64,000 bases of DNA from Candidatus Micrarchaeota archaeon (GCA_021848025.1 JAJZND010000015.1:9310-73309); one strand, 5' to 3'; counted from the first letter of the stretch, positions 1-64,000 are shown. Translations and numbers: made by a program. The notes: generated by a model not told the origin, from the sequence alone.

Positions 1-778
1 ACTCCCGCTCCAAGCGCGAGATGAACCTTGCTTCTGCGAAAGTAGGTGTAGACGGCAGGATCAGGCAGAGTGACTTATTTTTGAGGATACTTTCTATTTT
101 GGCGTTGTCTTTCAGGTATTTTACGCTTGAGTATATGACTTTTTCCGTTTTTTTACCCACATTTGCAAGTACAATTATTTTAGTATCTTGATTTATGATT
201 GTGCTCTTGGATTTTGAAGAGGCGTTTTCTATGATGGAGAGAGCTTCGCCGATTCTCATTGTCCGGTTTTCTTCGGAATTTATGTCCAGCAAAATAAGCG
301 TATGCTCGTTCGCAGATAAATTCCTGCTTAACGCATCAAGAAAAGACGCGGGCGTATAGTTTTGGTGCCAGAACGGTATTGTCACTATGGGTCCGAATCT
401 GTATATATCTAGACCGGATGCTCCGATAGCTGCAGTGAAGATCGAAGCTGCATGGATCACCTCCGTTCCTATTCCCTGCGAGCTTGCCTCTTCGATGATT
501 ATTCTGTGTGTTGTGGCTATCATGGGATCTCCTGGTATAAGGATGGCTAGATCCGATTTTTTAGCCTCTTCTACTGTTCTGCGTAAATTCTCCTCGAGTT
601 CTGATCTTTTTACTAAAACTATCTTCTTGCCGGATTCTTTCTCAAGATATTCGACATATTCCTCTTCCATTGGAGTGGTATATTTCTCGAGGAGAATTTT
701 GGATGCCCGTCTTAAGGCTTCTACCCCCCTTACTGAAATATCTTTAGACTCAAGTCCAAGGCCTATAAGAACCAGCAT
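1..778 (-). CDS. dph5: diphthine synthase, partial (C-terminus beyond window edge)
   Basis: Not in the ORF track because it runs off the window. My translation from ATG 778 (minus) reads MLVLIGLGLESKDISVRGVEALRRASKILLEKYTT...AILIPGDPMIATTH...GLDIYRFGPIVTIPF, the methylase pattern of archaeal Dph5. The start lies 5 nt after the radA stop. Confidence 0.85.
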   Translation of the reverse strand, partial: MLVLIGLGLESKDISVRGVEALRRASKILLEKYTTPMEEEYVEYLEKESGKKIVLVKRSELEENLRRTVEEAKKSDLAILIPGDPMIATTHRIIIEEASSQGIGTEVIHAASIFTAAIGASGLDIYRFGPIVTIPFWHQNYTPASFLDALSRNLSANEHTLILLDINSEENRTMRIGEALSIIENASSKSKSTIINQDTKIIVLANVGKKTEKVIYSSVKYLKDNAKIESILKNKSLCLILPSTPTFAEARFISRLERE

Positions 779-782
779 GCAA

Positions 783-1733
783 TTAGTCCCTTATGCCATT
801 TTGCGTTATCTTTATGACGGCTTCTCCTTCCGGCTGGCTGGGCGAATCGACAAGGCGGACAATTCTCTTCTCTTCTTTGCTCTTCCTAAGATACAGGCGT
901 GTTGTAGCGGCGTGTGCAATTATGTTGCCACCTACAGGGGTTGTAGGGTCTCCGAAGAGTATTCCAGGATTGTCCATCACCTGATTTGTGAAATACACTG
1001 CAAGATTATAAGTATCTGCAAGGCTTTGGAGCTTGTGTATGTGCGCATTCAGTTTCTGCTGCCTCTCTCCAAGGGCCCCCCGTCCGAGAAATTCAGATCT
1101 GAAGAGAGCCATCATGGAATCTACGATGATCATTTTTATGTTGTTGTCTCTTATCGCCTTGTCTGCCCGCTCTATGGTAAGTATCTGCTGCTCAGTAGTC
1201 TCTGCCCTAACTACGAGTATGTTATCAAGGGTGGCCTGAGGGTCCATCTCTGCGGCCTTTGCTATCTGCTCTATCCTCTCTGGGCGGAATGTGCCTTCTG
1301 TATCTATGAACAGCACTCTTCCATCAAGACCGCCTTTGCCTAATGGCATCTGGGCGTTTACTGCCAGTTGAAAGCCGAGCTGCGTCTTACCGGAGCCGAA
1401 CTTACCATATGCTTCAGTTATTGATTTTGCTTCAACTCCGCCACCAAGAAGTTCATCAAGCTCCTTCGCGTTGGTAGTGACCCTCCCTAGCGCCTTTCTG
1501 TTCTCATAGACTTGCGTGCCTGTGCTAAACTCTATAGTTGTAGACTGGCGCGCGGCTTCTATGGCCTTTTTAGCGCTCTCCACATTCATGCCAGACAATT
1601 CCGCAAGTTCGTGTGGCGATGAGACAGCTATCTTTTCAAGGGTGGTGTAGCCGGCTTCTTTTAGTTTTTCTGCTGTTGTAGGGCCGATTCCCGGCAGGTC
1701 TTCTATTTCCTTTATGCTCTTTTCCTTTGCCAT
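783..1733 (-). CDS. radA: DNA repair and recombination protein RadA
   Basis: 316 aa. N-terminal HhH (DLPGIGPTTAEKLKEAGY), Walker A GKFGSGKTQ, Walker B-like MIIVDS. Confidence 0.95.
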   Translation of the reverse strand: MAKEKSIKEIEDLPGIGPTTAEKLKEAGYTTLEKIAVSSPHELAELSGMNVESAKKAIEAARQSTTIEFSTGTQVYENRKALGRVTTNAKELDELLGGGVEAKSITEAYGKFGSGKTQLGFQLAVNAQMPLGKGGLDGRVLFIDTEGTFRPERIEQIAKAAEMDPQATLDNILVVRAETTEQQILTIERADKAIRDNNIKMIIVDSMMALFRSEFLGRGALGERQQKLNAHIHKLQSLADTYNLAVYFTNQVMDNPGILFGDPTTPVGGNIIAHAATTRLYLRKSKEEKRIVRLVDSPSQPEGEAVIKITQNGIRD

Positions 1734-2018
1734 CGAGAATCACTAGTATAAGACTTTACATTAAAAATATCTATACAAAAGTATAAATAGCCGCATTTGA
1801 ATTGCAAAAATTAGAAAAAAAGGAAGAGGCCAGTGCGCGTAAACGCGCGCTGGCAAGGCGACCAGTTATACCCTTCCTCTGTAGAACCCGTAGTTAATAT
1901 ATTGCAGGTTAAGTTTATAAATCTTACTTATTCTTATAACTTTTTTTATATTCCTGTTTTATACATGAAATGGGTTAATGGCTTTTAAGCATTTGGCGAG
2001 CATTTATAACCGGTAAGA

Positions 2019-2681
2019 ATGAAGACCTTCCTTACTCTTGATGCGTTTGGAGTTGTACTTGCAATTGTTTTTGGAGCCCTTATTTTCTACCTCGGAGGCA
2101 ATTATGGGCTCTTCTTCCTCGCAGTAATACTTTTCTTCCTGGTTGCCTCGGCGCTTGTGACCGAATTCAGGAAAGATGAAAAAAAGGCCATGCGCTTGTA
2201 TGAGAAGGCCAGGGGCTGGAAAAACGTCTTTGCTAATGGAATCGTACCGTTGCTGGCTGCAGCGCTGTATTATTACAACGGCGTTGCTTCGCTGAACATA
2301 CCGGCTAATGTAATAATCATTGCATATGTCGCCAGTGTGGCCGGGGCAACAGCAGATAAATTCTCTAGCGAGGTAGGAGTGCTGTTTGGGAGGCCCCGCA
2401 TGCTCCTTTCCATGAAAGAGGTCAGGCCTGGAGTTTCAGGTGGTGTTTCTGTGGCTGGCTTCATTGTAGGCCTGCTTGGATCCTACCTTATAAGCATGTC
2501 TCTGATGCAGTTTGGAATAGAGATTATACTTCTCTCGGCAGCGGCAGGTCTTGTCGGAGATACCTTCGATTCCGTCTTTGGCTTCTTCGAAGAGAAAGGA
2601 ATTGGGAATAAGTATACTTCAAACATAGCATGCGCGGTTACTGCTGCTGCTTTTGCAGCGCTTGTGTTTGTGGCTGTATAG
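2019..2681 (+). CDS. integral membrane protein, DUF92/TMEM19-like
   Basis: 220 aa with multiple hydrophobic helices. C-terminal GLVGDTFDSVFG motif resembles the DUF92 family. Confidence 0.4.
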   Translation: MKTFLTLDAFGVVLAIVFGALIFYLGGNYGLFFLAVILFFLVASALVTEFRKDEKKAMRLYEKARGWKNVFANGIVPLLAAALYYYNGVASLNIPANVIIIAYVASVAGATADKFSSEVGVLFGRPRMLLSMKEVRPGVSGGVSVAGFIVGLLGSYLISMSLMQFGIEIILLSAAAGLVGDTFDSVFGFFEEKGIGNKYTSNIACAVTAAAFAALVFVAV

Positions 2682-2717
2682 GCCCCTGCTTCTTGCAGGT
2701 TGAAGCACCACGGGCGC

Positions 2718-3491
2718 CTATCTTATATATGTCATATTCTCCTTTGAGGGTGCCTGGCCTGCCTCTCCTGACAGCGCCCTGGCCTGTTCCTCCTGCAGAT
2801 TCTTGAGTATCTTCTCCGTCTCTTTCTTTATCTTGTCTATATTTTCCAGATTTATATCTATTGAGAGGAGCTTCATCATTACCTTAAGGACTGCTTTTGC
2901 GGCATTGGCATCTATTTCTAAAAGCCCGGTTTCCCCCATAATGCACGCGCTGTTTATGTCGTGAAGCTTTGACAATGCAGGTATTATGCCTGCTGATCCC
3001 CAAATGGACCCAGACGCGTGCCCGAATATTATGCCTAATTTCTTAAGATCATTTATTGTCTTTTTGTTGGTTGCAACGCCGAAGACCCTTGGGTTCTGCA
3101 CGTATTGCGGGCCTGCGCTGTATCCGCCTATAGTATAAATATACTTGCTGTCGAACTTTTTCATGAATTTTACTATCTTTTCATTTACATCGTACTGCCC
3201 CCTCGGAGTGCCTGCCTGGGTATCCCCTACCAGGAGCACTATGCTCCTTCCTTCCTTATTCTTGAAATGATAAAATCTGTTGTTTACAAGGCGTAGTCCG
3301 CCGTTCCTCTGCATGATTGCCTGATGTGGAAAATATGGTGAGTAAAGCGATGCAAATTTCTCTGCCTTCATTTCGTTTTTTATATGCTCGGCAACCATAC
3401 TGCCTACACTGCCTATTCCTGGAAGCCCTACCACCATTATTGGATCCTTCAGCTTTAGTTTTTTATTATAAAAGATAGTGGTCTTTCTCAT
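2718..3491 (-). CDS. PAC2-family (COG1938) proteasome assembly chaperone-like protein
   Basis: 257 aa with MVVGLPGIGSVGSMVAEHI and LLVGDTQ patterns. Overlaps aIF2alpha by 4 nt, its usual archaeal neighbour. Confidence 0.7.
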   Translation of the reverse strand: MRKTTIFYNKKLKLKDPIMVVGLPGIGSVGSMVAEHIKNEMKAEKFASLYSPYFPHQAIMQRNGGLRLVNNRFYHFKNKEGRSIVLLVGDTQAGTPRGQYDVNEKIVKFMKKFDSKYIYTIGGYSAGPQYVQNPRVFGVATNKKTINDLKKLGIIFGHASGSIWGSAGIIPALSKLHDINSACIMGETGLLEIDANAAKAVLKVMMKLLSIDINLENIDKIKKETEKILKNLQEEQARALSGEAGQAPSKENMTYIR

Positions 3492-4255
3492 GTTTTCGCC
3501 TTATCTTCCTTTATGTTAAAGTATATTTGTTTTGCATATTTATTTAATATCTTGTTGGCTTCCTTTATCTTGTTCTCTGCTTTTGGATAACTGCTATCCT
3601 CAGAAAGCAGGCTGTATCTCGGCGCGCCCAGGTATATTATTTTAACTCCCTGCTTTGCTATCTCTAATAGTGCCTGCTTTATGATTTCTATGTTTGCTGC
3701 AGGATTAGTAAGCCTCATCTCCAGCAGATAGGAAACCTCATATTTCTTTGGCTTTATGTTCTTTTCCACTATGTCGAGGAAGGATTTCCTGAACTCGATA
3801 TTTGAGACTATGCCATCTATAGAACTATGGTTTTCGGCAACTTTATTTAGGAACTCCGAATATGTAGCAAACTTATTTGCTACCTCTTCCTTTATTTTCT
3901 CTTTCTCGGCCTCTGTTTTGGAGAGGGTAATAGCCTGATCGAATAGGTGTTCTGCCCTGTTTTCAAGACCGAAATCGCTTTTCTTCGCCTCTTTTTCCCT
4001 TGGTGTAGCTTTTTTAAGAGAGATGTCTATAGTTCTCTTCTGCGGATCTACCTGAAGGACTTTGCCTACGTCTTTTTGCCCTTCTTTGAGGAATTCGTGT
4101 ATGTTTTTTATCCAGCCTGAAGCTATCTCTGATATGGGCAGGTAAGCGTCTAGCCCGTATTCTGTGAGTTCGCAGTATGCACCATGCGGCATTATCTTTT
4201 TAATTTTGATCAATACAAGTTCGCCGGTTTTGGGCATACTTTTTTTAATAATCAA
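3488..4255 (-). CDS. eif2a: translation initiation factor 2 alpha subunit (aIF2alpha)
   Basis: 255 aa. N-terminal S1/OB domain (PKTGELVLIKIKKIMPHGAYCELTEYGLDAYLPISEIASGWIKNI) followed by helical and alpha-beta domains. Confidence 0.9.
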   Translation of the reverse strand: MIIKKSMPKTGELVLIKIKKIMPHGAYCELTEYGLDAYLPISEIASGWIKNIHEFLKEGQKDVGKVLQVDPQKRTIDISLKKATPREKEAKKSDFGLENRAEHLFDQAITLSKTEAEKEKIKEEVANKFATYSEFLNKVAENHSSIDGIVSNIEFRKSFLDIVEKNIKPKKYEVSYLLEMRLTNPAANIEIIKQALLEIAKQGVKIIYLGAPRYSLLSEDSSYPKAENKIKEANKILNKYAKQIYFNIKEDKAKT

Positions 4256-4265
4256 CTTTTAACAC

Positions 4266-4547
4266 CTATTTCTTAATCTCTATTTTCTTCTTCGTTCTTT
4301 TTGAGAATACCTTTTCGACGTTCTTTTTGCATACCTTGCATTCGAGGAGGACTTTCTGCCTCTTCCCAAGCTTTTTAGGGTGTATCTTGAGTTCTACGCT
4401 TCCCACATAGCCACTTATTGCGCGGTTGTGACGCCTGGTTGCCTTGCTTAGGCCGCGCTGCGCTCCTTTCGACACATTCCTGACTATGTGTTCTGTGTGC
4501 TTGTTGCAGTTAGGGCAGAATGTCCTTACTTCCTTCTCTATTTTCAT
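4266..4547 (-). CDS. rpl44e: 50S ribosomal protein L44e (eL42)
   Basis: 93 aa, very basic, zinc-ribbon cysteine pairs CPNC...CKVC. Confidence 0.9.
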   Translation of the reverse strand: MKIEKEVRTFCPNCNKHTEHIVRNVSKGAQRGLSKATRRHNRAISGYVGSVELKIHPKKLGKRQKVLLECKVCKKNVEKVFSKRTKKKIEIKK

Positions 4548-4556
4548 AACATCATC

Positions 4557-5039
4557 TTAGTTTGTTGTTTCTCCTATGTTGTTGTTGAGTATGAATTCTA
4601 TGTCTTGCTTGTCGTTGGTTTCTATTATTTCGTTCTGTTTGTACGGACCTATCTTTTTGCCATATGGCGTAGATATCTCCGGTATTTCCGAAACTATCTT
4701 TATTTTTATCTTGTTTTTATTTCCTTGCTCTTGTTCTACGAGTTTTTTGATTTGTGTGTAAAGGAGTTCTTCCTCCTCCGGCACCGGCACAGGTATCTGC
4801 TTCCCATAGGCCAGATATGTGAGTATCTTCTGAATTCTGCGGGCTTTTAGCGATTCGACCAGTTTTGTTGCGCTGGTAGTTGAAAATCCTGCGTTGTTTG
4901 CTCTGCTGCTTACATATATCTTTTCTCTTACTCTTTTATAAAAATCTTTCGGCAGCGGTAGTAGCTCTCCTGTTTTCTTCTCTTTGTCTACTTTATCGAA
5001 CAGTTCTTCTATTCTTTCATCATCGGCCACTGCTACCAC
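4557..5039 (-). CDS. GINS-family replication protein (Gins51/15-like), tentative
   Basis: 160 aa. Helical N-terminal part with ELLPLPKDFYKRV and a small beta-rich C-terminal domain; size and pattern fit COG1711. Confidence 0.5.
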   Translation of the reverse strand: MVAVADDERIEELFDKVDKEKKTGELLPLPKDFYKRVREKIYVSSRANNAGFSTTSATKLVESLKARRIQKILTYLAYGKQIPVPVPEEEELLYTQIKKLVEQEQGNKNKIKIKIVSEIPEISTPYGKKIGPYKQNEIIETNDKQDIEFILNNNIGETTN

Positions 5040-5161
5040 GGTTCATTTCCACTATTTTTTAAGTTTGTTTACCAATATATTATTAGTATTTGTATTATTT
5101 ATAAGAAACATAATATAAAGCAAGGAGAATAGTGGAAATGCAGGGTGCTTCGCTGTTTGAA

Positions 5162-5236
5162 TAGCGAGGGGTGGATTTGAACCACCGATCTCCGGGTTAT
5201 GAGCCCGGCGGGCACTCCGAGCTACCCTACCTCGCT
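5162..5236 (-). tRNA. initiator tRNA-Met (anticodon CAT)
   Basis: Minus strand: AGCGAGG-TA-GGGT..GCCC-G-CCGGG-CTCATAA-CCCGG-AGATC-GGTGG-TTCAAAT-CCACC-CCTCGCT-A. Shows the A1:U72 pair and three G:C pairs at the base of the anticodon stem, the archaeal initiator signature. Confidence 0.9.
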
Positions 5237-5242
5237 GCTTGT

Positions 5243-5974
5243 TCATCTGTTTTGGACCGCTACTGATTCCGCTTCTTCCCGGGTGAGCATCTTCAAGCTC
5301 TTACCGCATTCGCATAAGAAATCCGATTCGAAAGCGACATCGAACGGGAAGATTATGTGTTGCGAAGGATAGCACACTTCACAAATGAAGAAATCGTTAC
5401 AGTTTTTAGGAAGTGCAGGCACGGCATGTTCCGATATCGAAGTGATTTTTTTGTTGAATTCCGTCACGGAGCCGCTATCTATATACCATCTAAAAGTAAG
5501 CCAGCCTTTCTTGTCCTTGTCCACCAAGTATCTTATTATACCGTAATTGTTAAGCAGGTTCAGCATTCTTCTGGCTTCGTTTAACTTTATATTAAGCTTT
5601 TCAGCCATTTTCTCATCCACAGATGGGCCGTAGCTAAGTTCTATTAAGATATCGTTTGCCCTGCTCCCTACATTCTTCGATATATACTCGTGGAAGGTGT
5701 CATTTGCTATTATGTTGCGTGCATCGGCAAGGTTCTGCTTTAGTATGTTTTCGGCTATTGCGGCTGTCCGGGCCGAAGCGTTCGCCTCTGCCTTGGCAGC
5801 CTTTTCTTTCCGAACTACCGCTGATTTTTTCCCGTGAGCAGTGCTCGCCGCTGGTTTGCTTGCGATTTTTAATTTAGATGTTTTAGGGTGAAGGCCCTTC
5901 TTGCCTGCCTTCAAACTGATGTCGCTTTTTTTTAAAACATGCTTTAATCCTGATTGCATTTTTTTGTTATTCAT
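5243..5974 (-). CDS. tfe: transcription factor E (TFE alpha) with Lys/Ala-rich N-terminal extension
   Basis: 243 aa. Winged helix (RMLNLLNNYGIIRYLVDKDKKGWLTFRWYI) plus zinc-ribbon region (FFICEVC...FLCECG), preceded by about 85 basic low-complexity residues. Confidence 0.8.
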   Translation of the reverse strand: MNNKKMQSGLKHVLKKSDISLKAGKKGLHPKTSKLKIASKPAASTAHGKKSAVVRKEKAAKAEANASARTAAIAENILKQNLADARNIIANDTFHEYISKNVGSRANDILIELSYGPSVDEKMAEKLNIKLNEARRMLNLLNNYGIIRYLVDKDKKGWLTFRWYIDSGSVTEFNKKITSISEHAVPALPKNCNDFFICEVCYPSQHIIFPFDVAFESDFLCECGKSLKMLTREEAESVAVQNR

Positions 5975-6177
5975 GGGAGCGCCTCGGAAGAGTAGTAATT
6001 AAATTATAGTGATTCACATATAAATACCTTATGTTAAAACTGACGGATAAGTAGAATATTTACAACAGAATACCAGGACCCTGGATCTACAAATACTGAA
6101 TCCAGCGACGCATTAAAATGTACAGCAGGTCATCTTCCATGTCTCTGCACGCCAGATTTCTTATGAAAAGGCTAAAA

Positions 6178-6252
6178 CGGGCCCGGTGGGATTCGGACCC
6201 ACGACTTGCTGGTTAAGAGCCAGCCACTCTGACCAGGCTGAGTTACGGACCC
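6178..6252 (-). tRNA. tRNA-Lys (anticodon CTT)
   Basis: Minus strand: GGGTCCG-TA-ACTC-AGCCTGGTCA-GAGT-G-GCTGG-CTCTTAA-CCAGC-AAGTC-GTGGG-TCCGAAT-CCCAC-CGGGCCC. Full cloverleaf, but the T-loop reads TCCGAAT (C at position 55). Confidence 0.85.
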
Positions 6253-6293
6253 ATGGTAAGGCGGATTACTTTTAGAATTAAGCATAGTTATAT

Positions 6294-6311
6294 GCTTTGA
6301 AAAGGTTTATA
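6294..6311 (+). promoter_or_regulatory. BRE/TATA-like 18-mer GCTTTGAAAAGGTTTATA, distal copy
   Basis: Identical to 6430-6447. Purine-rich BRE-like AAAAGG followed by TTTATA. Confidence 0.35.
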
Positions 6312-6429
6312 TTAATGAAACCAGACACCATTTTCACTCAAATAAAACATGCAAATAACTGTTGGGGATGCCAAGGAAAGTCAGAAAGGCATACAGAATC
6401 CGCACTTCCAATTCTGTCATCGTAAAAAG

Positions 6430-6447
6430 GCTTTGAAAAGGTTTATA
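6430..6447 (+). promoter_or_regulatory. BRE/TATA-like 18-mer, probable gyrB promoter
   Basis: Identical 18-mer ending 46 nt upstream of the gyrB ATG (6494). Confidence 0.45.
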
Positions 6448-6490
6448 GCTCTTTAAAGCAAATGGTTATATCACACCTTCTAGTTGATAA

Positions 6491-8407
<1,917 letters not shown>

Positions 8408-8409
8408 AC

Positions 8410-10848
8410 ATGCAAGAAATAGTGCAAACCAAGTTAGAGGACGAGCTCCAGTCGAGTTACATAGACTACGCGATGAGCGTAATAATAGGCAGGGCCATAC
8501 CAGATGCAAGGGACGGCCTGAAGCCTGTACAGCGCAGGATACTATTTACTATGTATAACCTCAAGAACTTCTACAACCAGCCAACCAAGAAGAGCGCAAG
8601 GATCGTGGGCGATTGCATGGGCAAATACCACCCACATGGGGACATGGCGATATACGACGCAATCGCACACATGGCCCAAAATTTCGCAATGAATCACACG
8701 CTAGTATACGGCCAAGGTAATTTCGGTTCGGTAGACGGCGATCCCCCTGCAGCCCAAAGATATACTGAGGTTAAACTGGAGAGGCTTGCAGAAGAGATAT
8801 TGGAAGACCTCGATAAAGAGACAGTAGAGATGGTTCCTAATTTCGATGATACTGAAGAAGAACCTACAATACTTCCAGGAAAGGTCCCAAATTTATTGAT
8901 CAACGGAGCTACAGGAATTGCAGTAGGGGTAGCTACCAGCATACCCCCTCATAATCTTGGAGAGATATGCGATGCTGTGGTGCTCAGACTCGGTAAAAAA
9001 GATTGCACCACAGATGATATCCTTAATGTGGTAAAGGGCCCGGATTTTCCTACCGGTGGCATAGCAGTGATATCTCAAAACGCCCTTAATGGATATCGTT
9101 ACGGAAGGGGCCAGCTTAGTGTAAAGGCAAAGGCGGAGATAGATGAAAAAGCCAAGCGCATAACAATACAAGAAATACCCTATAACGTAAACAAGTCGAA
9201 CCTCATGCAAAGCATGGCCCAGCTTGCCAAAGACAAGGTAATAAACGGGTTAAGGGACATAAGGGACGAAAGCGACAAGAGCGGCATAAGGATAGTTGTA
9301 GATTACAGAGAAGAAGGAAGCGGAGAGCAGATACTAAATATGCTCTACAAGCACACCCAACTGCAAACAACCTTTCCAATAATAAACCTTGCAGTGATAG
9401 GAAAGGCCCTCAAGAGTCTGAACATAGTGCAGATGATAGATGCGTTCCTGGAGCACAGGCGGGACGTGGTTATGAAGAGGTCAAAACACGAGCTTGACGT
9501 AGCAGAAGCTAGGCTCCATATAGTGGAGGGGCTGCTGATTGCAATAGGGAGCATAGATGCCATAATTACAACTATAAAAGGAAGCAATGAGGTAAGCGAA
9601 GCCAGATCCAAGCTGATGTCAGGGTTCAGCCTCACAGAAAAACAGGCCAATGCTATACTCGACATGAAACTCAGCAGGCTTACGCACCTTGAGAACACTT
9701 CACTTGAAGAGGAGAAGAAAGAACTCGAAGCAAAAGTTGGTTACTACAACAATGTAATAACCAACCATAACGAGATAGACCGTATCATCACTGAAGAAAC
9801 TCTGGAACTTAAAAAGAAGTATGCAAGGCCGAGGAGAACAGAGATAGTTTATACTGATGAGGATGCAGAGATAACAAATGAGGACATCATAACAAATGAG
9901 AAGGTCACTATAATACTAACCAGCAACGGTTACGTTAAGAGGCTTGGTCTCGAGAATTACAAAGAGCAGGGGAGAGGCGGCAGGGGCATCATCTCAATAA
10001 GCCTAAAGGAGGGCGATTATGCGAGGCAGATACTTACGTGCAACAACAAGGACTTGATAATTTGCCTGACAAACACAGGCAGGGCTTACTGGATTAAAGC
10101 TTACAATGTACCAGAAAGCGGCAGATACTCCGAAGGAAAGGCCATAGTCAACCTTGTGGATATGAAGGACGAGAAGATAATAAAAGTGCTAAACGTAAGC
10201 GAATTCACCAACTACAACATAGCCTTCCTAACGTCTAAAGGCATAGTGAAGAAGACTGAGGCATCCCTTTTCTCGCATCCAAGATCTAATGGCATAAGAG
10301 CCATAAGACTGAATGAAGGAGATCAGATAGCAGATGTAATAATGTATTCAAAGGAAAAGAATCTAATAATAGCTACCAGAAACGGGCAGGCGATAAAGTT
10401 CGAAGAGAGCGACATCAGGCATATCGGCAGAAATGCGACAGGAGTGCGTGGCATACGGCTAAAAGGGGATGATAAGGCAGAGAACATAATAGCTGCAGAC
10501 GAACACGGCAGCATACTTTCAATTACCGAGAATGGGTACGGTAAGATTACTGACATAAACGCATACAGGCTGCAAAGCAGAGGAGGGAGCGGCGTAATAA
10601 ATCTTAAGGTAAATCAAAAGACAGGTCATGTGTGCAAATGCCTCTTTTTAAGCGGAGATGACAAAATAACCCTTATCAATTCGCTGGGAGTTAGCATAAC
10701 GTTTCCAACAAACGAGATTAGGGTGACTGGCAGGGCAGCCAGCGGAGTCAGGCTAATGCATCTTTCTCCTGAAGTGAAGGTGGTAGATGCAATACTTTTA
10801 GTTAGCAAAGGGGAGCGAGAAACCCCACCCACTTCAGGTACGGGATGA
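8410..10848 (+). CDS. gyrA: DNA gyrase subunit A
   Basis: 812 aa. RDGLKPVQRRIL, GKYHPHGD region, and C-terminal repeated beta-pinwheel blades. Starts 3 nt after gyrB. Confidence 0.97.
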   Translation: MQEIVQTKLEDELQSSYIDYAMSVIIGRAIPDARDGLKPVQRRILFTMYNLKNFYNQPTKKSARIVGDCMGKYHPHGDMAIYDAIAHMAQNFAMNHTLVYGQGNFGSVDGDPPAAQRYTEVKLERLAEEILEDLDKETVEMVPNFDDTEEEPTILPGKVPNLLINGATGIAVGVATSIPPHNLGEICDAVVLRLGKKDCTTDDILNVVKGPDFPTGGIAVISQNALNGYRYGRGQLSVKAKAEIDEKAKRITIQEIPYNVNKSNLMQSMAQLAKDKVINGLRDIRDESDKSGIRIVVDYREEGSGEQILNMLYKHTQLQTTFPIINLAVIGKALKSLNIVQMIDAFLEHRRDVVMKRSKHELDVAEARLHIVEGLLIAIGSIDAIITTIKGSNEVSEARSKLMSGFSLTEKQANAILDMKLSRLTHLENTSLEEEKKELEAKVGYYNNVITNHNEIDRIITEETLELKKKYARPRRTEIVYTDEDAEITNEDIITNEKVTIILTSNGYVKRLGLENYKEQGRGGRGIISISLKEGDYARQILTCNNKDLIICLTNTGRAYWIKAYNVPESGRYSEGKAIVNLVDMKDEKIIKVLNVSEFTNYNIAFLTSKGIVKKTEASLFSHPRSNGIRAIRLNEGDQIADVIMYSKEKNLIIATRNGQAIKFEESDIRHIGRNATGVRGIRLKGDDKAENIIAADEHGSILSITENGYGKITDINAYRLQSRGGSGVINLKVNQKTGHVCKCLFLSGDDKITLINSLGVSITFPTNEIRVTGRAASGVRLMHLSPEVKVVDAILLVSKGERETPPTSGTG

Positions 10849-10969
10849 GAGCAAACCGCAAAACAACAACATAGATCCCATAAGTGGAGGAAGCCCACAC
10901 TGCTTGCAGGCGGGTAGGTCACTGAAAGAAGCAAGTGCATGACGCCATAACTGAAAACATATACTGCGC

Positions 10970-13720
10970 TCAGCCTTTCCAGTATTTCTTTGTCCTTACA
11001 AATTCCTTTTGGGCATATATAAGGTCTTTTATAAATGCCTTATTCTCCATTTTCATCATCCTGAGTATCCTAGAGGCAGTCTCAAGCCCGATGCCATAAG
11101 TCAGCAATGCAATAACGGCTCTGGAACCATAAGCGCTTACAAGTCCTGAGCAGCGTATCATTTCTCTATAGCAGTCAATCTCAAGCCGTGTCATTTTAGA
11201 GCCCTTGGCCTTTTTCCTCAGCACTTCAGGATAGTTCTCTTTCGAGATCGAAACCATAGCGCTTCCGCATGATGGGCAAACAATGTGTTTTTCCACTTCT
11301 ATGCTGATGTCTTCCCTGAATTCAAAGCCGCAGTATGTGCAGATTAACATCACGCTTCTCGAGTTGAATCTGGTCAGGAAATACTCTATCTCCATGTCCG
11401 GATTGCTTTTCATGGAAAGCAGCTCCCCGTACCTTAAGTAAGGCCTCATTATCTCTATCGAAAGCGGAGAGTTTACATAGCTAAACACTTCAATCTGCAT
11501 ATGCCCGTTTACAATGGAATCTATGAAGCGTAGTGCAGTTTCATAGTCAAAATAATTCTTCTTCAGGTCCCGTATAGTCTCGGCTTCTATCACAGAACCT
11601 CTATAAAAATTAATCAGCTTGGTCGCCATGCTCCTGGTAACTCCTGCCCTCTTCTCAACAACTCCGAAGAGCTTTGCAATCTGTACGAATTTGTACCTAT
11701 ACAGGTCGGACCACTCGGAAAATACCAGGCGCTCCCAGGCAGCGTAATTGGTCCGCATCCCGGCAAGCAGTTTTTTAATGTCTGCCTTGCGCGATCCGCC
11801 ATGCATATCCAGTATTACAGCATAAGGAGATGCCCGCGCATTTACCTTAAATCCAAGATTTGCAGAAATAAAGCCAGAAATTACCTTGGAGATAAATTCA
11901 TTGGCCATGGTTCCCAGCGGCAAATATATTATTGCGTAATCCTCCAATTCTTCTATTACAAGTGTGCCTTCTTTGGGCATGAAGAAGCCCTTCTGGCCCT
12001 GCCTGAAATCAGAGAGCTCATTGGCGGTCCGATCATCCAGATCCGATTTCACATTATCGAAAAGTATCCCGAAGCACCGCCTTGCCACCTTTTCAGAGAC
12101 CGGAATCTCCTCCCCTTCCCACGCGGGCACGACGGCATCAAGATCCACCCCTGGCTCCACAAATACAACGTCCTCGTCTATGCTAACGACCTTCCACGGC
12201 ATGCCTTTTGTTATAAACACCGCGCCTTCATCTATATTGTCATATACAAATTTCTCATCAAGCGTGGATATTATCCTGTTGCTCAGAACATTCTTGACTT
12301 TGAATTTTATGTAATCAGGTATAACTGTTATGTTCTCTATAAAGTAGGATCTCGTTCTTTCCGAAATCCCAATACGGCCGTCACGAACCTTTATAAGGCG
12401 CGCCTGCTCGCCAAATTCAATAACCTTTCTGAAGGCTTCATCACTAAGCGAAGAATATGCAGAGGAGCTTTTTAACAGCTCAAAAGCATCCTTTACCTCT
12501 ATAGATCCATATTCAAGCGCAATGCCGCAGAGCTGATTCATCGCCACATCCAGTGCGTTCTGCTCCCTTCTTTGCATTTCCAGTTCCCCTTTTTCCGCAA
12601 AATAAGCAACAGAAGCGGCCTCAGCAGCGTCAAGCGGTCCTGAGACGATCACCCTGCCTACGGAGGTGCCTCCGCTCCTATGCCCTGACCTGCCCACACG
12701 CTGAATCAGCCTGGCAGCCTGCCTAGGCGATCCGTACTGTATAACCAAATCCACTGCTCCTATATCTATCCCAAGCTCAAGAGAGCTTGTGGCTACTATG
12801 CACCTGAGTTCGCCTTTCTTGAATCTTTCCTCTATAGAGATTCGCTCGTCCTTGTCAAGCGAGCCATGGTGTATGCCTATAGGGCCGAAATGCTCGATAG
12901 AATCAAGGTACATCAGTTTGCTCCCCAAGGATTCCACTATAGACCTCGTATTGGCAAAAAGTATGGTGGCCTTGGAAGCGGCGATGAGGCCTGCTACCTT
13001 CTCAATCCTGGCAACGGATTGTTCATCCAGTGAAAATTTTTCCAGAAGGCTGCGATGCTCCCGCATTGCCTTTACCGGCATCTCTATACTTATAACGGGC
13101 TTTTTCTCCTCTTCAGACCTTATTATTTCGTAATCCTGCTTTCCAAAGAGAAACGTTGCCGCTTCACCGGCATCTCCTACGGTTGCACTCAGGCCGATCC
13201 TCTGAAATTTCCCAGATCTCCTAACCAGCCTCTCGAGGCTCACCGCAAGCTGCGCACCTCTCTTGTTGTAATATAGCTCGTGCACCTCATCAACTATAAC
13301 AACAGCGAGACTCTTCAGGTGCTCCCTGAGCTTGCTTGAGAGCAAGATGCCTTGTATGCTTTCAGGAGTAGTTATCAAAAGTTGCGGAGGGCTCTCTACC
13401 TGCTTTCTCCGCTCCAGCGCACTGGTGTCGCCATGTCTGACCCCTGCTTTTATTCCAGCTTCATCGCAAAGCCACGAAATCCTATTTATAAGGTCTCTGT
13501 TCAAAGACCTGAGCGGAGTGATGTAAATCGCAAATATACCTTTCTTTTCATTTTTCTTTATCCTTTCTATCACCGGAAGGATTGCGGCCTCGGTCTTCCC
13601 GCTTCCGGTAGGCGCAAGTATGAGGCAATTCCTCCCTCTGCGCAGCGCATCAAATGAGAGTTCCTGTATCCTAGTGAACTTCCCGAATCTGCTTAGAAAT
13701 AGGGAAAAAATGTCCTGCAT
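10970..13720 (-). CDS. lhr: Lhr-type large ATP-dependent helicase (DEAD/DEAH, COG1201)
   Basis: 916 aa. Walker A APTGSGKTEA, DEVH box, SAT, QRVGRSGH; C-terminal extension with CxxC...CxxC zinc ribbon. Confidence 0.85.
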   Translation of the reverse strand: MQDIFSLFLSRFGKFTRIQELSFDALRRGRNCLILAPTGSGKTEAAILPVIERIKKNEKKGIFAIYITPLRSLNRDLINRISWLCDEAGIKAGVRHGDTSALERRKQVESPPQLLITTPESIQGILLSSKLREHLKSLAVVIVDEVHELYYNKRGAQLAVSLERLVRRSGKFQRIGLSATVGDAGEAATFLFGKQDYEIIRSEEEKKPVISIEMPVKAMREHRSLLEKFSLDEQSVARIEKVAGLIAASKATILFANTRSIVESLGSKLMYLDSIEHFGPIGIHHGSLDKDERISIEERFKKGELRCIVATSSLELGIDIGAVDLVIQYGSPRQAARLIQRVGRSGHRSGGTSVGRVIVSGPLDAAEAASVAYFAEKGELEMQRREQNALDVAMNQLCGIALEYGSIEVKDAFELLKSSSAYSSLSDEAFRKVIEFGEQARLIKVRDGRIGISERTRSYFIENITVIPDYIKFKVKNVLSNRIISTLDEKFVYDNIDEGAVFITKGMPWKVVSIDEDVVFVEPGVDLDAVVPAWEGEEIPVSEKVARRCFGILFDNVKSDLDDRTANELSDFRQGQKGFFMPKEGTLVIEELEDYAIIYLPLGTMANEFISKVISGFISANLGFKVNARASPYAVILDMHGGSRKADIKKLLAGMRTNYAAWERLVFSEWSDLYRYKFVQIAKLFGVVEKRAGVTRSMATKLINFYRGSVIEAETIRDLKKNYFDYETALRFIDSIVNGHMQIEVFSYVNSPLSIEIMRPYLRYGELLSMKSNPDMEIEYFLTRFNSRSVMLICTYCGFEFREDISIEVEKHIVCPSCGSAMVSISKENYPEVLRKKAKGSKMTRLEIDCYREMIRCSGLVSAYGSRAVIALLTYGIGLETASRILRMMKMENKAFIKDLIYAQKEFVRTKKYWKG

Positions 13721-13750
13721 CGTCTCTTCTCTCTCACAGTAGCCATCCGC

Positions 13751-15361
13751 CTATACGATATACGCGGTGCCGTTGGCAATAAAAGATTTCCTATTCAAAG
13801 TATAATTAACTGTCAGGTTGACTGCAAGTCCATTCGGATACCCTCCGATAAGCGCTCCATTGTCATAGCAACCTGCAGAAACGTTCAAAGAACCAGAGAT
13901 CGAAACATTCTTTTCTACGTGTGCATAGTCATACGGCGGCTCAAGGTAGCATCCGACGCTGCCTACCATCACGGATTGATTGAAATTGTTAGTAAGCAGC
14001 AATCCTATTGTGCCGTTACTGTATCCTACCACTGAGCATCCAAAGATTCCGGAAAAATTGCAGTTAGTCTTGCCCCCCTGGATGAACTTAAACGAGGTTC
14101 CGGTAAAGCTCATATTGTTAAGCAGGCCTATGCTGTAATTTATTTCATTTGCAGCCAACAACGTATTCGCGAAGTAAAGTGCGCTGACGTTATAGCTGCC
14201 TCTCTGCGAGGTGGTCACGAAAAGTGAAAAATTGCTGGAGAAGCCAAATACCGGCGTAGGTGCAATCGTGCAGTAATACACATTCCCTGTGTAACTCTCA
14301 GCACCATTGCATACCCTATCAAAGGGGGAATCATTCCAGACGCCAAGATATCCAAATTCCCTGTTCCTCTCAAATAATATCCCTGAGATCGCACTTCCGT
14401 TGCTGAATAAGGTATTGTATCTGCCTAACAGCATAGTGTTCGCTGGCTGCGCAACATCTATGCTTGCATTAACAGGCGCGCCATTATTCACTGAAAGCAC
14501 ATCTGTGCAGTTCAGGTAATTATCGTATCCTACTATCTTTATCCAGCCTCCTTGGTAGAGTTCACATGCTCCTGCTCCTCCGCCAAGCCCGATAAACGTT
14601 ACATTTTCCCCGCCTACCTCTATGCTCTTGTAGTTTGCATTTACCCCACTTGCAGCTTCGCCTATGAGCGGCGTTACCACCTGCGGATAGCCATACATCC
14701 ATACTGAAGCAATATCCGTGCCGTTTGCATATGATGCGCTTGCTACAGAGTAATGCAATTCGTAGACTCCAGTGAGGTTAAGCAATGCAGACATAAAGTT
14801 GTTGAATTGCCTGATGTTGGAAAGCGAGAACTGATTCATGAGATAGTTCTGGGCCAGGTAGGAAGAAACAATATACCCTACTGCTCCTCCGCTTACATTT
14901 TCATAGCTCTTTGAAATGGCATTTACTGGAAGGTTTGAGTATGGTGCGTCCACCGCAACAGGGAGCACGTTAATTGTAACGGAACTGCTGGCATTTTTTC
15001 TATCCGCTATATTGTAAAGGTTGCCGGGATCGGCGATAGCACTGATTCTATATTCGCCATTTGCTTTTGGCATGTAAGTATAATTTATAAGCTCCTCGTG
15101 CCCTGCAGGCATAGAAACGTTGTAGGTGTAAGTCAGCTGCCCATTCACATATACGCCAACGCTCAAGTCCTCCAAATTGCCTTTATAATCTTTTACCAAG
15201 ACAGGCAGGGATACCTTCTCAAGCGGATAGACCGTCACGTTGCTGGAGCTGAACCCCACACTTATATCCAGGCTTGGGTTGCTATAGATTTCACGGTACG
15301 CCACCACCGCTACCACTGCAATTATGAATACGGCTATCAATAAATATGCCTCCCTGTTCAT
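13751..15361 (-). CDS. N-terminally anchored extracellular protein, extremely rich in N-glycosylation sequons
   Basis: 536 aa. Single N-terminal hydrophobic helix (AYLLIAVFIIAVVAVVAY). I count about two dozen N-x-S/T sequons. No recognisable enzymatic motif. Confidence 0.5.
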   Translation of the reverse strand: MNREAYLLIAVFIIAVVAVVAYREIYSNPSLDISVGFSSSNVTVYPLEKVSLPVLVKDYKGNLEDLSVGVYVNGQLTYTYNVSMPAGHEELINYTYMPKANGEYRISAIADPGNLYNIADRKNASSSVTINVLPVAVDAPYSNLPVNAISKSYENVSGGAVGYIVSSYLAQNYLMNQFSLSNIRQFNNFMSALLNLTGVYELHYSVASASYANGTDIASVWMYGYPQVVTPLIGEAASGVNANYKSIEVGGENVTFIGLGGGAGACELYQGGWIKIVGYDNYLNCTDVLSVNNGAPVNASIDVAQPANTMLLGRYNTLFSNGSAISGILFERNREFGYLGVWNDSPFDRVCNGAESYTGNVYYCTIAPTPVFGFSSNFSLFVTTSQRGSYNVSALYFANTLLAANEINYSIGLLNNMSFTGTSFKFIQGGKTNCNFSGIFGCSVVGYSNGTIGLLLTNNFNQSVMVGSVGCYLEPPYDYAHVEKNVSISGSLNVSAGCYDNGALIGGYPNGLAVNLTVNYTLNRKSFIANGTAYIV

Positions 15362-15373
15362 TCGACTCCCTTT

Positions 15374-15862
15374 CTATCTCATACTATTTAATGCATTCTT
15401 GCCCTTCATGTCTCCTATAACCTGCCCTATCTTGTCCGAAACTTCATTGTAAAACGACTCAAAGACCGACTTGGACCATACTGAGGGGTCGAATCTGTCC
15501 CCGTATCCCGGAGGCCTAAAGTAAAAACGCCCTTTGCTGTTTTCTATCAACCCGGTTTTCTTCATCCTTAAAAGATGGTACCTGAGCGTCTTTTCATTTA
15601 TCTTCTCCCAGCTCGCGTTTATATATTCAGTCATCTCCTTCACGCTTGGGTCATGCCTCTTTATGAATTGGAAATACACCATAGAATCAAGCACCGCAAG
15701 CGAGCCCAGCCTCGATTCTCCCGGGTTTATTATGCCCATGGAGAGAGCAAGCCACCTTATGGCAGAGCGCCTGGTCTCAAGCACTTCCTTGCTAAGCCTT
15801 AAATTTCTTACAGTCAGCTCCTTTTCTATAAGGCCTGCTTCGTTGAGTTCCACTCGAATCAC
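15374..15862 (-). CDS. hypothetical protein, possible winged-helix DNA-binding protein
   Basis: 162 aa. The segment EKTLRYHLLRMKKTGLIENSKGRFYF resembles a wHTH recognition helix plus wing. Confidence 0.35.
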   Translation of the reverse strand: MIRVELNEAGLIEKELTVRNLRLSKEVLETRRSAIRWLALSMGIINPGESRLGSLAVLDSMVYFQFIKRHDPSVKEMTEYINASWEKINEKTLRYHLLRMKKTGLIENSKGRFYFRPPGYGDRFDPSVWSKSVFESFYNEVSDKIGQVIGDMKGKNALNSMR

Positions 15863-15943
15863 ACTTATTGGGCAGGTAATATATTAATAGTTAACGCAAA
15901 AATATGCGTCTGCAACAGAAGAAGCAAGCAACCCAAAGCCATA

Positions 15944-16263
15944 TTAGGAGAGCGTCATTTCTATCTGCACTGTATCAGGCACTGAAATCCGCATTACCTG
16001 CCTGAGCGCAGCTTCATTGCCGTCTATCTCCACCACCCATTTATGTATGCGCATCTCCCAGTGTTCGTAAGTGTGCGAGCCGTCTCCGCAAGGAGTTTTC
16101 CTTGTAGAGATATTGAGCCTTTTGGTGGGCAGAGGTATCGGGCCTTTATATTTGATGCCCAGTGTTTTTGCAATCTCAACAATCTGCCTGGTTATGTCCC
16201 TCACTGCGTCCTTGCTCCTGCTTATTAATTTTATCCTTGCAACTGGTATGGAATCGCCTTCAA
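15944..16263 (-). CDS. rps10: 30S ribosomal protein S10 (start unresolved; apparent 1-nt frame problem near 16243)
   Basis: The track ORF (GTG 16204) gives ...[34 protein letters not shown]. The conserved first strand ARIKL is encoded upstream in frame, with no ATG/GTG/TTG before it. A TTG at 16263 overlaps the tuf stop but lies in another frame. Confidence 0.8.
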
Positions 16264-17528
16264 GCCCTCTTAACTACATCAAGCACTACTCCTGCCGCTA
16301 CTGTCTGTCCCATATCCCTTATTGCAAATCTGCCAAGGTGGGCAAACTCGCTATACTTCTCAACTACAACTGGCTTGCTTGGCTTTACCCTGACTATTGC
16401 GACATCGCCGTTCTTTATGAACTCTGGATTCTTCTGGAGGGTCTGGCCTGTTTTAGGATCCTTCTTCTCCACTATCTCCACAATTGTCGCAGCAATCTGC
16501 GCAGTATGTATATGGAATACGGGCGTGTAGCCAGGCGCAATCGCGGTAGGATGGTTAATTACAACTATCTGGGCGGTAAACTCAGTGGCAACCGTCGGCG
16601 GGCTTGTTGTAGGCCCAACAACGTCTCCTCTCTTCATGTCCTTCTTGTCAACGCCCTTTACGTTGAAGCCGACATTGTCTCCAGGCTCTGCCTTCTGCAA
16701 CGCCTGCTTATGCATTTCGATGCTCTTTACCTCTGTCTTGACCCCGCTCGGCATTATGACTACAGTTTCTCCAGGCTTCATTACTCCTGATTCAACCCTT
16801 CCTACTGGAACTGTTCCGAATCCCTGTATAGTATATACATCCTGTATAGGAAGCCTGAGCGGCTTATCGGTAGGCTTTGGAGGCACTACGAAAGTATCAA
16901 GTGCAGCAAGAAGAGTAGGGCCATTGTACCATGGCAGCTTCTCCGACTTCGTTGCCACGTTGTCTCCCTGCAGAGCAGAGTACGGAACAAAATTTATCTT
17001 TGTAACGTCATATCCTACAGACTTAAGCAGCTCGCTAACCTTGGCTTTGGCATCTTCATACTTCGCTTTATCATAGCCTGCTGCGTCTATCTTGTTCAAC
17101 CCTACTATTATCTGGTTTATTCCCAGCACTTTGGCCAAGTATGCGTGCTCCCTTGTCTGCGACTGGACGCCATCTATGGATGAGACAACCAGCACTGCGC
17201 AATCTGCCTGGCTTGCCCCTGTAATCATGTTCTTCACGAAGTCCCTGTGTCCTGGAGCATCTATTATTGTGAAATAGTATTTTGGCGTCTGGAAGTCTCT
17301 GTGCATTATGTCTATTGTTATGCCTCGCTCCCTCTCCTCCTTAAGCTGATCCATTACGAATGCAAATTCGAATGTAGGCCTGTTGTATTTTGTGACGTCT
17401 TCCTTTATCTTCTTCATATCCTGTTCAGAGATGGTCTTCGTATCGTAAAGAAGCCTTCCTACTGTAGTAGACTTTCCGTGGTCTATGTGTCCGATAAAAA
17501 TTAAATTCAGGTGCGGTTTTTCTGCCAT
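16260..17528 (-). CDS. tuf: translation elongation factor EF-1 alpha
   Basis: Start taken at [21 protein letters not shown] (ATG 17528); the longer track ORF adds 30 non-homologous residues. G1-G4 GTPase motifs are present. Confidence 0.95.
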
Positions 17529-17743
17529 TTGTATCATCTTTGCATATTTCAATATCCAATTCAATTCACATATATTTAAACCTAAGCTAAACCTAAAAGG
17601 AGCCCAGAAGGTAAGCAAATGTTCTTATATGCTGGTTGATAATTATATCTGATAATATATATAAATCTATGCATACACGTCGCAGTTGTCTCTGCTAAAG
17701 ATCCATTTAGGCCGCAGAAGCCATGTAACAACAAATAGAATAG

Positions 17744-18265
17744 ATGCGATACATGTTCAAATATTACGACCTAGTATACCTGGAAAGTATACCTGAAAAA
17801 CTTGCCGAAAGGCTAGGCTACAAGAAGATCTTTACCACAAAAGAGATAAACATACTTGATTCTGTGCCTCATTCAAGCCCTGCAAAGTTCATACTCGCAT
17901 CAAAGAACCCGGGCGAGCTCATGAAAGCCTTAAAGTCAAATGAGGTAGCAGGCCTCGTCATACCTGACAATGAGGTAATCCGGAAGGTTTTCGAGGCTGC
18001 TCGGGAGTCTTCTGTGCCGCTCTTTATCACAGCTTCGGATCTTACTATGCCAAGCCGCTACAGGCCTAGAAACATAGCGAGGGCGCGCATCTTCCTGTCG
18101 CAGGCAAGACGCTATGGCGCAGATATAGGAATAATAACGCTTTCAAAAAGCAAGGAGTACATGATGTCAAGCATGCAGCTCATAAGCCTGTCTATGGCCA
18201 TAGGCGCAGACGAAGCATATGCGAGAAAGATGGTAAGCCTGCTGGAAACCTGCGATGTGGTGTAA
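17744..18265 (+). CDS. rnp3: RNase P protein component 3 (Rpp30-like), tentative
   Basis: 173 aa alpha/beta protein immediately upstream of a Pop5-like gene, the conserved archaeal pairing. The sequence alone is weakly diagnostic. Confidence 0.55.
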   Translation: MRYMFKYYDLVYLESIPEKLAERLGYKKIFTTKEINILDSVPHSSPAKFILASKNPGELMKALKSNEVAGLVIPDNEVIRKVFEAARESSVPLFITASDLTMPSRYRPRNIARARIFLSQARRYGADIGIITLSKSKEYMMSSMQLISLSMAIGADEAYARKMVSLLETCDVV

Positions 18266-18266
18266 A

Positions 18267-18584
18267 ATGATAACAAAGAGAAAGATAAGGTACATACTCG
18301 TGGAGTCCTCAGAACCTATAGACGCCGGCGCAAATTTCCTGCAGATAAGGGACGGCATTGCGCATTTTATCGGAGAGCTTGGTGCAGTCGAGGCAAACAT
18401 ACGCTTCATAAAGCAGTATGAGCCTGCCCTGTTCGCTATCTCGGTCAACAGGGGCACGGAAAAGAAAGCTGTGGTCGCATTTTCAATGGTCAAGCAGGTA
18501 AACGGCAGGCCTATTGGCTTCTATACGCTAAAAACCTCAGGCACGCTCAGGAGCATAAGCGATTTTGCCGCAACCCTGGGCTAG
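18267..18584 (+). CDS. rnp2: RNase P protein component 2 (Pop5-like)
   Basis: MITKRKIRYILVESS... matches the N-terminal K/R-RYI-x-E signature of Pop5. ATG 18267 directly follows the upstream stop (18263-18265). Confidence 0.65.
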   Translation: MITKRKIRYILVESSEPIDAGANFLQIRDGIAHFIGELGAVEANIRFIKQYEPALFAISVNRGTEKKAVVAFSMVKQVNGRPIGFYTLKTSGTLRSISDFAATLG

Positions 18585-18745
18585 CACTGGATTTATCGTG
18601 CAGTTTCCTGCATGGCTTTGCAAACAAAGTGGCTCAATCAGCGAATTTAAGAGCAGCTCCTGTATCCAAAAAGATTAAATAACTTATCAGGCAGATAATT
18701 AGAATTACTACTAAGTCTTCAGTATCCTATATACTAACTGACTTA

Positions 18746-19123
18746 TTGTATGGTGAATATATGCATATAAGCGAACTTAAGGCTGGCGCTTCAAACGTAG
18801 AGCTTGAAGCAATAGTCTCTGAGAAAAGTGAACCAAGAGAAGTAATAACGAAGTATGGAAAGAGGCTGAACGTGGCAAACGCGGTGCTTAAAGACGAAAC
18901 CGGAAGTATAGCTATCTCTCTCTGGGGCAATGACATAAACAGCATAAACGTCGGTGATAAAGTAAAGGTCTCCAACGGCTATGTGGGAGAATTCAGAGGC
19001 ACACCCCAACTCTCAACAGGCAAATACGGCAAGATAGAGGTAATAGAAAAAGGAGAGGGTGCAGCATCTTCGGAAACTTCTGAAAAAGAGGAAGCCCCTG
19101 CAGACGAGGAAGAGGAATTCTAA
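18746..19123 (+). CDS. single OB-fold ssDNA-binding protein with acidic C-terminal tail
   Basis: 125 aa. OB-fold pattern (NVELEAIV...VANAVLKDETGSIAISLWGN...VKVSNGYVGEFRG) and tail EEAPADEEEEF. Confidence 0.65.
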   Translation: MYGEYMHISELKAGASNVELEAIVSEKSEPREVITKYGKRLNVANAVLKDETGSIAISLWGNDINSINVGDKVKVSNGYVGEFRGTPQLSTGKYGKIEVIEKGEGAASSETSEKEEAPADEEEEF

Positions 19124-19162
19124 TCCACCTTCAAATTAAACAGATAAAGTAATCTGCTGCTT

Positions 19163-19840
19163 TCACTCATCATTTGCTGGTTTATCTGTTTTGACCAGGC
19201 TTTTTATAGCGTTGAAAGCATACGGAGCATCATCCTCGTCAATCATGAATATCTCTTCAGTGAATGTAGACACTACTTCTGCTATGTTTATGTTCTCCCA
19301 GGACAGTGCCTTAGTGAGATTGTAAAGCAATCCGAGCGAATCCGATTCCTCAGGAGAAATCCTCACAATCAGCGAAGCCAGGTGCCCTATTATCTTGAGC
19401 GCATTTCCCTCTCCAAATACCCTGACTATCCTATTTCTGTATTTTGCATTTGAAATCAGCGTAATCTCATAAAGACCCTGCGTTACCGTAAGGAAGTCGC
19501 CTCTGGAAAAATCAACAATTCTGTATATCTCCGAAACCTTCTTTATGTTATCGGGGCTCTTTGCAACTGTAACCTCAAAGACATCCGATATTATGGCTAT
19601 CTCAGAATTTTTAAGCTGGAGAGGTGCACTGCCCACGAAACTGTCCTTCAGCTGGTCCTTCAGTCTTCTAAGCGCCATTATGATGGCATACCTGTTAACC
19701 TTCCTCCTCAGCGCCTTCTCCACTTCCGGCTGGATCATGTCTGCCAGGTATGCATAGTTTACTATCTCCCTCACAAGCGCCTCCTCTATGAAAGGCTTCT
19801 TTCTTATCATAGCAGAGACGACCTGGGCAACGTTAACCAT
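19163..19840 (-). CDS. ACT-domain-like protein of unknown function
   Basis: Start taken at MVNVAQVV. C-terminal segments (LASLIVRISPEE..., INIAEVVSTFTEEIFMIDEDD) look like ACT ligand-binding repeats. Divergent from the aspartokinase genes. Confidence 0.4.
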   Translation of the reverse strand: MVNVAQVVSAMIRKKPFIEEALVREIVNYAYLADMIQPEVEKALRRKVNRYAIIMALRRLKDQLKDSFVGSAPLQLKNSEIAIISDVFEVTVAKSPDNIKKVSEIYRIVDFSRGDFLTVTQGLYEITLISNAKYRNRIVRVFGEGNALKIIGHLASLIVRISPEESDSLGLLYNLTKALSWENINIAEVVSTFTEEIFMIDEDDAPYAFNAIKSLVKTDKPANDE

Positions 19841-19966
19841 TATACCGCCATACTGCCAGCGTATTGCACCTATACGCAGATCCAAAGCCCAAATACATCG
19901 ATTTCAGGATTGGATAATCTAATTTAAATATTTGTTACTGGCGATTTGATAATGCCTCAAAGCCGC

Positions 19967-21312
19967 GTGTATAAAATGATTATAATGAAGTTCGGAGGCT
20001 CCTCTGTGGCAGATGAGCAAAAAATCAACAATGTAGCAGAGATTGTAAAGGCGCGGGCTGCGGAAAATCCCGTAGTGGTTGTTTCCGCGCTAGGCGGCGT
20101 CACCGATTCACTGCTCAAAGCAGCAAAACTTGCCCAATCTTCAGATTGGAAAGAAGCAGCACAGAAGGTCATAAGCCGCCATAGAAATGTACTTCATTCA
20201 TTAAGGCTAGAAAGCAGTATGCTTGATGAAGATATCTCAGAACTTGAAAACACTCTCTCCGCAATCTCATCAAAAAAACAGCTTAGCCGGAGCGCTCTTG
20301 ACTTAGTGGCATCATTCGGAGAAAGGATGTCAAGCAAGATAGTTGCGGCATGCATAAGAAGCAAGGGCATGAAGTGCGCAGCATATAACGCCTACGACAT
20401 AGGCATGGTAACGGATTCAAACTTCGGAAATGCGGACATCCTGCCTGAAACGTACGGCGCAATAAGAAGGGAGCTCTCAAGAATAGGCAAGGGCACAATA
20501 CCTGTTATAACAGGTTATATAGGCAAGGACAGAAACGGAGGGATTACCACCTTGGGGAGAGGCGGAAGCTACTACACAGCATCGATAATCGGCGCAGCAA
20601 TCGGCGCAGAAGAGATACAGATATGGACAGATGTCAATGGCATAATGACCGCAGATCCGAACGTGGTAAAAGACGCCCGCAATATCAAAGAGATCTCATA
20701 TCAGGAAGAAGCAGAGCTTGAGTTCCTTGGAGCCAAAACCCTGCATCCAAAAGGCATACTCCCTGCCATGCAGCACGGCATATTTGTAAGGGTTCTTAAC
20801 ACTATGAATACAGGCGATAGCGGTACCAAGATATGCAATGACATAGGCGAAGATAGCCGCGTAGCTTCTATAACATCAAGGAGCGGAATAGACGCCATCA
20901 TTCTGCTAAAAGGCGATATGCTTAGCCAGGAGACGATACCATGCACCAGGCCATTGGCATATTAAAGGAGCACCGCATCGGAGTAGATTTAATACTTACC
21001 TCAAGATCCACGATAACCATAGTCATAGACAACGGCCCTGCGCAAGAGGTCGGGGAAGCGCTTAAAGAGTTAAATGCGCTGGGCGAAGCCACGCTTAAAA
21101 GAGGCCTTTCAAAGGTCTCTCTCGTAGGCAAGTCGGTAAGCTCTATACGTGGCATAAATGCCCGCATCCTATCTTCGGTGAAAGATCTAAGCATTAGCGC
21201 AGTCTCGTTTGGAGGTTCAGAGAATAGCGAGAGCTTCCTTGTCAAGCAGGAAGATGCAGAAAAGGCCATACGCCAGCTGCACAGGGAATTTTTTAAGCAC
21301 AAAGGCAAGTAA
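19967..21312 (+). pseudogene. lysC: aspartokinase paralog 1, interrupted by a -1 frame change near 20926 and carrying GRGGSY in place of GRGGSD
   Basis: Track ORFs 19946-20965 (kinase domain, KFGGSSV, SALGGVTD) and 20941-21312 (ACT domains) lie in different frames. Frame 1 opens at 20926 (PGDDTMHQAIGILKEHRIGVDLI) right after ...GDMLS in frame 2. Confidence 0.75.
20311..20659 (+). repeat. 349-nt block near-identical to 21786-22134 (gene-conversion tract between aspartokinase paralogs)
   Basis: By eye only 3 mismatches: ata ggc vs cta ggt, and tac vs gac. Flanking coding sequence is far more diverged, and the two identical antisense track ORFs (20283-20498 / 21758-21973) reflect this block. 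Confidence 0.9.
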
Positions 21313-21340
21313 TGTTATTGCAGTAACATAAAGTATTTAT
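21304..21340 (+). promoter_or_regulatory. shared lysine-cluster upstream element (palindrome TGTTA-N6-TAACA plus TATA-like AAGTATTTAT), copy 1
   Basis: GGCAAGTAATGTTATTGCAGTAACATAAAGTATTTAT. The 28-nt core is identical to 23861-23888. Lies about 110 nt upstream of aspartokinase 2. Confidence 0.5.
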
Positions 21341-21450
21341 AATAAAATATTAATATAAGATTAAATGGCTTTAGCAAAATATGCACTTTCAACCGGGAAT
21401 GGAAATCTTTCATGTGACTGCGCAGTGTATATGGCAAATTACGTGTTAAA

Positions 21451-22770
21451 ATGATTATAATGAAGTTCGGAGGCTCCTCTGTCGCGGATGGGCCTAGGAT
21501 AACCAATGTTGCTAATATAGTGGGGCTGAATGCAAGCAGGCATCCTGTAGTAATAGTCTCAGCGCTAGGCGGCGTCACCGACTCATTGATACATCTGGCA
21601 AAGACTGCAGCGAACGAGGAGCGCAAAAAAAGGATGCAGGAACTTAAAAACAGGCATGTTTCAACCCTGAAATCGCTTGGACTTGAAGAAGACCTTCTTA
21701 ATGGTGATTTTTCTGAGCTTAGTGGTGCGCTAAGCGAAATAGATCCAGGCAACAAGATCACGGAAAAAAGCATGGACAGGATTGTATCATTCGGAGAAAG
21801 GATGTCAAGCAAGATAGTTGCGGCATGCATAAGAAGCAAGGGCATGAAGTGCGCAGCATATAACGCCTACGACCTAGGTATGGTAACGGATTCAAACTTC
21901 GGAAATGCGGACATCCTGCCTGAAACGTACGGCGCAATAAGAAGGGAGCTCTCAAGAATAGGCAAGGGCACAATACCTGTTATAACAGGTTATATAGGCA
22001 AGGACAGAAACGGAGGGATTACCACCTTGGGGAGAGGCGGAAGCGACTACACAGCATCGATAATCGGCGCAGCAATCGGCGCAGAAGAGATACAGATATG
22101 GACAGATGTCAATGGCATAATGACCGCAGATCCGCGCATTGTGGAGAATGCGCTTAATGTAAAAGAGGTTTCGTACAAAGAGGCCTCTGAATTGGCATTC
22201 ATGGGAGCCAAGGTCCTGCATCCTAAGACGATTCTGCCTGCCATAAGCAAAAATATACCTGTAAGGATACTCAACACTTTTAATTACAGACATAAGGGTA
22301 CAGTTGTATTAGGAGACATAAAGACCAAAAGAAGAGTTGCCTCAATAGCCTGCAAGAGAAATATAAAAGTAATAAATATCTACACTCCGAGCATGTTTCT
22401 CGCCCATGGCTTTCTTAAGAAAGTCTTTGGCATCTTTGAGGATTTCAAAATACCTATAGACATGATTTCGACTTCAGAGATCAACATCTCAGTGACGGTA
22501 GATCAGAAAGAAGACATAAGTCCGGCAATAGATGAGCTGAAGAAGATAGCAGAGATAGAGGTATTGGACAACCGCGCAAAGGTCTCGCTTGTTGGCAAGA
22601 ACATGGTAATAATGCCTAAGCTCCTGGGCAGGCTCTTCTACGCCCTTGATGGCATACGTGTGGAGATGATGTCATCAAGCACGTCTGAAATAAACCAGAG
22701 CATCGTGGTAAACGGCCGGGATGCAGACAAGGCGGTCAGAAAGCTCCATAAGACATTTTTTGGTAGATGA
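21451..22770 (+). CDS. lysC: aspartokinase (intact copy)
   Basis: 439 aa. KFGGSSV, SALGGVTD, GRGGSDYTA, and two C-terminal ACT domains. Confidence 0.9.
   Translation: MIIMKFGGSSVADGPRITNVANIVGLNASRHPVVIVSALGGVTDSLIHLAKTAANEERKKRMQELKNRHVSTLKSLGLEEDLLNGDFSELSGALSEIDPGNKITEKSMDRIVSFGERMSSKIVAACIRSKGMKCAAYNAYDLGMVTDSNFGNADILPETYGAIRRELSRIGKGTIPVITGYIGKDRNGGITTLGRGGSDYTASIIGAAIGAEEIQIWTDVNGIMTADPRIVENALNVKEVSYKEASELAFMGAKVLHPKTILPAISKNIPVRILNTFNYRHKGTVVLGDIKTKRRVASIACKRNIKVINIYTPSMFLAHGFLKKVFGIFEDFKIPIDMISTSEINISVTVDQKEDISPAIDELKKIAEIEVLDNRAKVSLVGKNMVIMPKLLGRLFYALDGIRVEMMSSSTSEINQSIVVNGRDADKAVRKLHKTFFGR
21786..22134 (+). repeat. 349-nt block near-identical to 20311-20659
   Basis: See the partner repeat; constant offset of 1475 nt. 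Confidence 0.9.
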
Positions 22771-23828
22771 GAATGAGCAAGATAAGCATAGGCGTGCTCG
22801 GTGCAACAGGCATGGTGGGCCAGACAATACTGAACCTGCTCTCCAACCATCCTTGGTTCGAGGTTACAGCAATTGCAGCTTCTGAACAGTCAGCAGGAAA
22901 GAAATACGGTGAGGTCATGGCATCAAGATGGAACATAAGTCCGGAGATTCCGGAGTATGTTCGTGAGATGAAGATAAGCGAATGCAAACCAGGCCTCGAA
23001 TGTGAAATGGTGCTTTCAGCCTTGGATTCGAGCGTAGCCCTTGAGATAGAGCAAGAATTCGCCAAGGCCGGCTACGCGGTTTCAAGCAATGCCAGCAATC
23101 ATCGCATGCATCCTGACGTGCCTCTGCTGATTCCGGAGGTAAATGCGGATCATGTCAAGCTTATAGACTACCAGAGGAAAAAGAGAGGCTGGAAAGGTTT
23201 CATAGTCACAGATCCAAACTGCTCGACCATAGGTCTTACGCTTGCTCTCAAGCCGCTGCTTGATAACTTCGGACTAGAAAAGGTCCTAGTCACAACGATG
23301 CAAAGCCTTAGCGGAGCCGGATATCCGGGAGTGCCGTCAATGGATATAGTGGACAACTTAATCCCATACATAAAGAACGAGGAAGAAAAGCTCGAGTCAG
23401 AAGCGCAGAAGATCCTTGGAAAGCTATCCGGAACCTCGATAAAGCCAGCTGAAACTGCAGTCAGCGCAAACTGCAACAGGGTTGCTGTAAAGTATGGCCA
23501 TACTGAGTGCGCAAGCGTGAAGCTTTCAAAAGAGGCAACAGAGGATGAAATAATAAAGGCATTCAATAATTTCCATCCCCTAAGGCATTCAGGCCTGCCG
23601 TCTGCTCCGGAAAAACCCCTGGTCTACCTTGCCGGAGAGAACAGACCGCAGCCAAAGCTAGATGTGAATGCAGGCAATGGCATGACTGCGAGCATAGGCA
23701 GGCTCAGAAAATGCAACATACTGGATTACAAGTTCATAGTTCTAAGCCATAATCTTATACGCGGTGCAGCTGGAGCAGCAATACTAAATGCAGAACTGCT
23801 CAAGACCACGGGTTATCTAAGCAAATGA
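22767..23828 (+). CDS. asd: aspartate-semialdehyde dehydrogenase
   Basis: 353 aa. GATGMVGQ NAD-binding site, active-site DPNCSTIG, C-terminal HNLIRGAAG. Overlaps lysC by 4 nt. Confidence 0.92.
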   Translation: MRMSKISIGVLGATGMVGQTILNLLSNHPWFEVTAIAASEQSAGKKYGEVMASRWNISPEIPEYVREMKISECKPGLECEMVLSALDSSVALEIEQEFAKAGYAVSSNASNHRMHPDVPLLIPEVNADHVKLIDYQRKKRGWKGFIVTDPNCSTIGLTLALKPLLDNFGLEKVLVTTMQSLSGAGYPGVPSMDIVDNLIPYIKNEEEKLESEAQKILGKLSGTSIKPAETAVSANCNRVAVKYGHTECASVKLSKEATEDEIIKAFNNFHPLRHSGLPSAPEKPLVYLAGENRPQPKLDVNAGNGMTASIGRLRKCNILDYKFIVLSHNLIRGAAGAAILNAELLKTTGYLSK

Positions 23829-23850
23829 AAACTTCTAATTAAAGGGAACA

Positions 23851-23888
23851 GGCAAGTGATTGTTATTGCAGTAACATAAAGTATTTAT
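23851..23888 (+). promoter_or_regulatory. shared lysine-cluster upstream element, copy 2
   Basis: GGCAAGTGATTGTTATTGCAGTAACATAAAGTATTTAT, about 60 nt upstream of dapA. Confidence 0.5.
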
Positions 23889-23948
23889 TAGATAAATCCC
23901 ATTATCTCTGTATCGCAACGTGCAATGTAGCCCGTGCGACGTGATTAG

Positions 23949-24848
23949 ATGTTAAAACTAAGCGGATGCATGACAGCAATCATAACTCCCTTCAATAAAA
24001 AACTTGAGGTAGACTACGAAGGCCTTAAATCGAACATAAAGTTCCAGATAGAAAATGGCGTATCCGGCCTGGTCCCCTTGGGAACCACCGGAGAATCACC
24101 TACAATAAGCGATGAAGAGCGGGAAAAGATACTCGCAACAACAATAAACGAGGCAGGAGGGAAGGTTCCTGTCATAGCAGGGGTAGGCACGAATTCCACC
24201 GCGCACACTATAGAATACGCGAGACAGGCAGAAGACCTCGGTGCAGATGCGCTTCTTGTAGTCTCCCCATATTATAATAAGCCTACCCAGGAGGGTCTGT
24301 ATAGGCACTATGAAGCAATATCCAAAGCAGTTAACATACCTATTGTAGTGTACAATATACAGTCCAGAACCGGTGTCAATATAGAGACAAAGACGCTTGC
24401 CAGGATGGCAGCGCTGCCTAATATAACTGCGGTCAAAGAAGCCTCAGGCAGCATGCAACAGATAAGTGATGTGATCGACAGCATGCCCAAAGAATTTACG
24501 GTTCTTAGCGGCGATGACAACATGACTCTCCCCCTTATCTCTGCAGGCGGTAGTGGAGTCATCTCGGTAGTAAGCAACCTGCTCCCCAAAAGGCTGTCTT
24601 CAATGGTTGGCGCAGCGCTAAGCGATAAGATGAATGAGGCAAGGACCATGCAGCATGAGCTGCTGCCAATGTTCAAGGCAGCGTTCATAGAGACTAATCC
24701 TGTGCCTATAAAGACGGCAATGTCGCTTTGCGGTATGCCTTCCGGCGGTGTAAGGCTGCCATTGTGCGAGATGAACTCAGAGAATGCCAAATACCTTGCA
24801 AAGGTAATCTCAAGGTACATGGAGCTTAAGTTGATGATAAATGGATGA
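23949..24848 (+). CDS. dapA: 4-hydroxy-tetrahydrodipicolinate synthase
   Basis: 299 aa. GTTGESPT motif and Schiff-base lysine context ITAVKEASG. Confidence 0.92.
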   Translation: MLKLSGCMTAIITPFNKKLEVDYEGLKSNIKFQIENGVSGLVPLGTTGESPTISDEEREKILATTINEAGGKVPVIAGVGTNSTAHTIEYARQAEDLGADALLVVSPYYNKPTQEGLYRHYEAISKAVNIPIVVYNIQSRTGVNIETKTLARMAALPNITAVKEASGSMQQISDVIDSMPKEFTVLSGDDNMTLPLISAGGSGVISVVSNLLPKRLSSMVGAALSDKMNEARTMQHELLPMFKAAFIETNPVPIKTAMSLCGMPSGGVRLPLCEMNSENAKYLAKVISRYMELKLMING

Positions 24849-25605
24849 AAAAATCAGAATAGCAATAATAGGATACGGAAGAATGGGCCGCGAAATAGAA
24901 ACTATCGCGAGGAGCGAAGGAATGGAAGTAGCCGCTATAATAGACCCTGCAAAAGAAGGTGCCACAGGAAAGGAGATAACTAAAGAAACAATCGGCGAAG
25001 CAGAGATAGCAATAGATTTTTCATCTCCAGGCTCGGTAATCGGGAATATACGGAGAGTAGCTGGCCTCAAGAAGAACATCGTGATAGGCACGACAGGATG
25101 GTATGGGCAGATGGAGGAAGCGCGCAAGCTAATCGAAAAAGAAGGCACAGGATTGATATACAGTCCAAACTTCTCAATAGGAGTCAACATCTTTTTCCAG
25201 ATAGTAAAAGAGGCTGCATTCCTGATAGATAAGTTCCCTGGCTACGATCCATACGTATACGAGCTGCACCACAACCAGAAGACCGATGCGCCAGGCGGCA
25301 CTGCAAAGGAGCTCGGAAGCATAATACTACAGAACATAAAGCGAAAAAAGAGCATGGTTTTCGATAGGGTTTCGGACAGGAAGATAGATCCTGCTGAAGT
25401 ACATGTGGCAAGCATAAGGGCTGGCCAGATGCCGGGCACTCATGTTGTTGGCTTCGACGGTGCAGCAGATACCATAGAGCTTAAGCACACCGCAAGGAGC
25501 AGAGCTGGTTTTGCAGAAGGAGCAATAGAGGCTGCAAAATGGATAAAGGGCAGGAAGGGGTTTTATTCAATGAAAAATTTAATAGAAAGCTATGCTGATA
25601 AATAA
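24841..25605 (+). CDS. dapB: 4-hydroxy-tetrahydrodipicolinate reductase
   Basis: 254 aa. IAIIGYGRMGREI dinucleotide fold and ELHHNQKTDAPGGTA signature. Confidence 0.9.
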   Translation: MDEKIRIAIIGYGRMGREIETIARSEGMEVAAIIDPAKEGATGKEITKETIGEAEIAIDFSSPGSVIGNIRRVAGLKKNIVIGTTGWYGQMEEARKLIEKEGTGLIYSPNFSIGVNIFFQIVKEAAFLIDKFPGYDPYVYELHHNQKTDAPGGTAKELGSIILQNIKRKKSMVFDRVSDRKIDPAEVHVASIRAGQMPGTHVVGFDGAADTIELKHTARSRAGFAEGAIEAAKWIKGRKGFYSMKNLIESYADK

Positions 25606-25638
25606 CCTGCCAAAGCCCCCAGAAGAGAGGTGTAATAA

Positions 25639-26862
25639 ATGGTAAAGATTAACGAGAACTATGATAAACTCAGCTCCATATATTTGTTTGCAGAGATCTC
25701 AAAAAGGACAAAAGCCTTTGCAATGGAGCATCCAGGAGTCAAGATCATGCGCCTTGGGATAGGCAATACAACTGAACCACTGACTGAATCGGTGGTAAAG
25801 AGCCTGCACCATGGCGTTGACAAGTTAGCCGATGTAAAGACGTATACGGGTTATGGCGACGAACAGGGGGATCAGAGACTGCGCCATGCAATCTCGGAGT
25901 TTTACTCAAAAAGAAATATTGCTATTGCAGAAGATGAGGTCTTCGTGAGCGACGGAGCCAAGCCTGATGCGGCAAACATACAATCCATCTTCCATCACAA
26001 TAGCATAATAGCGGTGCAGGATCCTGCCTACCCTGTATATGTAGACAGCAATGTCATATCCGGTCGTACTGGCAAGGCAAACGGCGTTATCTATGATGGA
26101 ATTATCTACATGCAATGCACAGCAGAGAACGGCTTCTTTCCTGAAACACCAAAGTCAAAGGCAGATATCATATATCTCTGCAGCCCGAATAACCCGACCG
26201 GAGCGGTAGCCACAAAAGAACAGCTAAGCAGATTTGTAGATTATGCGAAAGAGAACGAGTCTGTCATAATATTCGACGCAGCATATCATTCATTCATCTC
26301 AGATCCTGCTCTGCCGCGAAGCATATATGAGATAGAAGGTGCCAAAGAATGTTCGATAGAGATAAACAGCTTCTCTAAAAGCTCAGGATTTACCGGCGTA
26401 AGGCTAGGATGGAGTGTAGTGCCAAAAGAGCTGGTGGTGGAAGGCACAGGGCGCGGAAAAATAAATGCGCTATGGAACCGGAGGCAGACAACGATGTTCA
26501 ACGGCGCTTCCAACATAGCGCAGGAAGGGGGCATAGCAGCAATATCCCCGGAAGGAATCGAAGAGAACAGGAAAGTAATAGCATATTATATGAAAAACGC
26601 AAGCCTGATACGCGAATGCCTAATTAAAAAGGGGCTGACTGTATATGGAGGTACAAATGCTCCGTATATCTGGGCAAAGACACCTGGCGCTATGAACTCA
26701 TGGCAATTCTTCGACAAGATGCTAAACGAAGCGCACGTGGTAATTACTCCAGGATCTGGTTTCGGCCCATCTGGAGAAGGATACGTAAGAATAAGCGCAT
26801 TTGGCCACAGGGAAGATATTGAAGCAGCAATAGAAAGCATCAATGCAAACCTGCATATTTAG
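25639..26862 (+). CDS. dapL: LL-diaminopimelate aminotransferase
   Basis: 407 aa class I aminotransferase. N-terminal INENYDKLSSIYLFAEI and PLP-lysine context NSFSKSSGFTGVRLGW, typical of DapL. Confidence 0.85.
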   Translation: MVKINENYDKLSSIYLFAEISKRTKAFAMEHPGVKIMRLGIGNTTEPLTESVVKSLHHGVDKLADVKTYTGYGDEQGDQRLRHAISEFYSKRNIAIAEDEVFVSDGAKPDAANIQSIFHHNSIIAVQDPAYPVYVDSNVISGRTGKANGVIYDGIIYMQCTAENGFFPETPKSKADIIYLCSPNNPTGAVATKEQLSRFVDYAKENESVIIFDAAYHSFISDPALPRSIYEIEGAKECSIEINSFSKSSGFTGVRLGWSVVPKELVVEGTGRGKINALWNRRQTTMFNGASNIAQEGGIAAISPEGIEENRKVIAYYMKNASLIRECLIKKGLTVYGGTNAPYIWAKTPGAMNSWQFFDKMLNEAHVVITPGSGFGPSGEGYVRISAFGHREDIEAAIESINANLHI

Positions 26863-28153
26863 GTGATATCGCGAACAAAGATTCAGATCTCTTCTTCTCA
26901 AGGGAGGAGATAAACAAGCTAAGGAAAAGCTATCCAACACCTTTCCATATCTACGAAGAGAAAGGCATACGAGAAAATGCCAAAAGGCTTTACAGGGCCT
27001 TCGGATGGTCCAAAGGCTTCAAGAATTTCTTCGCAGTAAAGGCCTGCCCTAATCCATACATAGTAGAAATACTTAAGAGCGAAGGCTGCGGCACAGACTG
27101 CAGCTCGCTTCCTGAGCTGCTTATATCTGAGAAAGTCGGCCTGCCTGGGAACGAGATAATGTTCACCTCCAACGATACTCCTGCAATAGAGTTCAAGAAA
27201 GCAGCGCAGCTTGGCGCCATAATCAATCTTGACGATATAACACACATACCTTTCCTAGAAAGGAGCGCAGGAATACCTGATATCATATCCTTCAGGTACA
27301 ATCCCGGTCCCCTCTTGAAGACAATGGAAGGAAATGTGATCGGTAGCCCTGAGCAGGCCAAGTATGGACTTACCCGCGACCAGCTTTCCAGGCGTATGCA
27401 GCAATGAAGAAGAAAGGCGTAAGGCGCTTCGGCCTGCATACCATGGTGGTATCCAATGAGCTTAACCCTGCTGCCCATGTCCAGACTGCGAGGATGCTTT
27501 TCAGCCTTGCAGCCGAGATATCAAAAAAGATAGGAATAGAATTTGAATTTGTAAACCTTGGCGGAGGCATAGGCATACCCTACAAGCCTGAACAGGTTCC
27601 TGTTAATTTCGAATCGCTTGGCAAAGAGATTAAGCAAGCATATAAAGAAATTATAGAGGGGAATGGCATGCCCTCCCTGAATATCTATATGGAAAACGGC
27701 CGCGCTATGACGGGCCCCTTCGGGTACCTTGTTACAACTGCTATACACGAGAAACATACGTACAAGGAATACATAGGTGTAGATGCCTGCATGGCTAATT
27801 TAATGCGGCCTGGCATGTACGGCGCATACCATCACATAACCGTGCTTGGCAAAGAGGGCGCGAAGTCAAACCATAAATACGATGTAGTAGGTTCTCTTTG
27901 CGAGAACAATGACAAATTTGCTATAGACCGCATGCTTCCGGAAATAAAAGTCGGAGATGTGATAGCGATACACAATGCGGGTGCCCATGGCCATGCGATG
28001 GGTTTCAACTATAACGGAAAGCTCAGAAGCGCAGAACTGCTAAAAAAAACGGACGGTTCGGTAGAGATGATAAGAAGGGCAGAAACTACCCAAGATTATT
28101 TCTCAACCCTGAACTTTCCAGGATCAAAATACGGGGCTCTTGCAGCAAAATAA
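26863..28153 (+). pseudogene. lysA: diaminopimelate decarboxylase, reading frame interrupted (mid-gene shift near 27386; no canonical start in the conserved N-terminal frame)
   Basis: Frame 0 (26823-27407) encodes ...KDSDLFFSREEINKLRKSYPTPFHIYEE...FFAVKACPNPYIVEILKSEGCGTDCSS...YGLTRDQL. Frame 2 continues FQAYAAMKKKGVRRFGLHTMV...GGGIGIPY...SLCENNDKF to 28153. Confidence 0.8.
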
Positions 28154-28214
28154 ATGTTCACGGAAAGGCCACCGGCGCAATTGATCCGTCGCAAAGCTGG
28201 TTTAGACATGCAGA

Positions 28215-29462
28215 TTAAAATTCAAGCCTTATCTTTTCTCCTACTTTAGGCGCATACGCCTCTATTCCTTCCATCTCAAGCCTGTCCCTGAAGCTTGTTG
28301 TGCTTTCACCGTCTCCATGCACGCATATGATCTTCTCTGCCCCGGAATCATGCGCAAATTTGTACAGATCTTCCTGGCCCGCATGGGCTGAAAAATCATA
28401 GAAGGCGAAAGGCGTCCTTACATAGTAATTCTCACCGTCTATATTCAATGGCATATTGTCAAGCAGTCTTCTTCCGTTAGTATGCTCCGCCTGGTATCCT
28501 GTAAGGAAGATCATAGACCTGTCGTTTAGCCTTGTTATATAATCAAGCACCGGCCCTCCATTCAGCATACCTGCTGTAGTGACTATTATACTGCCTCCTT
28601 CAAGCGCATTCTGCCTCTGGTATCCTTTTTTGTCTATTATGCTTGCGGCTTTAACTCCATCTGCGAGCAGCTTCGGATTTGAAATAAATTCCGGATGCTC
28701 AAGAACTATCGCAGTTGCCTTCCTTGCCATTCCATCTATGAACATATGCTGGGAAAGGCCATTTCTGTGGAGCATTGCTATAATCTCCTGCGCCCTTCCC
28801 ACAGCGAAAACAGGTATCAACGCTATGCCTCCATTCTCAATGGTCTTCCTTACCGAATCTATGAACGATTTTACCAGCTCGTCCCTGTTGGGGTGCTCTT
28901 TTATTGCATACGTAGACTCGGTTATGAGTATATCGCATTTTATCTGTTCAGCTCCATTATGCAATAACTGTTTGGAGAGCTTCAAGTCGCCAGTGTAAGC
29001 TATCCGCCTGCCCTTCTTTTCTATTACTACAACCGAACTGCCGCATATGTGTCCTGCATCATGCAAGCTGATGCTATAATTGCCAAAGCCTATCTCCGCC
29101 TTATACGGATAGGATACGTATCTGTTAAGAAATGCGTTCAGGCCTGTTCTGGTAAACTTCGGTTTCTCGTGCTTCCTCTTATTCAGCTTGATAGAATCTT
29201 CAATGAGCAATTCTGCAAGTTGTTTTGTAGGCTCCGTCCCAAATGCAGCCGGCAGACCTGATTTGTAAAGCGCAGGAGCAAAACCGCTATGGTCAAGATG
29301 CGCATGGCTTGGTATATATGCATCAACACGTGGAGCAGGCAATGGGTATTCTGTCTTACCATCTATCTTTATTCCATAATCCAAAAGTATATTCTTCTCA
29401 TCCTTTATCAGAATCGCGGACCTACCGACCTCTCCGGCTCCGCCAAGAAAATCTATCTCCAT
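28215..29462 (-). CDS. beta-CASP metallo-beta-lactamase RNase (aCPSF2-like, no KH domains)
   Basis: 415 aa. HAHLDHSG motif and later beta-CASP motifs; the length fits the KH-less archaeal group. Confidence 0.8.
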   Translation of the reverse strand: MEIDFLGGAGEVGRSAILIKDEKNILLDYGIKIDGKTEYPLPAPRVDAYIPSHAHLDHSGFAPALYKSGLPAAFGTEPTKQLAELLIEDSIKLNKRKHEKPKFTRTGLNAFLNRYVSYPYKAEIGFGNYSISLHDAGHICGSSVVVIEKKGRRIAYTGDLKLSKQLLHNGAEQIKCDILITESTYAIKEHPNRDELVKSFIDSVRKTIENGGIALIPVFAVGRAQEIIAMLHRNGLSQHMFIDGMARKATAIVLEHPEFISNPKLLADGVKAASIIDKKGYQRQNALEGGSIIVTTAGMLNGGPVLDYITRLNDRSMIFLTGYQAEHTNGRRLLDNMPLNIDGENYYVRTPFAFYDFSAHAGQEDLYKFAHDSGAEKIICVHGDGESTTSFRDRLEMEGIEAYAPKVGEKIRLEF

Positions 29463-29608
29463 AGTCGCACATTTTATTGTTTACTCCAAATCTGCTATAC
29501 TATATCAAGTGACCAATACATTACTAAAAGTTTCCATTTAGATTTGTCCGGCACATAACTGCGCAAACTCACGAAAAGCCTTAATATCTTAAAAAAACAC
29601 ACATAATC

Positions 29609-30211
29609 ATGGAAAAATCATTGCCACGAGAAAAAGGAAACAACTACAAGAATTCATTCTTCACCGCAGCTCGTGCGACTGCATTTACAGGTGCAATGAT
29701 ATTCGCAGGCCAGTTGCCGGCAATCCGACCTGCCAGTGCAGCTGCTCCTCAAGCAGAGTGTGCAATAAATGTGCAAGGCCCAAAAAGCGAGCTTGCATTG
29801 CAGATGAAGGGTTCTGGCCTTGCAAAGTATTCCATATTCGTTGTCGAACGCCTCTCTCCTGATTCGCAGCAGCTTGCGTTCAGTTCCATAGTCTACAAAG
29901 GGAATGGAAATCTTTACGTATACTACGACGGAATGTTTCAGGGTAAGAAAGCCGGATTTAATGACAAGGCAATATTCCTGAGAAACATGCAGGTCGAATA
30001 TGTTGGCATATCCAATGTGGCCTTCACCCAGAAAGAGATATCGGCATATTACAAAAAAGGTTCAGTCAAACTTGAAGATGGTGGCCAGGAAGCGCTGAAG
30101 TACAGGTGGCCGGAGAAACCAAATCCCAAAACATTCGAAGAGTGCTATAGAAACGATATCCCCTATCTCAAAGGTTTCAACATAAACATAATATTTTTGC
30201 CGCAGCGATGA
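29609..30211 (+). CDS. hypothetical secreted protein
   Basis: 200 aa. Hydrophobic signal-like segment (ATAFTGAMIFAGQLPAIRPASAAA). No recognisable domain. Confidence 0.4.
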   Translation: MEKSLPREKGNNYKNSFFTAARATAFTGAMIFAGQLPAIRPASAAAPQAECAINVQGPKSELALQMKGSGLAKYSIFVVERLSPDSQQLAFSSIVYKGNGNLYVYYDGMFQGKKAGFNDKAIFLRNMQVEYVGISNVAFTQKEISAYYKKGSVKLEDGGQEALKYRWPEKPNPKTFEECYRNDIPYLKGFNINIIFLPQR

Positions 30212-30283
30212 CCCAGCAGCTAATCCGCTTTTGGAATGAAATTTTAACTAATCTTTTTATTTATTCCTATTTTTATATATGTC

Positions 30284-31018
30284 ATGCCAGATGAACCCAC
30301 TTTTATGGATCTAGTATCACTGCTTCAGATAACGCCGAATACGCCTTTGGAAAAACTCGGCAGTGCACTAAATTCCAGTATCTTCGACGCTTCTAACATA
30401 GCAGGCACACTCAAGCAAAAGGGCCTTATAGAATTTACCGCCTACTATCCCGGCCCAAACACCATAACAATAACCCCTGCGGGCACGGGTCTCATAAGCG
30501 AAGCTAATCTAAAGTCAGCAGAGCCATTAGACCATCTCGATACTACGATACTGCAGCAGCTTTCCGGAGGCAAAAGAAGCCCTCTGGACCTACAGAATAC
30601 GCTCAATCTCAGGCCCAAGGACCTTGCACTGAGGCTATACAAGCTTTACAAGCAGGGGTTTGCAATCTACGAGCTGAAGAGCGGCACAGTGGCAATAATG
30701 CTTACTGAAAAAGGTTTCCTGAATGCAAAGGCAAACCCCACGCAGCAGCCTGCAAATATGCAGGAGCGTAGCGCTGCCTCAGGACCGCAAAGCAACACAT
30801 CAGGAGCCACAAATTCCACCCAAGCTACCATGCCGGGCACTGCAGAAGGGGCTCAAAGGACAGGAGAGCAGGCAGCCCAGGGCCAGGTACGCGATGTCAA
30901 GCCGATAGCAGAGGATTTAGGCGCTTCAGGCCGCAATACAAAGCTCCTGCCGGCCATTATCATCGTGATAGTGGTAATTATAATAGCAGCTGCAGTTTAC
31001 TTCATAAAAATAAGGTAA
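30284..31018 (+). CDS. tail-anchored protein with two wHTH-like repeats, Q/S/T-rich linker and C-terminal TM helix
   Basis: 244 aa. Repeats at about residues 8-75 and 90-150 (...LKQKGLIEF... / ...LYKQGFAIYEL...), a low-complexity linker, and the terminal helix LLPAIIIVIVVIIIAAAVYFI. Confidence 0.5.
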   Translation: MPDEPTFMDLVSLLQITPNTPLEKLGSALNSSIFDASNIAGTLKQKGLIEFTAYYPGPNTITITPAGTGLISEANLKSAEPLDHLDTTILQQLSGGKRSPLDLQNTLNLRPKDLALRLYKLYKQGFAIYELKSGTVAIMLTEKGFLNAKANPTQQPANMQERSAASGPQSNTSGATNSTQATMPGTAEGAQRTGEQAAQGQVRDVKPIAEDLGASGRNTKLLPAIIIVIVVIIIAAAVYFIKIR

Positions 31019-31025
31019 TAAGATC

Positions 31026-31640
31026 ATGTTGTTGGATTACTTCGAAGGGAAGAAAGTATTGGACAGGTACGGTATAAGAAGCATAGAGAGCAAATATGTA
31101 GAATCAAGCGAAGACGCTGTAAAGTTTGCCGGAGAAGGAAAGCTTGTTCTAAAGCTCATATCTGAAAAGCAGCTTCACAAATCCAAAGCGGGACTGGTAA
31201 AGCTTGATCTATCAGACCATGAATCCATAGTCAAAGCGTACAAAGAACTTGAAGCGAAAGGAAGAGCATTGCATCCATACAGGATAATAGCGCAGAAGAT
31301 GGTGCGCGGAGGAGTGGAGATAATAATAGGAGGCAACGAAGACCCGCAGTTCGGCAAGATGGTTCTTCTGGGCCTTGGCGGAATATACGTAGAAGCATTC
31401 AAGGATTTTGCATTGAGGCTCTGCCCTATAACAAGCCAGGATGCACTTGATATGATAGACCAGCTCAAGTCCAGAAAAGTAGTAACCTACGATGGGGAAG
31501 CAACAGTAAGAATACGAGATCTTCTGGTAAGGACTTCAAAGCTGCTTTACGAAAACCGCGATATAAAAGAACTAGACCTGAATCCGGTGGTAGTAAGGTC
31601 AGATGGATATGATGTTGTTGATATAAGAATATTGAAATAA
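31026..31640 (+). CDS. acdB: acetyl-CoA synthetase (ADP-forming), beta subunit (ATP-grasp)
   Basis: 204 aa. The pattern EGKKVLDRYGI...LVLKLIS..HKSKAGLVKLDL is typical of the ACD beta subunit. Immediately upstream of the alpha subunit. Confidence 0.8.
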   Translation: MLLDYFEGKKVLDRYGIRSIESKYVESSEDAVKFAGEGKLVLKLISEKQLHKSKAGLVKLDLSDHESIVKAYKELEAKGRALHPYRIIAQKMVRGGVEIIIGGNEDPQFGKMVLLGLGGIYVEAFKDFALRLCPITSQDALDMIDQLKSRKVVTYDGEATVRIRDLLVRTSKLLYENRDIKELDLNPVVVRSDGYDVVDIRILK

Positions 31641-31648
31641 GTGTAAAG

Positions 31649-33034
31649 ATGAGAGATCCAATAGACCTTAAACCAATGCTCAAGCCAAAATCCGTTGCAA
31701 TAATAGGCGTTTCTAGGAATCCCGATAAGGTAGGCCACATAATACTTCAGAATTACCTAAATGCCGGATATTCGGGAAGGCTATACCTCGTAAACAAAAG
31801 TGGCGAGGAAATACTGGGAATGGAGACGTACAAGAGCATACTGGAGATAAAGGACAGGATAGATCTGGCAGTGATATCAATACCTGCGCAATTTGTACCA
31901 GAAGTTCTTGAAGAATGCGGAAAGGCAAAAGTGAAGAGCGCAGTAGTTGTAAGCGGAGGATTTGCTGAGATAGGAGAAAAGGCGCTGCAAGATGAGATAA
32001 CAACGATAGCAGAAAAATACAAGATAGCTATGCTCGGCCCAAACTGCCTCGGAGTGGTTGATCCAAGATCCAGGGTCGACACGCTTTTCCTGCCGACATA
32101 TAAGCTCAGCAGGCCAGAGATAGGAGGAGTCAGCTTCGTAGCCCAGAGCGGAGCGGTAGGGAGTACGATACTCGACCTGATATCTGGAGAGGGTTTCGGC
32201 CTATCCAAATTCATATCCTACGGAAATGCCGCTTATGTTGATGAGGTAGACATACTCAATTACCTGATGAATGACGAAGAAACAAGAGTAATAGTCATGT
32301 ACATAGAGGGGATAAAGAGGGCCAGGGAATTTGTCGAGATAGCAAAGAAGGTAACAAAGAAAAAGCCAGTAATAGTACTCAAGGCGGGCAAGACCGCTGA
32401 AGGAAGCGCAGCTGCGCATTCGCATACTGCAGCACTTGCAGGCAGTTATCAGGCGCATGAAGCAATATTCAGGCAATTCGGATTCATAATAGCAAATGAC
32501 ATAAGCGAACTATTCTTCTACGCCAAGGTTTTTGCGTCAGAACCTGAGCCCAATGGGGGCAGGGTGGCGGTAATAACAAACGGCGGAGGCGTAGGCGTGC
32601 TTACCGTAGATGCGGTTTCTTCTTCCGGGATGCTAAGCCTTGCACAGTTTAGCAAGGAATCTTCCAACGCGCTAAAGAAAGTAATGCCCTCGCTTGTAAA
32701 CATCAGGAATCCCCTGGATTTAGCAGGGGATGCAGATGACAAGAGATATTCACAGGCGCTCTCTGTGTTAAGCAGTGACAACGGCATTGACATGCTCATA
32801 GTCATAGCGCTATTCCAAACTCCTGGTGCGGATTCACGCCTTGCAACAGAACTGATAAGGCTAAAGGAAAACATGCAGAAGCCGATGCTTGTGCTTAGCA
32901 TAGGCGCCGAGTTCACCAAGATGCATAAGATAATGATGGAGAGCGCAGGCCTGCCAGTGTACGATTCGCCAGCATCAATTGCACTTGCACTGGAAGCATT
33001 GCTCAAGTATTCCATCTATAAGAAGAAGCACTGA
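31649..33034 (+). CDS. acdA: acetyl-CoA synthetase (ADP-forming), alpha subunit
   Basis: 461 aa. CoA-binding N-terminus (PKSVAIIGVSRNPDKVG), succinyl-CoA-synthetase-like domains, and phosphohistidine context AAHSHTAALAG. Confidence 0.85.
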   Translation: MRDPIDLKPMLKPKSVAIIGVSRNPDKVGHIILQNYLNAGYSGRLYLVNKSGEEILGMETYKSILEIKDRIDLAVISIPAQFVPEVLEECGKAKVKSAVVVSGGFAEIGEKALQDEITTIAEKYKIAMLGPNCLGVVDPRSRVDTLFLPTYKLSRPEIGGVSFVAQSGAVGSTILDLISGEGFGLSKFISYGNAAYVDEVDILNYLMNDEETRVIVMYIEGIKRAREFVEIAKKVTKKKPVIVLKAGKTAEGSAAAHSHTAALAGSYQAHEAIFRQFGFIIANDISELFFYAKVFASEPEPNGGRVAVITNGGGVGVLTVDAVSSSGMLSLAQFSKESSNALKKVMPSLVNIRNPLDLAGDADDKRYSQALSVLSSDNGIDMLIVIALFQTPGADSRLATELIRLKENMQKPMLVLSIGAEFTKMHKIMMESAGLPVYDSPASIALALEALLKYSIYKKKH

Positions 33035-33158
33035 ATAGGAGGCAACTTCTGAAATAAGGAACTGCGCATATGCGGGGAATCGGAACTGATGCGAATCAGC
33101 CTGTTTCCAAGAATGTGAATAAGTGCTACTGGCCTTTGAATAGATAGGCGGACGTTAC

Positions 33159-34388
33159 TCAATTCTCTATTGTTCCATGGCTGAGCATCTTTACAGCTGC
33201 GCTTATTACCTCCTCTTTCTTGGTATCGGAGCTAAGCAGGTCAAAGAGTTCTGAAGGGCTGATCTCGAGCCGGTATCCTGCCTTATTTAGCTTTTCCATA
33301 AAGACGCCCAGCCCATAGTCTCTTAGAGAAGCATTCTCCAGCTCCCCTGTCCTTATTTCCATCGCCTCCTGCTCAATCTCCTCGCTCTTTACGCCCAGCT
33401 TTGAAACTTCAAGTATCGCGTTGTCCTGAAATTCTTTTGCAAGCCCATGTACTGATATATCATGAAGTTTTATGCCGTTTCCAAGCTTCCCGGTCAATAC
33501 AATCCTTATTATCGGTTTGGCTCCTCCAGACGACTCAATCACCTTTCTCGCCTTCTCCCTGGCGAGCTCCTCTATCTCCGCAGGCCCCTTCCCATCCACA
33601 TCTATCTCTTCCACTGCAAATTTTCTGGAATTTATCCTGTGGAAGGTGTAAGCTCTCTCTTCAGTATCGTATACGAAGAAACCTTTGCCATCCTGTTCAT
33701 TTTCCTTGAGCTGTGTTATTACTGTGCTTCCCGGTATGAGGAAGTCCTTGCCGTGGCATTTCATCTCTACACGGCTGTGTATATGGCCATCTACGTACAA
33801 GTCAAATCCATCAGGAAGGTCGTCTATACGTATGAAGCTTTCACTGAACGGTAGAAGTTCATACACAGATTGATGGAACATGAAGATATTGAAACAGCCT
33901 TCCTTCCCCCTTGGCGCAACTTCCTTTAGCGTCTCCCTGAAGCGTTCTTCGGCAATCCCTCCAAGCCCAAAGACGCATACCTTCTCAGTCTTTCCTGACA
34001 ATGTCTTTTCTATAGTTACCCTTGCCTGAGAGGCATCTATAACAAGACCTGCCATGCCTAATATGCTCACTGGATTGGCAGCGTTCAGCGCCCTTCTCTC
34101 ATGGGTTCCTGGAATAGCTATTATGGGCATATCCGTATAAGCAAAGCCTTCACCTTCAAAGCCGGAAACCCTGGCCTTGAAATTCTTCTTCATAATATTC
34201 CTGAAAAGTGTCATCGCTTCAGCTATCACATCAGGAGAGGGCCTTCTATAATCGAAGATATCTCCAGGTATTATTATCATGTCACTTGCTTCCGCAGCTT
34301 TTTCTAGGGCTTCGCAGGCCTGCCTGCGTGCATCTTCCCTGAAGCGCTCATAGCCAAGGTGCATGTCAGATACAATCGCAATTTTCAA
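33159..34388 (-). CDS. mre11: DNA double-strand-break repair nuclease Mre11
   Basis: 409 aa calcineurin-like phosphoesterase with VSDMHLG, PGDIFD, PGTHE and DGHIH motifs. No rad50 is adjacent. Confidence 0.85.
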   Translation of the reverse strand: MKIAIVSDMHLGYERFREDARRQACEALEKAAEASDMIIIPGDIFDYRRPSPDVIAEAMTLFRNIMKKNFKARVSGFEGEGFAYTDMPIIAIPGTHERRALNAANPVSILGMAGLVIDASQARVTIEKTLSGKTEKVCVFGLGGIAEERFRETLKEVAPRGKEGCFNIFMFHQSVYELLPFSESFIRIDDLPDGFDLYVDGHIHSRVEMKCHGKDFLIPGSTVITQLKENEQDGKGFFVYDTEERAYTFHRINSRKFAVEEIDVDGKGPAEIEELAREKARKVIESSGGAKPIIRIVLTGKLGNGIKLHDISVHGLAKEFQDNAILEVSKLGVKSEEIEQEAMEIRTGELENASLRDYGLGVFMEKLNKAGYRLEISPSELFDLLSSDTKKEEVISAAVKMLSHGTIEN

Positions 34389-34396
34389 ATGAGCAC

Positions 34397-34930
34397 CTAA
34401 GTGGTAGTTAATTCAAGGTTTCCAGTCACAATGCTGTTCTCTCCAGTAACCTGGTCAGTATATCCTATAACGAAGTATCCGCTGAAAAGCTTTCCTACGC
34501 TTCCGGAAAACGCGGTGCCAGAGTTAGTATAGCACTGCGTATTTATAGTATAGTTCTGCCCCACAGCCAGATATATCTGATTTGAAGGCGGGTTGTAAGG
34601 TGTAGTAAGATCACTGTACGATCCGTTCTGGTTGCAGGCGAATCCGGTTATATTCAGCGGGAACTGCGAATCCTGTACTAGGTCGATGGTAATAACTCCT
34701 GATGTGGAGATGCTCGCATGCCCGCATGTCAAGCCTATCCTGAAGGCGCATTGGTACGGCTGCAGGCCGCTGCTGTTGAATAGCCCGAGAGAATAAAGCG
34801 CGCCGATTACCACTGCAATAACGAGTATCATCCACCCATAAGTGGTCAGGAACTCCATTGCGCTTTGGGCTTTAGACTTCGGAGAGCCCCCAGATCCACC
34901 TGTTTTATAATCCAACAAATCCACCTTCAT
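34397..34930 (-). CDS. archaeal type IV pilin-like protein (class III signal peptide)
   Basis: 177 aa. KAQSAMEFLTTYGWMILVIAVVIGALY is the prepilin-peptidase-type signal. The mature part is Cys- and sequon-containing. Confidence 0.65.
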   Translation of the reverse strand: MKVDLLDYKTGGSGGSPKSKAQSAMEFLTTYGWMILVIAVVIGALYSLGLFNSSGLQPYQCAFRIGLTCGHASISTSGVITIDLVQDSQFPLNITGFACNQNGSYSDLTTPYNPPSNQIYLAVGQNYTINTQCYTNSGTAFSGSVGKLFSGYFVIGYTDQVTGENSIVTGNLELTTT

Positions 34931-34936
34931 GAACAG

Positions 34937-36151
34937 CTAGTGCGTCTCAGTTCCATTATCCCTGAGAATCCCCTTCTCTATGAGCTCCTTTATCTTCCCA
35001 GGCTGGTAAGAAAGCTTTATCAGTTTTGTATGGCCCCGTATCCCCTTGCCGGATTCGTACGAGGTTATTATTCCCTGCATTTCTAGCTCAGCTATATATT
35101 TCCTGTAGAGCCTTGAGCTCTTTGGCTCGGTATGCAGCGATTCTGCTATTGAAACATACCTATTGAATATTTCACCACTCAGTATGTATGACTCGGTGCC
35201 TTCGCTCAGTTTCTTGTATTTGCTTCCGTGTATGGACATGAGTGCAATGGCATAAACAACCAGCTTCTGGTGCTCGGGAAGCGTGTTTATAACTTCATAT
35301 GCTATCTCTTCCTCAGCAAACTTTGCTGCATACGTTATCTCATCTACAGTTATCGCAGCAATGCCCTTCTCATCCGCCAGCTCCCCTGCCTTTGTAATTA
35401 TCTTTAGCGCGAGCCTTGCATCTCCGCCCTCCCTTGCCGCAAGGGCAGCCGCCAGGTTTATTGATGCTTCGTCTATAGCATTCTCCTTAAATCCTTTTTC
35501 TGCCCTGTCTTTCAGGATAGAGGCGAGCTCATGCGAATTGTAAGGAGGGAAGACTAAGTCATTCTCGTAAAGCGTAGATACGCTTCTTGGGTCAAGCCCC
35601 TCCTTAAAAGACACATTATTTGATACGCCAACCACAGTAATCCCGCCAGATTTTATATCGCTGTTGGCCCTGGTAAGCGTGTATACTAAATCATCAAGGT
35701 CCTTGACAATGTCAATCTCATCCAATACGACCACCAGGACCTTGCCGTCTTCTTCAATCCAGCCTATCAGCTTCTCATATATGTCTATAATTCCGTAGCC
35801 CCTTTTTGCGTACATTGGTATGTGATCTCCTGCAATCTTGCTAAGCACCCTATAACGCGAATTGTATACCCTGCAGTTTACGTACGAGATGCGTGCACTT
35901 ACTATGGGCAATTGCTTTATCCTTTCTACCACCTGCTTTATGCAGGAAGTTTTTCCAGTGCCTGTCTTTCCGAAGATAAAGACATTGCGCCCGCGCTCTC
36001 CTCTGAGCGATGGCGTAAGCGCCTTCTCTATCTCCTCTATCTGTTTGTCCCTGAAAAGCAGGTGATCCGGTATATAATGTGGCGAGAGCACCTTCCGGTC
36101 CAGGAAGATCTTAGAATCCTTGAAAAGGTCAGCAAAAGCCTCTGCCATCAT
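34937..36151 (-). CDS. cdc6: Orc1/Cdc6 replication initiator
   Basis: 404 aa. AAA+ Walker A GKTGTGKT, Walker B VVVLDEID, and a C-terminal winged helix. Confidence 0.93.
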   Translation of the reverse strand: MMAEAFADLFKDSKIFLDRKVLSPHYIPDHLLFRDKQIEEIEKALTPSLRGERGRNVFIFGKTGTGKTSCIKQVVERIKQLPIVSARISYVNCRVYNSRYRVLSKIAGDHIPMYAKRGYGIIDIYEKLIGWIEEDGKVLVVVLDEIDIVKDLDDLVYTLTRANSDIKSGGITVVGVSNNVSFKEGLDPRSVSTLYENDLVFPPYNSHELASILKDRAEKGFKENAIDEASINLAAALAAREGGDARLALKIITKAGELADEKGIAAITVDEITYAAKFAEEEIAYEVINTLPEHQKLVVYAIALMSIHGSKYKKLSEGTESYILSGEIFNRYVSIAESLHTEPKSSRLYRKYIAELEMQGIITSYESGKGIRGHTKLIKLSYQPGKIKELIEKGILRDNGTETH

Positions 36152-36945
36152 CTCCCACCAGTAAGTTTCTTTACAATATGTTCATATCTATTCTTTATCA
36201 CTTCATCATTAAGTACAGCAACCTCTCCACGGTCACTCATCTCGCTCATCTTCTTGTCGAATGGCACCAAGCCTATTACTTCAGAATCAAGTTCCGCAGC
36301 TACTTCCTTTCCTCCGCGCGCCTCTCCATCAGACATGTTTTCAATGACACCCAGAAGTGCAACTCCAAGGCGCTTGGCCATCATCCCAGACCTTATCGCG
36401 TTTACTGCAGAGATATGCTGCGGCGTAGTGACAATAACAAAGCCGTCAAGGTCAAGCAATTGTATTATAGATAGTGGTGAGTCAGAGGTACCAGGCGGGA
36501 GGTCAAGTATAAGGTAATCAAGATCGCCCCATTCTGTATTGCTGAAGAATTCGCTTATCATCTTCCCTATCATAGGGCCCCGCCAAATAATCGGTTTGCT
36601 CTTATCATCAAGGAACATAGCAGTGGAGAGCACCTTAACTCCTCCCTTTTCAATAGGAATTAGCGGGTATACGGCTTCCTTAACCTCGTTTATTCCTAAA
36701 AACATCGTAAGGTTAGGGCAGTCTACATCAGCATCAAGAAGGCCAACCTTATATCCCATAATGGAAAGAGTATAAGCTATGTTTACTGCAGTGGTGGTCT
36801 TGCCAACTCCGCCCTTAGCGCTATATATCCCTATCTTGTGCTTTATATTTGACAGTCTTTCCTTAAGCGCCTTCCTCTGCTCTATGACCTTAAAAATAGA
36901 GGGATGAACCTGCATCTTAGGTTCGTTAGGCTGCTCTTGCTCCAC
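36148..36945 (-). CDS. Mrp/NBP35-family P-loop ATPase (Fe-S cluster carrier type)
   Basis: 265 aa. Deviant Walker A SAKGGVGKTT. 4-nt overlap with the downstream cdc6. Confidence 0.88.
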   Translation of the reverse strand: MEQEQPNEPKMQVHPSIFKVIEQRKALKERLSNIKHKIGIYSAKGGVGKTTTAVNIAYTLSIMGYKVGLLDADVDCPNLTMFLGINEVKEAVYPLIPIEKGGVKVLSTAMFLDDKSKPIIWRGPMIGKMISEFFSNTEWGDLDYLILDLPPGTSDSPLSIIQLLDLDGFVIVTTPQHISAVNAIRSGMMAKRLGVALLGVIENMSDGEARGGKEVAAELDSEVIGLVPFDKKMSEMSDRGEVAVLNDEVIKNRYEHIVKKLTGGR

Positions 36946-37725
36946 AATATCACAGAGCTAATATTTATTCTATAAAAATATAATCATTTGTGATATTGGC
37001 TCGGATCTGCGACAAAAGCACAAATGTGCTTACAAGGCAGCCACTGTCTATTACGGCTTATCCGGATCCTAATATAAAATAGCACGGTTTTGTACCCAAA
37101 TACGGTTGATAAATAAGTAAATGTCTGTCTATTTGGCGATAAAATGGATACATCTATATCTATTGTAAATCAAAAACTATAGTGGAGTTTGGGAAAAGAA
37201 GAACGAAACAGATAGCAAATCCAAAGATTCCTTCGCAAGAAATATAAAAAACATTCTGCAGGGATGATGGTTTAATATGCGGGTAAAATATCGTGTTTCA
37301 CAAACAAACGAGCTTCTACAGTAACCAGAAGATAAATCTTGATGAACTTTTCCTGAAAATGTGTAGTCAATCCCCTATCTGTACAGTGCTATATGTGTTG
37401 ATAGCAAAGTTGCATTTTTCTTCCTTTCTCCAACAAGGAAGAACAAGGGCGCAGAGGAACTGATTAGGCAGCCAGGAATCCTATAATAATGGTCTTCGAT
37501 AGCGCATTCCTATATCTTCAGTATTGAAGAAATTGTTTGGAATTTAGTGGTATTACCATCATACGCACAAGATGGATGACTTTAAGGACAAGAAGAATAA
37601 CAATATCGTAGAAAGGTTACAGAATTTTGTTCTTGTTTGAAGATATTTATCAATCATATTCTAGGACAGAGCCAGCAGGTCCTGTTTGCCACAATGCTTT
37701 TAAATGTTAATCGTCAAATAGGCAC

Positions 37726-38541
37726 ATGCCAAAAACTGATTCGTCATATGTCTTAGCAACTGACGGCTTGATAGGCATAAAAAAGTACTTCTTATATGGC
37801 ATGCTGGCAATGCTTCCTATCATAGTTTTAGCGCTGATGTCTTCTTTCGTAGGGATCACAGGAGCAATCATTGTTGAATCTGTATATGGGGGGCCAACAT
37901 TATACATATTGATAATTATCACAATCATTTCAATTGCAGCATTGGTTTTTGCGGCATTGTCACTGCTTGGTCTTCTCTTCGGGTTAAGAGACATAAGAAG
38001 AAGCAACCTAAAGAGTGTCGACCTTTATTCAGGTGCGTCAAGAAACCTCAGAAGAATAGCAATATCTATCTTAATATTAATAGCTCTCTATTACGTCCTG
38101 CTTATTTTTGCCTTAATATCTTCAGGAACAGGAGGAACATCGGTGTCTGTAATTAGCTTCATCTTCGAAATAATCTTACTTGCGATGGCCATACTATTTG
38201 CCATAAAACTTGCCAGTGTTTACAAGAATCTGTCAAAGGACATTTCGCAGCAAAGATTTAATACAAGCGCTACTCTTTTGATAGTTAGTGTAATAATAAA
38301 TGCAGCAGCCGAGATAGTTACTTTAATATCCACGGCTCTTTCTGCGCCTCAGAACAATCCATACATTTCTCAGGGCCTTTCCACGTCCCAAAATCCAGTT
38401 GCCTTAGTAATTAACATAATATTCTTAATAGAGTATATACTCCTGACTCTTCATTTCTACTTTGGATACAGCGCTTCAAAAAATGCTTTAACAAAATTAT
38501 CCAGAAATATTGGTATTCCTGCAGTGCAACCGCCAAAGTAG
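37726..38541 (+). CDS. polytopic membrane protein, unknown function
   Basis: 271 aa with about 6 hydrophobic helices and no motif recognised. Confidence 0.5.
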   Translation: MPKTDSSYVLATDGLIGIKKYFLYGMLAMLPIIVLALMSSFVGITGAIIVESVYGGPTLYILIIITIISIAALVFAALSLLGLLFGLRDIRRSNLKSVDLYSGASRNLRRIAISILILIALYYVLLIFALISSGTGGTSVSVISFIFEIILLAMAILFAIKLASVYKNLSKDISQQRFNTSATLLIVSVIINAAAEIVTLISTALSAPQNNPYISQGLSTSQNPVALVINIIFLIEYILLTLHFYFGYSASKNALTKLSRNIGIPAVQPPK

Positions 38542-38690
38542 TTATTGTCTTGCAATAAGCTGGCTCTGATTGAAGGCAGCAATATGGCGCTTTTTTAGGA
38601 AGTTTTATAAGCTTTCAATGCAATAATATAGCATTGAGCGATTAATTGTGTAATAACTTTTACTAATTATTCCAAATACGCTTAAGTGGT

Positions 38691-39395
38691 GTGAGAAATA
38701 TGTATCCAAATGTACAAGCTTATGACAGAGGAGTAATGTTCAATCCTGACGGAAGGCTCTTCCAGGTAGAGTATGCAAAGGAGGCAGTGCGCAAAGGTGC
38801 TACTTCCATAGGGTTGGTGGCCAAAGATGGCGTTGTTTTCGTAGCACATAAGAACGTCACTGAGCCATTGGCAATAACGGCTACAATACAGAAGGTCTTC
38901 AAAATAGATTCGCACATGGGCGCAACGTACAGCGGAATGGTCGCAGACGGGCTTCACATAATAGACACGGCAAGGTCAAGGGCGCAGAACCACAGGCTCA
39001 TTTACGATGACTACAAGTCAGTGGAGTCCATGGCAAGGGACATTTCTTCGTATATGATGCAGGCAACGCAGTACGGAGGCCTTAGGCCTTATGCGGTCTC
39101 TCTGCTTGTTGGAGGCGTAGATAATGGCCCGAAGCTCTTCGAGATAGAGCCTGGAGCTTCTTTCTTGGGCTACAAAGCCGATGCGATAGGAGCTGGGAAG
39201 AAGGTCGCTACCGAGGTGCTAGTCAAGGAATACGAAGACGGGCTTAGTGTAGACGATGCCATAAAGCTGGGCGTAAAGATAGTAAAAAAAATAAGCGAGG
39301 AAAAGCTGACAGAAGACAACATGGACATAGGCTACATAAAGGAGGGCAGCGAATATCATCTGCTCACACGCGACGAATTACCGAATTTCCTATAA
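38691..39395 (+). CDS. psmA: proteasome alpha subunit
   Basis: 234 aa. [24 protein letters not shown] signature. Confidence 0.93.
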
Positions 39396-39408
39396 TACTG
39401 TTGATTCG

Positions 39409-40089
39409 ATGTCGAAGACAGTCGTGGCAAAATACTCCTTTTCAGGAGAAGAGTTCGAGATCTTCGTAGACTCAGATATGGCTTACGAGTATATAACCGG
39501 AAAGAGAAAGGATCCAATGTCAGTGCTTGAAGTAGAAGAAATATTCAAAGATGCAAATAAAGGGGAGAGGCAGAGCCAGGACAAGATTAAAAAAATATTT
39601 CAGACAACGGAGCTGCCTAAGATAGTGGAAACTATCCTCAAGAAGGGAGAAGTCCCAATAACAACAGAACAGAGGCACGCCCTCACCGCGGAAAAACGTA
39701 AGCAGGTAATCAACATCATAGCAATAAATTCCATAGATCCGAGGACCAACGCACCACATACTCCCCAGCGCATAGAGAATGCAATGGAGGAAGCGAAAGT
39801 GCAGATCGATCCGTTCAAGAGTGCGAACGAACAGGTAGATGCAGTAATAAAGAAGATCAACATGATTCTTCCAATAAAATTCGCAACCGTCAGGATAGAA
39901 GCAGAGATACCTCCATCATGGGCAAACAGGTGCTATGGGATGCTGAAGCAGTATGGCCTCAAATCTGAAGAATGGCTATCCAATGGTTCTCTAAAGGCAA
40001 CCCTTGAATTTCCCGCAGGCCTGAGACAGGAATTTTTCGATAAAATAAATAATCTCACAAGAGGGGAAGCAATAATAAAAGTGATTTAA
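39409..40089 (+). CDS. SBDS-family ribosome maturation protein
   Basis: 226 aa. [13 protein letters not shown]...[13 protein letters not shown] pattern. Conserved position between psmA and rrp4. Confidence 0.88.
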
Positions 40090-40757
40090 TGACAAGAAAG
40101 ATAGTAGTGCCTGGAGAAGTTCTCGCGGAAAGGCCGCTGAGGCTCAATGGCGCAATAGTGGAAGGAAGCAAGACGTGCGCTACGGTAATGGGCATATTTG
40201 ACGATGAAAAAAGCCTACTTATACCACTGGAAGGGCTCTGGTATCCAAAGAGCGAGGAGAAGGTAATAGGCATAGTGGAAGAAGCCAAGTTAAATTCGTA
40301 CACTATCAATCTGAATGCACCTTACAAAGGCATACTAATTGCAAAATTCGTTAGGGACCCAATAGACAACAATGCCATAATAGAGGCAACAGTGCGGGAA
40401 CTGGACAAGACAGGAACGGTTGTTCTTGTAAGGCCCAGAGTGCTTACAGGTGGTAAGCTTATATATGTAAAACCATCCAAGATACCACGCATAATAGGAA
40501 GAGGAAATACTATGATAGGCCAAGTAAGCAATGGAACTAGCACAACAATAGAAGTAGGAATGAACGGCCTGATCTGGATGAGAGGCGGCAATACGGACCT
40601 TGCTACAGAAGCGATAATGAAAATACAAGAAGAGGGCCACACATCCGGTCTGACGGACAGGATAAGCAGCATGCTAAATCTGCCTGCCCGGCAGCACACA
40701 GAAACATATGGCACAGAAGAAGGAAACAATGTGCGCAGTGAAGAAAAGGGATATTGA
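40089..40757 (+). CDS. rrp4: exosome RNA-binding subunit Rrp4
   Basis: 222 aa. N-terminal domain (IVVPGEVLAE), S1 and KH regions, in operon context. Confidence 0.85.
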   Translation: MTRKIVVPGEVLAERPLRLNGAIVEGSKTCATVMGIFDDEKSLLIPLEGLWYPKSEEKVIGIVEEAKLNSYTINLNAPYKGILIAKFVRDPIDNNAIIEATVRELDKTGTVVLVRPRVLTGGKLIYVKPSKIPRIIGRGNTMIGQVSNGTSTTIEVGMNGLIWMRGGNTDLATEAIMKIQEEGHTSGLTDRISSMLNLPARQHTETYGTEEGNNVRSEEKGY

Positions 40758-41494
40758 TGAAAGCAAAGATAGATCTAATAGTAAACGGAAAGAGGCTTGA
40801 CGGGCGCGGCCCAGAAGACCTAAGGGAGATAAAGATAACGCCCAATGTAATCAGGAATGCAGCAGGCTCTGCCTACATTGAATGGGGAGCAAACAAGATC
40901 ATAAGCGCGGTATACGGGCCGAGAGAGGCGCTGCCAAAACATATCTCAGATCCTAACAAGGCGATAATAAAATGCAGGTATACTATGGCACCATTTTCGT
41001 CCCTTGAAGAACACGGTAAACCTGGTATGAACAGGCGCGCGGTAGAGATATCAAAGGTTACAGCTGAAGTATTCGAGGATGTGATACTTGTGGACAGCTT
41101 TCCCGGCAATGAGATAAGCATATTTATAGAAGTGCTCCAGGGAGACGGAGGCACACGTGCTGCAGGCATAACCTGCGCGGCGGTAGCGCTTGCAACTTCT
41201 GGAATACCCATGCGCGATATGCCATATGCTGTTTCTGCCGGAAGAATCGGAGAAACGGTAGTCTTGGACCTGAATAAGGTAGAGGATAATTATTCGGAGG
41301 CAGATATGCCTGTAGCGATAAGCCCGAGAACCGGAAACATAAACCTGCTGCAAATGGACGGAATACTCACACGCGAGCAGTTCGGGCAGGCAATCGGAAT
41401 GGTAAAGAAAGCAGGCGAGACAATAACCAGAATACAGAAAGAGGCGCTGATAAAACCATATCAGGAGATCGCAGAGAAGTATATAGAAGGATGA
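40754..41494 (+). CDS. rrp41: exosome catalytic subunit Rrp41 (RNase PH fold)
   Basis: 246 aa. RLDGRGPEDLREIKI...GSAYIEWGANKI...DGGTRAAGITCAAVAL. Confidence 0.9.
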   Translation: MMKAKIDLIVNGKRLDGRGPEDLREIKITPNVIRNAAGSAYIEWGANKIISAVYGPREALPKHISDPNKAIIKCRYTMAPFSSLEEHGKPGMNRRAVEISKVTAEVFEDVILVDSFPGNEISIFIEVLQGDGGTRAAGITCAAVALATSGIPMRDMPYAVSAGRIGETVVLDLNKVEDNYSEADMPVAISPRTGNINLLQMDGILTREQFGQAIGMVKKAGETITRIQKEALIKPYQEIAEKYIEG

Positions 41495-41498
41495 GAGA

Positions 41499-42284
41499 AT
41501 GCAAATAAGAGCAATAACCGAGGAATATTTAAAAAGCAGATATTCAAGGAACCTGAGAGATGATAATAGACAGCTTACGGAGTACAGGAAGATAGTGTTG
41601 AAAACAGGAGTGGTGCCGAGCGCAGAGGGGTCAGCAGAGATCTTCTTAGGCAATACTCATGTGATAACCGGAGTAAAAATAGGCCTGGGGGAGCCCATGT
41701 CTGATACTCCTGAAGATGGGAATCTGATAACTTCCAACGAACTTCTGCCTATGGCTTCAGAAGCCTTCGATGCAGGCCCGCCATCTCCGGAGTCAATAGA
41801 GATAGCGCGTGTAGTAGACAGGGGGATAAGGGCCGCAGGCGTGGTGGATATGTCAAAACTCTTCATAGAAGCAGGCAAAGTATGGGAGGTCTTCATAGAC
41901 GTACATGTCTTCAATTACGACGGGAACATGTTCGACGCTGGCACGCTTTCTGCAGTGGCTGCCCTGCTTAGCTCCCGCATGCCGAAATACGAGGATGGAA
42001 AAGTCATAAGGGAGGGCGATTTGGGCAGGCTTCCTACGGGTAATATAGTTACATCGTGCACATACGCCAAGGTAGTGGGCAAAGTTATCCTGGATCCAGA
42101 TTCAAACGAAGAGGCATTTGCTTCATCTAGGATAACCATAGCAAACGACGAGCAGTATATAAGGGCAATGCAGAAGGGGCTTAGCGGTTCTTTCACTCAG
42201 GGCGAAATCGAGTCTGCAATAGAGATGTCATTTGAAAAATCAAAGACGCTTAGAGAGATCATTAAAAAGGCAGTAGGTGATTGA
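41499..42284 (+). CDS. rrp42: exosome subunit Rrp42 (RNase PH fold)
   Basis: 261 aa. RNase PH domain pattern (RDDNRQLTEYRKIVLKTGVVPSAEGSAEIFLGNT). Confidence 0.88.
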   Translation: MQIRAITEEYLKSRYSRNLRDDNRQLTEYRKIVLKTGVVPSAEGSAEIFLGNTHVITGVKIGLGEPMSDTPEDGNLITSNELLPMASEAFDAGPPSPESIEIARVVDRGIRAAGVVDMSKLFIEAGKVWEVFIDVHVFNYDGNMFDAGTLSAVAALLSSRMPKYEDGKVIREGDLGRLPTGNIVTSCTYAKVVGKVILDPDSNEEAFASSRITIANDEQYIRAMQKGLSGSFTQGEIESAIEMSFEKSKTLREIIKKAVGD

Positions 42285-42527
42285 GTGGCAAACAAGAGCA
42301 TAAGATACGGAGTAAACCTAAGAAAACGCGAAGCAGCTGTAATAGCCCAGAAAAAGGAAAAATACAAGTGCGACATGTGCGGAAAGCTCGCAGTAAGGAG
42401 GATAAGCATGGGCGTATGGAAGTGCAGATACTGCAATGCAACATATGCCGGCGGAGCATACACCTTCAAGACCGCGGCAGGAGAAACTGTAAACAGGATA
42501 CTTAATTCAGGGCGCAATAGCAGTTGA
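42285..42527 (+). CDS. rpl37ae: 50S ribosomal protein L37Ae (eL43)
   Basis: 80 aa with a GTG start. Zinc ribbon CDMCG...CRYC. Confidence 0.9.
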   Translation: MANKSIRYGVNLRKREAAVIAQKKEKYKCDMCGKLAVRRISMGVWKCRYCNATYAGGAYTFKTAAGETVNRILNSGRNSS

Positions 42528-42533
42528 TAAGCG

Positions 42534-42902
42534 ATGGTAAGGATATCCTACTCTCCCATAGAAGAAATAATTGTTCATGATGTTGTGGAGGTAGCCAGCG
42601 AGGACCTGCTGCGCGAAAGAGTCACGCCTGCGGGCACGATGCCACTATACTGGTGCGATGGAATCCTTTTCACTTTCAGTTCATTGCCAATGACCGACGA
42701 GGTGGTAAGGGACTATCTGCGCGGAAAGGTCCACTGGCTAGAGGCCCATTTTGCAAAAGTGGAGAAATATACGCCAATCATGTCCCTCAGCGAGGAAGAG
42801 TACAAGACCACAATGAACATACGCATTATAGATACAAGCAAATCCGGAGTGCATAGAGAGTTCGTCAAATGGCTGAAAGATTCTATTAAAAATAAAAAGT
42901 GA
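42534..42902 (+). CDS. hypothetical protein in exosome superoperon
   Basis: 122 aa with no motif recognised. Tightly packed between rpl37ae and rpoP. Confidence 0.4.
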   Translation: MVRISYSPIEEIIVHDVVEVASEDLLRERVTPAGTMPLYWCDGILFTFSSLPMTDEVVRDYLRGKVHWLEAHFAKVEKYTPIMSLSEEEYKTTMNIRIIDTSKSGVHREFVKWLKDSIKNKK

Positions 42903-42906
42903 TATT

Positions 42907-43041
42907 ATGTCTTACGTGTGCATGCACTGTCACAAAGAAACAAAAACTTTGGAGAAGAATGCAGTGAGGTGCCAGTACTGCGGCTTTAGGGCCCTGGCAA
43001 AGAAAAGGTCGTCGATAGCAAAGGAGATCTCAACAGATTGA
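42907..43041 (+). CDS. rpoP: DNA-directed RNA polymerase subunit P (Rpo12)
   Basis: Below the track threshold. My translation gives 44 aa: MSYVCMHCHKETKTLEKNAVRCQYCGFRALAKKRSSIAKEISTD. It has a CxxC...CxxCG zinc ribbon and the expected superoperon position. Confidence 0.8.
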   Translation: MSYVCMHCHKETKTLEKNAVRCQYCGFRALAKKRSSIAKEISTD

Positions 43042-43083
43042 GCGTGCAGGTCTATTAATCCTTGCTGCCATTTTATCTTAGAT

Positions 43084-43187
43084 GGGCTCTTAGCGCAACG
43101 GTAGCGCGCCTGCATGGCATGCAGGAGGTTGCGGGTTCAAATAAACCTTTGAACAACTCAAAAGTTTTGAAATTCCCGCAGAGTCCA
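43084..43187 (+). tRNA. tRNA-Ala (anticodon GGC) with a 32-nt insertion (putative intron) in the T-loop
   Basis: GGGCTCT-TA-GCGC-AACGGTA-GCGC-G-CCTGC-ATGGCAT-GCAGG-AGGTT-GCGGG-TTCAAAT-[32 nt, about 43143-43174]-CCCGC-AGAGTCC-A. The G3:U70 alanine identity pair is present. The cloverleaf closes only if the insertion is removed. Confidence 0.8.
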
Positions 43188-43293
43188 TCAACATTTTCCC
43201 TGGCAGCATAAGTGGGTTTATTTTTTAGTCCTGATGAATTGCTGCCCAAGGTCAAAACGTCTTTTTCAGTTTCCCTGCATAACTGGCAGTGAC

Positions 43294-44313
43294 TTACTCC
43301 ATGAAGGAAGCTTCAAACGCCCGTGAATTAGCTTTAAGTACGTCTTTTTTATCAAGTACGCCGTTCTTAAGGAGCAGGGCAATCTCGTTCCTGAGGTTTG
43401 TCATCAGCATCTCAGGACCGTCAGTATTTATGGTATACTCTACGCCATGCGATTTAAGCGCCTTGAATACAACCTTCATCTCCTCAATGTCTTTAATCAC
43501 TCCAGTATGCATGTTTGAGGAGGGGCAGATCTCAAGAGTTATGTCCCTTTCCCTTATCATTTCCATTGTTTTCTCATCTTCTGCCGAGCGCACTCCGTGC
43601 CCTATCCTATCCGGCTCCAGGCTGGCAATAACATCCTGCACTGAATGGTAGTCTTCATCTTCGCCAGCATGCACTGTCAATCCAAGGCCTCCGTTTCTGG
43701 CCTTTTTATACAAGCCTTTATAATGCGAGTAACTAAACCCGCTATCCCTTCCCCCTGCGATGTCTATCCCAACAACCCCTCTGTTCTGGTACTTAAGCGC
43801 TTTGCCGACAAGTATCTCATTAAGTTTATAGCTGAAGGTCCTGTCTAGGCAAATTATTATGCCTGCCTTTACAGGATACTCCATCGAAGCTCTGTCAAGC
43901 CCGCGTACAGCCGCCATCATTATCTGGTCGAGGTCCTGTTCGCCACCCCTATTCCTCTTCATAGGATTGAACCTTAGTTCGAGAAGCGTTATGTTGTTCT
44001 TTCTATACGCTCCGGCTATAGTCTGGTAAACTGATCTTTCTACAGCAATAGGGCTGGACTGAATAAGATCAGTCCATTTGAAGAGGGCTATATAATCCTC
44101 GAAAGATTTTACCCTCTTTGGATTTGCAGTTATCATGTCTACGAAACTCCAGTAATCTTTTGTAGGGAGCTTAATCCCCTGCGCGTGCGCTATCTCCCAC
44201 ATTACTGCAGGATCAACAGCGCTGCCAAGATGCACATGCAATTCTGCGAGTTCGGCATCCTGTTCAAGAGCGCTAGAAACATTGCCATCAAGGCTTATTG
44301 GGGAATCCTCCAT
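43294..44313 (-). CDS. add: adenosine/AMP-deaminase-family protein
   Basis: Start taken at MEDSPISL (ATG 44313). Metal-binding motifs LHVHLGS, TVHAGE, IGHG and NTDGP. Confidence 0.8.
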   Translation of the reverse strand: MEDSPISLDGNVSSALEQDAELAELHVHLGSAVDPAVMWEIAHAQGIKLPTKDYWSFVDMITANPKRVKSFEDYIALFKWTDLIQSSPIAVERSVYQTIAGAYRKNNITLLELRFNPMKRNRGGEQDLDQIMMAAVRGLDRASMEYPVKAGIIICLDRTFSYKLNEILVGKALKYQNRGVVGIDIAGGRDSGFSYSHYKGLYKKARNGGLGLTVHAGEDEDYHSVQDVIASLEPDRIGHGVRSAEDEKTMEMIRERDITLEICPSSNMHTGVIKDIEEMKVVFKALKSHGVEYTINTDGPEMLMTNLRNEIALLLKNGVLDKKDVLKANSRAFEASFME

Positions 44314-44466
44314 GACTATCCTTCTTCTTTTGTAATATATAAACTTTATTTGGAACAGGGCAAGCCCATACCTGCGCCTACGAAGGCCTAGAGATCCAGC
44401 TATTATGTCAGCTAGATTCTCCATTATCTACCCGCCCTACTTTCCACGCAAGATTTATAAAAATTA

Positions 44467-45576
44467 ATGGCATATAATATTATGGACACTTTTACTAGAA
44501 AATTGGAGACAGCACCATTGGCATTCAATTTTGATGACCTTCTCCTCTTGCCAGGTTTTTCAGAGGTCAGGCCAAAAGACATAAACATTGAATCGCGCTT
44601 CTCAAGAAATATAACTATCAGAACTCCGTTGGTTTCTTCACCGATGGATACTGTAACTGAGGCGGAGATGGCAATAGCGCTTGCCGAAAGCGGAGGCATA
44701 GGCGTAATACACAGGAATAGCTCTGCCGAGGACGAACTTAATATGGTAAAAGCAGTAAAGGCAGTTGAGCCGGAGGACAAGAATGCGACCCTCGGAAGAG
44801 ACAAGAGGCTTGCAGTTGCCGCAGCAATCTCGCCATTCGACCTGGAAAGGGCAAAGCTGCTGGGCAAGCATGCTGATGCTCTTGTGGTAGATGTGGCGCA
44901 TTTCCATACAAAAGGCATCCTCGATGCAACCAAAGAGATAATAAATTCAACAGATGCGGATATAGTAATAGGCAGCATGGGCACAAAGGAGGGGGTATTG
45001 GGCTCTGTAAAAGTGCTTGAAAAAGTGGCAGGCCTCAGGGTAGGCATAGGAGGAGGTTCAATATGCATAACAACAGACGTTACGAAGGCGGGATCTCCTA
45101 CTCCATTTGCAGTAGCACAGGCTGCAGATGCGCTTGATGAACTTGGCATAGACCTTCCAATAATAGCAGATGGCGGAATAAGGACTGCCGGAGACATAGC
45201 GATTACCTTTGCCCTCGGTGCATCATCTGCCATGCTTGGCTATGGCTTCGCCGGCACTGACGAATGCCCTGGAGAAGTTGTCATTATAGATGGCAAGAAA
45301 TACAAGGGATACCGCGGAATGGGTAGTGACGGAGCCAGGGAGAGAAGAGCCATAGTGGACAGGTACTCTGACACAGGAGGCAAAAAGCTAGCTGAGGGCA
45401 TAGAAGGCGTGATTCCTTACAAGGGAAAAGTAAGCGATGTAATAACGCTATTAAACTCCGGTATACGCGCATCCATAGGGTATTCCGGAGCAGGGAGCCT
45501 TAATGAAATGAGGAGTAAGGCAAGGATAGCAAGGATAGGTATAAGGACGCATAAGGCAGAGATAAAGCCAAAGTGA
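44467..45576 (+). CDS. guaB: IMP dehydrogenase lacking the CBS/Bateman subdomain
   Basis: 369 aa. Catalytic loop GIGGGSICITT and flap YRGMGS...DRY...EGIEGVIPYKG. Only about 15 residues where the CBS pair normally sits. Confidence 0.85.
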   Translation: MAYNIMDTFTRKLETAPLAFNFDDLLLLPGFSEVRPKDINIESRFSRNITIRTPLVSSPMDTVTEAEMAIALAESGGIGVIHRNSSAEDELNMVKAVKAVEPEDKNATLGRDKRLAVAAAISPFDLERAKLLGKHADALVVDVAHFHTKGILDATKEIINSTDADIVIGSMGTKEGVLGSVKVLEKVAGLRVGIGGGSICITTDVTKAGSPTPFAVAQAADALDELGIDLPIIADGGIRTAGDIAITFALGASSAMLGYGFAGTDECPGEVVIIDGKKYKGYRGMGSDGARERRAIVDRYSDTGGKKLAEGIEGVIPYKGKVSDVITLLNSGIRASIGYSGAGSLNEMRSKARIARIGIRTHKAEIKPK

Positions 45577-45580
45577 ATGA

Positions 45581-47119
45581 ATGGATACGATACTTGTTTT
45601 TAACTTCGGCGGCCAGTATTGCCACCTGATAGCAAGGAGGATAAGGGAAAAAGGAGTGTACTCGGAGATAGTCCAATCAGATATGCCTGCTGATAAATTA
45701 AATGCACTCTCAAAGAAATCAGATGTAAAGGGCATAATACTCTCGGGCGGCCCATCAAGCATATATGAAAAAGACGCGCCAAAGATGGATAGAAAAATAC
45801 TCGATTCCGGATTGCCGGTTCTTGGCATATGTTATGGACATCAACTTATGGCAAGTTACATCGGAGGCAAAGTTTCAAGGGCGGAGAGAAAGGAATACGG
45901 TACTTCATATGCAAACATACGCAACGCAACAGGCGTGCTTCTGGGCCTTGGCAAAAAGGAAGAAGTCTGGATGAGCCATGGCGATGTAGTTTTACAGATG
46001 CCTAAAAATATAGACGTGCTTGCAGATACAGAAAATTGCAAGATAGCAGCATTCATGGACAGGAAAAGGCAGCTTTTTGGAGTGCAATGGCACCCGGAGG
46101 TAGTGCATACAAAGAATGGCGACAAGATACTTGGCAATTTCATCTTCAATGTGTGTAAGTGCAGACCGATGTGGAAGGCAGAAAGCACCATACCTGAATA
46201 TCAGAGGCAGATATCCGAAGAGATTGGAGAGGAAGGCGCAATAATCGCATTAAGCGGAGGCGTAGATTCAAGCACAGCTGCCTTGCTTGCCTCGCGCGCC
46301 ATAGGAGATAAACTCACCGCGGTATTTGTAGATACTGGAATGATGAGAGAGAAAGAAGCCGATTCAATAAGGAACATGGGAAAAACAATGGGGATAAATC
46401 TGATTGTAATAGATGCTGGAAACGAATTCATACGCAAACTTAAGGGCGTCTCTGATCCTGAGAAGAAAAGAAAAATCATAGGCAGTGCCTTCATAAGAGT
46501 TTTTGAGCGGGAAGCGAAAAAAAGAGGGGCAAAATACCTGATTCAAGGCACAATATATCCTGATAGGATAGAGTCAGGGCAGGCCAAAAAATCAAGCGTT
46601 ATAAAGACGCACCATAATGTGGGAGGCCTGCCTCCAAAGGTAAAGTTTAATGGCATAATAGAGCCGCTCAAGGATCTTTACAAGGACGAGGTCAGAAAGA
46701 TAGCGAGAGAGCTCGGCTTGCCCGAAGAAATGATTTCCAGGCAGCCTTTTCCAGGCCCCGGTCTGGCGGTACGGATAATCGGTGAGGTAACCAAGCATAA
46801 ATTGGAAGTATTAAGAAAAGCAGAAGCCATAGTATCCGAAGAAATTGAAAGGGCAGGTTCTGGAATCAGGCCATGGCAGTACTTCGCTGTCTTGACTGAC
46901 ACTAAAAGTACCGGGGTAAAAGGAGATAGCCGCGCCTACGGCAATGTTATAGCCGTAAGGGCCGTTGAGAGCAAGGAGGCAATGACAGCAAACTTCGCCA
47001 AGATACCCTATCCTGTCCTAGAAAGGATATCCTCAAGAATCACAAGCGAAATTTCCGAAGCGGTGCGGGTTGTTTACGACATAACCAATAAACCTCCTTC
47101 TACGATAGAGTGGGAATAA
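45581..47119 (+). CDS. guaA: GMP synthase (glutamine-hydrolysing), fused GATase + ATP-PPase
   Basis: 512 aa. GICYGHQL (catalytic Cys), HPE, the PP-loop SGGVDSS, and a C-terminal PPSTIEWE. Confidence 0.95.
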   Translation: MDTILVFNFGGQYCHLIARRIREKGVYSEIVQSDMPADKLNALSKKSDVKGIILSGGPSSIYEKDAPKMDRKILDSGLPVLGICYGHQLMASYIGGKVSRAERKEYGTSYANIRNATGVLLGLGKKEEVWMSHGDVVLQMPKNIDVLADTENCKIAAFMDRKRQLFGVQWHPEVVHTKNGDKILGNFIFNVCKCRPMWKAESTIPEYQRQISEEIGEEGAIIALSGGVDSSTAALLASRAIGDKLTAVFVDTGMMREKEADSIRNMGKTMGINLIVIDAGNEFIRKLKGVSDPEKKRKIIGSAFIRVFEREAKKRGAKYLIQGTIYPDRIESGQAKKSSVIKTHHNVGGLPPKVKFNGIIEPLKDLYKDEVRKIARELGLPEEMISRQPFPGPGLAVRIIGEVTKHKLEVLRKAEAIVSEEIERAGSGIRPWQYFAVLTDTKSTGVKGDSRAYGNVIAVRAVESKEAMTANFAKIPYPVLERISSRITSEISEAVRVVYDITNKPPSTIEWE

Positions 47120-47206
47120 ACAGGCAGCTTAAAAGCCTAACCAAAACCTTACCCTGCCTAAATCCTATATAAATCTTGACAGCACCATTAAACCATCATA
47201 AATAAA

Positions 47207-48460
47207 GTGAATTTGATGGGCAAGACGTTTGAGACTAAAGCCAGAATAATAGAGCTTCTGAAAAAGCAGAAAATGACTTTAGCTGAACTTAGTTCTGAAC
47301 TTAAATTATCAAAGGCAACTGTAAAACAGCATCTGGACGAGCTAAAGTCAGCAGGCAGCATAGAAGAGGAAGACAACAGCTATTTCAAAAGGCTAAAATA
47401 TTACAAGGCGAAAGGCGCCGAGGTTGCAAAATGGAATACCAGGGAAGCAAGCATTTATACCAGGATCCTGCCTGTCTTAATAAGTTTCATACTCGTCTTA
47501 GGCGCCCTGTCAATATACGTGGGCAGATATGCGCCTTCCGGATACTATGTCGTAAGTCCGCAGTCAAGCCATCAACACAACGGCTCCTTAGCAAATACAA
47601 GCCAGATATATCCTCCTTCATCTTCAGCAGAAACGGCATGCCCTATAATGCTTTCAAATCGAACTTATACACGTGTAAGCTTGATGAACTATTCTGGCTT
47701 CGGACTTTATAATGTAAGTGTATATCCAAGGCAAGACTTCTTGCTTAGCCCAGGCGGCAGCGGAGTGCTTGTTTTCTCAGTAAATATATCAGGAACCGGA
47801 GCATCGGAGAATGTTACAAACCACTTCATAATGTATCATCAGGTAACGGTTTCCCTACCTCTCAATATAACTGAGAGCGTGATAAACATTACAAAATATT
47901 CAAATGGAACCATAGAGGAAGGCTCGTTTACTTTCATAGTACCTGCCAGATATCCTGCGAATTCCAGTGAGTCAAATTCAACTTATTCTAGCCAGGCATT
48001 CAATTTCCCTGACGGAACTAGGGTAGAGTATCCAAATGCCACAATCGAAACGATAACCAGCAATACGGCTATAACAGAGTCAAGCCTGCCTATTGGCACT
48101 ACCAAAGTTTTCGGCTATACTGAATGCTATAACTATACTGGATCAAAAGTATGCATGAGCAGCCCGGGCCCTGCACCAAATTCAAGCACCATAAACCAGA
48201 CGGAGCTGATACAGACAACTCCTGGGCTGAACGTCTCACTAACGCCAGCAAACGAAATGGTAAGTAAAGGCAATGCGGCAATAATGCGCCTTACAATACA
48301 GGCATCGCAAGATGCCGCTCAGGGAACATACCTGCTCGGCATACGCGCAAGCGGAGAATTCTGCAGGGGTGGCCCTTACTACTTTATAACTGTGGGCTCA
48401 AAGCCGTATTCTCCTTCTGCAGGCCAGAATCCAGGAGGAATAATAATAGGGACAGGATAA
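47207..48460 (+). CDS. membrane-tethered ArsR-like HTH protein with large sequon-rich extracellular domain
   Basis: 417 aa. N-terminal wHTH (ARIIELLKKQKMTLAELSSELKLSKATVKQHLDELK), one TM helix (ILPVLISFILVLGALSIYV), then about 310 residues with many N-x-S/T. Confidence 0.55.
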   Translation: MNLMGKTFETKARIIELLKKQKMTLAELSSELKLSKATVKQHLDELKSAGSIEEEDNSYFKRLKYYKAKGAEVAKWNTREASIYTRILPVLISFILVLGALSIYVGRYAPSGYYVVSPQSSHQHNGSLANTSQIYPPSSSAETACPIMLSNRTYTRVSLMNYSGFGLYNVSVYPRQDFLLSPGGSGVLVFSVNISGTGASENVTNHFIMYHQVTVSLPLNITESVINITKYSNGTIEEGSFTFIVPARYPANSSESNSTYSSQAFNFPDGTRVEYPNATIETITSNTAITESSLPIGTTKVFGYTECYNYTGSKVCMSSPGPAPNSSTINQTELIQTTPGLNVSLTPANEMVSKGNAAIMRLTIQASQDAAQGTYLLGIRASGEFCRGGPYYFITVGSKPYSPSAGQNPGGIIIGTG

Positions 48461-48778
48461 GCCATCGTTGCGGATATGTCTTCAATAACACACCTTGCGA
48501 ATGTGCCGCATGTAAATGCTGTTAGAAAATGCGTGCATTCTGATGCAGAAGTACGGTGTGCTAGTGCGCGAAGCTGAAACAGGCCAAAACTCTCTACGCT
48601 AAGCAACTTCGTAGGCCAGCAATCCATGTTGCTGAAGTCAATTCCGAAAGTATAAAAAGATGAATAGCAATAGATATTACAATCCAAGGACCCTGCCTAT
48701 ATAATCCAGGCATTAGTACGTAGAAATCAGCGATATCTGATAGATGGCGGGATGCCGCCCATTATACGATGTGCGTAA

Positions 48779-49489
48779 ATGATAAGGATAAGCATAGTAA
48801 TACCCACATACAACGAGGAAAAATATATAGGTGCGACCCTGCAGAGCATAGCCCGGCAGCCATATCATGACATAGAAGTACTTCTGGCCGACAGCAAAAG
48901 CTCCGATAAGACCATAGCTGAAGCGAAAAAGGCATATCCATCAGTCAAGATAGTGACTGATGAGAAAGGCGGCGTATCCCCTGCATGCAACAAAGCGGTA
49001 AAAGTGGCAAAAGGAGACATAATACTCTTCATAGATGCCGATACTTCCATAACCAAGAATCTGTTGAAGGCCTACGAAAAGGCCTTCGATGATGAAGGTG
49101 TGGTAGCTGCTACGGGACCGATAGAACCCTTAGAAAATACAACCCCCTCCATACGCGCAGGGTTCAAGATGGTCTCTGTGTACCTGGTCAAGTTCTTTAT
49201 ATCAATAGGAAAGCCTTCAACTATAAGCTCAAACCTTGCTGTGTCGAAGCAGGCCTTCCAAAAAATAGGCGGTTTCAACGAATCGATGAAAACTTACTAC
49301 GATTGGGATCTGTCTAACAGGATAAGAAAGCTAGGGAAGGTGGTCTTTGTCCCACAGGCGATAGCAAAGACCAGCGTGAGGAGGGTAAAGAAATGGGGCA
49401 TGGCAAAATATTTCCTCTACCATACGGGAAATGCTGTAAAGTATCATCTTTCCCATAAGTCTAGAGATGACTACGAGCCAATACGATAA
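48779..49489 (+). CDS. family 2 glycosyltransferase
   Basis: 236 aa. ISIVIPTYNEEKYI and the DAD motif (LFIDADT). Confidence 0.8.
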   Translation: MIRISIVIPTYNEEKYIGATLQSIARQPYHDIEVLLADSKSSDKTIAEAKKAYPSVKIVTDEKGGVSPACNKAVKVAKGDIILFIDADTSITKNLLKAYEKAFDDEGVVAATGPIEPLENTTPSIRAGFKMVSVYLVKFFISIGKPSTISSNLAVSKQAFQKIGGFNESMKTYYDWDLSNRIRKLGKVVFVPQAIAKTSVRRVKKWGMAKYFLYHTGNAVKYHLSHKSRDDYEPIR

Positions 49490-49739
49490 GCGGCAATGTG
49501 CTTTGTCAAGAAAGCATAAAGCGAGAGAAAATCCCAGAGAAATCATTACCAACCTTTCCAGAACAGAGCTCAGCGGTACATACGGACCAAAGCCTGCTTG
49601 CAAATGCCAAAGGCCAATAATGCTCAACTTCCACAAAGCATCAATCTCTCCAATCAAAGAAGAATAAGCAAATTAGCCGGAGAAACGATTCATGGTAAAG
49701 GAGCTAAAATATATAAGTCTAAGCAACTTAAGCATAATC

Positions 49740-50543
49740 ATGCCAAATAGACCCTACGTAATATTTATAGCGTCGCAGAAAGGCGGCGTAGGAAAGACGA
49801 CCATCGCAGTAAATCTGGGAACAGCGCTCAGGTACCGTGAGTATCAGGTACTGCTTATAGATACGGATGTTGCTACGTACAGCATAAGCAGCCATCTTGG
49901 CCTCAAAGATGCTGAAAATGACTATTCAAAGGCGATCAACGGCAAGATCGATGTCAAAGAGGCGATCTTCTCCTACGAGCCATTAGACCTGAATCTCATA
50001 CTGGGAAATCAGGAAGCTGAAGAGATAGAGGAAAACGCAGATAAGATCAACAGGTTCTATAGTCAGGTGCTAAAGCTGAATTACGATTTTGTATTAATAG
50101 ACAGCCATCCGGGCCCGTTCAGCGAGAACATGGCAAAATACATTAATGATGTGGTAATATTGACAACTCCTGATGCGGCTTCAGCCAAAAGCAGCGCCAA
50201 GCTAGCCAAGTACTGTGAAAAGCACAGGATTGAGCACAGGCTGGTAATAAACCGTATTGGCTCTAGCAAATTCGAACTTGAGACTGAAGAGGTCGAGCGC
50301 CTATGCGGCGATATTGCATCAGTCATAATACCCGAAGATGACATAGTACAGGAAAGCAATACGAGGCATAAGCCTGCTTACATGGTAAATAAAAGCGCAC
50401 CTTTTTCGCTTGCAATAGACGAGCTCGCGCGGATTTACATGCTAAAGACAGGCAAGCCCATGGATACTGAACCAGAAGCCGACAGGCAAAGCAAGAAGTC
50501 ATTTTTCCAAAAGCTAGGCGGATGGTCGCTAGGCTCAAAATAG
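49740..50543 (+). CDS. ParA/MinD-family P-loop ATPase
   Basis: Start taken at MPNRPYVIFIASQKGGVGKTT (deviant Walker A). The track ORF starts 16 codons earlier. Confidence 0.8.
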   Translation: MPNRPYVIFIASQKGGVGKTTIAVNLGTALRYREYQVLLIDTDVATYSISSHLGLKDAENDYSKAINGKIDVKEAIFSYEPLDLNLILGNQEAEEIEENADKINRFYSQVLKLNYDFVLIDSHPGPFSENMAKYINDVVILTTPDAASAKSSAKLAKYCEKHRIEHRLVINRIGSSKFELETEEVERLCGDIASVIIPEDDIVQESNTRHKPAYMVNKSAPFSLAIDELARIYMLKTGKPMDTEPEADRQSKKSFFQKLGGWSLGSK

Positions 50544-50622
50544 TCGCATGCGCCAATTTAGCTTCAACCTTACCAAAAGCAACCTTTTTATAGTGGGATA
50601 TAATATAGAATATGGAGATCAA

Positions 50623-50766
50623 ATGGAAGCATACTGTGTTAAATGCAAGGAGAAAAAAGAGATGAAGGACGCAAAAGAAGTCACAATGAAGAATGGCAAG
50701 AAAGCAGTCACAGGCGTATGTCCTTCGTGCGGCACAAAAATGTTCAAGATAGGCGGAAAGAAATAA
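50623..50766 (+). CDS. small zinc-ribbon protein (DUF5679-like)
   Basis: 47 aa from the internal ATG: MEAYCVKCKEKKEMKDAKEVTMKNGKKAVTGVCPSCGTKMFKIGGKK. Two CxxC pairs. Confidence 0.6.
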   Translation: MEAYCVKCKEKKEMKDAKEVTMKNGKKAVTGVCPSCGTKMFKIGGKK

Positions 50767-50832
50767 GCCTATAAAAAACATGCCTGCCCGTCTTATTCTC
50801 ATGCTTAATTCCAGGCGCCGTGCATAAGGCGT

Positions 50833-50848
50833 TCTTTTTCTTTTTTTC
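50833..50848 (+). terminator. oligo-T tract (TCTTTTTCTTTTTTTC) between convergent genes
   Basis: T-rich run about 70 nt after the zinc-ribbon gene stop. Archaeal terminators are typically oligo-T. Confidence 0.35.
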
Positions 50849-50877
50849 TAATTACCCCGCAGGTACACGCCATATGG

Positions 50878-52101
50878 CTACTTTTTCCATATGGCCTCTT
50901 CAATTCTGATAAGCTCGTTGTGTTTTGCTGTGCGTTCACCTCCTATGGTCCCTGTTTTTATGTATTTTATCCCTAGTCCAACTGCAAGATGGGCTATTGT
51001 GAAATCTTCTGTTTCACCGCTTCTATGCGAGATCACCGTTTCATAATTGTTCTTCTTTGCAAGCTTTACCGTTTCAATCATGTCGCTGAGGGTTCCTATC
51101 TGGTTTGGCTTTATAAGTATCGCATTCGCTGCCCCCTTCCTTATGCCCTCCTTCAGCCGTTCCTTGTTGGTAACGAATATATCATCTCCAACAATCATTG
51201 TTTTGTTTCCAATCCTTCTAGTTAGGGCAGCAAGGCCATCAAAATCGCTTTCAGTAAGCGGGTCCTCTATTATATTTACTGAAAATTTCTCCGCAAGCTC
51301 AGAAACAAAGTCTATCTGCTCCTCAGTAGTCAGCCTCTTTCCATTGTTATACTCGTATCTGGCACCTGTATAAAAGTTTGTAGCTGCCATATCGATGGCC
51401 GGAAAGAGGTCAAAGCCTACTTCTTTGGATACTGCAGAGACAGCCTCGGAAACTAGTCCCAGCGCTCCTGCATCATCTATCATGGCTACCCATGCCTTTT
51501 CGTCACCCAGGCCCAATGGGATACCTGGAAATTTCTTCTTCAGCAGCTCGCCAACCCTCTTGTGCACCATCACGTTTGCAAATGCAGAATTTGAGTATGT
51601 TTTGCCAAAGGAAACGGAAAGAAATTCCTGCATCGTTGTGCCATTAACTGCATGCTTTCCGCCGCCTATTATATTGCCAAGCGGAAAAGGCATCACCGGA
51701 TCATTTTTTCCCAGCAAGAACTGGTAAAGCTCCATGTTTTCAGCTTTTGCCGCTGCCTTTGCTACGCCCAACGAAAAGACCACTGCTATATTGCCGCCTA
51801 TTTTCGAAAAATCCGTAGTGCCATCGATCTCGTGCAATATTTTGTCTACCTCCTGATAAGTGGCAATGTCATTACCTATGATCTTTGGCACTATCTTCTC
51901 AATAGCCTGCCCTATTGCAAAATCTATCCCATCATTCGGATATTCCTTTACCTCCATGGAGCCCTTGCTGGCGCCGCTTGGGGCCGCTGCCCTGCATTTT
52001 ATTCCATTCTCAGCATATACGTCAAGCTCAACTGTTGGGTTGCCTCTCGAGTCAAGTATCTTCCTTATTCTGATCTTTTCAATTTTAGGCATATAACTCA
52101 C
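50878..52101 (-). CDS. eno: enolase
   Basis: 407 aa. ILDSRGNPTVE, SHRSGETED and the catalytic lysine context LIKPNQIGT. Confidence 0.95.
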   Translation of the reverse strand: MSYMPKIEKIRIRKILDSRGNPTVELDVYAENGIKCRAAAPSGASKGSMEVKEYPNDGIDFAIGQAIEKIVPKIIGNDIATYQEVDKILHEIDGTTDFSKIGGNIAVVFSLGVAKAAAKAENMELYQFLLGKNDPVMPFPLGNIIGGGKHAVNGTTMQEFLSVSFGKTYSNSAFANVMVHKRVGELLKKKFPGIPLGLGDEKAWVAMIDDAGALGLVSEAVSAVSKEVGFDLFPAIDMAATNFYTGARYEYNNGKRLTTEEQIDFVSELAEKFSVNIIEDPLTESDFDGLAALTRRIGNKTMIVGDDIFVTNKERLKEGIRKGAANAILIKPNQIGTLSDMIETVKLAKKNNYETVISHRSGETEDFTIAHLAVGLGIKYIKTGTIGGERTAKHNELIRIEEAIWKK

Positions 52102-52207
52102 CTATCTCTTTCATATACTCTCTAACCTAATAAGCATGCACCTGAGCTCCTGTTAACAAATATATATTTAAGCCTGTTTATAAAAGAATAAATAATAAGG
52201 TAATCGG

Positions 52208-52387
52208 ATGGTAGAAATAAAGATAAAATCCTCAAAGGATGGTCCTAATCTGGTAATAATTGACGGCCAAGTAAAAATGGCATTCTGCAGATGCGGCCAC
52301 TCCAACAACAAGCCTTTCTGCGACGGCACGCACCATAAGGCAAAGTTTGAAGCCGAGGAGAAGGAAACCCAGATATTCAATGGCTGA
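52208..52387 (+). CDS. CDGSH-type iron-sulfur domain protein
   Basis: Below the track threshold. My translation gives 59 aa: MVEIKIKSSKDGPNLVIIDGQVKMAFCRCGHSNNKPFCDGTHHKAKFEAEEKETQIFNG, containing the C-x-C-x2-S-x3-P-x-C-D-G-x-H signature. The antisense track ORF 52168-52380 is judged spurious. Confidence 0.75.
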   Translation: MVEIKIKSSKDGPNLVIIDGQVKMAFCRCGHSNNKPFCDGTHHKAKFEAEEKETQIFNG

Positions 52388-52401
52388 TGTGCTAGAGGTG
52401 C

Positions 52402-52938
52402 CTATCTGCCTAAGCTAAACTCCCCTACCTTTTTCCATGAACTTACTGCCCCCTCAGTGGAATATAAGTAAAGCCTGTCCACATAAAATCCATTCAGATC
52501 TCTGAAAACCGCACTATCCACATGCCTGACTGCATCAAGGCGCACCTGCTTGCTCACGTTGAAATATACGAGGCTCATATGTGGCATGAATTTACTTGGT
52601 TTCATTTTAAATGCAGATGTTGCATTTTTATAAAACCTCTTCAGCATTTCAGTGTATTTTATCCTTACAAATATTGATTTGAAAAAAGCATCCGAATTTC
52701 CTATCTTTCCAAACTCTATATTCATTGCAGTTGAAGATGCTGCAAGATATTCTGCCGTTTTCAGCGCATCTTCTTGTACTGCGGATATCTGGCCTAAAAG
52801 AGTGACATGCGGCTCAAAAGGCGCGCTTCCATATTTTATAGCCAGGCCTTCTATGATTTCGTATATTTTTTTTGAAATGTTTGGCTCAGGCATAAGCCAC
52901 AACGAATATCTGTTCCATTCAACAAGCTCTCCGCTCAT
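52402..52938 (-). CDS. 2H-superfamily cyclic phosphodiesterase-like protein
   Basis: 178 aa with two H-x-T/S-x motifs (HVTL, HMSL) at the spacing typical of the 2H fold. Confidence 0.65.
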   Translation of the reverse strand: MSGELVEWNRYSLWLMPEPNISKKIYEIIEGLAIKYGSAPFEPHVTLLGQISAVQEDALKTAEYLAASSTAMNIEFGKIGNSDAFFKSIFVRIKYTEMLKRFYKNATSAFKMKPSKFMPHMSLVYFNVSKQVRLDAVRHVDSAVFRDLNGFYVDRLYLYSTEGAVSSWKKVGEFSLGR

Positions 52939-53795
52939 AATCCGACCCGTTTACTCCTCCTGGCATTTGCAATTTCCTCAAAATCTATCGGCATAACGAA
53001 TTTATCACCAAAAATATCTTTGTTTCCTGCCATTGTAACGAATGTGGGCTCTATTCCATGCATCCTGGCTTTGTGTGCGACTCCCTTTGGCACAACTACT
53101 GTTTCTCCAGAATCAACCTCTATCCGCTCAACCCTGCCTCTTGTCATATACCACATAGTCATCCCGCTAAATGTAGTATACGTTTCGACAAGATTCAAGT
53201 GTACGTGTGTATTCTGCGGAGAGTTGGAGTTTCCAGCGGAAAATTCCTGATTCGCGGTGCCTAAAGCCACATATTTTGTTTGGACTGAATCCATCCTTTC
53301 TCCTCCGTATGCAAGTTCTTCCCCGTATATGTGACGCGGTACTACCAGTTTATTGGCTTTTCCTGGCTCAAGGTGATTCTGGATATACTCTTTTGTATAA
53401 CCTATCGTCCTGCCTATCGTACCAGAAGTCAGACCGTAAACAGCACTGAATAAATGAAGAGTGCCATTGGCATGTATTCTGTATTTCGTTTGGCCTGGTA
53501 TAACTGCAGCATGAACTTTTGCGGTTGTCGAACTGCCCGCCTCATCCTTGTAACTTATATCAAATTCTGCATTAGAGAAGGCAAAGAGCAGGTTACCCGT
53601 GCCATTGGTCATTCCAGAAATCTCTTGTCTAGCGTCTCTTCTGATCTCAAGCATTGCAGGGTAATGGTATACTGATGAATCCTGCCTGCCAGAAATTATG
53701 TATGGCCTGCTATCGTTTCTCACAGCAGCTTCAAGGGCTATCTTTTTCTGTTCTATTGTATGTGACATAGTGACCATAATATCATACTTTATCAT
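52935..53795 (-). CDS. cupin-domain protein (possible sugar-phosphate isomerase type)
   Basis: 286 aa. C-terminal cupin motifs THVHLNLVETYTTFSG and GETVVVPKGVAHKA. Confidence 0.5.
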   Translation of the reverse strand: MIKYDIMVTMSHTIEQKKIALEAAVRNDSRPYIISGRQDSSVYHYPAMLEIRRDARQEISGMTNGTGNLLFAFSNAEFDISYKDEAGSSTTAKVHAAVIPGQTKYRIHANGTLHLFSAVYGLTSGTIGRTIGYTKEYIQNHLEPGKANKLVVPRHIYGEELAYGGERMDSVQTKYVALGTANQEFSAGNSNSPQNTHVHLNLVETYTTFSGMTMWYMTRGRVERIEVDSGETVVVPKGVAHKARMHGIEPTFVTMAGNKDIFGDKFVMPIDFEEIANARRSKRVGL

Positions 53796-53870
53796 ATAAT
53801 ATATTATATTATCATACTTATTTAAATCTTATGCCAAATCTTAATATGCTGATATGCATAGGTATTATAC

Positions 53871-54668
53871 ATGAAAGAGAGGCTTACCATAACCCTTGAT
53901 AAGGACCTATTATCTGCGATAGACGCCACTATAGATGGTGTAAATATAAGGAACAGGTCGCATGCAATAGAGCAGCTGCTTATATCATCAATCAGCCATG
54001 GTAAACCCAAGAAAGCCGTTGTATTTGCTGGGGGAGAGCCTGCTAATGTAAACGGCAGGAGCGTACCGGTACCTCTGGTTACAGTAAAAGGCAAGCCGGT
54101 AATAGACTATATGTTAGAGGAATTCAAGCGCAATAATATTGCTGAGATCATAATGATTGTCGGAAAAGACTCAGAAAGCATCTTCAATCGTATTGGGGAT
54201 GGGACAAGCCTGGGGTTGAAGATAAGCTACGTAATAGAAGAGACTCCTAAAGGCACCGAGGGCGCATTGGCTCTTGTAAAAGATAAAGTAGGCGGAAAAC
54301 CCTTTTTTGCTTTTAACGGGGATAATGTTTTTAATATAAATCTGGATGATGTTTACAACCAGCACTTGGCAAGCAAGGCAATCGCTACCATAGTGCTAAC
54401 TCCATCTGATTCCAAGCCGCGTTTTGGGGTCACAAAACTGACAGGCAACAGGATAACAAGTTTTGTACAGAAGCATGATAAAGGAAGAAAAGCCACGCTT
54501 GTTAATGCCGGTATCTACTTATTCAATCCGGAAGTTTTCGAATTCCTCAGCAAATCCAAAGAAAAAGTAATGCTAGAAGAGAGCCTCTTCCCTGCTCTCG
54601 CCAGCAGCGGCAAGCTTTTCGGATATGTATTTTCAGGCCCATGGTATTCCCTGGATAATGTACGTTGA
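53871..54668 (+). CDS. ribbon-helix-helix domain fused to a sugar-phosphate nucleotidyltransferase
   Basis: 265 aa. N-terminal CopG-like RHH (KERLTITLDKDLLSAIDATID...RSHAIEQLL), then an NTP-transferase fold (AVVFAGGE..., EETPKGTEGAL, NGDNVF). Confidence 0.7.
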   Translation: MKERLTITLDKDLLSAIDATIDGVNIRNRSHAIEQLLISSISHGKPKKAVVFAGGEPANVNGRSVPVPLVTVKGKPVIDYMLEEFKRNNIAEIIMIVGKDSESIFNRIGDGTSLGLKISYVIEETPKGTEGALALVKDKVGGKPFFAFNGDNVFNINLDDVYNQHLASKAIATIVLTPSDSKPRFGVTKLTGNRITSFVQKHDKGRKATLVNAGIYLFNPEVFEFLSKSKEKVMLEESLFPALASSGKLFGYVFSGPWYSLDNVR

Positions 54669-54796
54669 ATCAAATTCATATTCGATTCAGGAACGTATCT
54701 GGCATATTCAAACTAAATTTACCGTAATAAATGCCATATCTTCACTATTAATAATCGCAAAGTAAAGCTTAAATTAACAAAATTCCCAATCCATCC

Positions 54797-55231
54797 ATGT
54801 ACTATTCCGAATCAGGCAGTGGTGTGTTTATACTCCGCCTCGAGAGAGGAGAGAAAGTTATTGCCTCAATAAATAAATTCTGCAGAAAACTTGGAATAAA
54901 GAATGCGCTTATAAATGGAATAGGTTCATTGGAGAATCCTAAATTAGCCCATTATACTGTAGATAAAAAGAAGTACAAGGAGGAGACAAAAGAAGGCATA
55001 TTCGAGCTTACGGGAATGATGGGCAATGTCGCCATCTTTCGAGGCGAGCAATTAGTACATGTGCATGTAACTGTTTCAGATAATAAGATGAACGTATACG
55101 GTGGGCATCTGGTAGAATCGGAAGTTTCTGCAACAGTTGAGATAACGCTTCAGGGAATTGAAGGGGAAAAAGAGAAGAAATACGATGAAGAAATAGGCCT
55201 TAAGCTTTTTGATCTTCCAGATCACATATAA
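54797..55231 (+). CDS. PPC/DUF296 domain protein
   Basis: 144 aa. FILRLERGEKVIASINKFC...GIGSL...ELTGMMGNVA...HVHVTVSD pattern. Confidence 0.7.
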   Translation: MYYSESGSGVFILRLERGEKVIASINKFCRKLGIKNALINGIGSLENPKLAHYTVDKKKYKEETKEGIFELTGMMGNVAIFRGEQLVHVHVTVSDNKMNVYGGHLVESEVSATVEITLQGIEGEKEKKYDEEIGLKLFDLPDHI

Positions 55232-55301
55232 TTATAATGGATTATCCAATGCTGGTTCGGCCACATGCAACAGCAAGGCGCAAAATAAAAAGGGCATCTA
55301 A

Positions 55302-56597
55302 ATGCTTATCAATATAACTGAAATTGCATTGACAATTTTCGTATCCCTTATGCTTATAGCTCAGCTTATTGCATTAAGGTTCAAAGTACCATACACTGTT
55401 GTTTTGGTCTTCATAGGCTTGGGAATAACAGCCCTCTCCACAATAGTGTTAAGCACGGGCCCTATTTCAACAGCATTCTTCGGATCCATACAGTGGATCA
55501 AATCCTTATATGGACAGCTAGTGAGCACTGGCCTTTTTGTAGGATTGATAGTCCCTCCCCTGATTTTCGAAGCAATGATTCATATAAAGAGAAATGAGCT
55601 AAGCACAGTGATAAGACCAGCCTTGGCACTTGCAACGGTAGGCGTTCTGCTTTCAACAGCCGTAGCAACTTTAGTGCTATGGAAGCTGGCAGGCCTTCCG
55701 CTTATAATAGCATTAATTTTTGCAGCTATCATATCCCCTACTGATACAATAACCGTACTTCAGATATTCAAGCACATAAAGGTCCCTCAGAGACTCGCAA
55801 CATTAATGGAAATCGAAGCAGCATTCAACGATGCAACTGCAATTGTGCTCTTCAGCATAATCCTTTCTTCTATAGGGCTGGAGCATTCACCACTTTTATT
55901 TAACTACATTGAAATTTTTCTCTATAACTTCATAGGCGGCGGTGTGATAGGTATAATTGTGGCCTATGCTGCCAGATATATCCATACCAAAGTAGATGAC
56001 AAAATGGCCGAAACTACATTGACAATAGCTGCTGTCTATGGCTCATACGTCCTCGCAACGGGCATTGGTGCTTCCGGATTGATTGCAGTAGCCATAGTGG
56101 GACTTTACTTTGGCAGCAGCACCATGCGCTATGCAGTCTCCAAGACCGTGAGAGGCGCTATACTCTCTTTCTGGGAAATAGCCGCATTTGTAGGCAATGC
56201 GATTGCCTTTCTGTTCATAGGATTCGAAACAAATCTCGCCTTGTTCGCAACTTCCGGTGCGCTAATAGTGGTGGCATTCGTTTCTGTAGTAATCGCACGA
56301 ATCGCAACTGTATACCCTATAGTTTCCATATTCAATAACATCAGCAAGAAGGCAAAAAGCAAGATACCCTTCAGATGGGCAAACATCGCAACCCTGGGAG
56401 GGGTCAGAGGCGCACTTTCAATAGCATTGCTGGCAACCCTTGTGGCTTCAAATGATATCTCCAATTCATACATCTCTGCAATAACTACGATGGTACTGGG
56501 CGTAGTGTTTATATCGATAATTGCACAGGTGCCAGTTCTTTCCGGCTATTCTTCTAAACTATTCGGCAGACATAAGAAATCTACGGATCTGCAATAA
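55302..56597 (+). CDS. Na+/H+ antiporter (CPA1/NhaP type)
   Basis: 431 aa with about 12 TM helices. The ISPTD motif and the AFNDATAIV region are characteristic of CPA1. Confidence 0.85.
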   Translation: MLINITEIALTIFVSLMLIAQLIALRFKVPYTVVLVFIGLGITALSTIVLSTGPISTAFFGSIQWIKSLYGQLVSTGLFVGLIVPPLIFEAMIHIKRNELSTVIRPALALATVGVLLSTAVATLVLWKLAGLPLIIALIFAAIISPTDTITVLQIFKHIKVPQRLATLMEIEAAFNDATAIVLFSIILSSIGLEHSPLLFNYIEIFLYNFIGGGVIGIIVAYAARYIHTKVDDKMAETTLTIAAVYGSYVLATGIGASGLIAVAIVGLYFGSSTMRYAVSKTVRGAILSFWEIAAFVGNAIAFLFIGFETNLALFATSGALIVVAFVSVVIARIATVYPIVSIFNNISKKAKSKIPFRWANIATLGGVRGALSIALLATLVASNDISNSYISAITTMVLGVVFISIIAQVPVLSGYSSKLFGRHKKSTDLQ

Positions 56598-56643
56598 GGA
56601 CAGAATTAAATTTGCGATTACAAATCGCATAAGCGTATTTACG

Positions 56644-57063
56644 CTATGGTTTCTGTAAATGAATCCTGTGAGGCTCAATTCTTAGCATAACTCTGTCTCC
56701 ATGCTGTCTATAATCCGAACCTACATATTTCCTAGAAATCCTGTCAATATGTGCTTCGGCTCCTTCTTCACGTACTTCTATTACCCTGCCTCTTATGAAT
56801 ACAGCATCATATGGGTCATTCATGTCAAATATGCTTAATGCAACTCTCGGATCCCTAATAATATTCCTTGTTTTTACTCTGCCTTTAGTAGTATTTATAA
56901 CAATAATATTTCCATCCCTGTCAACCCACGTAACTGTTACTTGCGGCGATCCGTCTTTCATAAGAGTAGCTAAGCTGGCAAAGTTTTTCCCATCAATCAA
57001 TTTCTTAGCTTTTTCTGGCAGGTCCATGTTATTATTTGCCAGCCAAAGTATAAAAGTTTTCAA
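56644..57063 (-). CDS. pyridoxamine 5'-phosphate oxidase-family (PPOX class) protein
   Basis: 139 aa. ASLATLMKDGSPQVTVTWVD...IVINT..GRVKTRNIIRDPRVAL pattern. The true start may be the internal MDLPEK. Confidence 0.75.
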   Translation of the reverse strand: MKTFILWLANNNMDLPEKAKKLIDGKNFASLATLMKDGSPQVTVTWVDRDGNIIVINTTKGRVKTRNIIRDPRVALSIFDMNDPYDAVFIRGRVIEVREEGAEAHIDRISRKYVGSDYRQHGDRVMLRIEPHRIHLQKP

Positions 57064-57158
57064 TCAAAATAATCACTATCCCGATAACTGCATGCGAAGT
57101 ATGCTTTTGTACCTATACACGTTCGGAAAAGCGTAGAATTAAGATTCTTCTAATTTTA

Positions 57159-58412
57159 ATGCTAAACATGTTCTTGCCATTGTCAGTAATAGTGCTGGCA
57201 GTATCCTTTATCCTGGTTGCCGTAAGGCAGATAGGAAACATAAAGCTGCAGATCTGGCATGTAATTTTGGGCGGCGCAATAGTCGTGCTACTAACAGGCC
57301 AAATATCAATACCTGCTGCGATATCCTATATTAATCCAACCGTAATAGTCTTCCTTATAGGAATCTTTATCCTTGGAGAAGCGCTAACCAGCAGCGGTTA
57401 CATACAGTATCTTTCCTATAATATATTTAAGCGCTTTAAATCCGTTGACCGTCTAGTTCTCGCAGTAGTCTTCTCAATGGGGGTTGCATCAATGTTCATG
57501 CTTAATGATACCATGGCCATCATCGGCACTCCGGTAGTCATGCTTTTTGCAAAAAGGGAAAAGATAAATCCAAAGCTCATGCTCCTATCCCTAGCATTTG
57601 CAATAACGATAGGCAGTGTTGCAAGCCCGATAGGAAATCCACAGAATTTGCTTGTTGCCTCGAGCGGAATAGTGAAGAAACCCTTCATCGATTTTTTTTC
57701 GACTCTCCTAATACCTACCTTATTGGATCTTCTTGCAGCCTATTTAATTCTTAGGCTGTTCTTCAAAAAAGAGTTTACCAAAAAGCCGCTAATACACGAA
57801 CTCGTCAAGATAAAAGACCCTAAACTTGCAAGACTCTGTAAATTATCCCTTGCTCTGCTTGGAATTTCAATATCCGCTTACGTGGTAATTGAAATATTCA
57901 ACATTTCGCATGGCATAAGTTTTGCATATATCGCAATCATTGCTGCCTTACCAATACTGCTTTTTAGCAACCAGAGAGCCACCATAGTTAAAAATATCGA
58001 CTGGACAACCATAATATTCTTTATAGCCCTCTTTGTACTAGTAGGCAGCGTCTGGCAGTCTGGGTTCCTTCAAAATGTAATAAATAGTCTGCATCTCGAC
58101 ATAAATTCTGTCCCTACAGTGCTGATTGTGAATGTTGTAGGTAGCCAATTCATCTCCAATGTGCCGATGGTGGCTCTATACTTGAAACTGCTTGAGTATA
58201 CTCACTCAACCACTGCCATTGCAATGGCTCTTGCTGCGGGAAGTACCATAGCAGGAAATCTATTCATACTCGGAGCTGCAAGCAATGTAATAATAGTGCA
58301 GATGGCCGAGAAAAGATACAAGAGTTCATTGTCATTCCTTGACTTTGCAAAGATAGGCGCTGTTGTCACTGCAGTCAGCATAATAATATACTGGGCTTTT
58401 CTTACGGTATGA
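57159..58412 (+). CDS. ArsB/NhaD-superfamily anion permease
   Basis: 417 aa polytopic protein with the repeated SPIGNPQNL-type motif. Confidence 0.75.
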   Translation: MLNMFLPLSVIVLAVSFILVAVRQIGNIKLQIWHVILGGAIVVLLTGQISIPAAISYINPTVIVFLIGIFILGEALTSSGYIQYLSYNIFKRFKSVDRLVLAVVFSMGVASMFMLNDTMAIIGTPVVMLFAKREKINPKLMLLSLAFAITIGSVASPIGNPQNLLVASSGIVKKPFIDFFSTLLIPTLLDLLAAYLILRLFFKKEFTKKPLIHELVKIKDPKLARLCKLSLALLGISISAYVVIEIFNISHGISFAYIAIIAALPILLFSNQRATIVKNIDWTTIIFFIALFVLVGSVWQSGFLQNVINSLHLDINSVPTVLIVNVVGSQFISNVPMVALYLKLLEYTHSTTAIAMALAAGSTIAGNLFILGAASNVIIVQMAEKRYKSSLSFLDFAKIGAVVTAVSIIIYWAFLTV

Positions 58413-58471
58413 GTGTCAGAGATGGGCTATTGATCTTGGCAAAGCTTGCTGTAAATTTATCTTGTCCTGTT

Positions 58472-58504
58472 GGAACAGAACCTAAAGCGCATCGCCCGAA
58501 GCAG
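58472..58504. repeat. T-repeat copy 1 (GGAACAGAACCTAAAGCGCATCGCCCGAAGCAG)
   Basis: 31/33 identical to copy 4. Confidence 0.9.
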
Positions 58505-58691
58505 ACGGATAAGTTTTATACGACATTCTGATAATACGTCTTTATATACCAAATAATATACTACGCAACTGAGTCAAAACCTGCGTCACGTTGCGTTATA
58601 ATGCAGAATTCCTGTCATGCGGAAGTTGCCGAGTCAGTTGTAGGTCGGAGCTGTGTGCTTATTTTGCGCGCAGTTTCCTGCATGTTGTGCC

Positions 58692-58741
58692 GATGCACAA
58701 GATGCACCATAGTCACATCTCAGGCAAAGAACCTTTAAATA
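58692..58741. repeat. R-repeat copy 1 plus TTTAAATA box
   Basis: GATGCACAAGATGCACCATAGTCACATCTCAGGCAA...TTTAAATA. 30/36 identical to the copy at 60934. The ORF start at 58763 follows. Confidence 0.8.
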
Positions 58742-58762
58742 AGCTAAATAAAAAGTAATAGC

Positions 58763-58954
58763 ATGCAAAGCTTAGGTATGGGATTGATTGTTGCTGGTGG
58801 TTTCCTATTCGGGATGGGCATTGGACATATAATACTATTTGCCAGTACGTTTGCTACTGTTGGCGTTATTATGATAACCTTAGGGTTAGTGGCCTTATTC
58901 TGGAGACCAGCTTGTAGGGGAAGGACGCAGAAAGGTAGTGGGGGCCGTACTTGA
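58763..58954 (+). CDS. small two-TM membrane protein
   Basis: 63 aa with two hydrophobic helices. Its stop codon lies inside T-repeat copy 2. Confidence 0.45.
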   Translation: MQSLGMGLIVAGGFLFGMGIGHIILFASTFATVGVIMITLGLVALFWRPACRGRTQKGSGGRT

Positions 58955-58973
58955 AGCGCATCGCCCGAAGCAG
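58952..58973. repeat. T-repeat copy 2 (TGAAGCGCATCGCCCGAAGCAG)
   Basis: Identical to the core of copy 4. Followed by AAGTTTTATA, as in copy 1. Confidence 0.9.
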
Positions 58974-59068
58974 GAGAAGTTTTATAAGATATTCCCCAAC
59001 ATATCTCCATATATCTGGTTTGATTCGTAGCAGATGCATAATATTTATTATATCCCCGTGACCAAAAG

Positions 59069-59548
59069 ATGAGTGATAGTATGGCAGCAGATGAGAATGT
59101 CCTGGGATATATAGACAATCTTACAGCATTTGGCATAATAGCACCAATACGAAAGAGCCTTATAATAACAAATAAAAGAATTCTAATTTTGGATGCAAGT
59201 AGCATGTCTTCAACAGCTACGTCTGCGGGCTTTTCATATGTGTTTGGTGTTTTTGGCAGAGGCATGGCAAACCGTATCTCAAAAGATGAGATACAAGAAA
59301 CCACAAAAAAGCTTGCGCAAGCTAACCTTGATGAATTGCTTAATTCAAATACTGACAATGTGGCACTCGATGTCACAAATATAGAGGGTGTGGAGATAAA
59401 CAGAAAGCAGATCCTAATAAAGACGACTCAAAAAACCTTCAAGTACGGGCTATCAAATCCAGATGTCAGGAATAAGAAGAGCGATGTTTATGAAGCATAT
59501 ATTCAAGTGTTGCAAGCTGCTCTGGGTGGCAAGGTAGTGTCAAAGTGA
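59069..59548 (+). CDS. hypothetical protein (possible PH/GRAM-like fold)
   Basis: 159 aa. The segment SLIITNKRILILD resembles bacterial PH-like domains. Assignment is weak. Confidence 0.4.
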   Translation: MSDSMAADENVLGYIDNLTAFGIIAPIRKSLIITNKRILILDASSMSSTATSAGFSYVFGVFGRGMANRISKDEIQETTKKLAQANLDELLNSNTDNVALDVTNIEGVEINRKQILIKTTQKTFKYGLSNPDVRNKKSDVYEAYIQVLQAALGGKVVSK

Positions 59549-59552
59549 ATAG

Positions 59553-59840
59553 ATGAAATTGCCTCATCTTTCCAGCACATCAAAATCAAGCCAAATATGG
59601 ATTATTATATCAGCTATCCCAATACAAATCGGTAGCATAATAAGCATGTTGTATGTACTCTCTTCGGATAATAAGAATAAGGCATTTGCCCTACTGTTTT
59701 TAATCCCTATAATAGGCCCCATAATAGCATATGTTTTGACAGAGCAAAAGGATAAGTACATATCCAGTATGGCAGGTTGGGTCTTTATAGGCCAGATATT
59801 AAGTTACATACTGCTAGATGTGTTTATTGCACTTTATTGA
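59553..59840 (+). CDS. small membrane protein
   Basis: 95 aa with about 3 hydrophobic helices. Starts 4 nt after the upstream gene. Confidence 0.4.
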   Translation: MKLPHLSSTSKSSQIWIIISAIPIQIGSIISMLYVLSSDNKNKAFALLFLIPIIGPIIAYVLTEQKDKYISSMAGWVFIGQILSYILLDVFIALY

Positions 59841-59960
59841 AAGTAATGGAATACACCGTAAGGGAATGCGAACTAGAACAGATCGTTCAAAGCCCAAGAT
59901 GCGCTCTAGGCATATCCCGACATGGGGGATTTTTATATTTTTATTTTTTAATACCTATAG

Positions 59961-60332
59961 GTGCTAAATGTGGTGGATTCAAATACAACAAAGAAATTAC
60001 TTGACAAATATTACGATTTTCTTCGTAAGAAAGAGGATTGGGATTCTCTTTTATCTGATGATTTCTTGCTGACTGGAACTGGGATTAAGGAGAGTAGAGG
60101 TCGGGAAGCTTATAAAGGCAACAATTTCTTTAGGTGCGTATTGGACTTGAAGGTTAAGACTATGATAATAGATGGTGACAGCGCATGTGCAGTAGTGAAC
60201 TACGATTTGATGTCTCCAAAAGGAAATAAATTTAATGTAGATATAGCCGAAATCTGGAAAGTCAGAGGAGGTAAGCTTGCCTCTATAGTAGTATACTTTG
60301 ACACTGTATACTTCCAGAAGATGATGTCCTAA
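59961..60332 (+). CDS. NTF2-like (SnoaL-type) domain protein
   Basis: 123 aa with a GTG start. KKLLDKYYDFLRKKEDWDSLLSDDF...IAEIWKVRGGKLASIVVYFD pattern. Confidence 0.55.
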   Translation: MLNVVDSNTTKKLLDKYYDFLRKKEDWDSLLSDDFLLTGTGIKESRGREAYKGNNFFRCVLDLKVKTMIIDGDSACAVVNYDLMSPKGNKFNVDIAEIWKVRGGKLASIVVYFDTVYFQKMMS

Positions 60333-60343
60333 GCAGGATCTTG

Positions 60344-60366
60344 CCTGAAGCGCATCGCCCGGAGCA
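60344..60366. repeat. T-repeat copy 3 (CCTGAAGCGCATCGCCCGGAGCA)
   Basis: Begins 12 nt after the NTF2-like stop and is directly fused to an R-like segment. Confidence 0.85.
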
Positions 60367-60379
60367 CAACCTGTGCTAC

Positions 60380-60415
60380 AGGCACGTCTCTGACAAGGGG
60401 GGGGGGGTTTAAATA
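60380..60415. repeat. R-like segment, G11 tract and TTTAAATA box
   Basis: AGGCACGTCTCTGACAA, then G x11 (60397-60407), then TTTAAATA. The ORF start at 60438 follows. Confidence 0.6.
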
Positions 60416-60437
60416 ACTCCAGATTAATGGTTAAATT

Positions 60438-60905
60438 GTGAGTTATATGGCTGGTCAGGACTATACGATTACGATTTCGGTAGATAAAAGTCCAGAAGAG
60501 GTCTTTAGGGCCATCAACAATGTTCGGGGATGGTGGTCCGGAGAGGTCACTGGGAGAACAGATAAGCTTGGAGCTGTATGGGAGTACCGCTACAAGGACA
60601 TGCACCGTTCAAAACAAAAGATAACAAAACTTATCCCAGGCAAAAAAGTAGTATGGCACGTGGTGGACAGCTATCTCAGTTTTATAAAAGATAAAGAAGA
60701 ATGGAACGGTACGGATGTTGTATTTGATATAACCAAGAAGGGCGATAAAACGGAATTGCGTTTCACACACGTTGGCCTGGCTCCAAAAATCGAATGCTAC
60801 AATGCTTGTTCAGACGCATGGCGCTTTTATATAAAAAATAGTCTACGTAATCTGATAATGAAGGGTAAAAGGCAGCCAAACCCTAGAGAAAAGAAGGCAA
60901 AGTGA
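60438..60905 (+). CDS. SRPBCC-superfamily protein (AHSA1/START-like)
   Basis: 155 aa. ITISVDKSPEEVFRAINNVRGWW...VVWHV...TELRFTHVGL pattern. Confidence 0.7.
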   Translation: MSYMAGQDYTITISVDKSPEEVFRAINNVRGWWSGEVTGRTDKLGAVWEYRYKDMHRSKQKITKLIPGKKVVWHVVDSYLSFIKDKEEWNGTDVVFDITKKGDKTELRFTHVGLAPKIECYNACSDAWRFYIKNSLRNLIMKGKRQPNPREKKAK

Positions 60906-60933
60906 GTTGAAGTAGCACTTGACGGCCATCGAC

Positions 60934-60969
60934 TGATGCACAAGGTGCGCGTCAGGCACATCTCAGGCA
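60934..60969. repeat. R-repeat copy (GATGCACAAGGTGCGCGTCAGGCACATCTCAGGCAA)
   Basis: Best-preserved copy. It is followed not by a TATA box but by the 3' end of the inverted MazF module. Confidence 0.8.
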
Positions 60970-60993
60970 ATCGGTTTGCATCGGATATGCTAC

Positions 60994-61308
60994 CTAACCT
61001 TTCAACGATCCGAGTTTCTTAACGAAGTCCTCAAAAACAAGATGTTTCTTCTCGGGACTTAATTGGTAGACTGTTTTTATTATTGCACCATCTGTGATTG
61101 TGAATATATAATTCAACTTTATAACGCTGTCCTGAGCTGCTCCCTCGCTTGTAGAGATGCGTATCCCTTTCATCTTAAGGTTTGTAGTTATCCCGGCTAT
61201 GACTATGTTGCCTAGCTCCTCGAATAGCACCAATGCGGGTCTGATCTTTGAGCCTTCGCTATCTGCAAATTGTACCCTTGTTATTACCACATCTCCGGCT
61301 TTAGGCAT
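60994..61308 (-). CDS. mazF: PemK/MazF-like toxin
   Basis: 104 aa. PKAGDVVITRVQFADSEGSKIRPALVL...AGITTN pattern. 8-nt overlap with the upstream small gene. Confidence 0.7.
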   Translation of the reverse strand: MPKAGDVVITRVQFADSEGSKIRPALVLFEELGNIVIAGITTNLKMKGIRISTSEGAAQDSVIKLNYIFTITDGAIIKTVYQLSPEKKHLVFEDFVKKLGSLKG

Positions 61309-61522
61309 GCTCCCACGCCGAGTAATCGCCTTCCCCCCATAGCTCTTTCATCTTGGTCTTCTGGGCTTCCTGAACAAACTTATCGAACTCTTTCATCTCC
61401 TTGGCGCTTTCTATAAGACCTAAGATTATCTCACTATAAGTCTCTCTGGGGTATTTCTTGATCTGCTTCAGTGCCTTAACCACTGACTTGCTTAGTTGTA
61501 TTGTAGTTATTTCCTCAGACAT
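61301..61522 (-). CDS. putative antitoxin (RHH/DUF217-like)
   Basis: 73 aa. TTIQLSKSVVKALKQIKKYPRETYSEIILGLI resembles archaeal VapB/DUF217-type antitoxins. Confidence 0.55.
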   Translation of the reverse strand: MSEEITTIQLSKSVVKALKQIKKYPRETYSEIILGLIESAKEMKEFDKFVQEAQKTKMKELWGEGDYSAWEHA

Positions 61523-61539
61523 TATATAACACCTATAGT

Positions 61540-61556
61540 TAGTATATAATATACTA
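61540..61556. promoter_or_regulatory. 17-bp perfect palindrome TAGTATAT-A-ATATACTA upstream of the antitoxin-toxin operon
   Basis: Lies 18-34 nt upstream of the antitoxin ATG. AT-rich, so it could be both the TATA region and an autoregulatory operator. Confidence 0.4.
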
Positions 61557-61625
61557 TATATTTAAGCCTTTGCATTGGTGTTACTGAGGACTACATTGGG
61601 CAATGAACCATCCTTGATTCGCACC

Positions 61626-61665
61626 GAGCGCAAGATGTGTGAGGCACATCCCCATATCTATAAAT
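61626..61665. repeat. R-repeat copy plus TATAAAT box
   Basis: GAGCGCAAGATGTGTGAGGCACATCCCCA...CTATAAAT. Shares the 13-mer AGGCACATCCCCA with the copy at 63497. Confidence 0.7.
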
Positions 61666-61728
61666 GAAAACTTGTAAGCAATTATCGGCGAGCATACGAG
61701 AAGCTCAGAGAAGGGTCTTATCGCAAAA

Positions 61729-62135
61729 GTGCAAATTGAGATTAATGCATCTATAGAGAGAGTTTGGGACGCTCTAATTGACCCAAAAGCAATCAAACAG
61801 TACATGCTTGGTGCTGATGCAGTATCGGAATGGAAGGAGGGTAGCCCCATCATATGGAGAGAGGAACGAAACGGCAGAAAATATGAGGATAAAGGAAAGA
61901 TACTAAAGCTAGCTCCTAGACACCTCAGTAGATACGGCCATTTCAGCCCACTAACAGGATTACCTGATGCTCCTTAAAATTACCATATAGTCACTGTGGA
62001 ATTGGCCGCCAGAGGATCACACATTAGTGTCTCTGTCCCAAACAAATAACCATACTCGAGAGGCACTGCAGCACAATGAGCAAGGATGAAAATGATGCTT
62101 GATGGGCTTAAGAAGTATCTGGAGCAGAACCTGAA
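61729..62135 (+). pseudogene. SRPBCC-superfamily pseudogene (in-frame TAA plus two frame changes)
   Basis: ...IERVWDALIDPKAIKQY...LTGLPDAP-TAA(61975)-NYHIVTVELAARGSHISVS / frame change near 62035 / SQTNNHTREALQHNEQG / frame change near 62087 / KMMLDGLKKYLEQN. Confidence 0.7.
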
Positions 62136-62153
62136 GCGCATCGCCCGAAGCAG
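62121..62153. repeat. T-repeat copy 4, continuous with the tRNA-Asn fragment
   Basis: GGAGCAGAACCTGAAGCGCATCGCCCGAAGCAG. Positions 62142-62153 are the last 12 nt of the tRNA (minus strand). Confidence 0.9.
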
Positions 62154-62196
62154 GGATCGAACCTGCGACTTCATGGTTAACAGCCACGCACTCTAC
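62142..62196 (-). pseudogene. 5'-truncated tRNA-Asn (GTT): 3' 55 nt only (candidate att site)
   Basis: Minus strand: GTAGAGTG-CGTGG-CTGTTAA-CCATG-AAGTC-GCAGG-TTCGATC-CCTGC-TTCGGGC-G. The 5' acceptor strand GCCCGAA is not present upstream. Confidence 0.75.
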
Positions 62197-62780
62197 TGTT
62201 TAAGTTCTTGAAGAACCCTCAGTTTTGTTTTCTTATTATAATGTTTAAGATATGACGTAAGTTTTTCCTTGTCTATCCTGCGCCTTAGTGCTTTTAGAAC
62301 GTCCCTGCGCAGATAGTGATTAAAGTAGATAAAGTCTATAAATGTCTTCTCATAGTCTGACACAGGTATCCATAACCCTCCACTTTGTACAGAATCATAA
62401 CCGAAAAACAGATCTCTGCGTATGTGAAGTACGCTGTAGTTGCTTCCCCCGAACTTCCTAATCCCGCGCCTCACATTATTTGGGGTTATTATTATTGGAT
62501 TGGTACCTTGCTCCCACAAGCCCCTGATGGTGAGCGCATTCTCTAGGCCATAATAAAAGGGTCGAAAAGCAAAACCTACTACAGTTATCTCATCATGGAA
62601 TGTATAAACACCCCTACTTATCCTTAATATTTCCCCACTGCTGATCAGGTAGTTTATCAGCCTCTTGAGATAGGCAGAACTTATGCCTTTCAGACCCAGA
62701 ACTGCCTTTAGCTCATGAATTGTAAAGATTGGGGATTTTAGATCATTGAAATGGCTTCTTATATAGCCTACGTATTTCAT
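62193..62780 (-). CDS. abiEi: AbiEi-like antitoxin / wHTH regulator
   Basis: 195 aa. N-terminal wHTH with LISSGEILRISRGVYTF (the RG-x-Y hallmark). Overlaps the upstream nucleotidyltransferase gene by 4 nt. Confidence 0.7.
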   Translation of the reverse strand: MKYVGYIRSHFNDLKSPIFTIHELKAVLGLKGISSAYLKRLINYLISSGEILRISRGVYTFHDEITVVGFAFRPFYYGLENALTIRGLWEQGTNPIIITPNNVRRGIRKFGGSNYSVLHIRRDLFFGYDSVQSGGLWIPVSDYEKTFIDFIYFNHYLRRDVLKALRRRIDKEKLTSYLKHYNKKTKLRVLQELKQ

Positions 62781-63433
62781 GACAGCCTACCTCTTATTTG
62801 CATAAGCATTGACTGGAGAGATGGAACAGGACCATCGTATATTAGAGAAGCAAGATCTTCCTCATTTACAGGTGGAGGTATTTTATTCAGGAAGTCAGAT
62901 ACTTCCTTTGCTATCTTCTCATCTCTTTCTATATAGCTGCTCAATATGTATATGTCATAAATATCACGTATGAAGCGCCTGTCTCTATAAGCTGCAATCT
63001 TTTCTGCAAGCAGATCATTTGCAGGTATGGAGATAATATCGCTATATGTCCCATCCACTCTTTCGAAGCGCATAGCTATTGGTTTCAGTTCCTTTGCAAA
63101 ATGGCTTATCTCAACTTTTAGGTATGTGTCACCCAAAGAAAACCCTATAAACATAAGATTTCCAGTGTCTTTTACCTTTTCTAGTTTAATACCCTGCTCT
63201 TCTGCGGCCGATTTCAGTTTATCTCTAGTATCTTTCAGGCTTATTTTAGAATCCAGATAGGCATCTATGTCATTAGAGAATCGGTTTCCTGCAAAGCATC
63301 TCCAGATCACAGTACCCCCATGCAGGACCATGTTGCTGTAGGACCTATACAGGATATCTACTGCGTAATCTTGGAATGTTGCAATTTCCAGATATTCTCT
63401 TTTCTTTAATCTTTTTATTATAGGAAGGCGCAA
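62777..63433 (-). CDS. abiEii: AbiEii/DUF1814 nucleotidyltransferase toxin
   Basis: 218 aa. LHGGTVIWRCFAGNRFSNDIDAYL matches the GG-x...R-x-S-x-DID nucleotidyltransferase motif of the family. Confidence 0.75.
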   Translation of the reverse strand: MRLPIIKRLKKREYLEIATFQDYAVDILYRSYSNMVLHGGTVIWRCFAGNRFSNDIDAYLDSKISLKDTRDKLKSAAEEQGIKLEKVKDTGNLMFIGFSLGDTYLKVEISHFAKELKPIAMRFERVDGTYSDIISIPANDLLAEKIAAYRDRRFIRDIYDIYILSSYIERDEKIAKEVSDFLNKIPPPVNEEDLASLIYDGPVPSLQSMLMQIRGRLS

Positions 63434-63438
63434 TTAAT

Positions 63439-63470
63439 TACCAAAGTTACATTATAATGTAACTTTGGTA
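63439..63470. promoter_or_regulatory. 32-bp perfect palindrome TACCAAAGTTACATTATAATGTAACTTTGGTA upstream of the abiE operon
   Basis: Its reverse complement equals itself (checked base by base). It begins 6 nt upstream of the abiEii ATG. Confidence 0.6.
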
Positions 63471-63496
63471 TTTTTATATCTATCTGACAGCCCTCC

Positions 63497-63546
63497 GGAG
63501 TGCAAGATGGGCGTCAGGCACATCCCCAACAAGGAGGATTTAAATA
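63497..63546. repeat. R-repeat copy plus TTTAAATA box
   Basis: GGAGTGCAAGATGGGCGTCAGGCACATCCCCAACAAGG...ATTTAAATA. Shares the 14-mer GCGTCAGGCACATC with the copy at 60934. The ORF start at 63580 follows. Confidence 0.8.
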
Positions 63547-63579
63547 ATTTGAATCTTGTATAGCTAAAAAGGTGAGAAT

Positions 63580-64000
63580 ATGCTACAAACCACTCCATTT
63601 CTATTATTTGACGGTGACTGCGCCGAAGCGATGACCTTTTACCACAAATGCTTTGGAGGAGAGCTGACGTTGACAAAACTGGCAGACACGCCTATGAAAA
63701 GCATGTTCCCCCCCAGAAAAGCATAACAGGATCATCAATGCACACATTAAAAATGGGGCGATCGATATATCTGCCACCGACTGGATGGCGGCTCCGCAAT
63801 ATGAACCCATACTTGGAGAGATGTACGCCGTATTTGTTACCGGCAGCTACGATGAAGTGAAAGCAGTATTTGGCAGGCTTGCAGTTGGAGCAGAAAAGGA
63901 TAGGTTTCAGGAACTGCACCAAATGCCGTTTGGCATGTACGGGCAGATGTATGATAAATTCCACAGACACTGGATATTCATGGCCGCCAAAAATAATAAC
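63580..64000 (+). pseudogene. VOC/PhnB-like (glyoxalase-fold) gene with a frame change in a C7 tract; 3' end beyond window
   Basis: MLQTTPFLLFDGDCAEAMTFYHKCFGGELTLTKLADTPMKSMFPP, then the C7 run (63708-63714), then in another frame EKHNRIINAHIKNGAIDISATDW...MPFGMYGQMYDKFHRHWIF. Confidence 0.7.

Follow-up and report, generated by a model that had tools for sequence, protein, structure and literature searches.

A tRNA-Asn-Anchored Array of Small Gene Cassettes with Putative Promoters, Probably Assembled by Serial Site-Specific Integration, in a Micrarchaeota Genome

Introduction

At the end of a 64,000-nucleotide stretch of a Candidatus Micrarchaeota genome (the window, by which the whole stretch analysed is meant), small accessory genes are stacked beside tRNA-Asn, which raises the question of how such a stack was assembled. 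A sequence-only reading had described units bounded by two short repeat families, T and R, and had proposed that a single tRNA-Asn underwent serial site-specific integration or, alternatively, that a cassette array with a portable promoter makes use of a recombination site derived from the tRNA. Both proposals were supported, and they are two aspects of one process. The island (58463–64000) runs on to an intact tRNA-Asn(GTT) gene 38 nt beyond the window end, and is likely to be an integration hotspot that arose as site-specific recombination recurred at the 3′ end of this tRNA. The favoured reading, serial site-specific integration of small, promoter-carrying, integrase-less cassettes, is considered quite probable. 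This integron-like form at tRNA-Asn, with each unit bounded by a common ~75-base site, is undescribed for Micrarchaeota: full-text literature searching found no description of the organisation in Micrarchaeota/DPANN, in agreement with the earlier impression that none was known for archaea.

Anatomy of the Recombination Site

The T core, AAGCGCATCGCCCGRAGCA, was found as exact matches at 58485, 58954, 60348 and 62134, all on the + strand, compared with 0.04 matches expected from shuffles (0 of 100 shuffles reached four). As described previously, the copies are 469, 1394 and 1786 nt apart, and copies 1 and 4 are 94% identical. No further T was found in the 64 kb with a profile built from 32 T copies. 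The earlier list of sites lacked a decayed T at 60908, which immediately precedes the R at 60931. The claim that T derives from the tRNA was confirmed, as T consists of O, the last 11–12 nt of tRNA-Asn, and X, its 13-nt 3′ flank. The crossover core O is CGCCCGAAGCA[G] and the conserved left arm X is CCTGAAGCGCAT. R consists of a right arm Y, CAAGATGYGCGTCAGGCACATCTCCGACAAGG, and a TATA box, and its profile identified six copies (O starts at 58688, 59885, 60357, 60931, 61621 and 63493), all on the + strand, with none in the other 58 kb. The R copies described previously are therefore real, with that at 59885 having been missed, but their status as a separate family did not stand, as every R aligns as a composite X-O-Y-TATA of ~75 nt (T.R) with the X-O half intact or decayed. 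Judged by this alignment, R is the right half of a ~75-nt unit whose left half is T, intact or decayed, and R as an independent family was rejected. The idea that copy 3, or R, is a deletion derivative of the tRNA was not borne out either, since the similarity of Y to the tRNA body, tested beyond the shared 11 nt, was no better than shuffled (p = 0.16–0.9).

The TATA-like box TTTAAATAA occurs at 58734, 60408 and 63539 and is followed by + strand starts at 58763, 60438 and 63580, as had been stated. The box-to-start distance is 22–38 nt in most cassettes; in the window's five, three measure 29–31 nt and the others 70 and about 40 nt. A + strand start lies within 22–70 nt downstream in 13 of 25 T.R copies, and a 7-5-7 palindrome within Y (GATGTGC-N5-GCACATC) stands immediately upstream of the TATA box. 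Sequence rather than structure is conserved in the T.R palindromes: pairing in the two helices tested (67.6% and 87%) was no better than in column shuffles, with no covariation, and single-strand folding was unremarkable (z = +0.1 to −2.7). The strictest conservation was found in the 24-nt X-O common to the tRNA, not in the promoter part. A minihelix that terminates in the tRNA acceptor strand can be drawn from the − strand of T.R.

The position of T, 0–12 nt past the stops of three + strand genes (58954, 60332 and 60905, the last with the decayed T) and, for T4, continuous with the end of the decayed 61729 gene, could suggest a generic transcription terminator or RNA-processing signal, and the minihelix a small structured RNA. 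Such readings are highly improbable. T is absent from the window's other roughly 50 genes and lacks a T-run; it is confined to this locus and, in about 22 other genomes, to the 3′ side of tRNA-Asn, instead of trailing core genes. Additionally, the only Rfam matches are to the tRNA fragment described below, and neither covariation nor folding supports a structured RNA. The terminator/RNA reading is thus already contradicted by the restriction of T and its lack of structure.

Cassettes of the Island

The left (core) boundary of the island is an ArsB/CitMHS-type transporter gene (57159–58412, + strand; Pfam ArsB/CitMHS), an orthologue of which (76% DNA identity) borders a different array in contig L001. 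The outermost att copy, T1 (X and O, 58463–58503, +; exact core at 58485–58503, T-profile E = 7e-10), runs into a non-R arm (58504–58530) that carries a TTTTATA box, and continues as GCAG+Z, like the left junctions of the L142 and L145 integrase elements. R1 (58676–58742, +; R-profile E = 8e-12, X-O alignment) has a decayed X-O, an intact Y and TTTAAATAA at 58734–58742, and leads a 63-aa membrane protein cassette gene (58763–58954, +) starting 29 nt past the start of the TATA-like box. This protein matched no Pfam family, and in L015 and L110 ORFs of similar size with near-identical upstream/5′ sequence are likewise flanked by R upstream and T downstream. The stop of the 63-aa gene falls within T2 (X-O, 58934–58972, +; exact core, T profile), after which come a Z-type arm carrying a TTTTATA box (58973–58994) and two cargo ORFs (59069–59840, +; ORF calling), one of 159 aa and one, for a membrane protein, of 95 aa; neither matched a Pfam or NCBIfam family. 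A further R copy (59871–59945, +; R-profile E = 1.6e-12), with a strongly decayed X-O, Y and a T-rich TATA-like box, precedes a SnoaL_2 (NTF2-like) cassette gene (59961–60332, +; Pfam SnoaL_2, E = 1.6e-7). The complete composite site, T3.R (60335–60416, +; T core, T and R profiles, alignment), comprises X-O (60335–60366), Y (60367–60396), a G11 run (60397–60407; 9–12 nt in contigs from other samples) and TTTAAATAA (60408–60416), and stands before an SRPBCC/AHSA1 cassette gene (60438–60905, +; Pfam AHSA1).

The next composite, Tx.R (60908–60975, +; R profile, alignment), combines a decayed X-O with a variant of Y whose end is CAATCGG; the variant travels with MazEF and precedes MazF also in L033 and L046. 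Here it adjoins a MazF (PemK) toxin gene with an upstream 73-aa antitoxin-like gene (60994–61522, −; Pfam PemK_toxin), a module with its own promoter and an orientation opposite to that of the cassettes. The stretch common to the window and the variant contigs L001 and L005 is 60974–61639, site to site. R3 (61609–61667, +; decayed X-O, Y, TATAAA box; R profile, alignment) is followed by a second SRPBCC/AHSA1 gene (SRPBCC2, 61729–62133, +), which alignment with L013 and L145 showed to be a pseudogene: it contains an in-frame stop and two small deletions and has lost its stop codon, and its L013 counterpart is an intact 168-aa gene. T4 (X-O, 62116–62152, +; exact core, T profile) is continuous with a displaced tRNA-Asn(GTT) fragment (62142–62197, −), as had been claimed. 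The corresponding Rfam tRNA match (40 bits, 62142–62214, −) has an unpaired 5′ acceptor strand and corresponds to a 3′ fragment about 55 nt long, with 96.9% identity to the intact tRNA-Asn over 64 nt by blast (2 mismatches). The stop codon of the AbiEi-like gene falls within this fragment; the gene belongs to an AbiE-type module (62193–63433, −; Pfam AbiEii, AbiEi_4) encoding a 218-aa AbiEii and then the 195-aa AbiEi-like protein. A comparable 53-nt tRNA fragment adjoins a Thoeris-like element in L145, and a second element class (AbiE here, Thoeris-like in L145) marks its entry by a 53–55-nt tRNA fragment. R4 (63480–63547, +; the top R-profile match, E = 8e-16), with a decayed X-O, Y and TTTAAATAA at 63539–63547, leads a frameshifted VOC/PhnB-like gene (63580–64000, +; Pfam Glyoxalase / 3-dmu-9_3-mt on its 48-aa first ORF) that leaves the window; in matching contigs, 14 nt separate its end from T5 and the intact tRNA-Asn(GTT). 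This tRNA gene, whose presence past 64000 had been anticipated, was found with a fifth T copy at window-equivalent 64038–64111(−), as read from the matching contigs (L004, 16880–16953; L001, 8670–8743). The tRNA-Met and tRNA-Lys genes in the window are without such repeats.

The earlier assignment of the cargo was confirmed by Pfam for SnoaL_2, the two AHSA1/SRPBCC genes, the Glyoxalase/PhnB-like fragment, PemK/MazF and AbiEii/AbiEi. Two of the five + strand cargo genes downstream of an R site are pseudogenes and the X-O half is decayed in half of the window's composite sites; the majority of units in the window are probably no longer mobile. The same array was found in all contigs with exactly matching proteins, L005 excepted. 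In the variant contigs L001 and L005, identity switches reciprocally inside MazEF, and these contigs may be assembly chimeras.

Distribution among Related Genomes

The same sites were found by pattern scan in about 22 Micrarchaeota-labelled genome bins of other species and in 2 Marsarchaeota-labelled ones. In these relatives O is followed by either tRNA or Y, and the sites always lie on the 3′ side of tRNA-Asn, in a single orientation and spaced a median of 632 nt apart; the conserved genes c0 and c1 are adjacent. The island is not uniform among relatives, as cassette content differs with breakpoints at the sites, and cassettes for SRPBCC, SnoaL, MazEF and the 63-aa membrane protein have different neighbours in different genomes. 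L013 and L096 also have the SnoaL_2 cassette flanked by R and T (76% and 64% aa identity, respectively), the SRPBCC/AHSA1 gene at 60438 is 82% identical in L013 and L040, being the tRNA-adjacent cassette in the latter, and MazF is 91% identical in L033. The SRPBCC2 cassette is conserved from O to the next O across L145, L013 and the window (96.2% / 88.7% identity), whereas its flanks are unrelated on both sides (20–30%), with left and right neighbours differing in all three genomes. CopA-YHS-PadR modules of about 3.7 kb also occupy the site. Cassette proteins are 76–91% identical, compared with 23–42% for the adjacent core protein c0 and 43–57% for c1, and this far greater divergence of the core proteins indicates horizontal cassette spread.

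Exchange of this kind could also be produced by homologous recombination after DNA uptake, with T.R serving as a portable promoter/operator, arrays being rearranged between the 75-nt repeats and no dedicated integrase acting on them. The sequence-conserved, structure-free palindromes fit protein-binding sites, 13 of 25 T.R copies have a + strand start at a suitable distance, and an integrase is absent nearby. Nevertheless, this shuffling is judged unlikely, as in every genome the sites keep to a single locus and orientation, conservation is strictest in the tRNA-shared 24 nt and not in the promoter part, cassette homology stops exactly at O, and O is precisely the stretch duplicated by integrase elements at the same tRNA.

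Integrase Elements and Proposed Mechanism

No integrase homologue was found in the window by tblastn, as had been noted before, and none was called in about 8.7 kb of matching contig past the window (L001; about 4.4 kb in L004). The tyrosine recombinase expected near the tRNA was found in related genomes, where an Xer-like integrase gene lies beside the same tRNA-Asn. In L083, a 407-aa protein adjoining tRNA-Asn matches PF00589 (1.4e-19), and its homologues (61–68% identity) all occur in the order c1-c0-tRNA-Asn-Int. The integrase, of about 400 aa with a C-terminal L40e-like zinc ribbon, is closest to archaeal XerA (PDB 4a8e, E = 2.8e-11), with 102 bits on the XerA model versus a cutoff of 220. 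The integrase elements are flanked by 12–16-nt direct repeats of O: that of L142 (11.1 kb) lies between copies of the 16-nt repeat TCATCGCCCGAAGCAG, and that of L145 (5.9 kb), in tandem with a T.R-SRPBCC2-T cassette, between CGCCCGATGCAG repeats with X at the left. In L144, the L145 element is located at the intact tRNA. As the elements with readable ends have the arms P1 and Z, not X and Y, we infer integrase action on X-O-Y from the shared core only.

Large elements (5.9 and 11.1 kb with integrase, and the CopA-YHS-PadR modules of about 3.7 kb) thus occupy the site, and the island could consist only of remnants of larger integrase-bearing elements, each having entered once at the tRNA and been cut down by deletion, with R copies alike because the elements form one family with a conserved attP arm, and with no mobility at the level of the cassette. 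The decay of two of the five R-led + strand cargo genes and of half of the window's X-O cores fits such an origin, as does the failure to find a circular or excised form, or an empty site, of the window species (real hits numbered 0 in a viral-contig scan and 1 in a JGI scan). Accumulated wreckage would be expected to have ragged ends and integrase fragments, whereas single intact genes with fixed O-to-O borders and varied neighbours and genomes were observed, the median unit is just 632 nt and no integrase remnant was detected in the window. This origin is possible, albeit doubtful.

Under the favoured reading of serial cassette integration, the mobile unit would be [Y-TATA-gene(s)-X-O], carrying X-O-Y when circularised. 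Recombination of the circle's X-O-Y with X-O-tRNA, or with a resident X-O-Y, would insert the unit, regenerate the tRNA and leave X-O-Y between adjacent units. The enzyme that would move small cassettes individually is most likely the Xer-like tyrosine integrase encoded beside the same tRNA in related genomes; as it is absent at the window locus, it would act in trans or would have been lost. Y-TATA would supply each + strand cassette with its own promoter, and the MazEF and AbiE modules are likely to lend the array stability.

Comparison with Known Systems

Tandem-integration islands at tRNA/tmRNA genes, such as those of the Islander type (PMC4383910), Dehalococcoides ssrA (PMC3146451) and the Prochlorococcus islands remodelled by tycheposons (10.1101/2020.12.28.424599), are similarly bordered on one side by an intact tRNA, contain scattered direct repeats of the tRNA 3′ end and have tyrosine integrases specific for one tRNA, with newer elements pushing older ones outward while remnants and integrase-less segments pile up. 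The units described here are far smaller, often comprising one gene, with a median of about 0.6 kb; a conserved 75-nt composite with a promoter forms the repeated junction, the tRNA contributes a core of only 11–12 nt, the integrase is Xer-like with a zinc ribbon, a replication module is absent and the host is a DPANN archaeon.

Membership of the classical integrons, or of the CALINs (attC clusters without an integrase) surveyed in archaea by Ghaly et al. 2022 (PMC9668308), is given next to no probability, despite a clear resemblance. In both systems promoter-proximal, mostly single-gene cassettes without their own recombinase stand in one orientation with a recombination site (here ~75 nt) between all of them, one primary insertion site is used, toxin-antitoxin cassettes occur inside and arrays without an adjacent integrase are common. 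Nevertheless, the integrase is not of the IntI type (45 bits versus a cutoff of 265 on the integron-integrase model), the site, quite opposite to attC, is kept in sequence and shows no covariation of structure, the 3′ end of tRNA-Asn takes the place of attI as primary site, and each cassette has its own TATA box in place of a common Pc promoter. The archaeal survey mentions neither Micrarchaeota nor a tRNA link. Integron/CALIN membership is thus already contradicted by integrase score, site conservation and tRNA anchor.

CIMEs, or cis-mobilizable elements, and accretion are said to have been described originally by Pavlovic 2004 and Bellanger 2011. As reviewed for integrative elements of streptococci (PMC5704250), CIMEs are att-bounded segments without recombination genes, in tandem with integrase elements at one site, and the cassette and integrase element of L145 are arranged exactly so. 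CIMEs differ in being many-kb decayed bacterial ICEs moved by conjugation after accretion, whereas here single-gene units share a promoter-bearing arm in an archaeon without a known transfer apparatus. Archaeal tRNA-gene integrative elements with SSV-type and pNOB8-type integrases, and 'gene capture', were reportedly treated by She et al. 2001. In these and in the SNJ2 family of archaeal integrative elements (PMC5861418), tyrosine integrases likewise target tRNA genes and degenerate elements keep tRNA-derived repeat borders. Unlike in SSV/pNOB8-type elements, no split integrase gene was evident at the junctions here on limited inspection; the present integrase is closest to archaeal XerA, with an L40e-like zinc ribbon, and the SSV/pNOB8/SNJ2 systems are not known to include arrays of single-gene units. 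The array is best read as a variant of tRNA-anchored islands, whose general principle is already known, and is analogous to an integron without being a member of the integron family.

Repeat Sites in the Island

Exact matches to the 19-nt core of the T motif, AAGCGCATCGCCCGRAGCA, were found at 58485, 58954, 60348 and 62134, all on the plus strand, against an expectation of 0.04 matches in dinucleotide shuffles of the window. A repeat finder reproduced the T spacings of the sequence-only reading, gave 94% identity between its copies 1 and 4, and also detected a decayed fifth member at 60908. The R profile gave six matches, with the core O starting at 58688, 59885, 60357, 60931, 61621 and 63493, all on the plus strand and all inside the island, and nothing significant in the other 58 kb of the window; the T profile likewise gave no significant match in the window outside the island. 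Profile and repeat searches thus confirmed and extended the two repeat families first described. With nine sites and the tRNA, this array was the largest among those examined, and no similar arrays were present at tRNA-Met and tRNA-Lys in the window. An Rfam tRNA match (40 bits) at 62142–62214 on the minus strand, with its 5' acceptor strand unpaired, was identified as a 3' fragment of about 55 nt carrying the GTT anticodon. According to Pfam, the cargo of the island includes SnoaL_2, two AHSA1/SRPBCC genes, a Glyoxalase/PhnB-like fragment, PemK/MazF and AbiEii/AbiEi.

The tRNA-Asn Gene and Its Flank

Contigs encoding exactly identical proteins were retrieved to extend the window, and three of them (L004, L006 and L007) were 99.9% identical to it. 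The intact tRNA-Asn(GTT) anticipated past 64000 was found on the minus strand at window-equivalent positions 64038–64111, 38 nt beyond the window end, followed by c0 (233 aa), c1 (278 aa, apparently secreted), an aminotransferase, methionine aminopeptidase and DNA polymerase B. A fifth T copy, likewise beyond the window end, sits at the 3' end of this tRNA gene, and T thus consists of the last 11–12 nt of the tRNA and the adjoining 3' flank. The pair c0 and c1 was observed at L004 17004–18552 (window-equivalent ~64162–65710) and at 14 other loci. In Micrarchaeota loci these genes (~230 and ~280 aa) always lie on the 5' side of tRNA-Asn. The N-terminus of c1 resembles a signal sequence and the protein is rich in N-x-S/T motifs, whereas c0 diverges strongly from one species to another (23–42% identity). 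Neither protein belongs to a Pfam or NCBIfam family, and these family searches gave no sign that c0 is a hidden recombinase. No integrase was present among the called genes of the matching contigs, over ~8.7 kb past the window end in L001 and ~4.4 kb in L004, and no integrase homologue was detected in the window by tblastn with a Micrarchaeota integrase as the sole probe.

Anatomy of the Composite Site

The core O is CGCCCGAAGCA[G], and the left arm X ends in CCTGAAGCGCAT. When the R copies of the window and of other genomes were aligned with their left flanks, each was preceded by X-O, intact or mutated, and the repeated unit is therefore a single composite of ~75 nt (T.R, or X-O-Y-TATA), where Y is the right arm. 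The composite reads CCTGAAGCGCATC, GCCCGAAGCA and CAAGATGYGCGTCAGGCACATCTCCGACAAGGARGATTTAAATA in succession, and the TATA-like box of some cassette sites is TTTAAATA. The sites with T alone consist of X-O followed by the tRNA, by a tRNA fragment or by another arm, Z. In intact sites the 24-nt X-O is near-invariant across species, with a variable Y and unrelated left flanks, and this near-invariance fits a core that is obliged to match between recombination partners. The X-O half is decayed in about half of the composite sites, and likewise in half of those in the window. An origin by deletion from the tRNA had been proposed for the third T copy (60348) together with the R copy that follows it; Y aligned locally to the tRNA body and promoter no better than shuffles did (p = 0.16–0.9), and this origin is not supported.

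Short direct and inverted repeats of GCRCATC occur within T.R. Among 23 distinct copies, the mean column identity was 72%, with 16 columns nearly invariant. Folding of T.R as single-stranded DNA gave z values of +0.1 to −2.7, with −2.7 for the consensus. Pairing and covariation of the X/X' helix and of the GATGTGC/GCACATC hairpin over the 23 copies were no better than in column shuffles, and a third mini-hairpin, judged by eye, showed all four base combinations at their expected frequencies. A structured RNA or an attC-like hairpin was rejected, as Rfam was silent except for the tRNA fragment, folding was unremarkable and no excess covariation was found. To judge from the alignments, the repeats look like protein-binding sequences rather than selected structure.

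At the right end of every composite site stands a TATA-like box of its own. In 13 of 25 sites a plus-strand start codon lies 22–70 nt past this box, mostly at 29–38 nt (22–38 nt covers most cassette starts), and the remaining sites stand before minus-strand modules; Y-TATA is a putative active promoter. In the SRPBCC cassette the TTTAAATAA box is directly preceded by a homopolymeric G run (60397–60407), which occupies the would-be BRE position. Its length is 11 in the window and L004, 10 in L005, 9 in L006 and 12 in L007, which could be real promoter-tuning variation or homopolymer assembly noise. Directly 5' of the AbiEii start, a 19+19-nt palindrome without spacer (AATTACCAAAGTTACATTA / TAATGTAACTTTGGTATTT, 95% complementary, 63436–63473) is probably an operator of the AbiE module.

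Distribution across Genomes

The pattern GAAGCGCATCSCCMGRAGC was scanned in one genome per species and, besides scattered bacterial chance matches, was found in at least about 22 bins labelled Candidatus Micrarchaeota and at least two labelled Marsarchaeota. The sequence past O in these genomes was an intact tRNA-Asn, Y or, occasionally, another arm. Every T and R site in them is located 3' of tRNA-Asn, in a single orientation, and the segments between sites (n = 24) have a median length of 632 nt (range 194–4137 nt). Some loci, for example L051, L074 and L112, present X-O-tRNA with no array within the 8-kb stretch examined. The bins labelled Candidatus Marsarchaeota (L008 and L112) have the tRNA-Asn-c0-c1 locus and T sites like those of the Micrarchaeota bins, and the label recurs among several integrase and enolase homologues. 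This points either to wrong labels or contamination of the bins or to an element family that crosses phyla. The enolase of the window itself is closest, at 61–66% identity, to named Micrarchaeia/Micrarchaeaceae proteins, which together with the pattern scan makes a Micrarchaeota (DPANN) archaeon the most likely source. The O-Y junction pattern gave no match in viral contigs and two in JGI metagenomes, one real (L133, with a left arm other than X) and one by chance. No circular contig was found among those examined.

Look-ups of the exact transporter, AbiEi, SRPBCC and MazF proteins returned the same array everywhere except in L005 and L001, two contigs from the same sample (ERZ27237063) that are reciprocal hybrids. 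In mismatch maps L005 equals the window up to ~61297 and differs beyond, whereas L001 differs before ~61358 and is nearly identical thereafter. An explanation as clean strain variants with breakpoints at R sites was abandoned, since identity switches reciprocally inside MazEF (~61297–61360). The two contigs may be chimeras produced in assembly, joined at a MazEF module that two co-occurring species have in common; alternatively, they are real recombinants. The MazEF module (60974–61639) lies exactly between two sites and is common to genomes with very different flanks. Because they are possibly chimeric, L001 and L005 were used solely as evidence that this module is shared. In L001 the stretch from the transporter orthologue to the first T.R site contains a C-terminal remnant of a dihydrofolate-reductase-like (RibD_C-type) gene, recognised by eye (12060–12140, minus strand) and apparently another decayed cassette.

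Cassettes Shared between Genomes

Several cassettes recur with the same genes and the same kinds of sites but different neighbours. The SRPBCC cassette of 60438 was found in the window, L013, L040 (next to the tRNA) and L050; SnoaL in the window, L013 and L096; a 63-aa membrane protein in the window, L015 and L110; MazF in the window, L001, L033 and L046; and CopA-YHS-PadR in 11 loci. Cassette proteins of the window genome are 76–91% identical to those of L013, L040 and L033, whereas in the same comparison the adjacent core proteins share 23–42% (c0) and 43–57% (c1). The limits were clearest for the second SRPBCC cassette, whose copies in L145, L013 and the window were aligned together with their flanks. 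Between the O-Y junction and the following O, identity was 96.2% and 88.7%, and on either side it dropped to 20–30%. In L145, L013 and the window, respectively, its left neighbours are the region downstream of an AbiE module, the SnoaL cassette and MazE, and its right neighbours are an integrase element, the intact tRNA and the tRNA fragment with AbiE. The window copy is a pseudogene, one of two among the five plus-strand cargo genes that follow an R site in the window, where most units are probably fixed.

A P-type ATPase (CopA), YHS and PadR genes were observed just 3' of tRNA-Asn in L005 (14628–17357), L010, L026, L033, L071, L100 and others, with the unit of L033 lying between a T.R site and the tRNA. 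In most of the 11 loci their identities are 78–90% (CopA 78–88%, PadR 80–90%), against 25–45% for adjacent core proteins, and the set looks like a mobile copper-resistance unit of acid-mine Micrarchaeota. Larger elements to the right of T.R in L027 (5924–6949) and L096 (5201–6238), in coordinates with T on the plus strand, encode a ~340-aa fusion in which a winged helix at the N-terminus (MarR/ArsR, E = 2.6e-8) is joined to PCNA-like N- and C-terminal domains (E ~1e-4). Such an architecture is unusual, and the protein possibly serves the replication or partition of an integrated plasmid or virus.

A Zinc-Ribbon Integrase and Its Elements

The recombinase sought at tRNA-Asn was encountered in related genomes, where a tyrosine recombinase lies beside this gene in L083, L126, L128, L132, L142 and L144. 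The L083 protein, directly adjacent to tRNA-Asn, has 407 aa, a PF00589 domain (1.4e-19) and a C-terminal zinc ribbon, and its family comprises 1,958 proteins at E <= 1e-10, the named members being from Micrarchaeota or Marsarchaeota. Among solved structures, Pyrococcus XerA (4a8e, E = 2.8e-11) is nearest to the L083 protein. The latter scores 102 bits against the XerA equivalog (cutoff 220) and 45 bits against the NCBIfam integron-integrase model (cutoff 265), and with 407 aa, a zinc ribbon and a position at element ends beside tRNA-Asn it differs from archaeal XerA (~280–330 aa, no extra domains). The homologues examined, at 61–68% identity, show the order c1-c0-tRNA-Asn-integrase (L126, L128, L132, L141, L142 and L144); L132 comes from one of the samples containing the window strain. 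The exception is L145, where the integrase element stands in tandem behind a displaced tRNA fragment.

Both ends could be read for two of the elements. An 11.1-kb element in L142/L143 lies between 16-nt direct repeats TCATCGCCCGAAGCAG, one of which is at the tRNA 3' end. The order in L145, in window orientation, is T.R, the second SRPBCC gene, X-O, a 5.9-kb element (MutH-like, Vsr, Dcm, HATPase and integrase genes), the arm P1, O, a 53-nt tRNA fragment and Thoeris-like ThsB genes. The same element is found at the intact tRNA in L144, with 99.95% identity over 5,589 nt. As integrase elements are flanked by O repeats, this family exchanges strands within the last 12 nt of tRNA-Asn, that is, within O. 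Cassettes and integrase elements thus occur stacked in tandem at tRNA-Asn; the cassette units share the 11–12-nt core with the ends of the integrase elements, but their arms X and Y differ from P1 and Z. The tRNA fragments of 53–55 nt, at the T copy by AbiE in the window (62116–62152) and by the Thoeris-like genes in L145, indicate a second element class with a longer att. For the elements of L126, L128 and L132, the 8–10 kb examined contained no far end with a second copy of att. A 5,573-nt JGI contig with the L083 integrase, considered as a candidate circle, proved to be the integrated form.

The X arm carries a copy of the tRNA T-arm sequence (GGGGTATAACCTG), and P1 repeats the T-arm sequence GGGGATTGAACCTGC 20–33 nt outside the tRNA (L126, L128, L132, L083 and L144). 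Present in both kinds of element, these repeats are candidate binding sites of the integrase.

The element at L144 2948–6944 and L145 4365–8361 carries a defence-like set (GHKL-type HATPase, Dcm methylase, Vsr and MutH-like nuclease), and behind the 53-nt tRNA fragment of L145 another element has inserted, which bears two ThsB-TIR (Thoeris-like) genes. From its gene content, the tRNA-Asn site appears to act as a defence island.

Proposed Mechanism

Serial site-specific integration at O is the most economical reading of the locus, and the interpretation proposed in the sequence-only reading is supported as a whole. A unit of the form [Y-TATA-gene-X-O] would circularise and thereby create X-O-Y; the recombination partner of this circle would be either X-O-tRNA or any composite site already in place; and the insertion would regenerate the tRNA and leave X-O-Y between units, which matches the observed architecture. 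We infer that single cassettes circularise and that the zinc-ribbon integrase, whose own elements have the arms P1 and Z, acts on X-O-Y.

Little is understood of the ways in which DPANN archaea, host-dependent and with tiny genomes, gain and trade accessory genes. The locus offers a concrete, apparently lineage-wide route of gene exchange with a single tRNA gene as its docking point. The cassette pool common to the species includes SRPBCC, SnoaL, VOC, copper ATPase/PadR, MazEF, AbiE and Thoeris-like genes, and the 24-nt core is kept identical or nearly so across species in which neighbouring proteins are only 23–57% identical. Even on the conservative reading, the arrays preserve a clear natural history of serial integration in a group of uncultivated archaea.

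Comparison with Known Systems

The array functionally resembles an integron, yet it departs from one on every defining point. Instead of an IntI-type integrase with its additional domain, there is an integrase that falls far short of the integron model (45 bits, cutoff 265), and none in the window. The attC sites of integrons are imperfect palindromes conserved in structure, whereas T.R is conserved in sequence and its helices are no better than shuffles. Integron cassettes are promoterless and share a common Pc beside attI; here each composite site has its own TATA-like box and would supply a promoter to its cassette. Neither Micrarchaeota nor an anchor at a tRNA appears in a survey of integrons in archaea (PMC9668308).

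A more far-reaching reading, which we would sooner doubt than assert while taking it seriously, is that Micrarchaeota hold an independently arisen functional analogue of the integron. Promoter-bearing, integrase-less cassettes with a ~75-bp, sequence-conserved, double-stranded X-O-Y would be captured, stacked and exchanged between species at the last 12 nt of tRNA-Asn by a trans-acting, Xer-like zinc-ribbon integrase. If so, the array would be a dedicated platform by which reduced genomes gain stress, metal-resistance and defence genes, a compact system with a defined 12-nt target and ordinary double-stranded att recognition in place of the folded attC. If the cassettes are moved singly by this integrase, integron logic would have been invented a second time, independently.

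It is well known that islands at tRNA and tmRNA genes accrete in tandem, with the intact tRNA gene at one end and its 3' fragments repeated, as in the islands found by Islander (PMC4383910) and the ssrA islands of Dehalococcoides (PMC3146451), and Prochlorococcus islands are remodelled by tycheposons (10.1101/2020.12.28.424599). The locus shares with the Islander type an intact tRNA with displaced copies (four more copies of the last 11–12 nt with flank, and one 55-nt fragment) and a variable content beside conserved flanks, with c0-c1 kept in 15 loci whose arrays differ or are absent. An integrase inside the island is missing in the window and present in L083, L126, L128, L132, L142, L144 and L145. 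CIMEs are integrase-less segments bounded by att sites (PMC5704250); the cassettes share a core with the ends of integrase elements and stand in tandem with one in L145, and their arms are X and Y as opposed to P1 and Z. No description of this type of locus was found in the full texts searched, which cover the literature incompletely, so that this absence is weak evidence. The locus is classified as a variant of the tRNA-anchored tandem integration island, unusual for its very small, often single-gene units, its conserved promoter-carrying junction and its 11–12-nt tRNA-derived core, as well as for its spread over many Micrarchaeota species and its Xer-like zinc-ribbon integrase.
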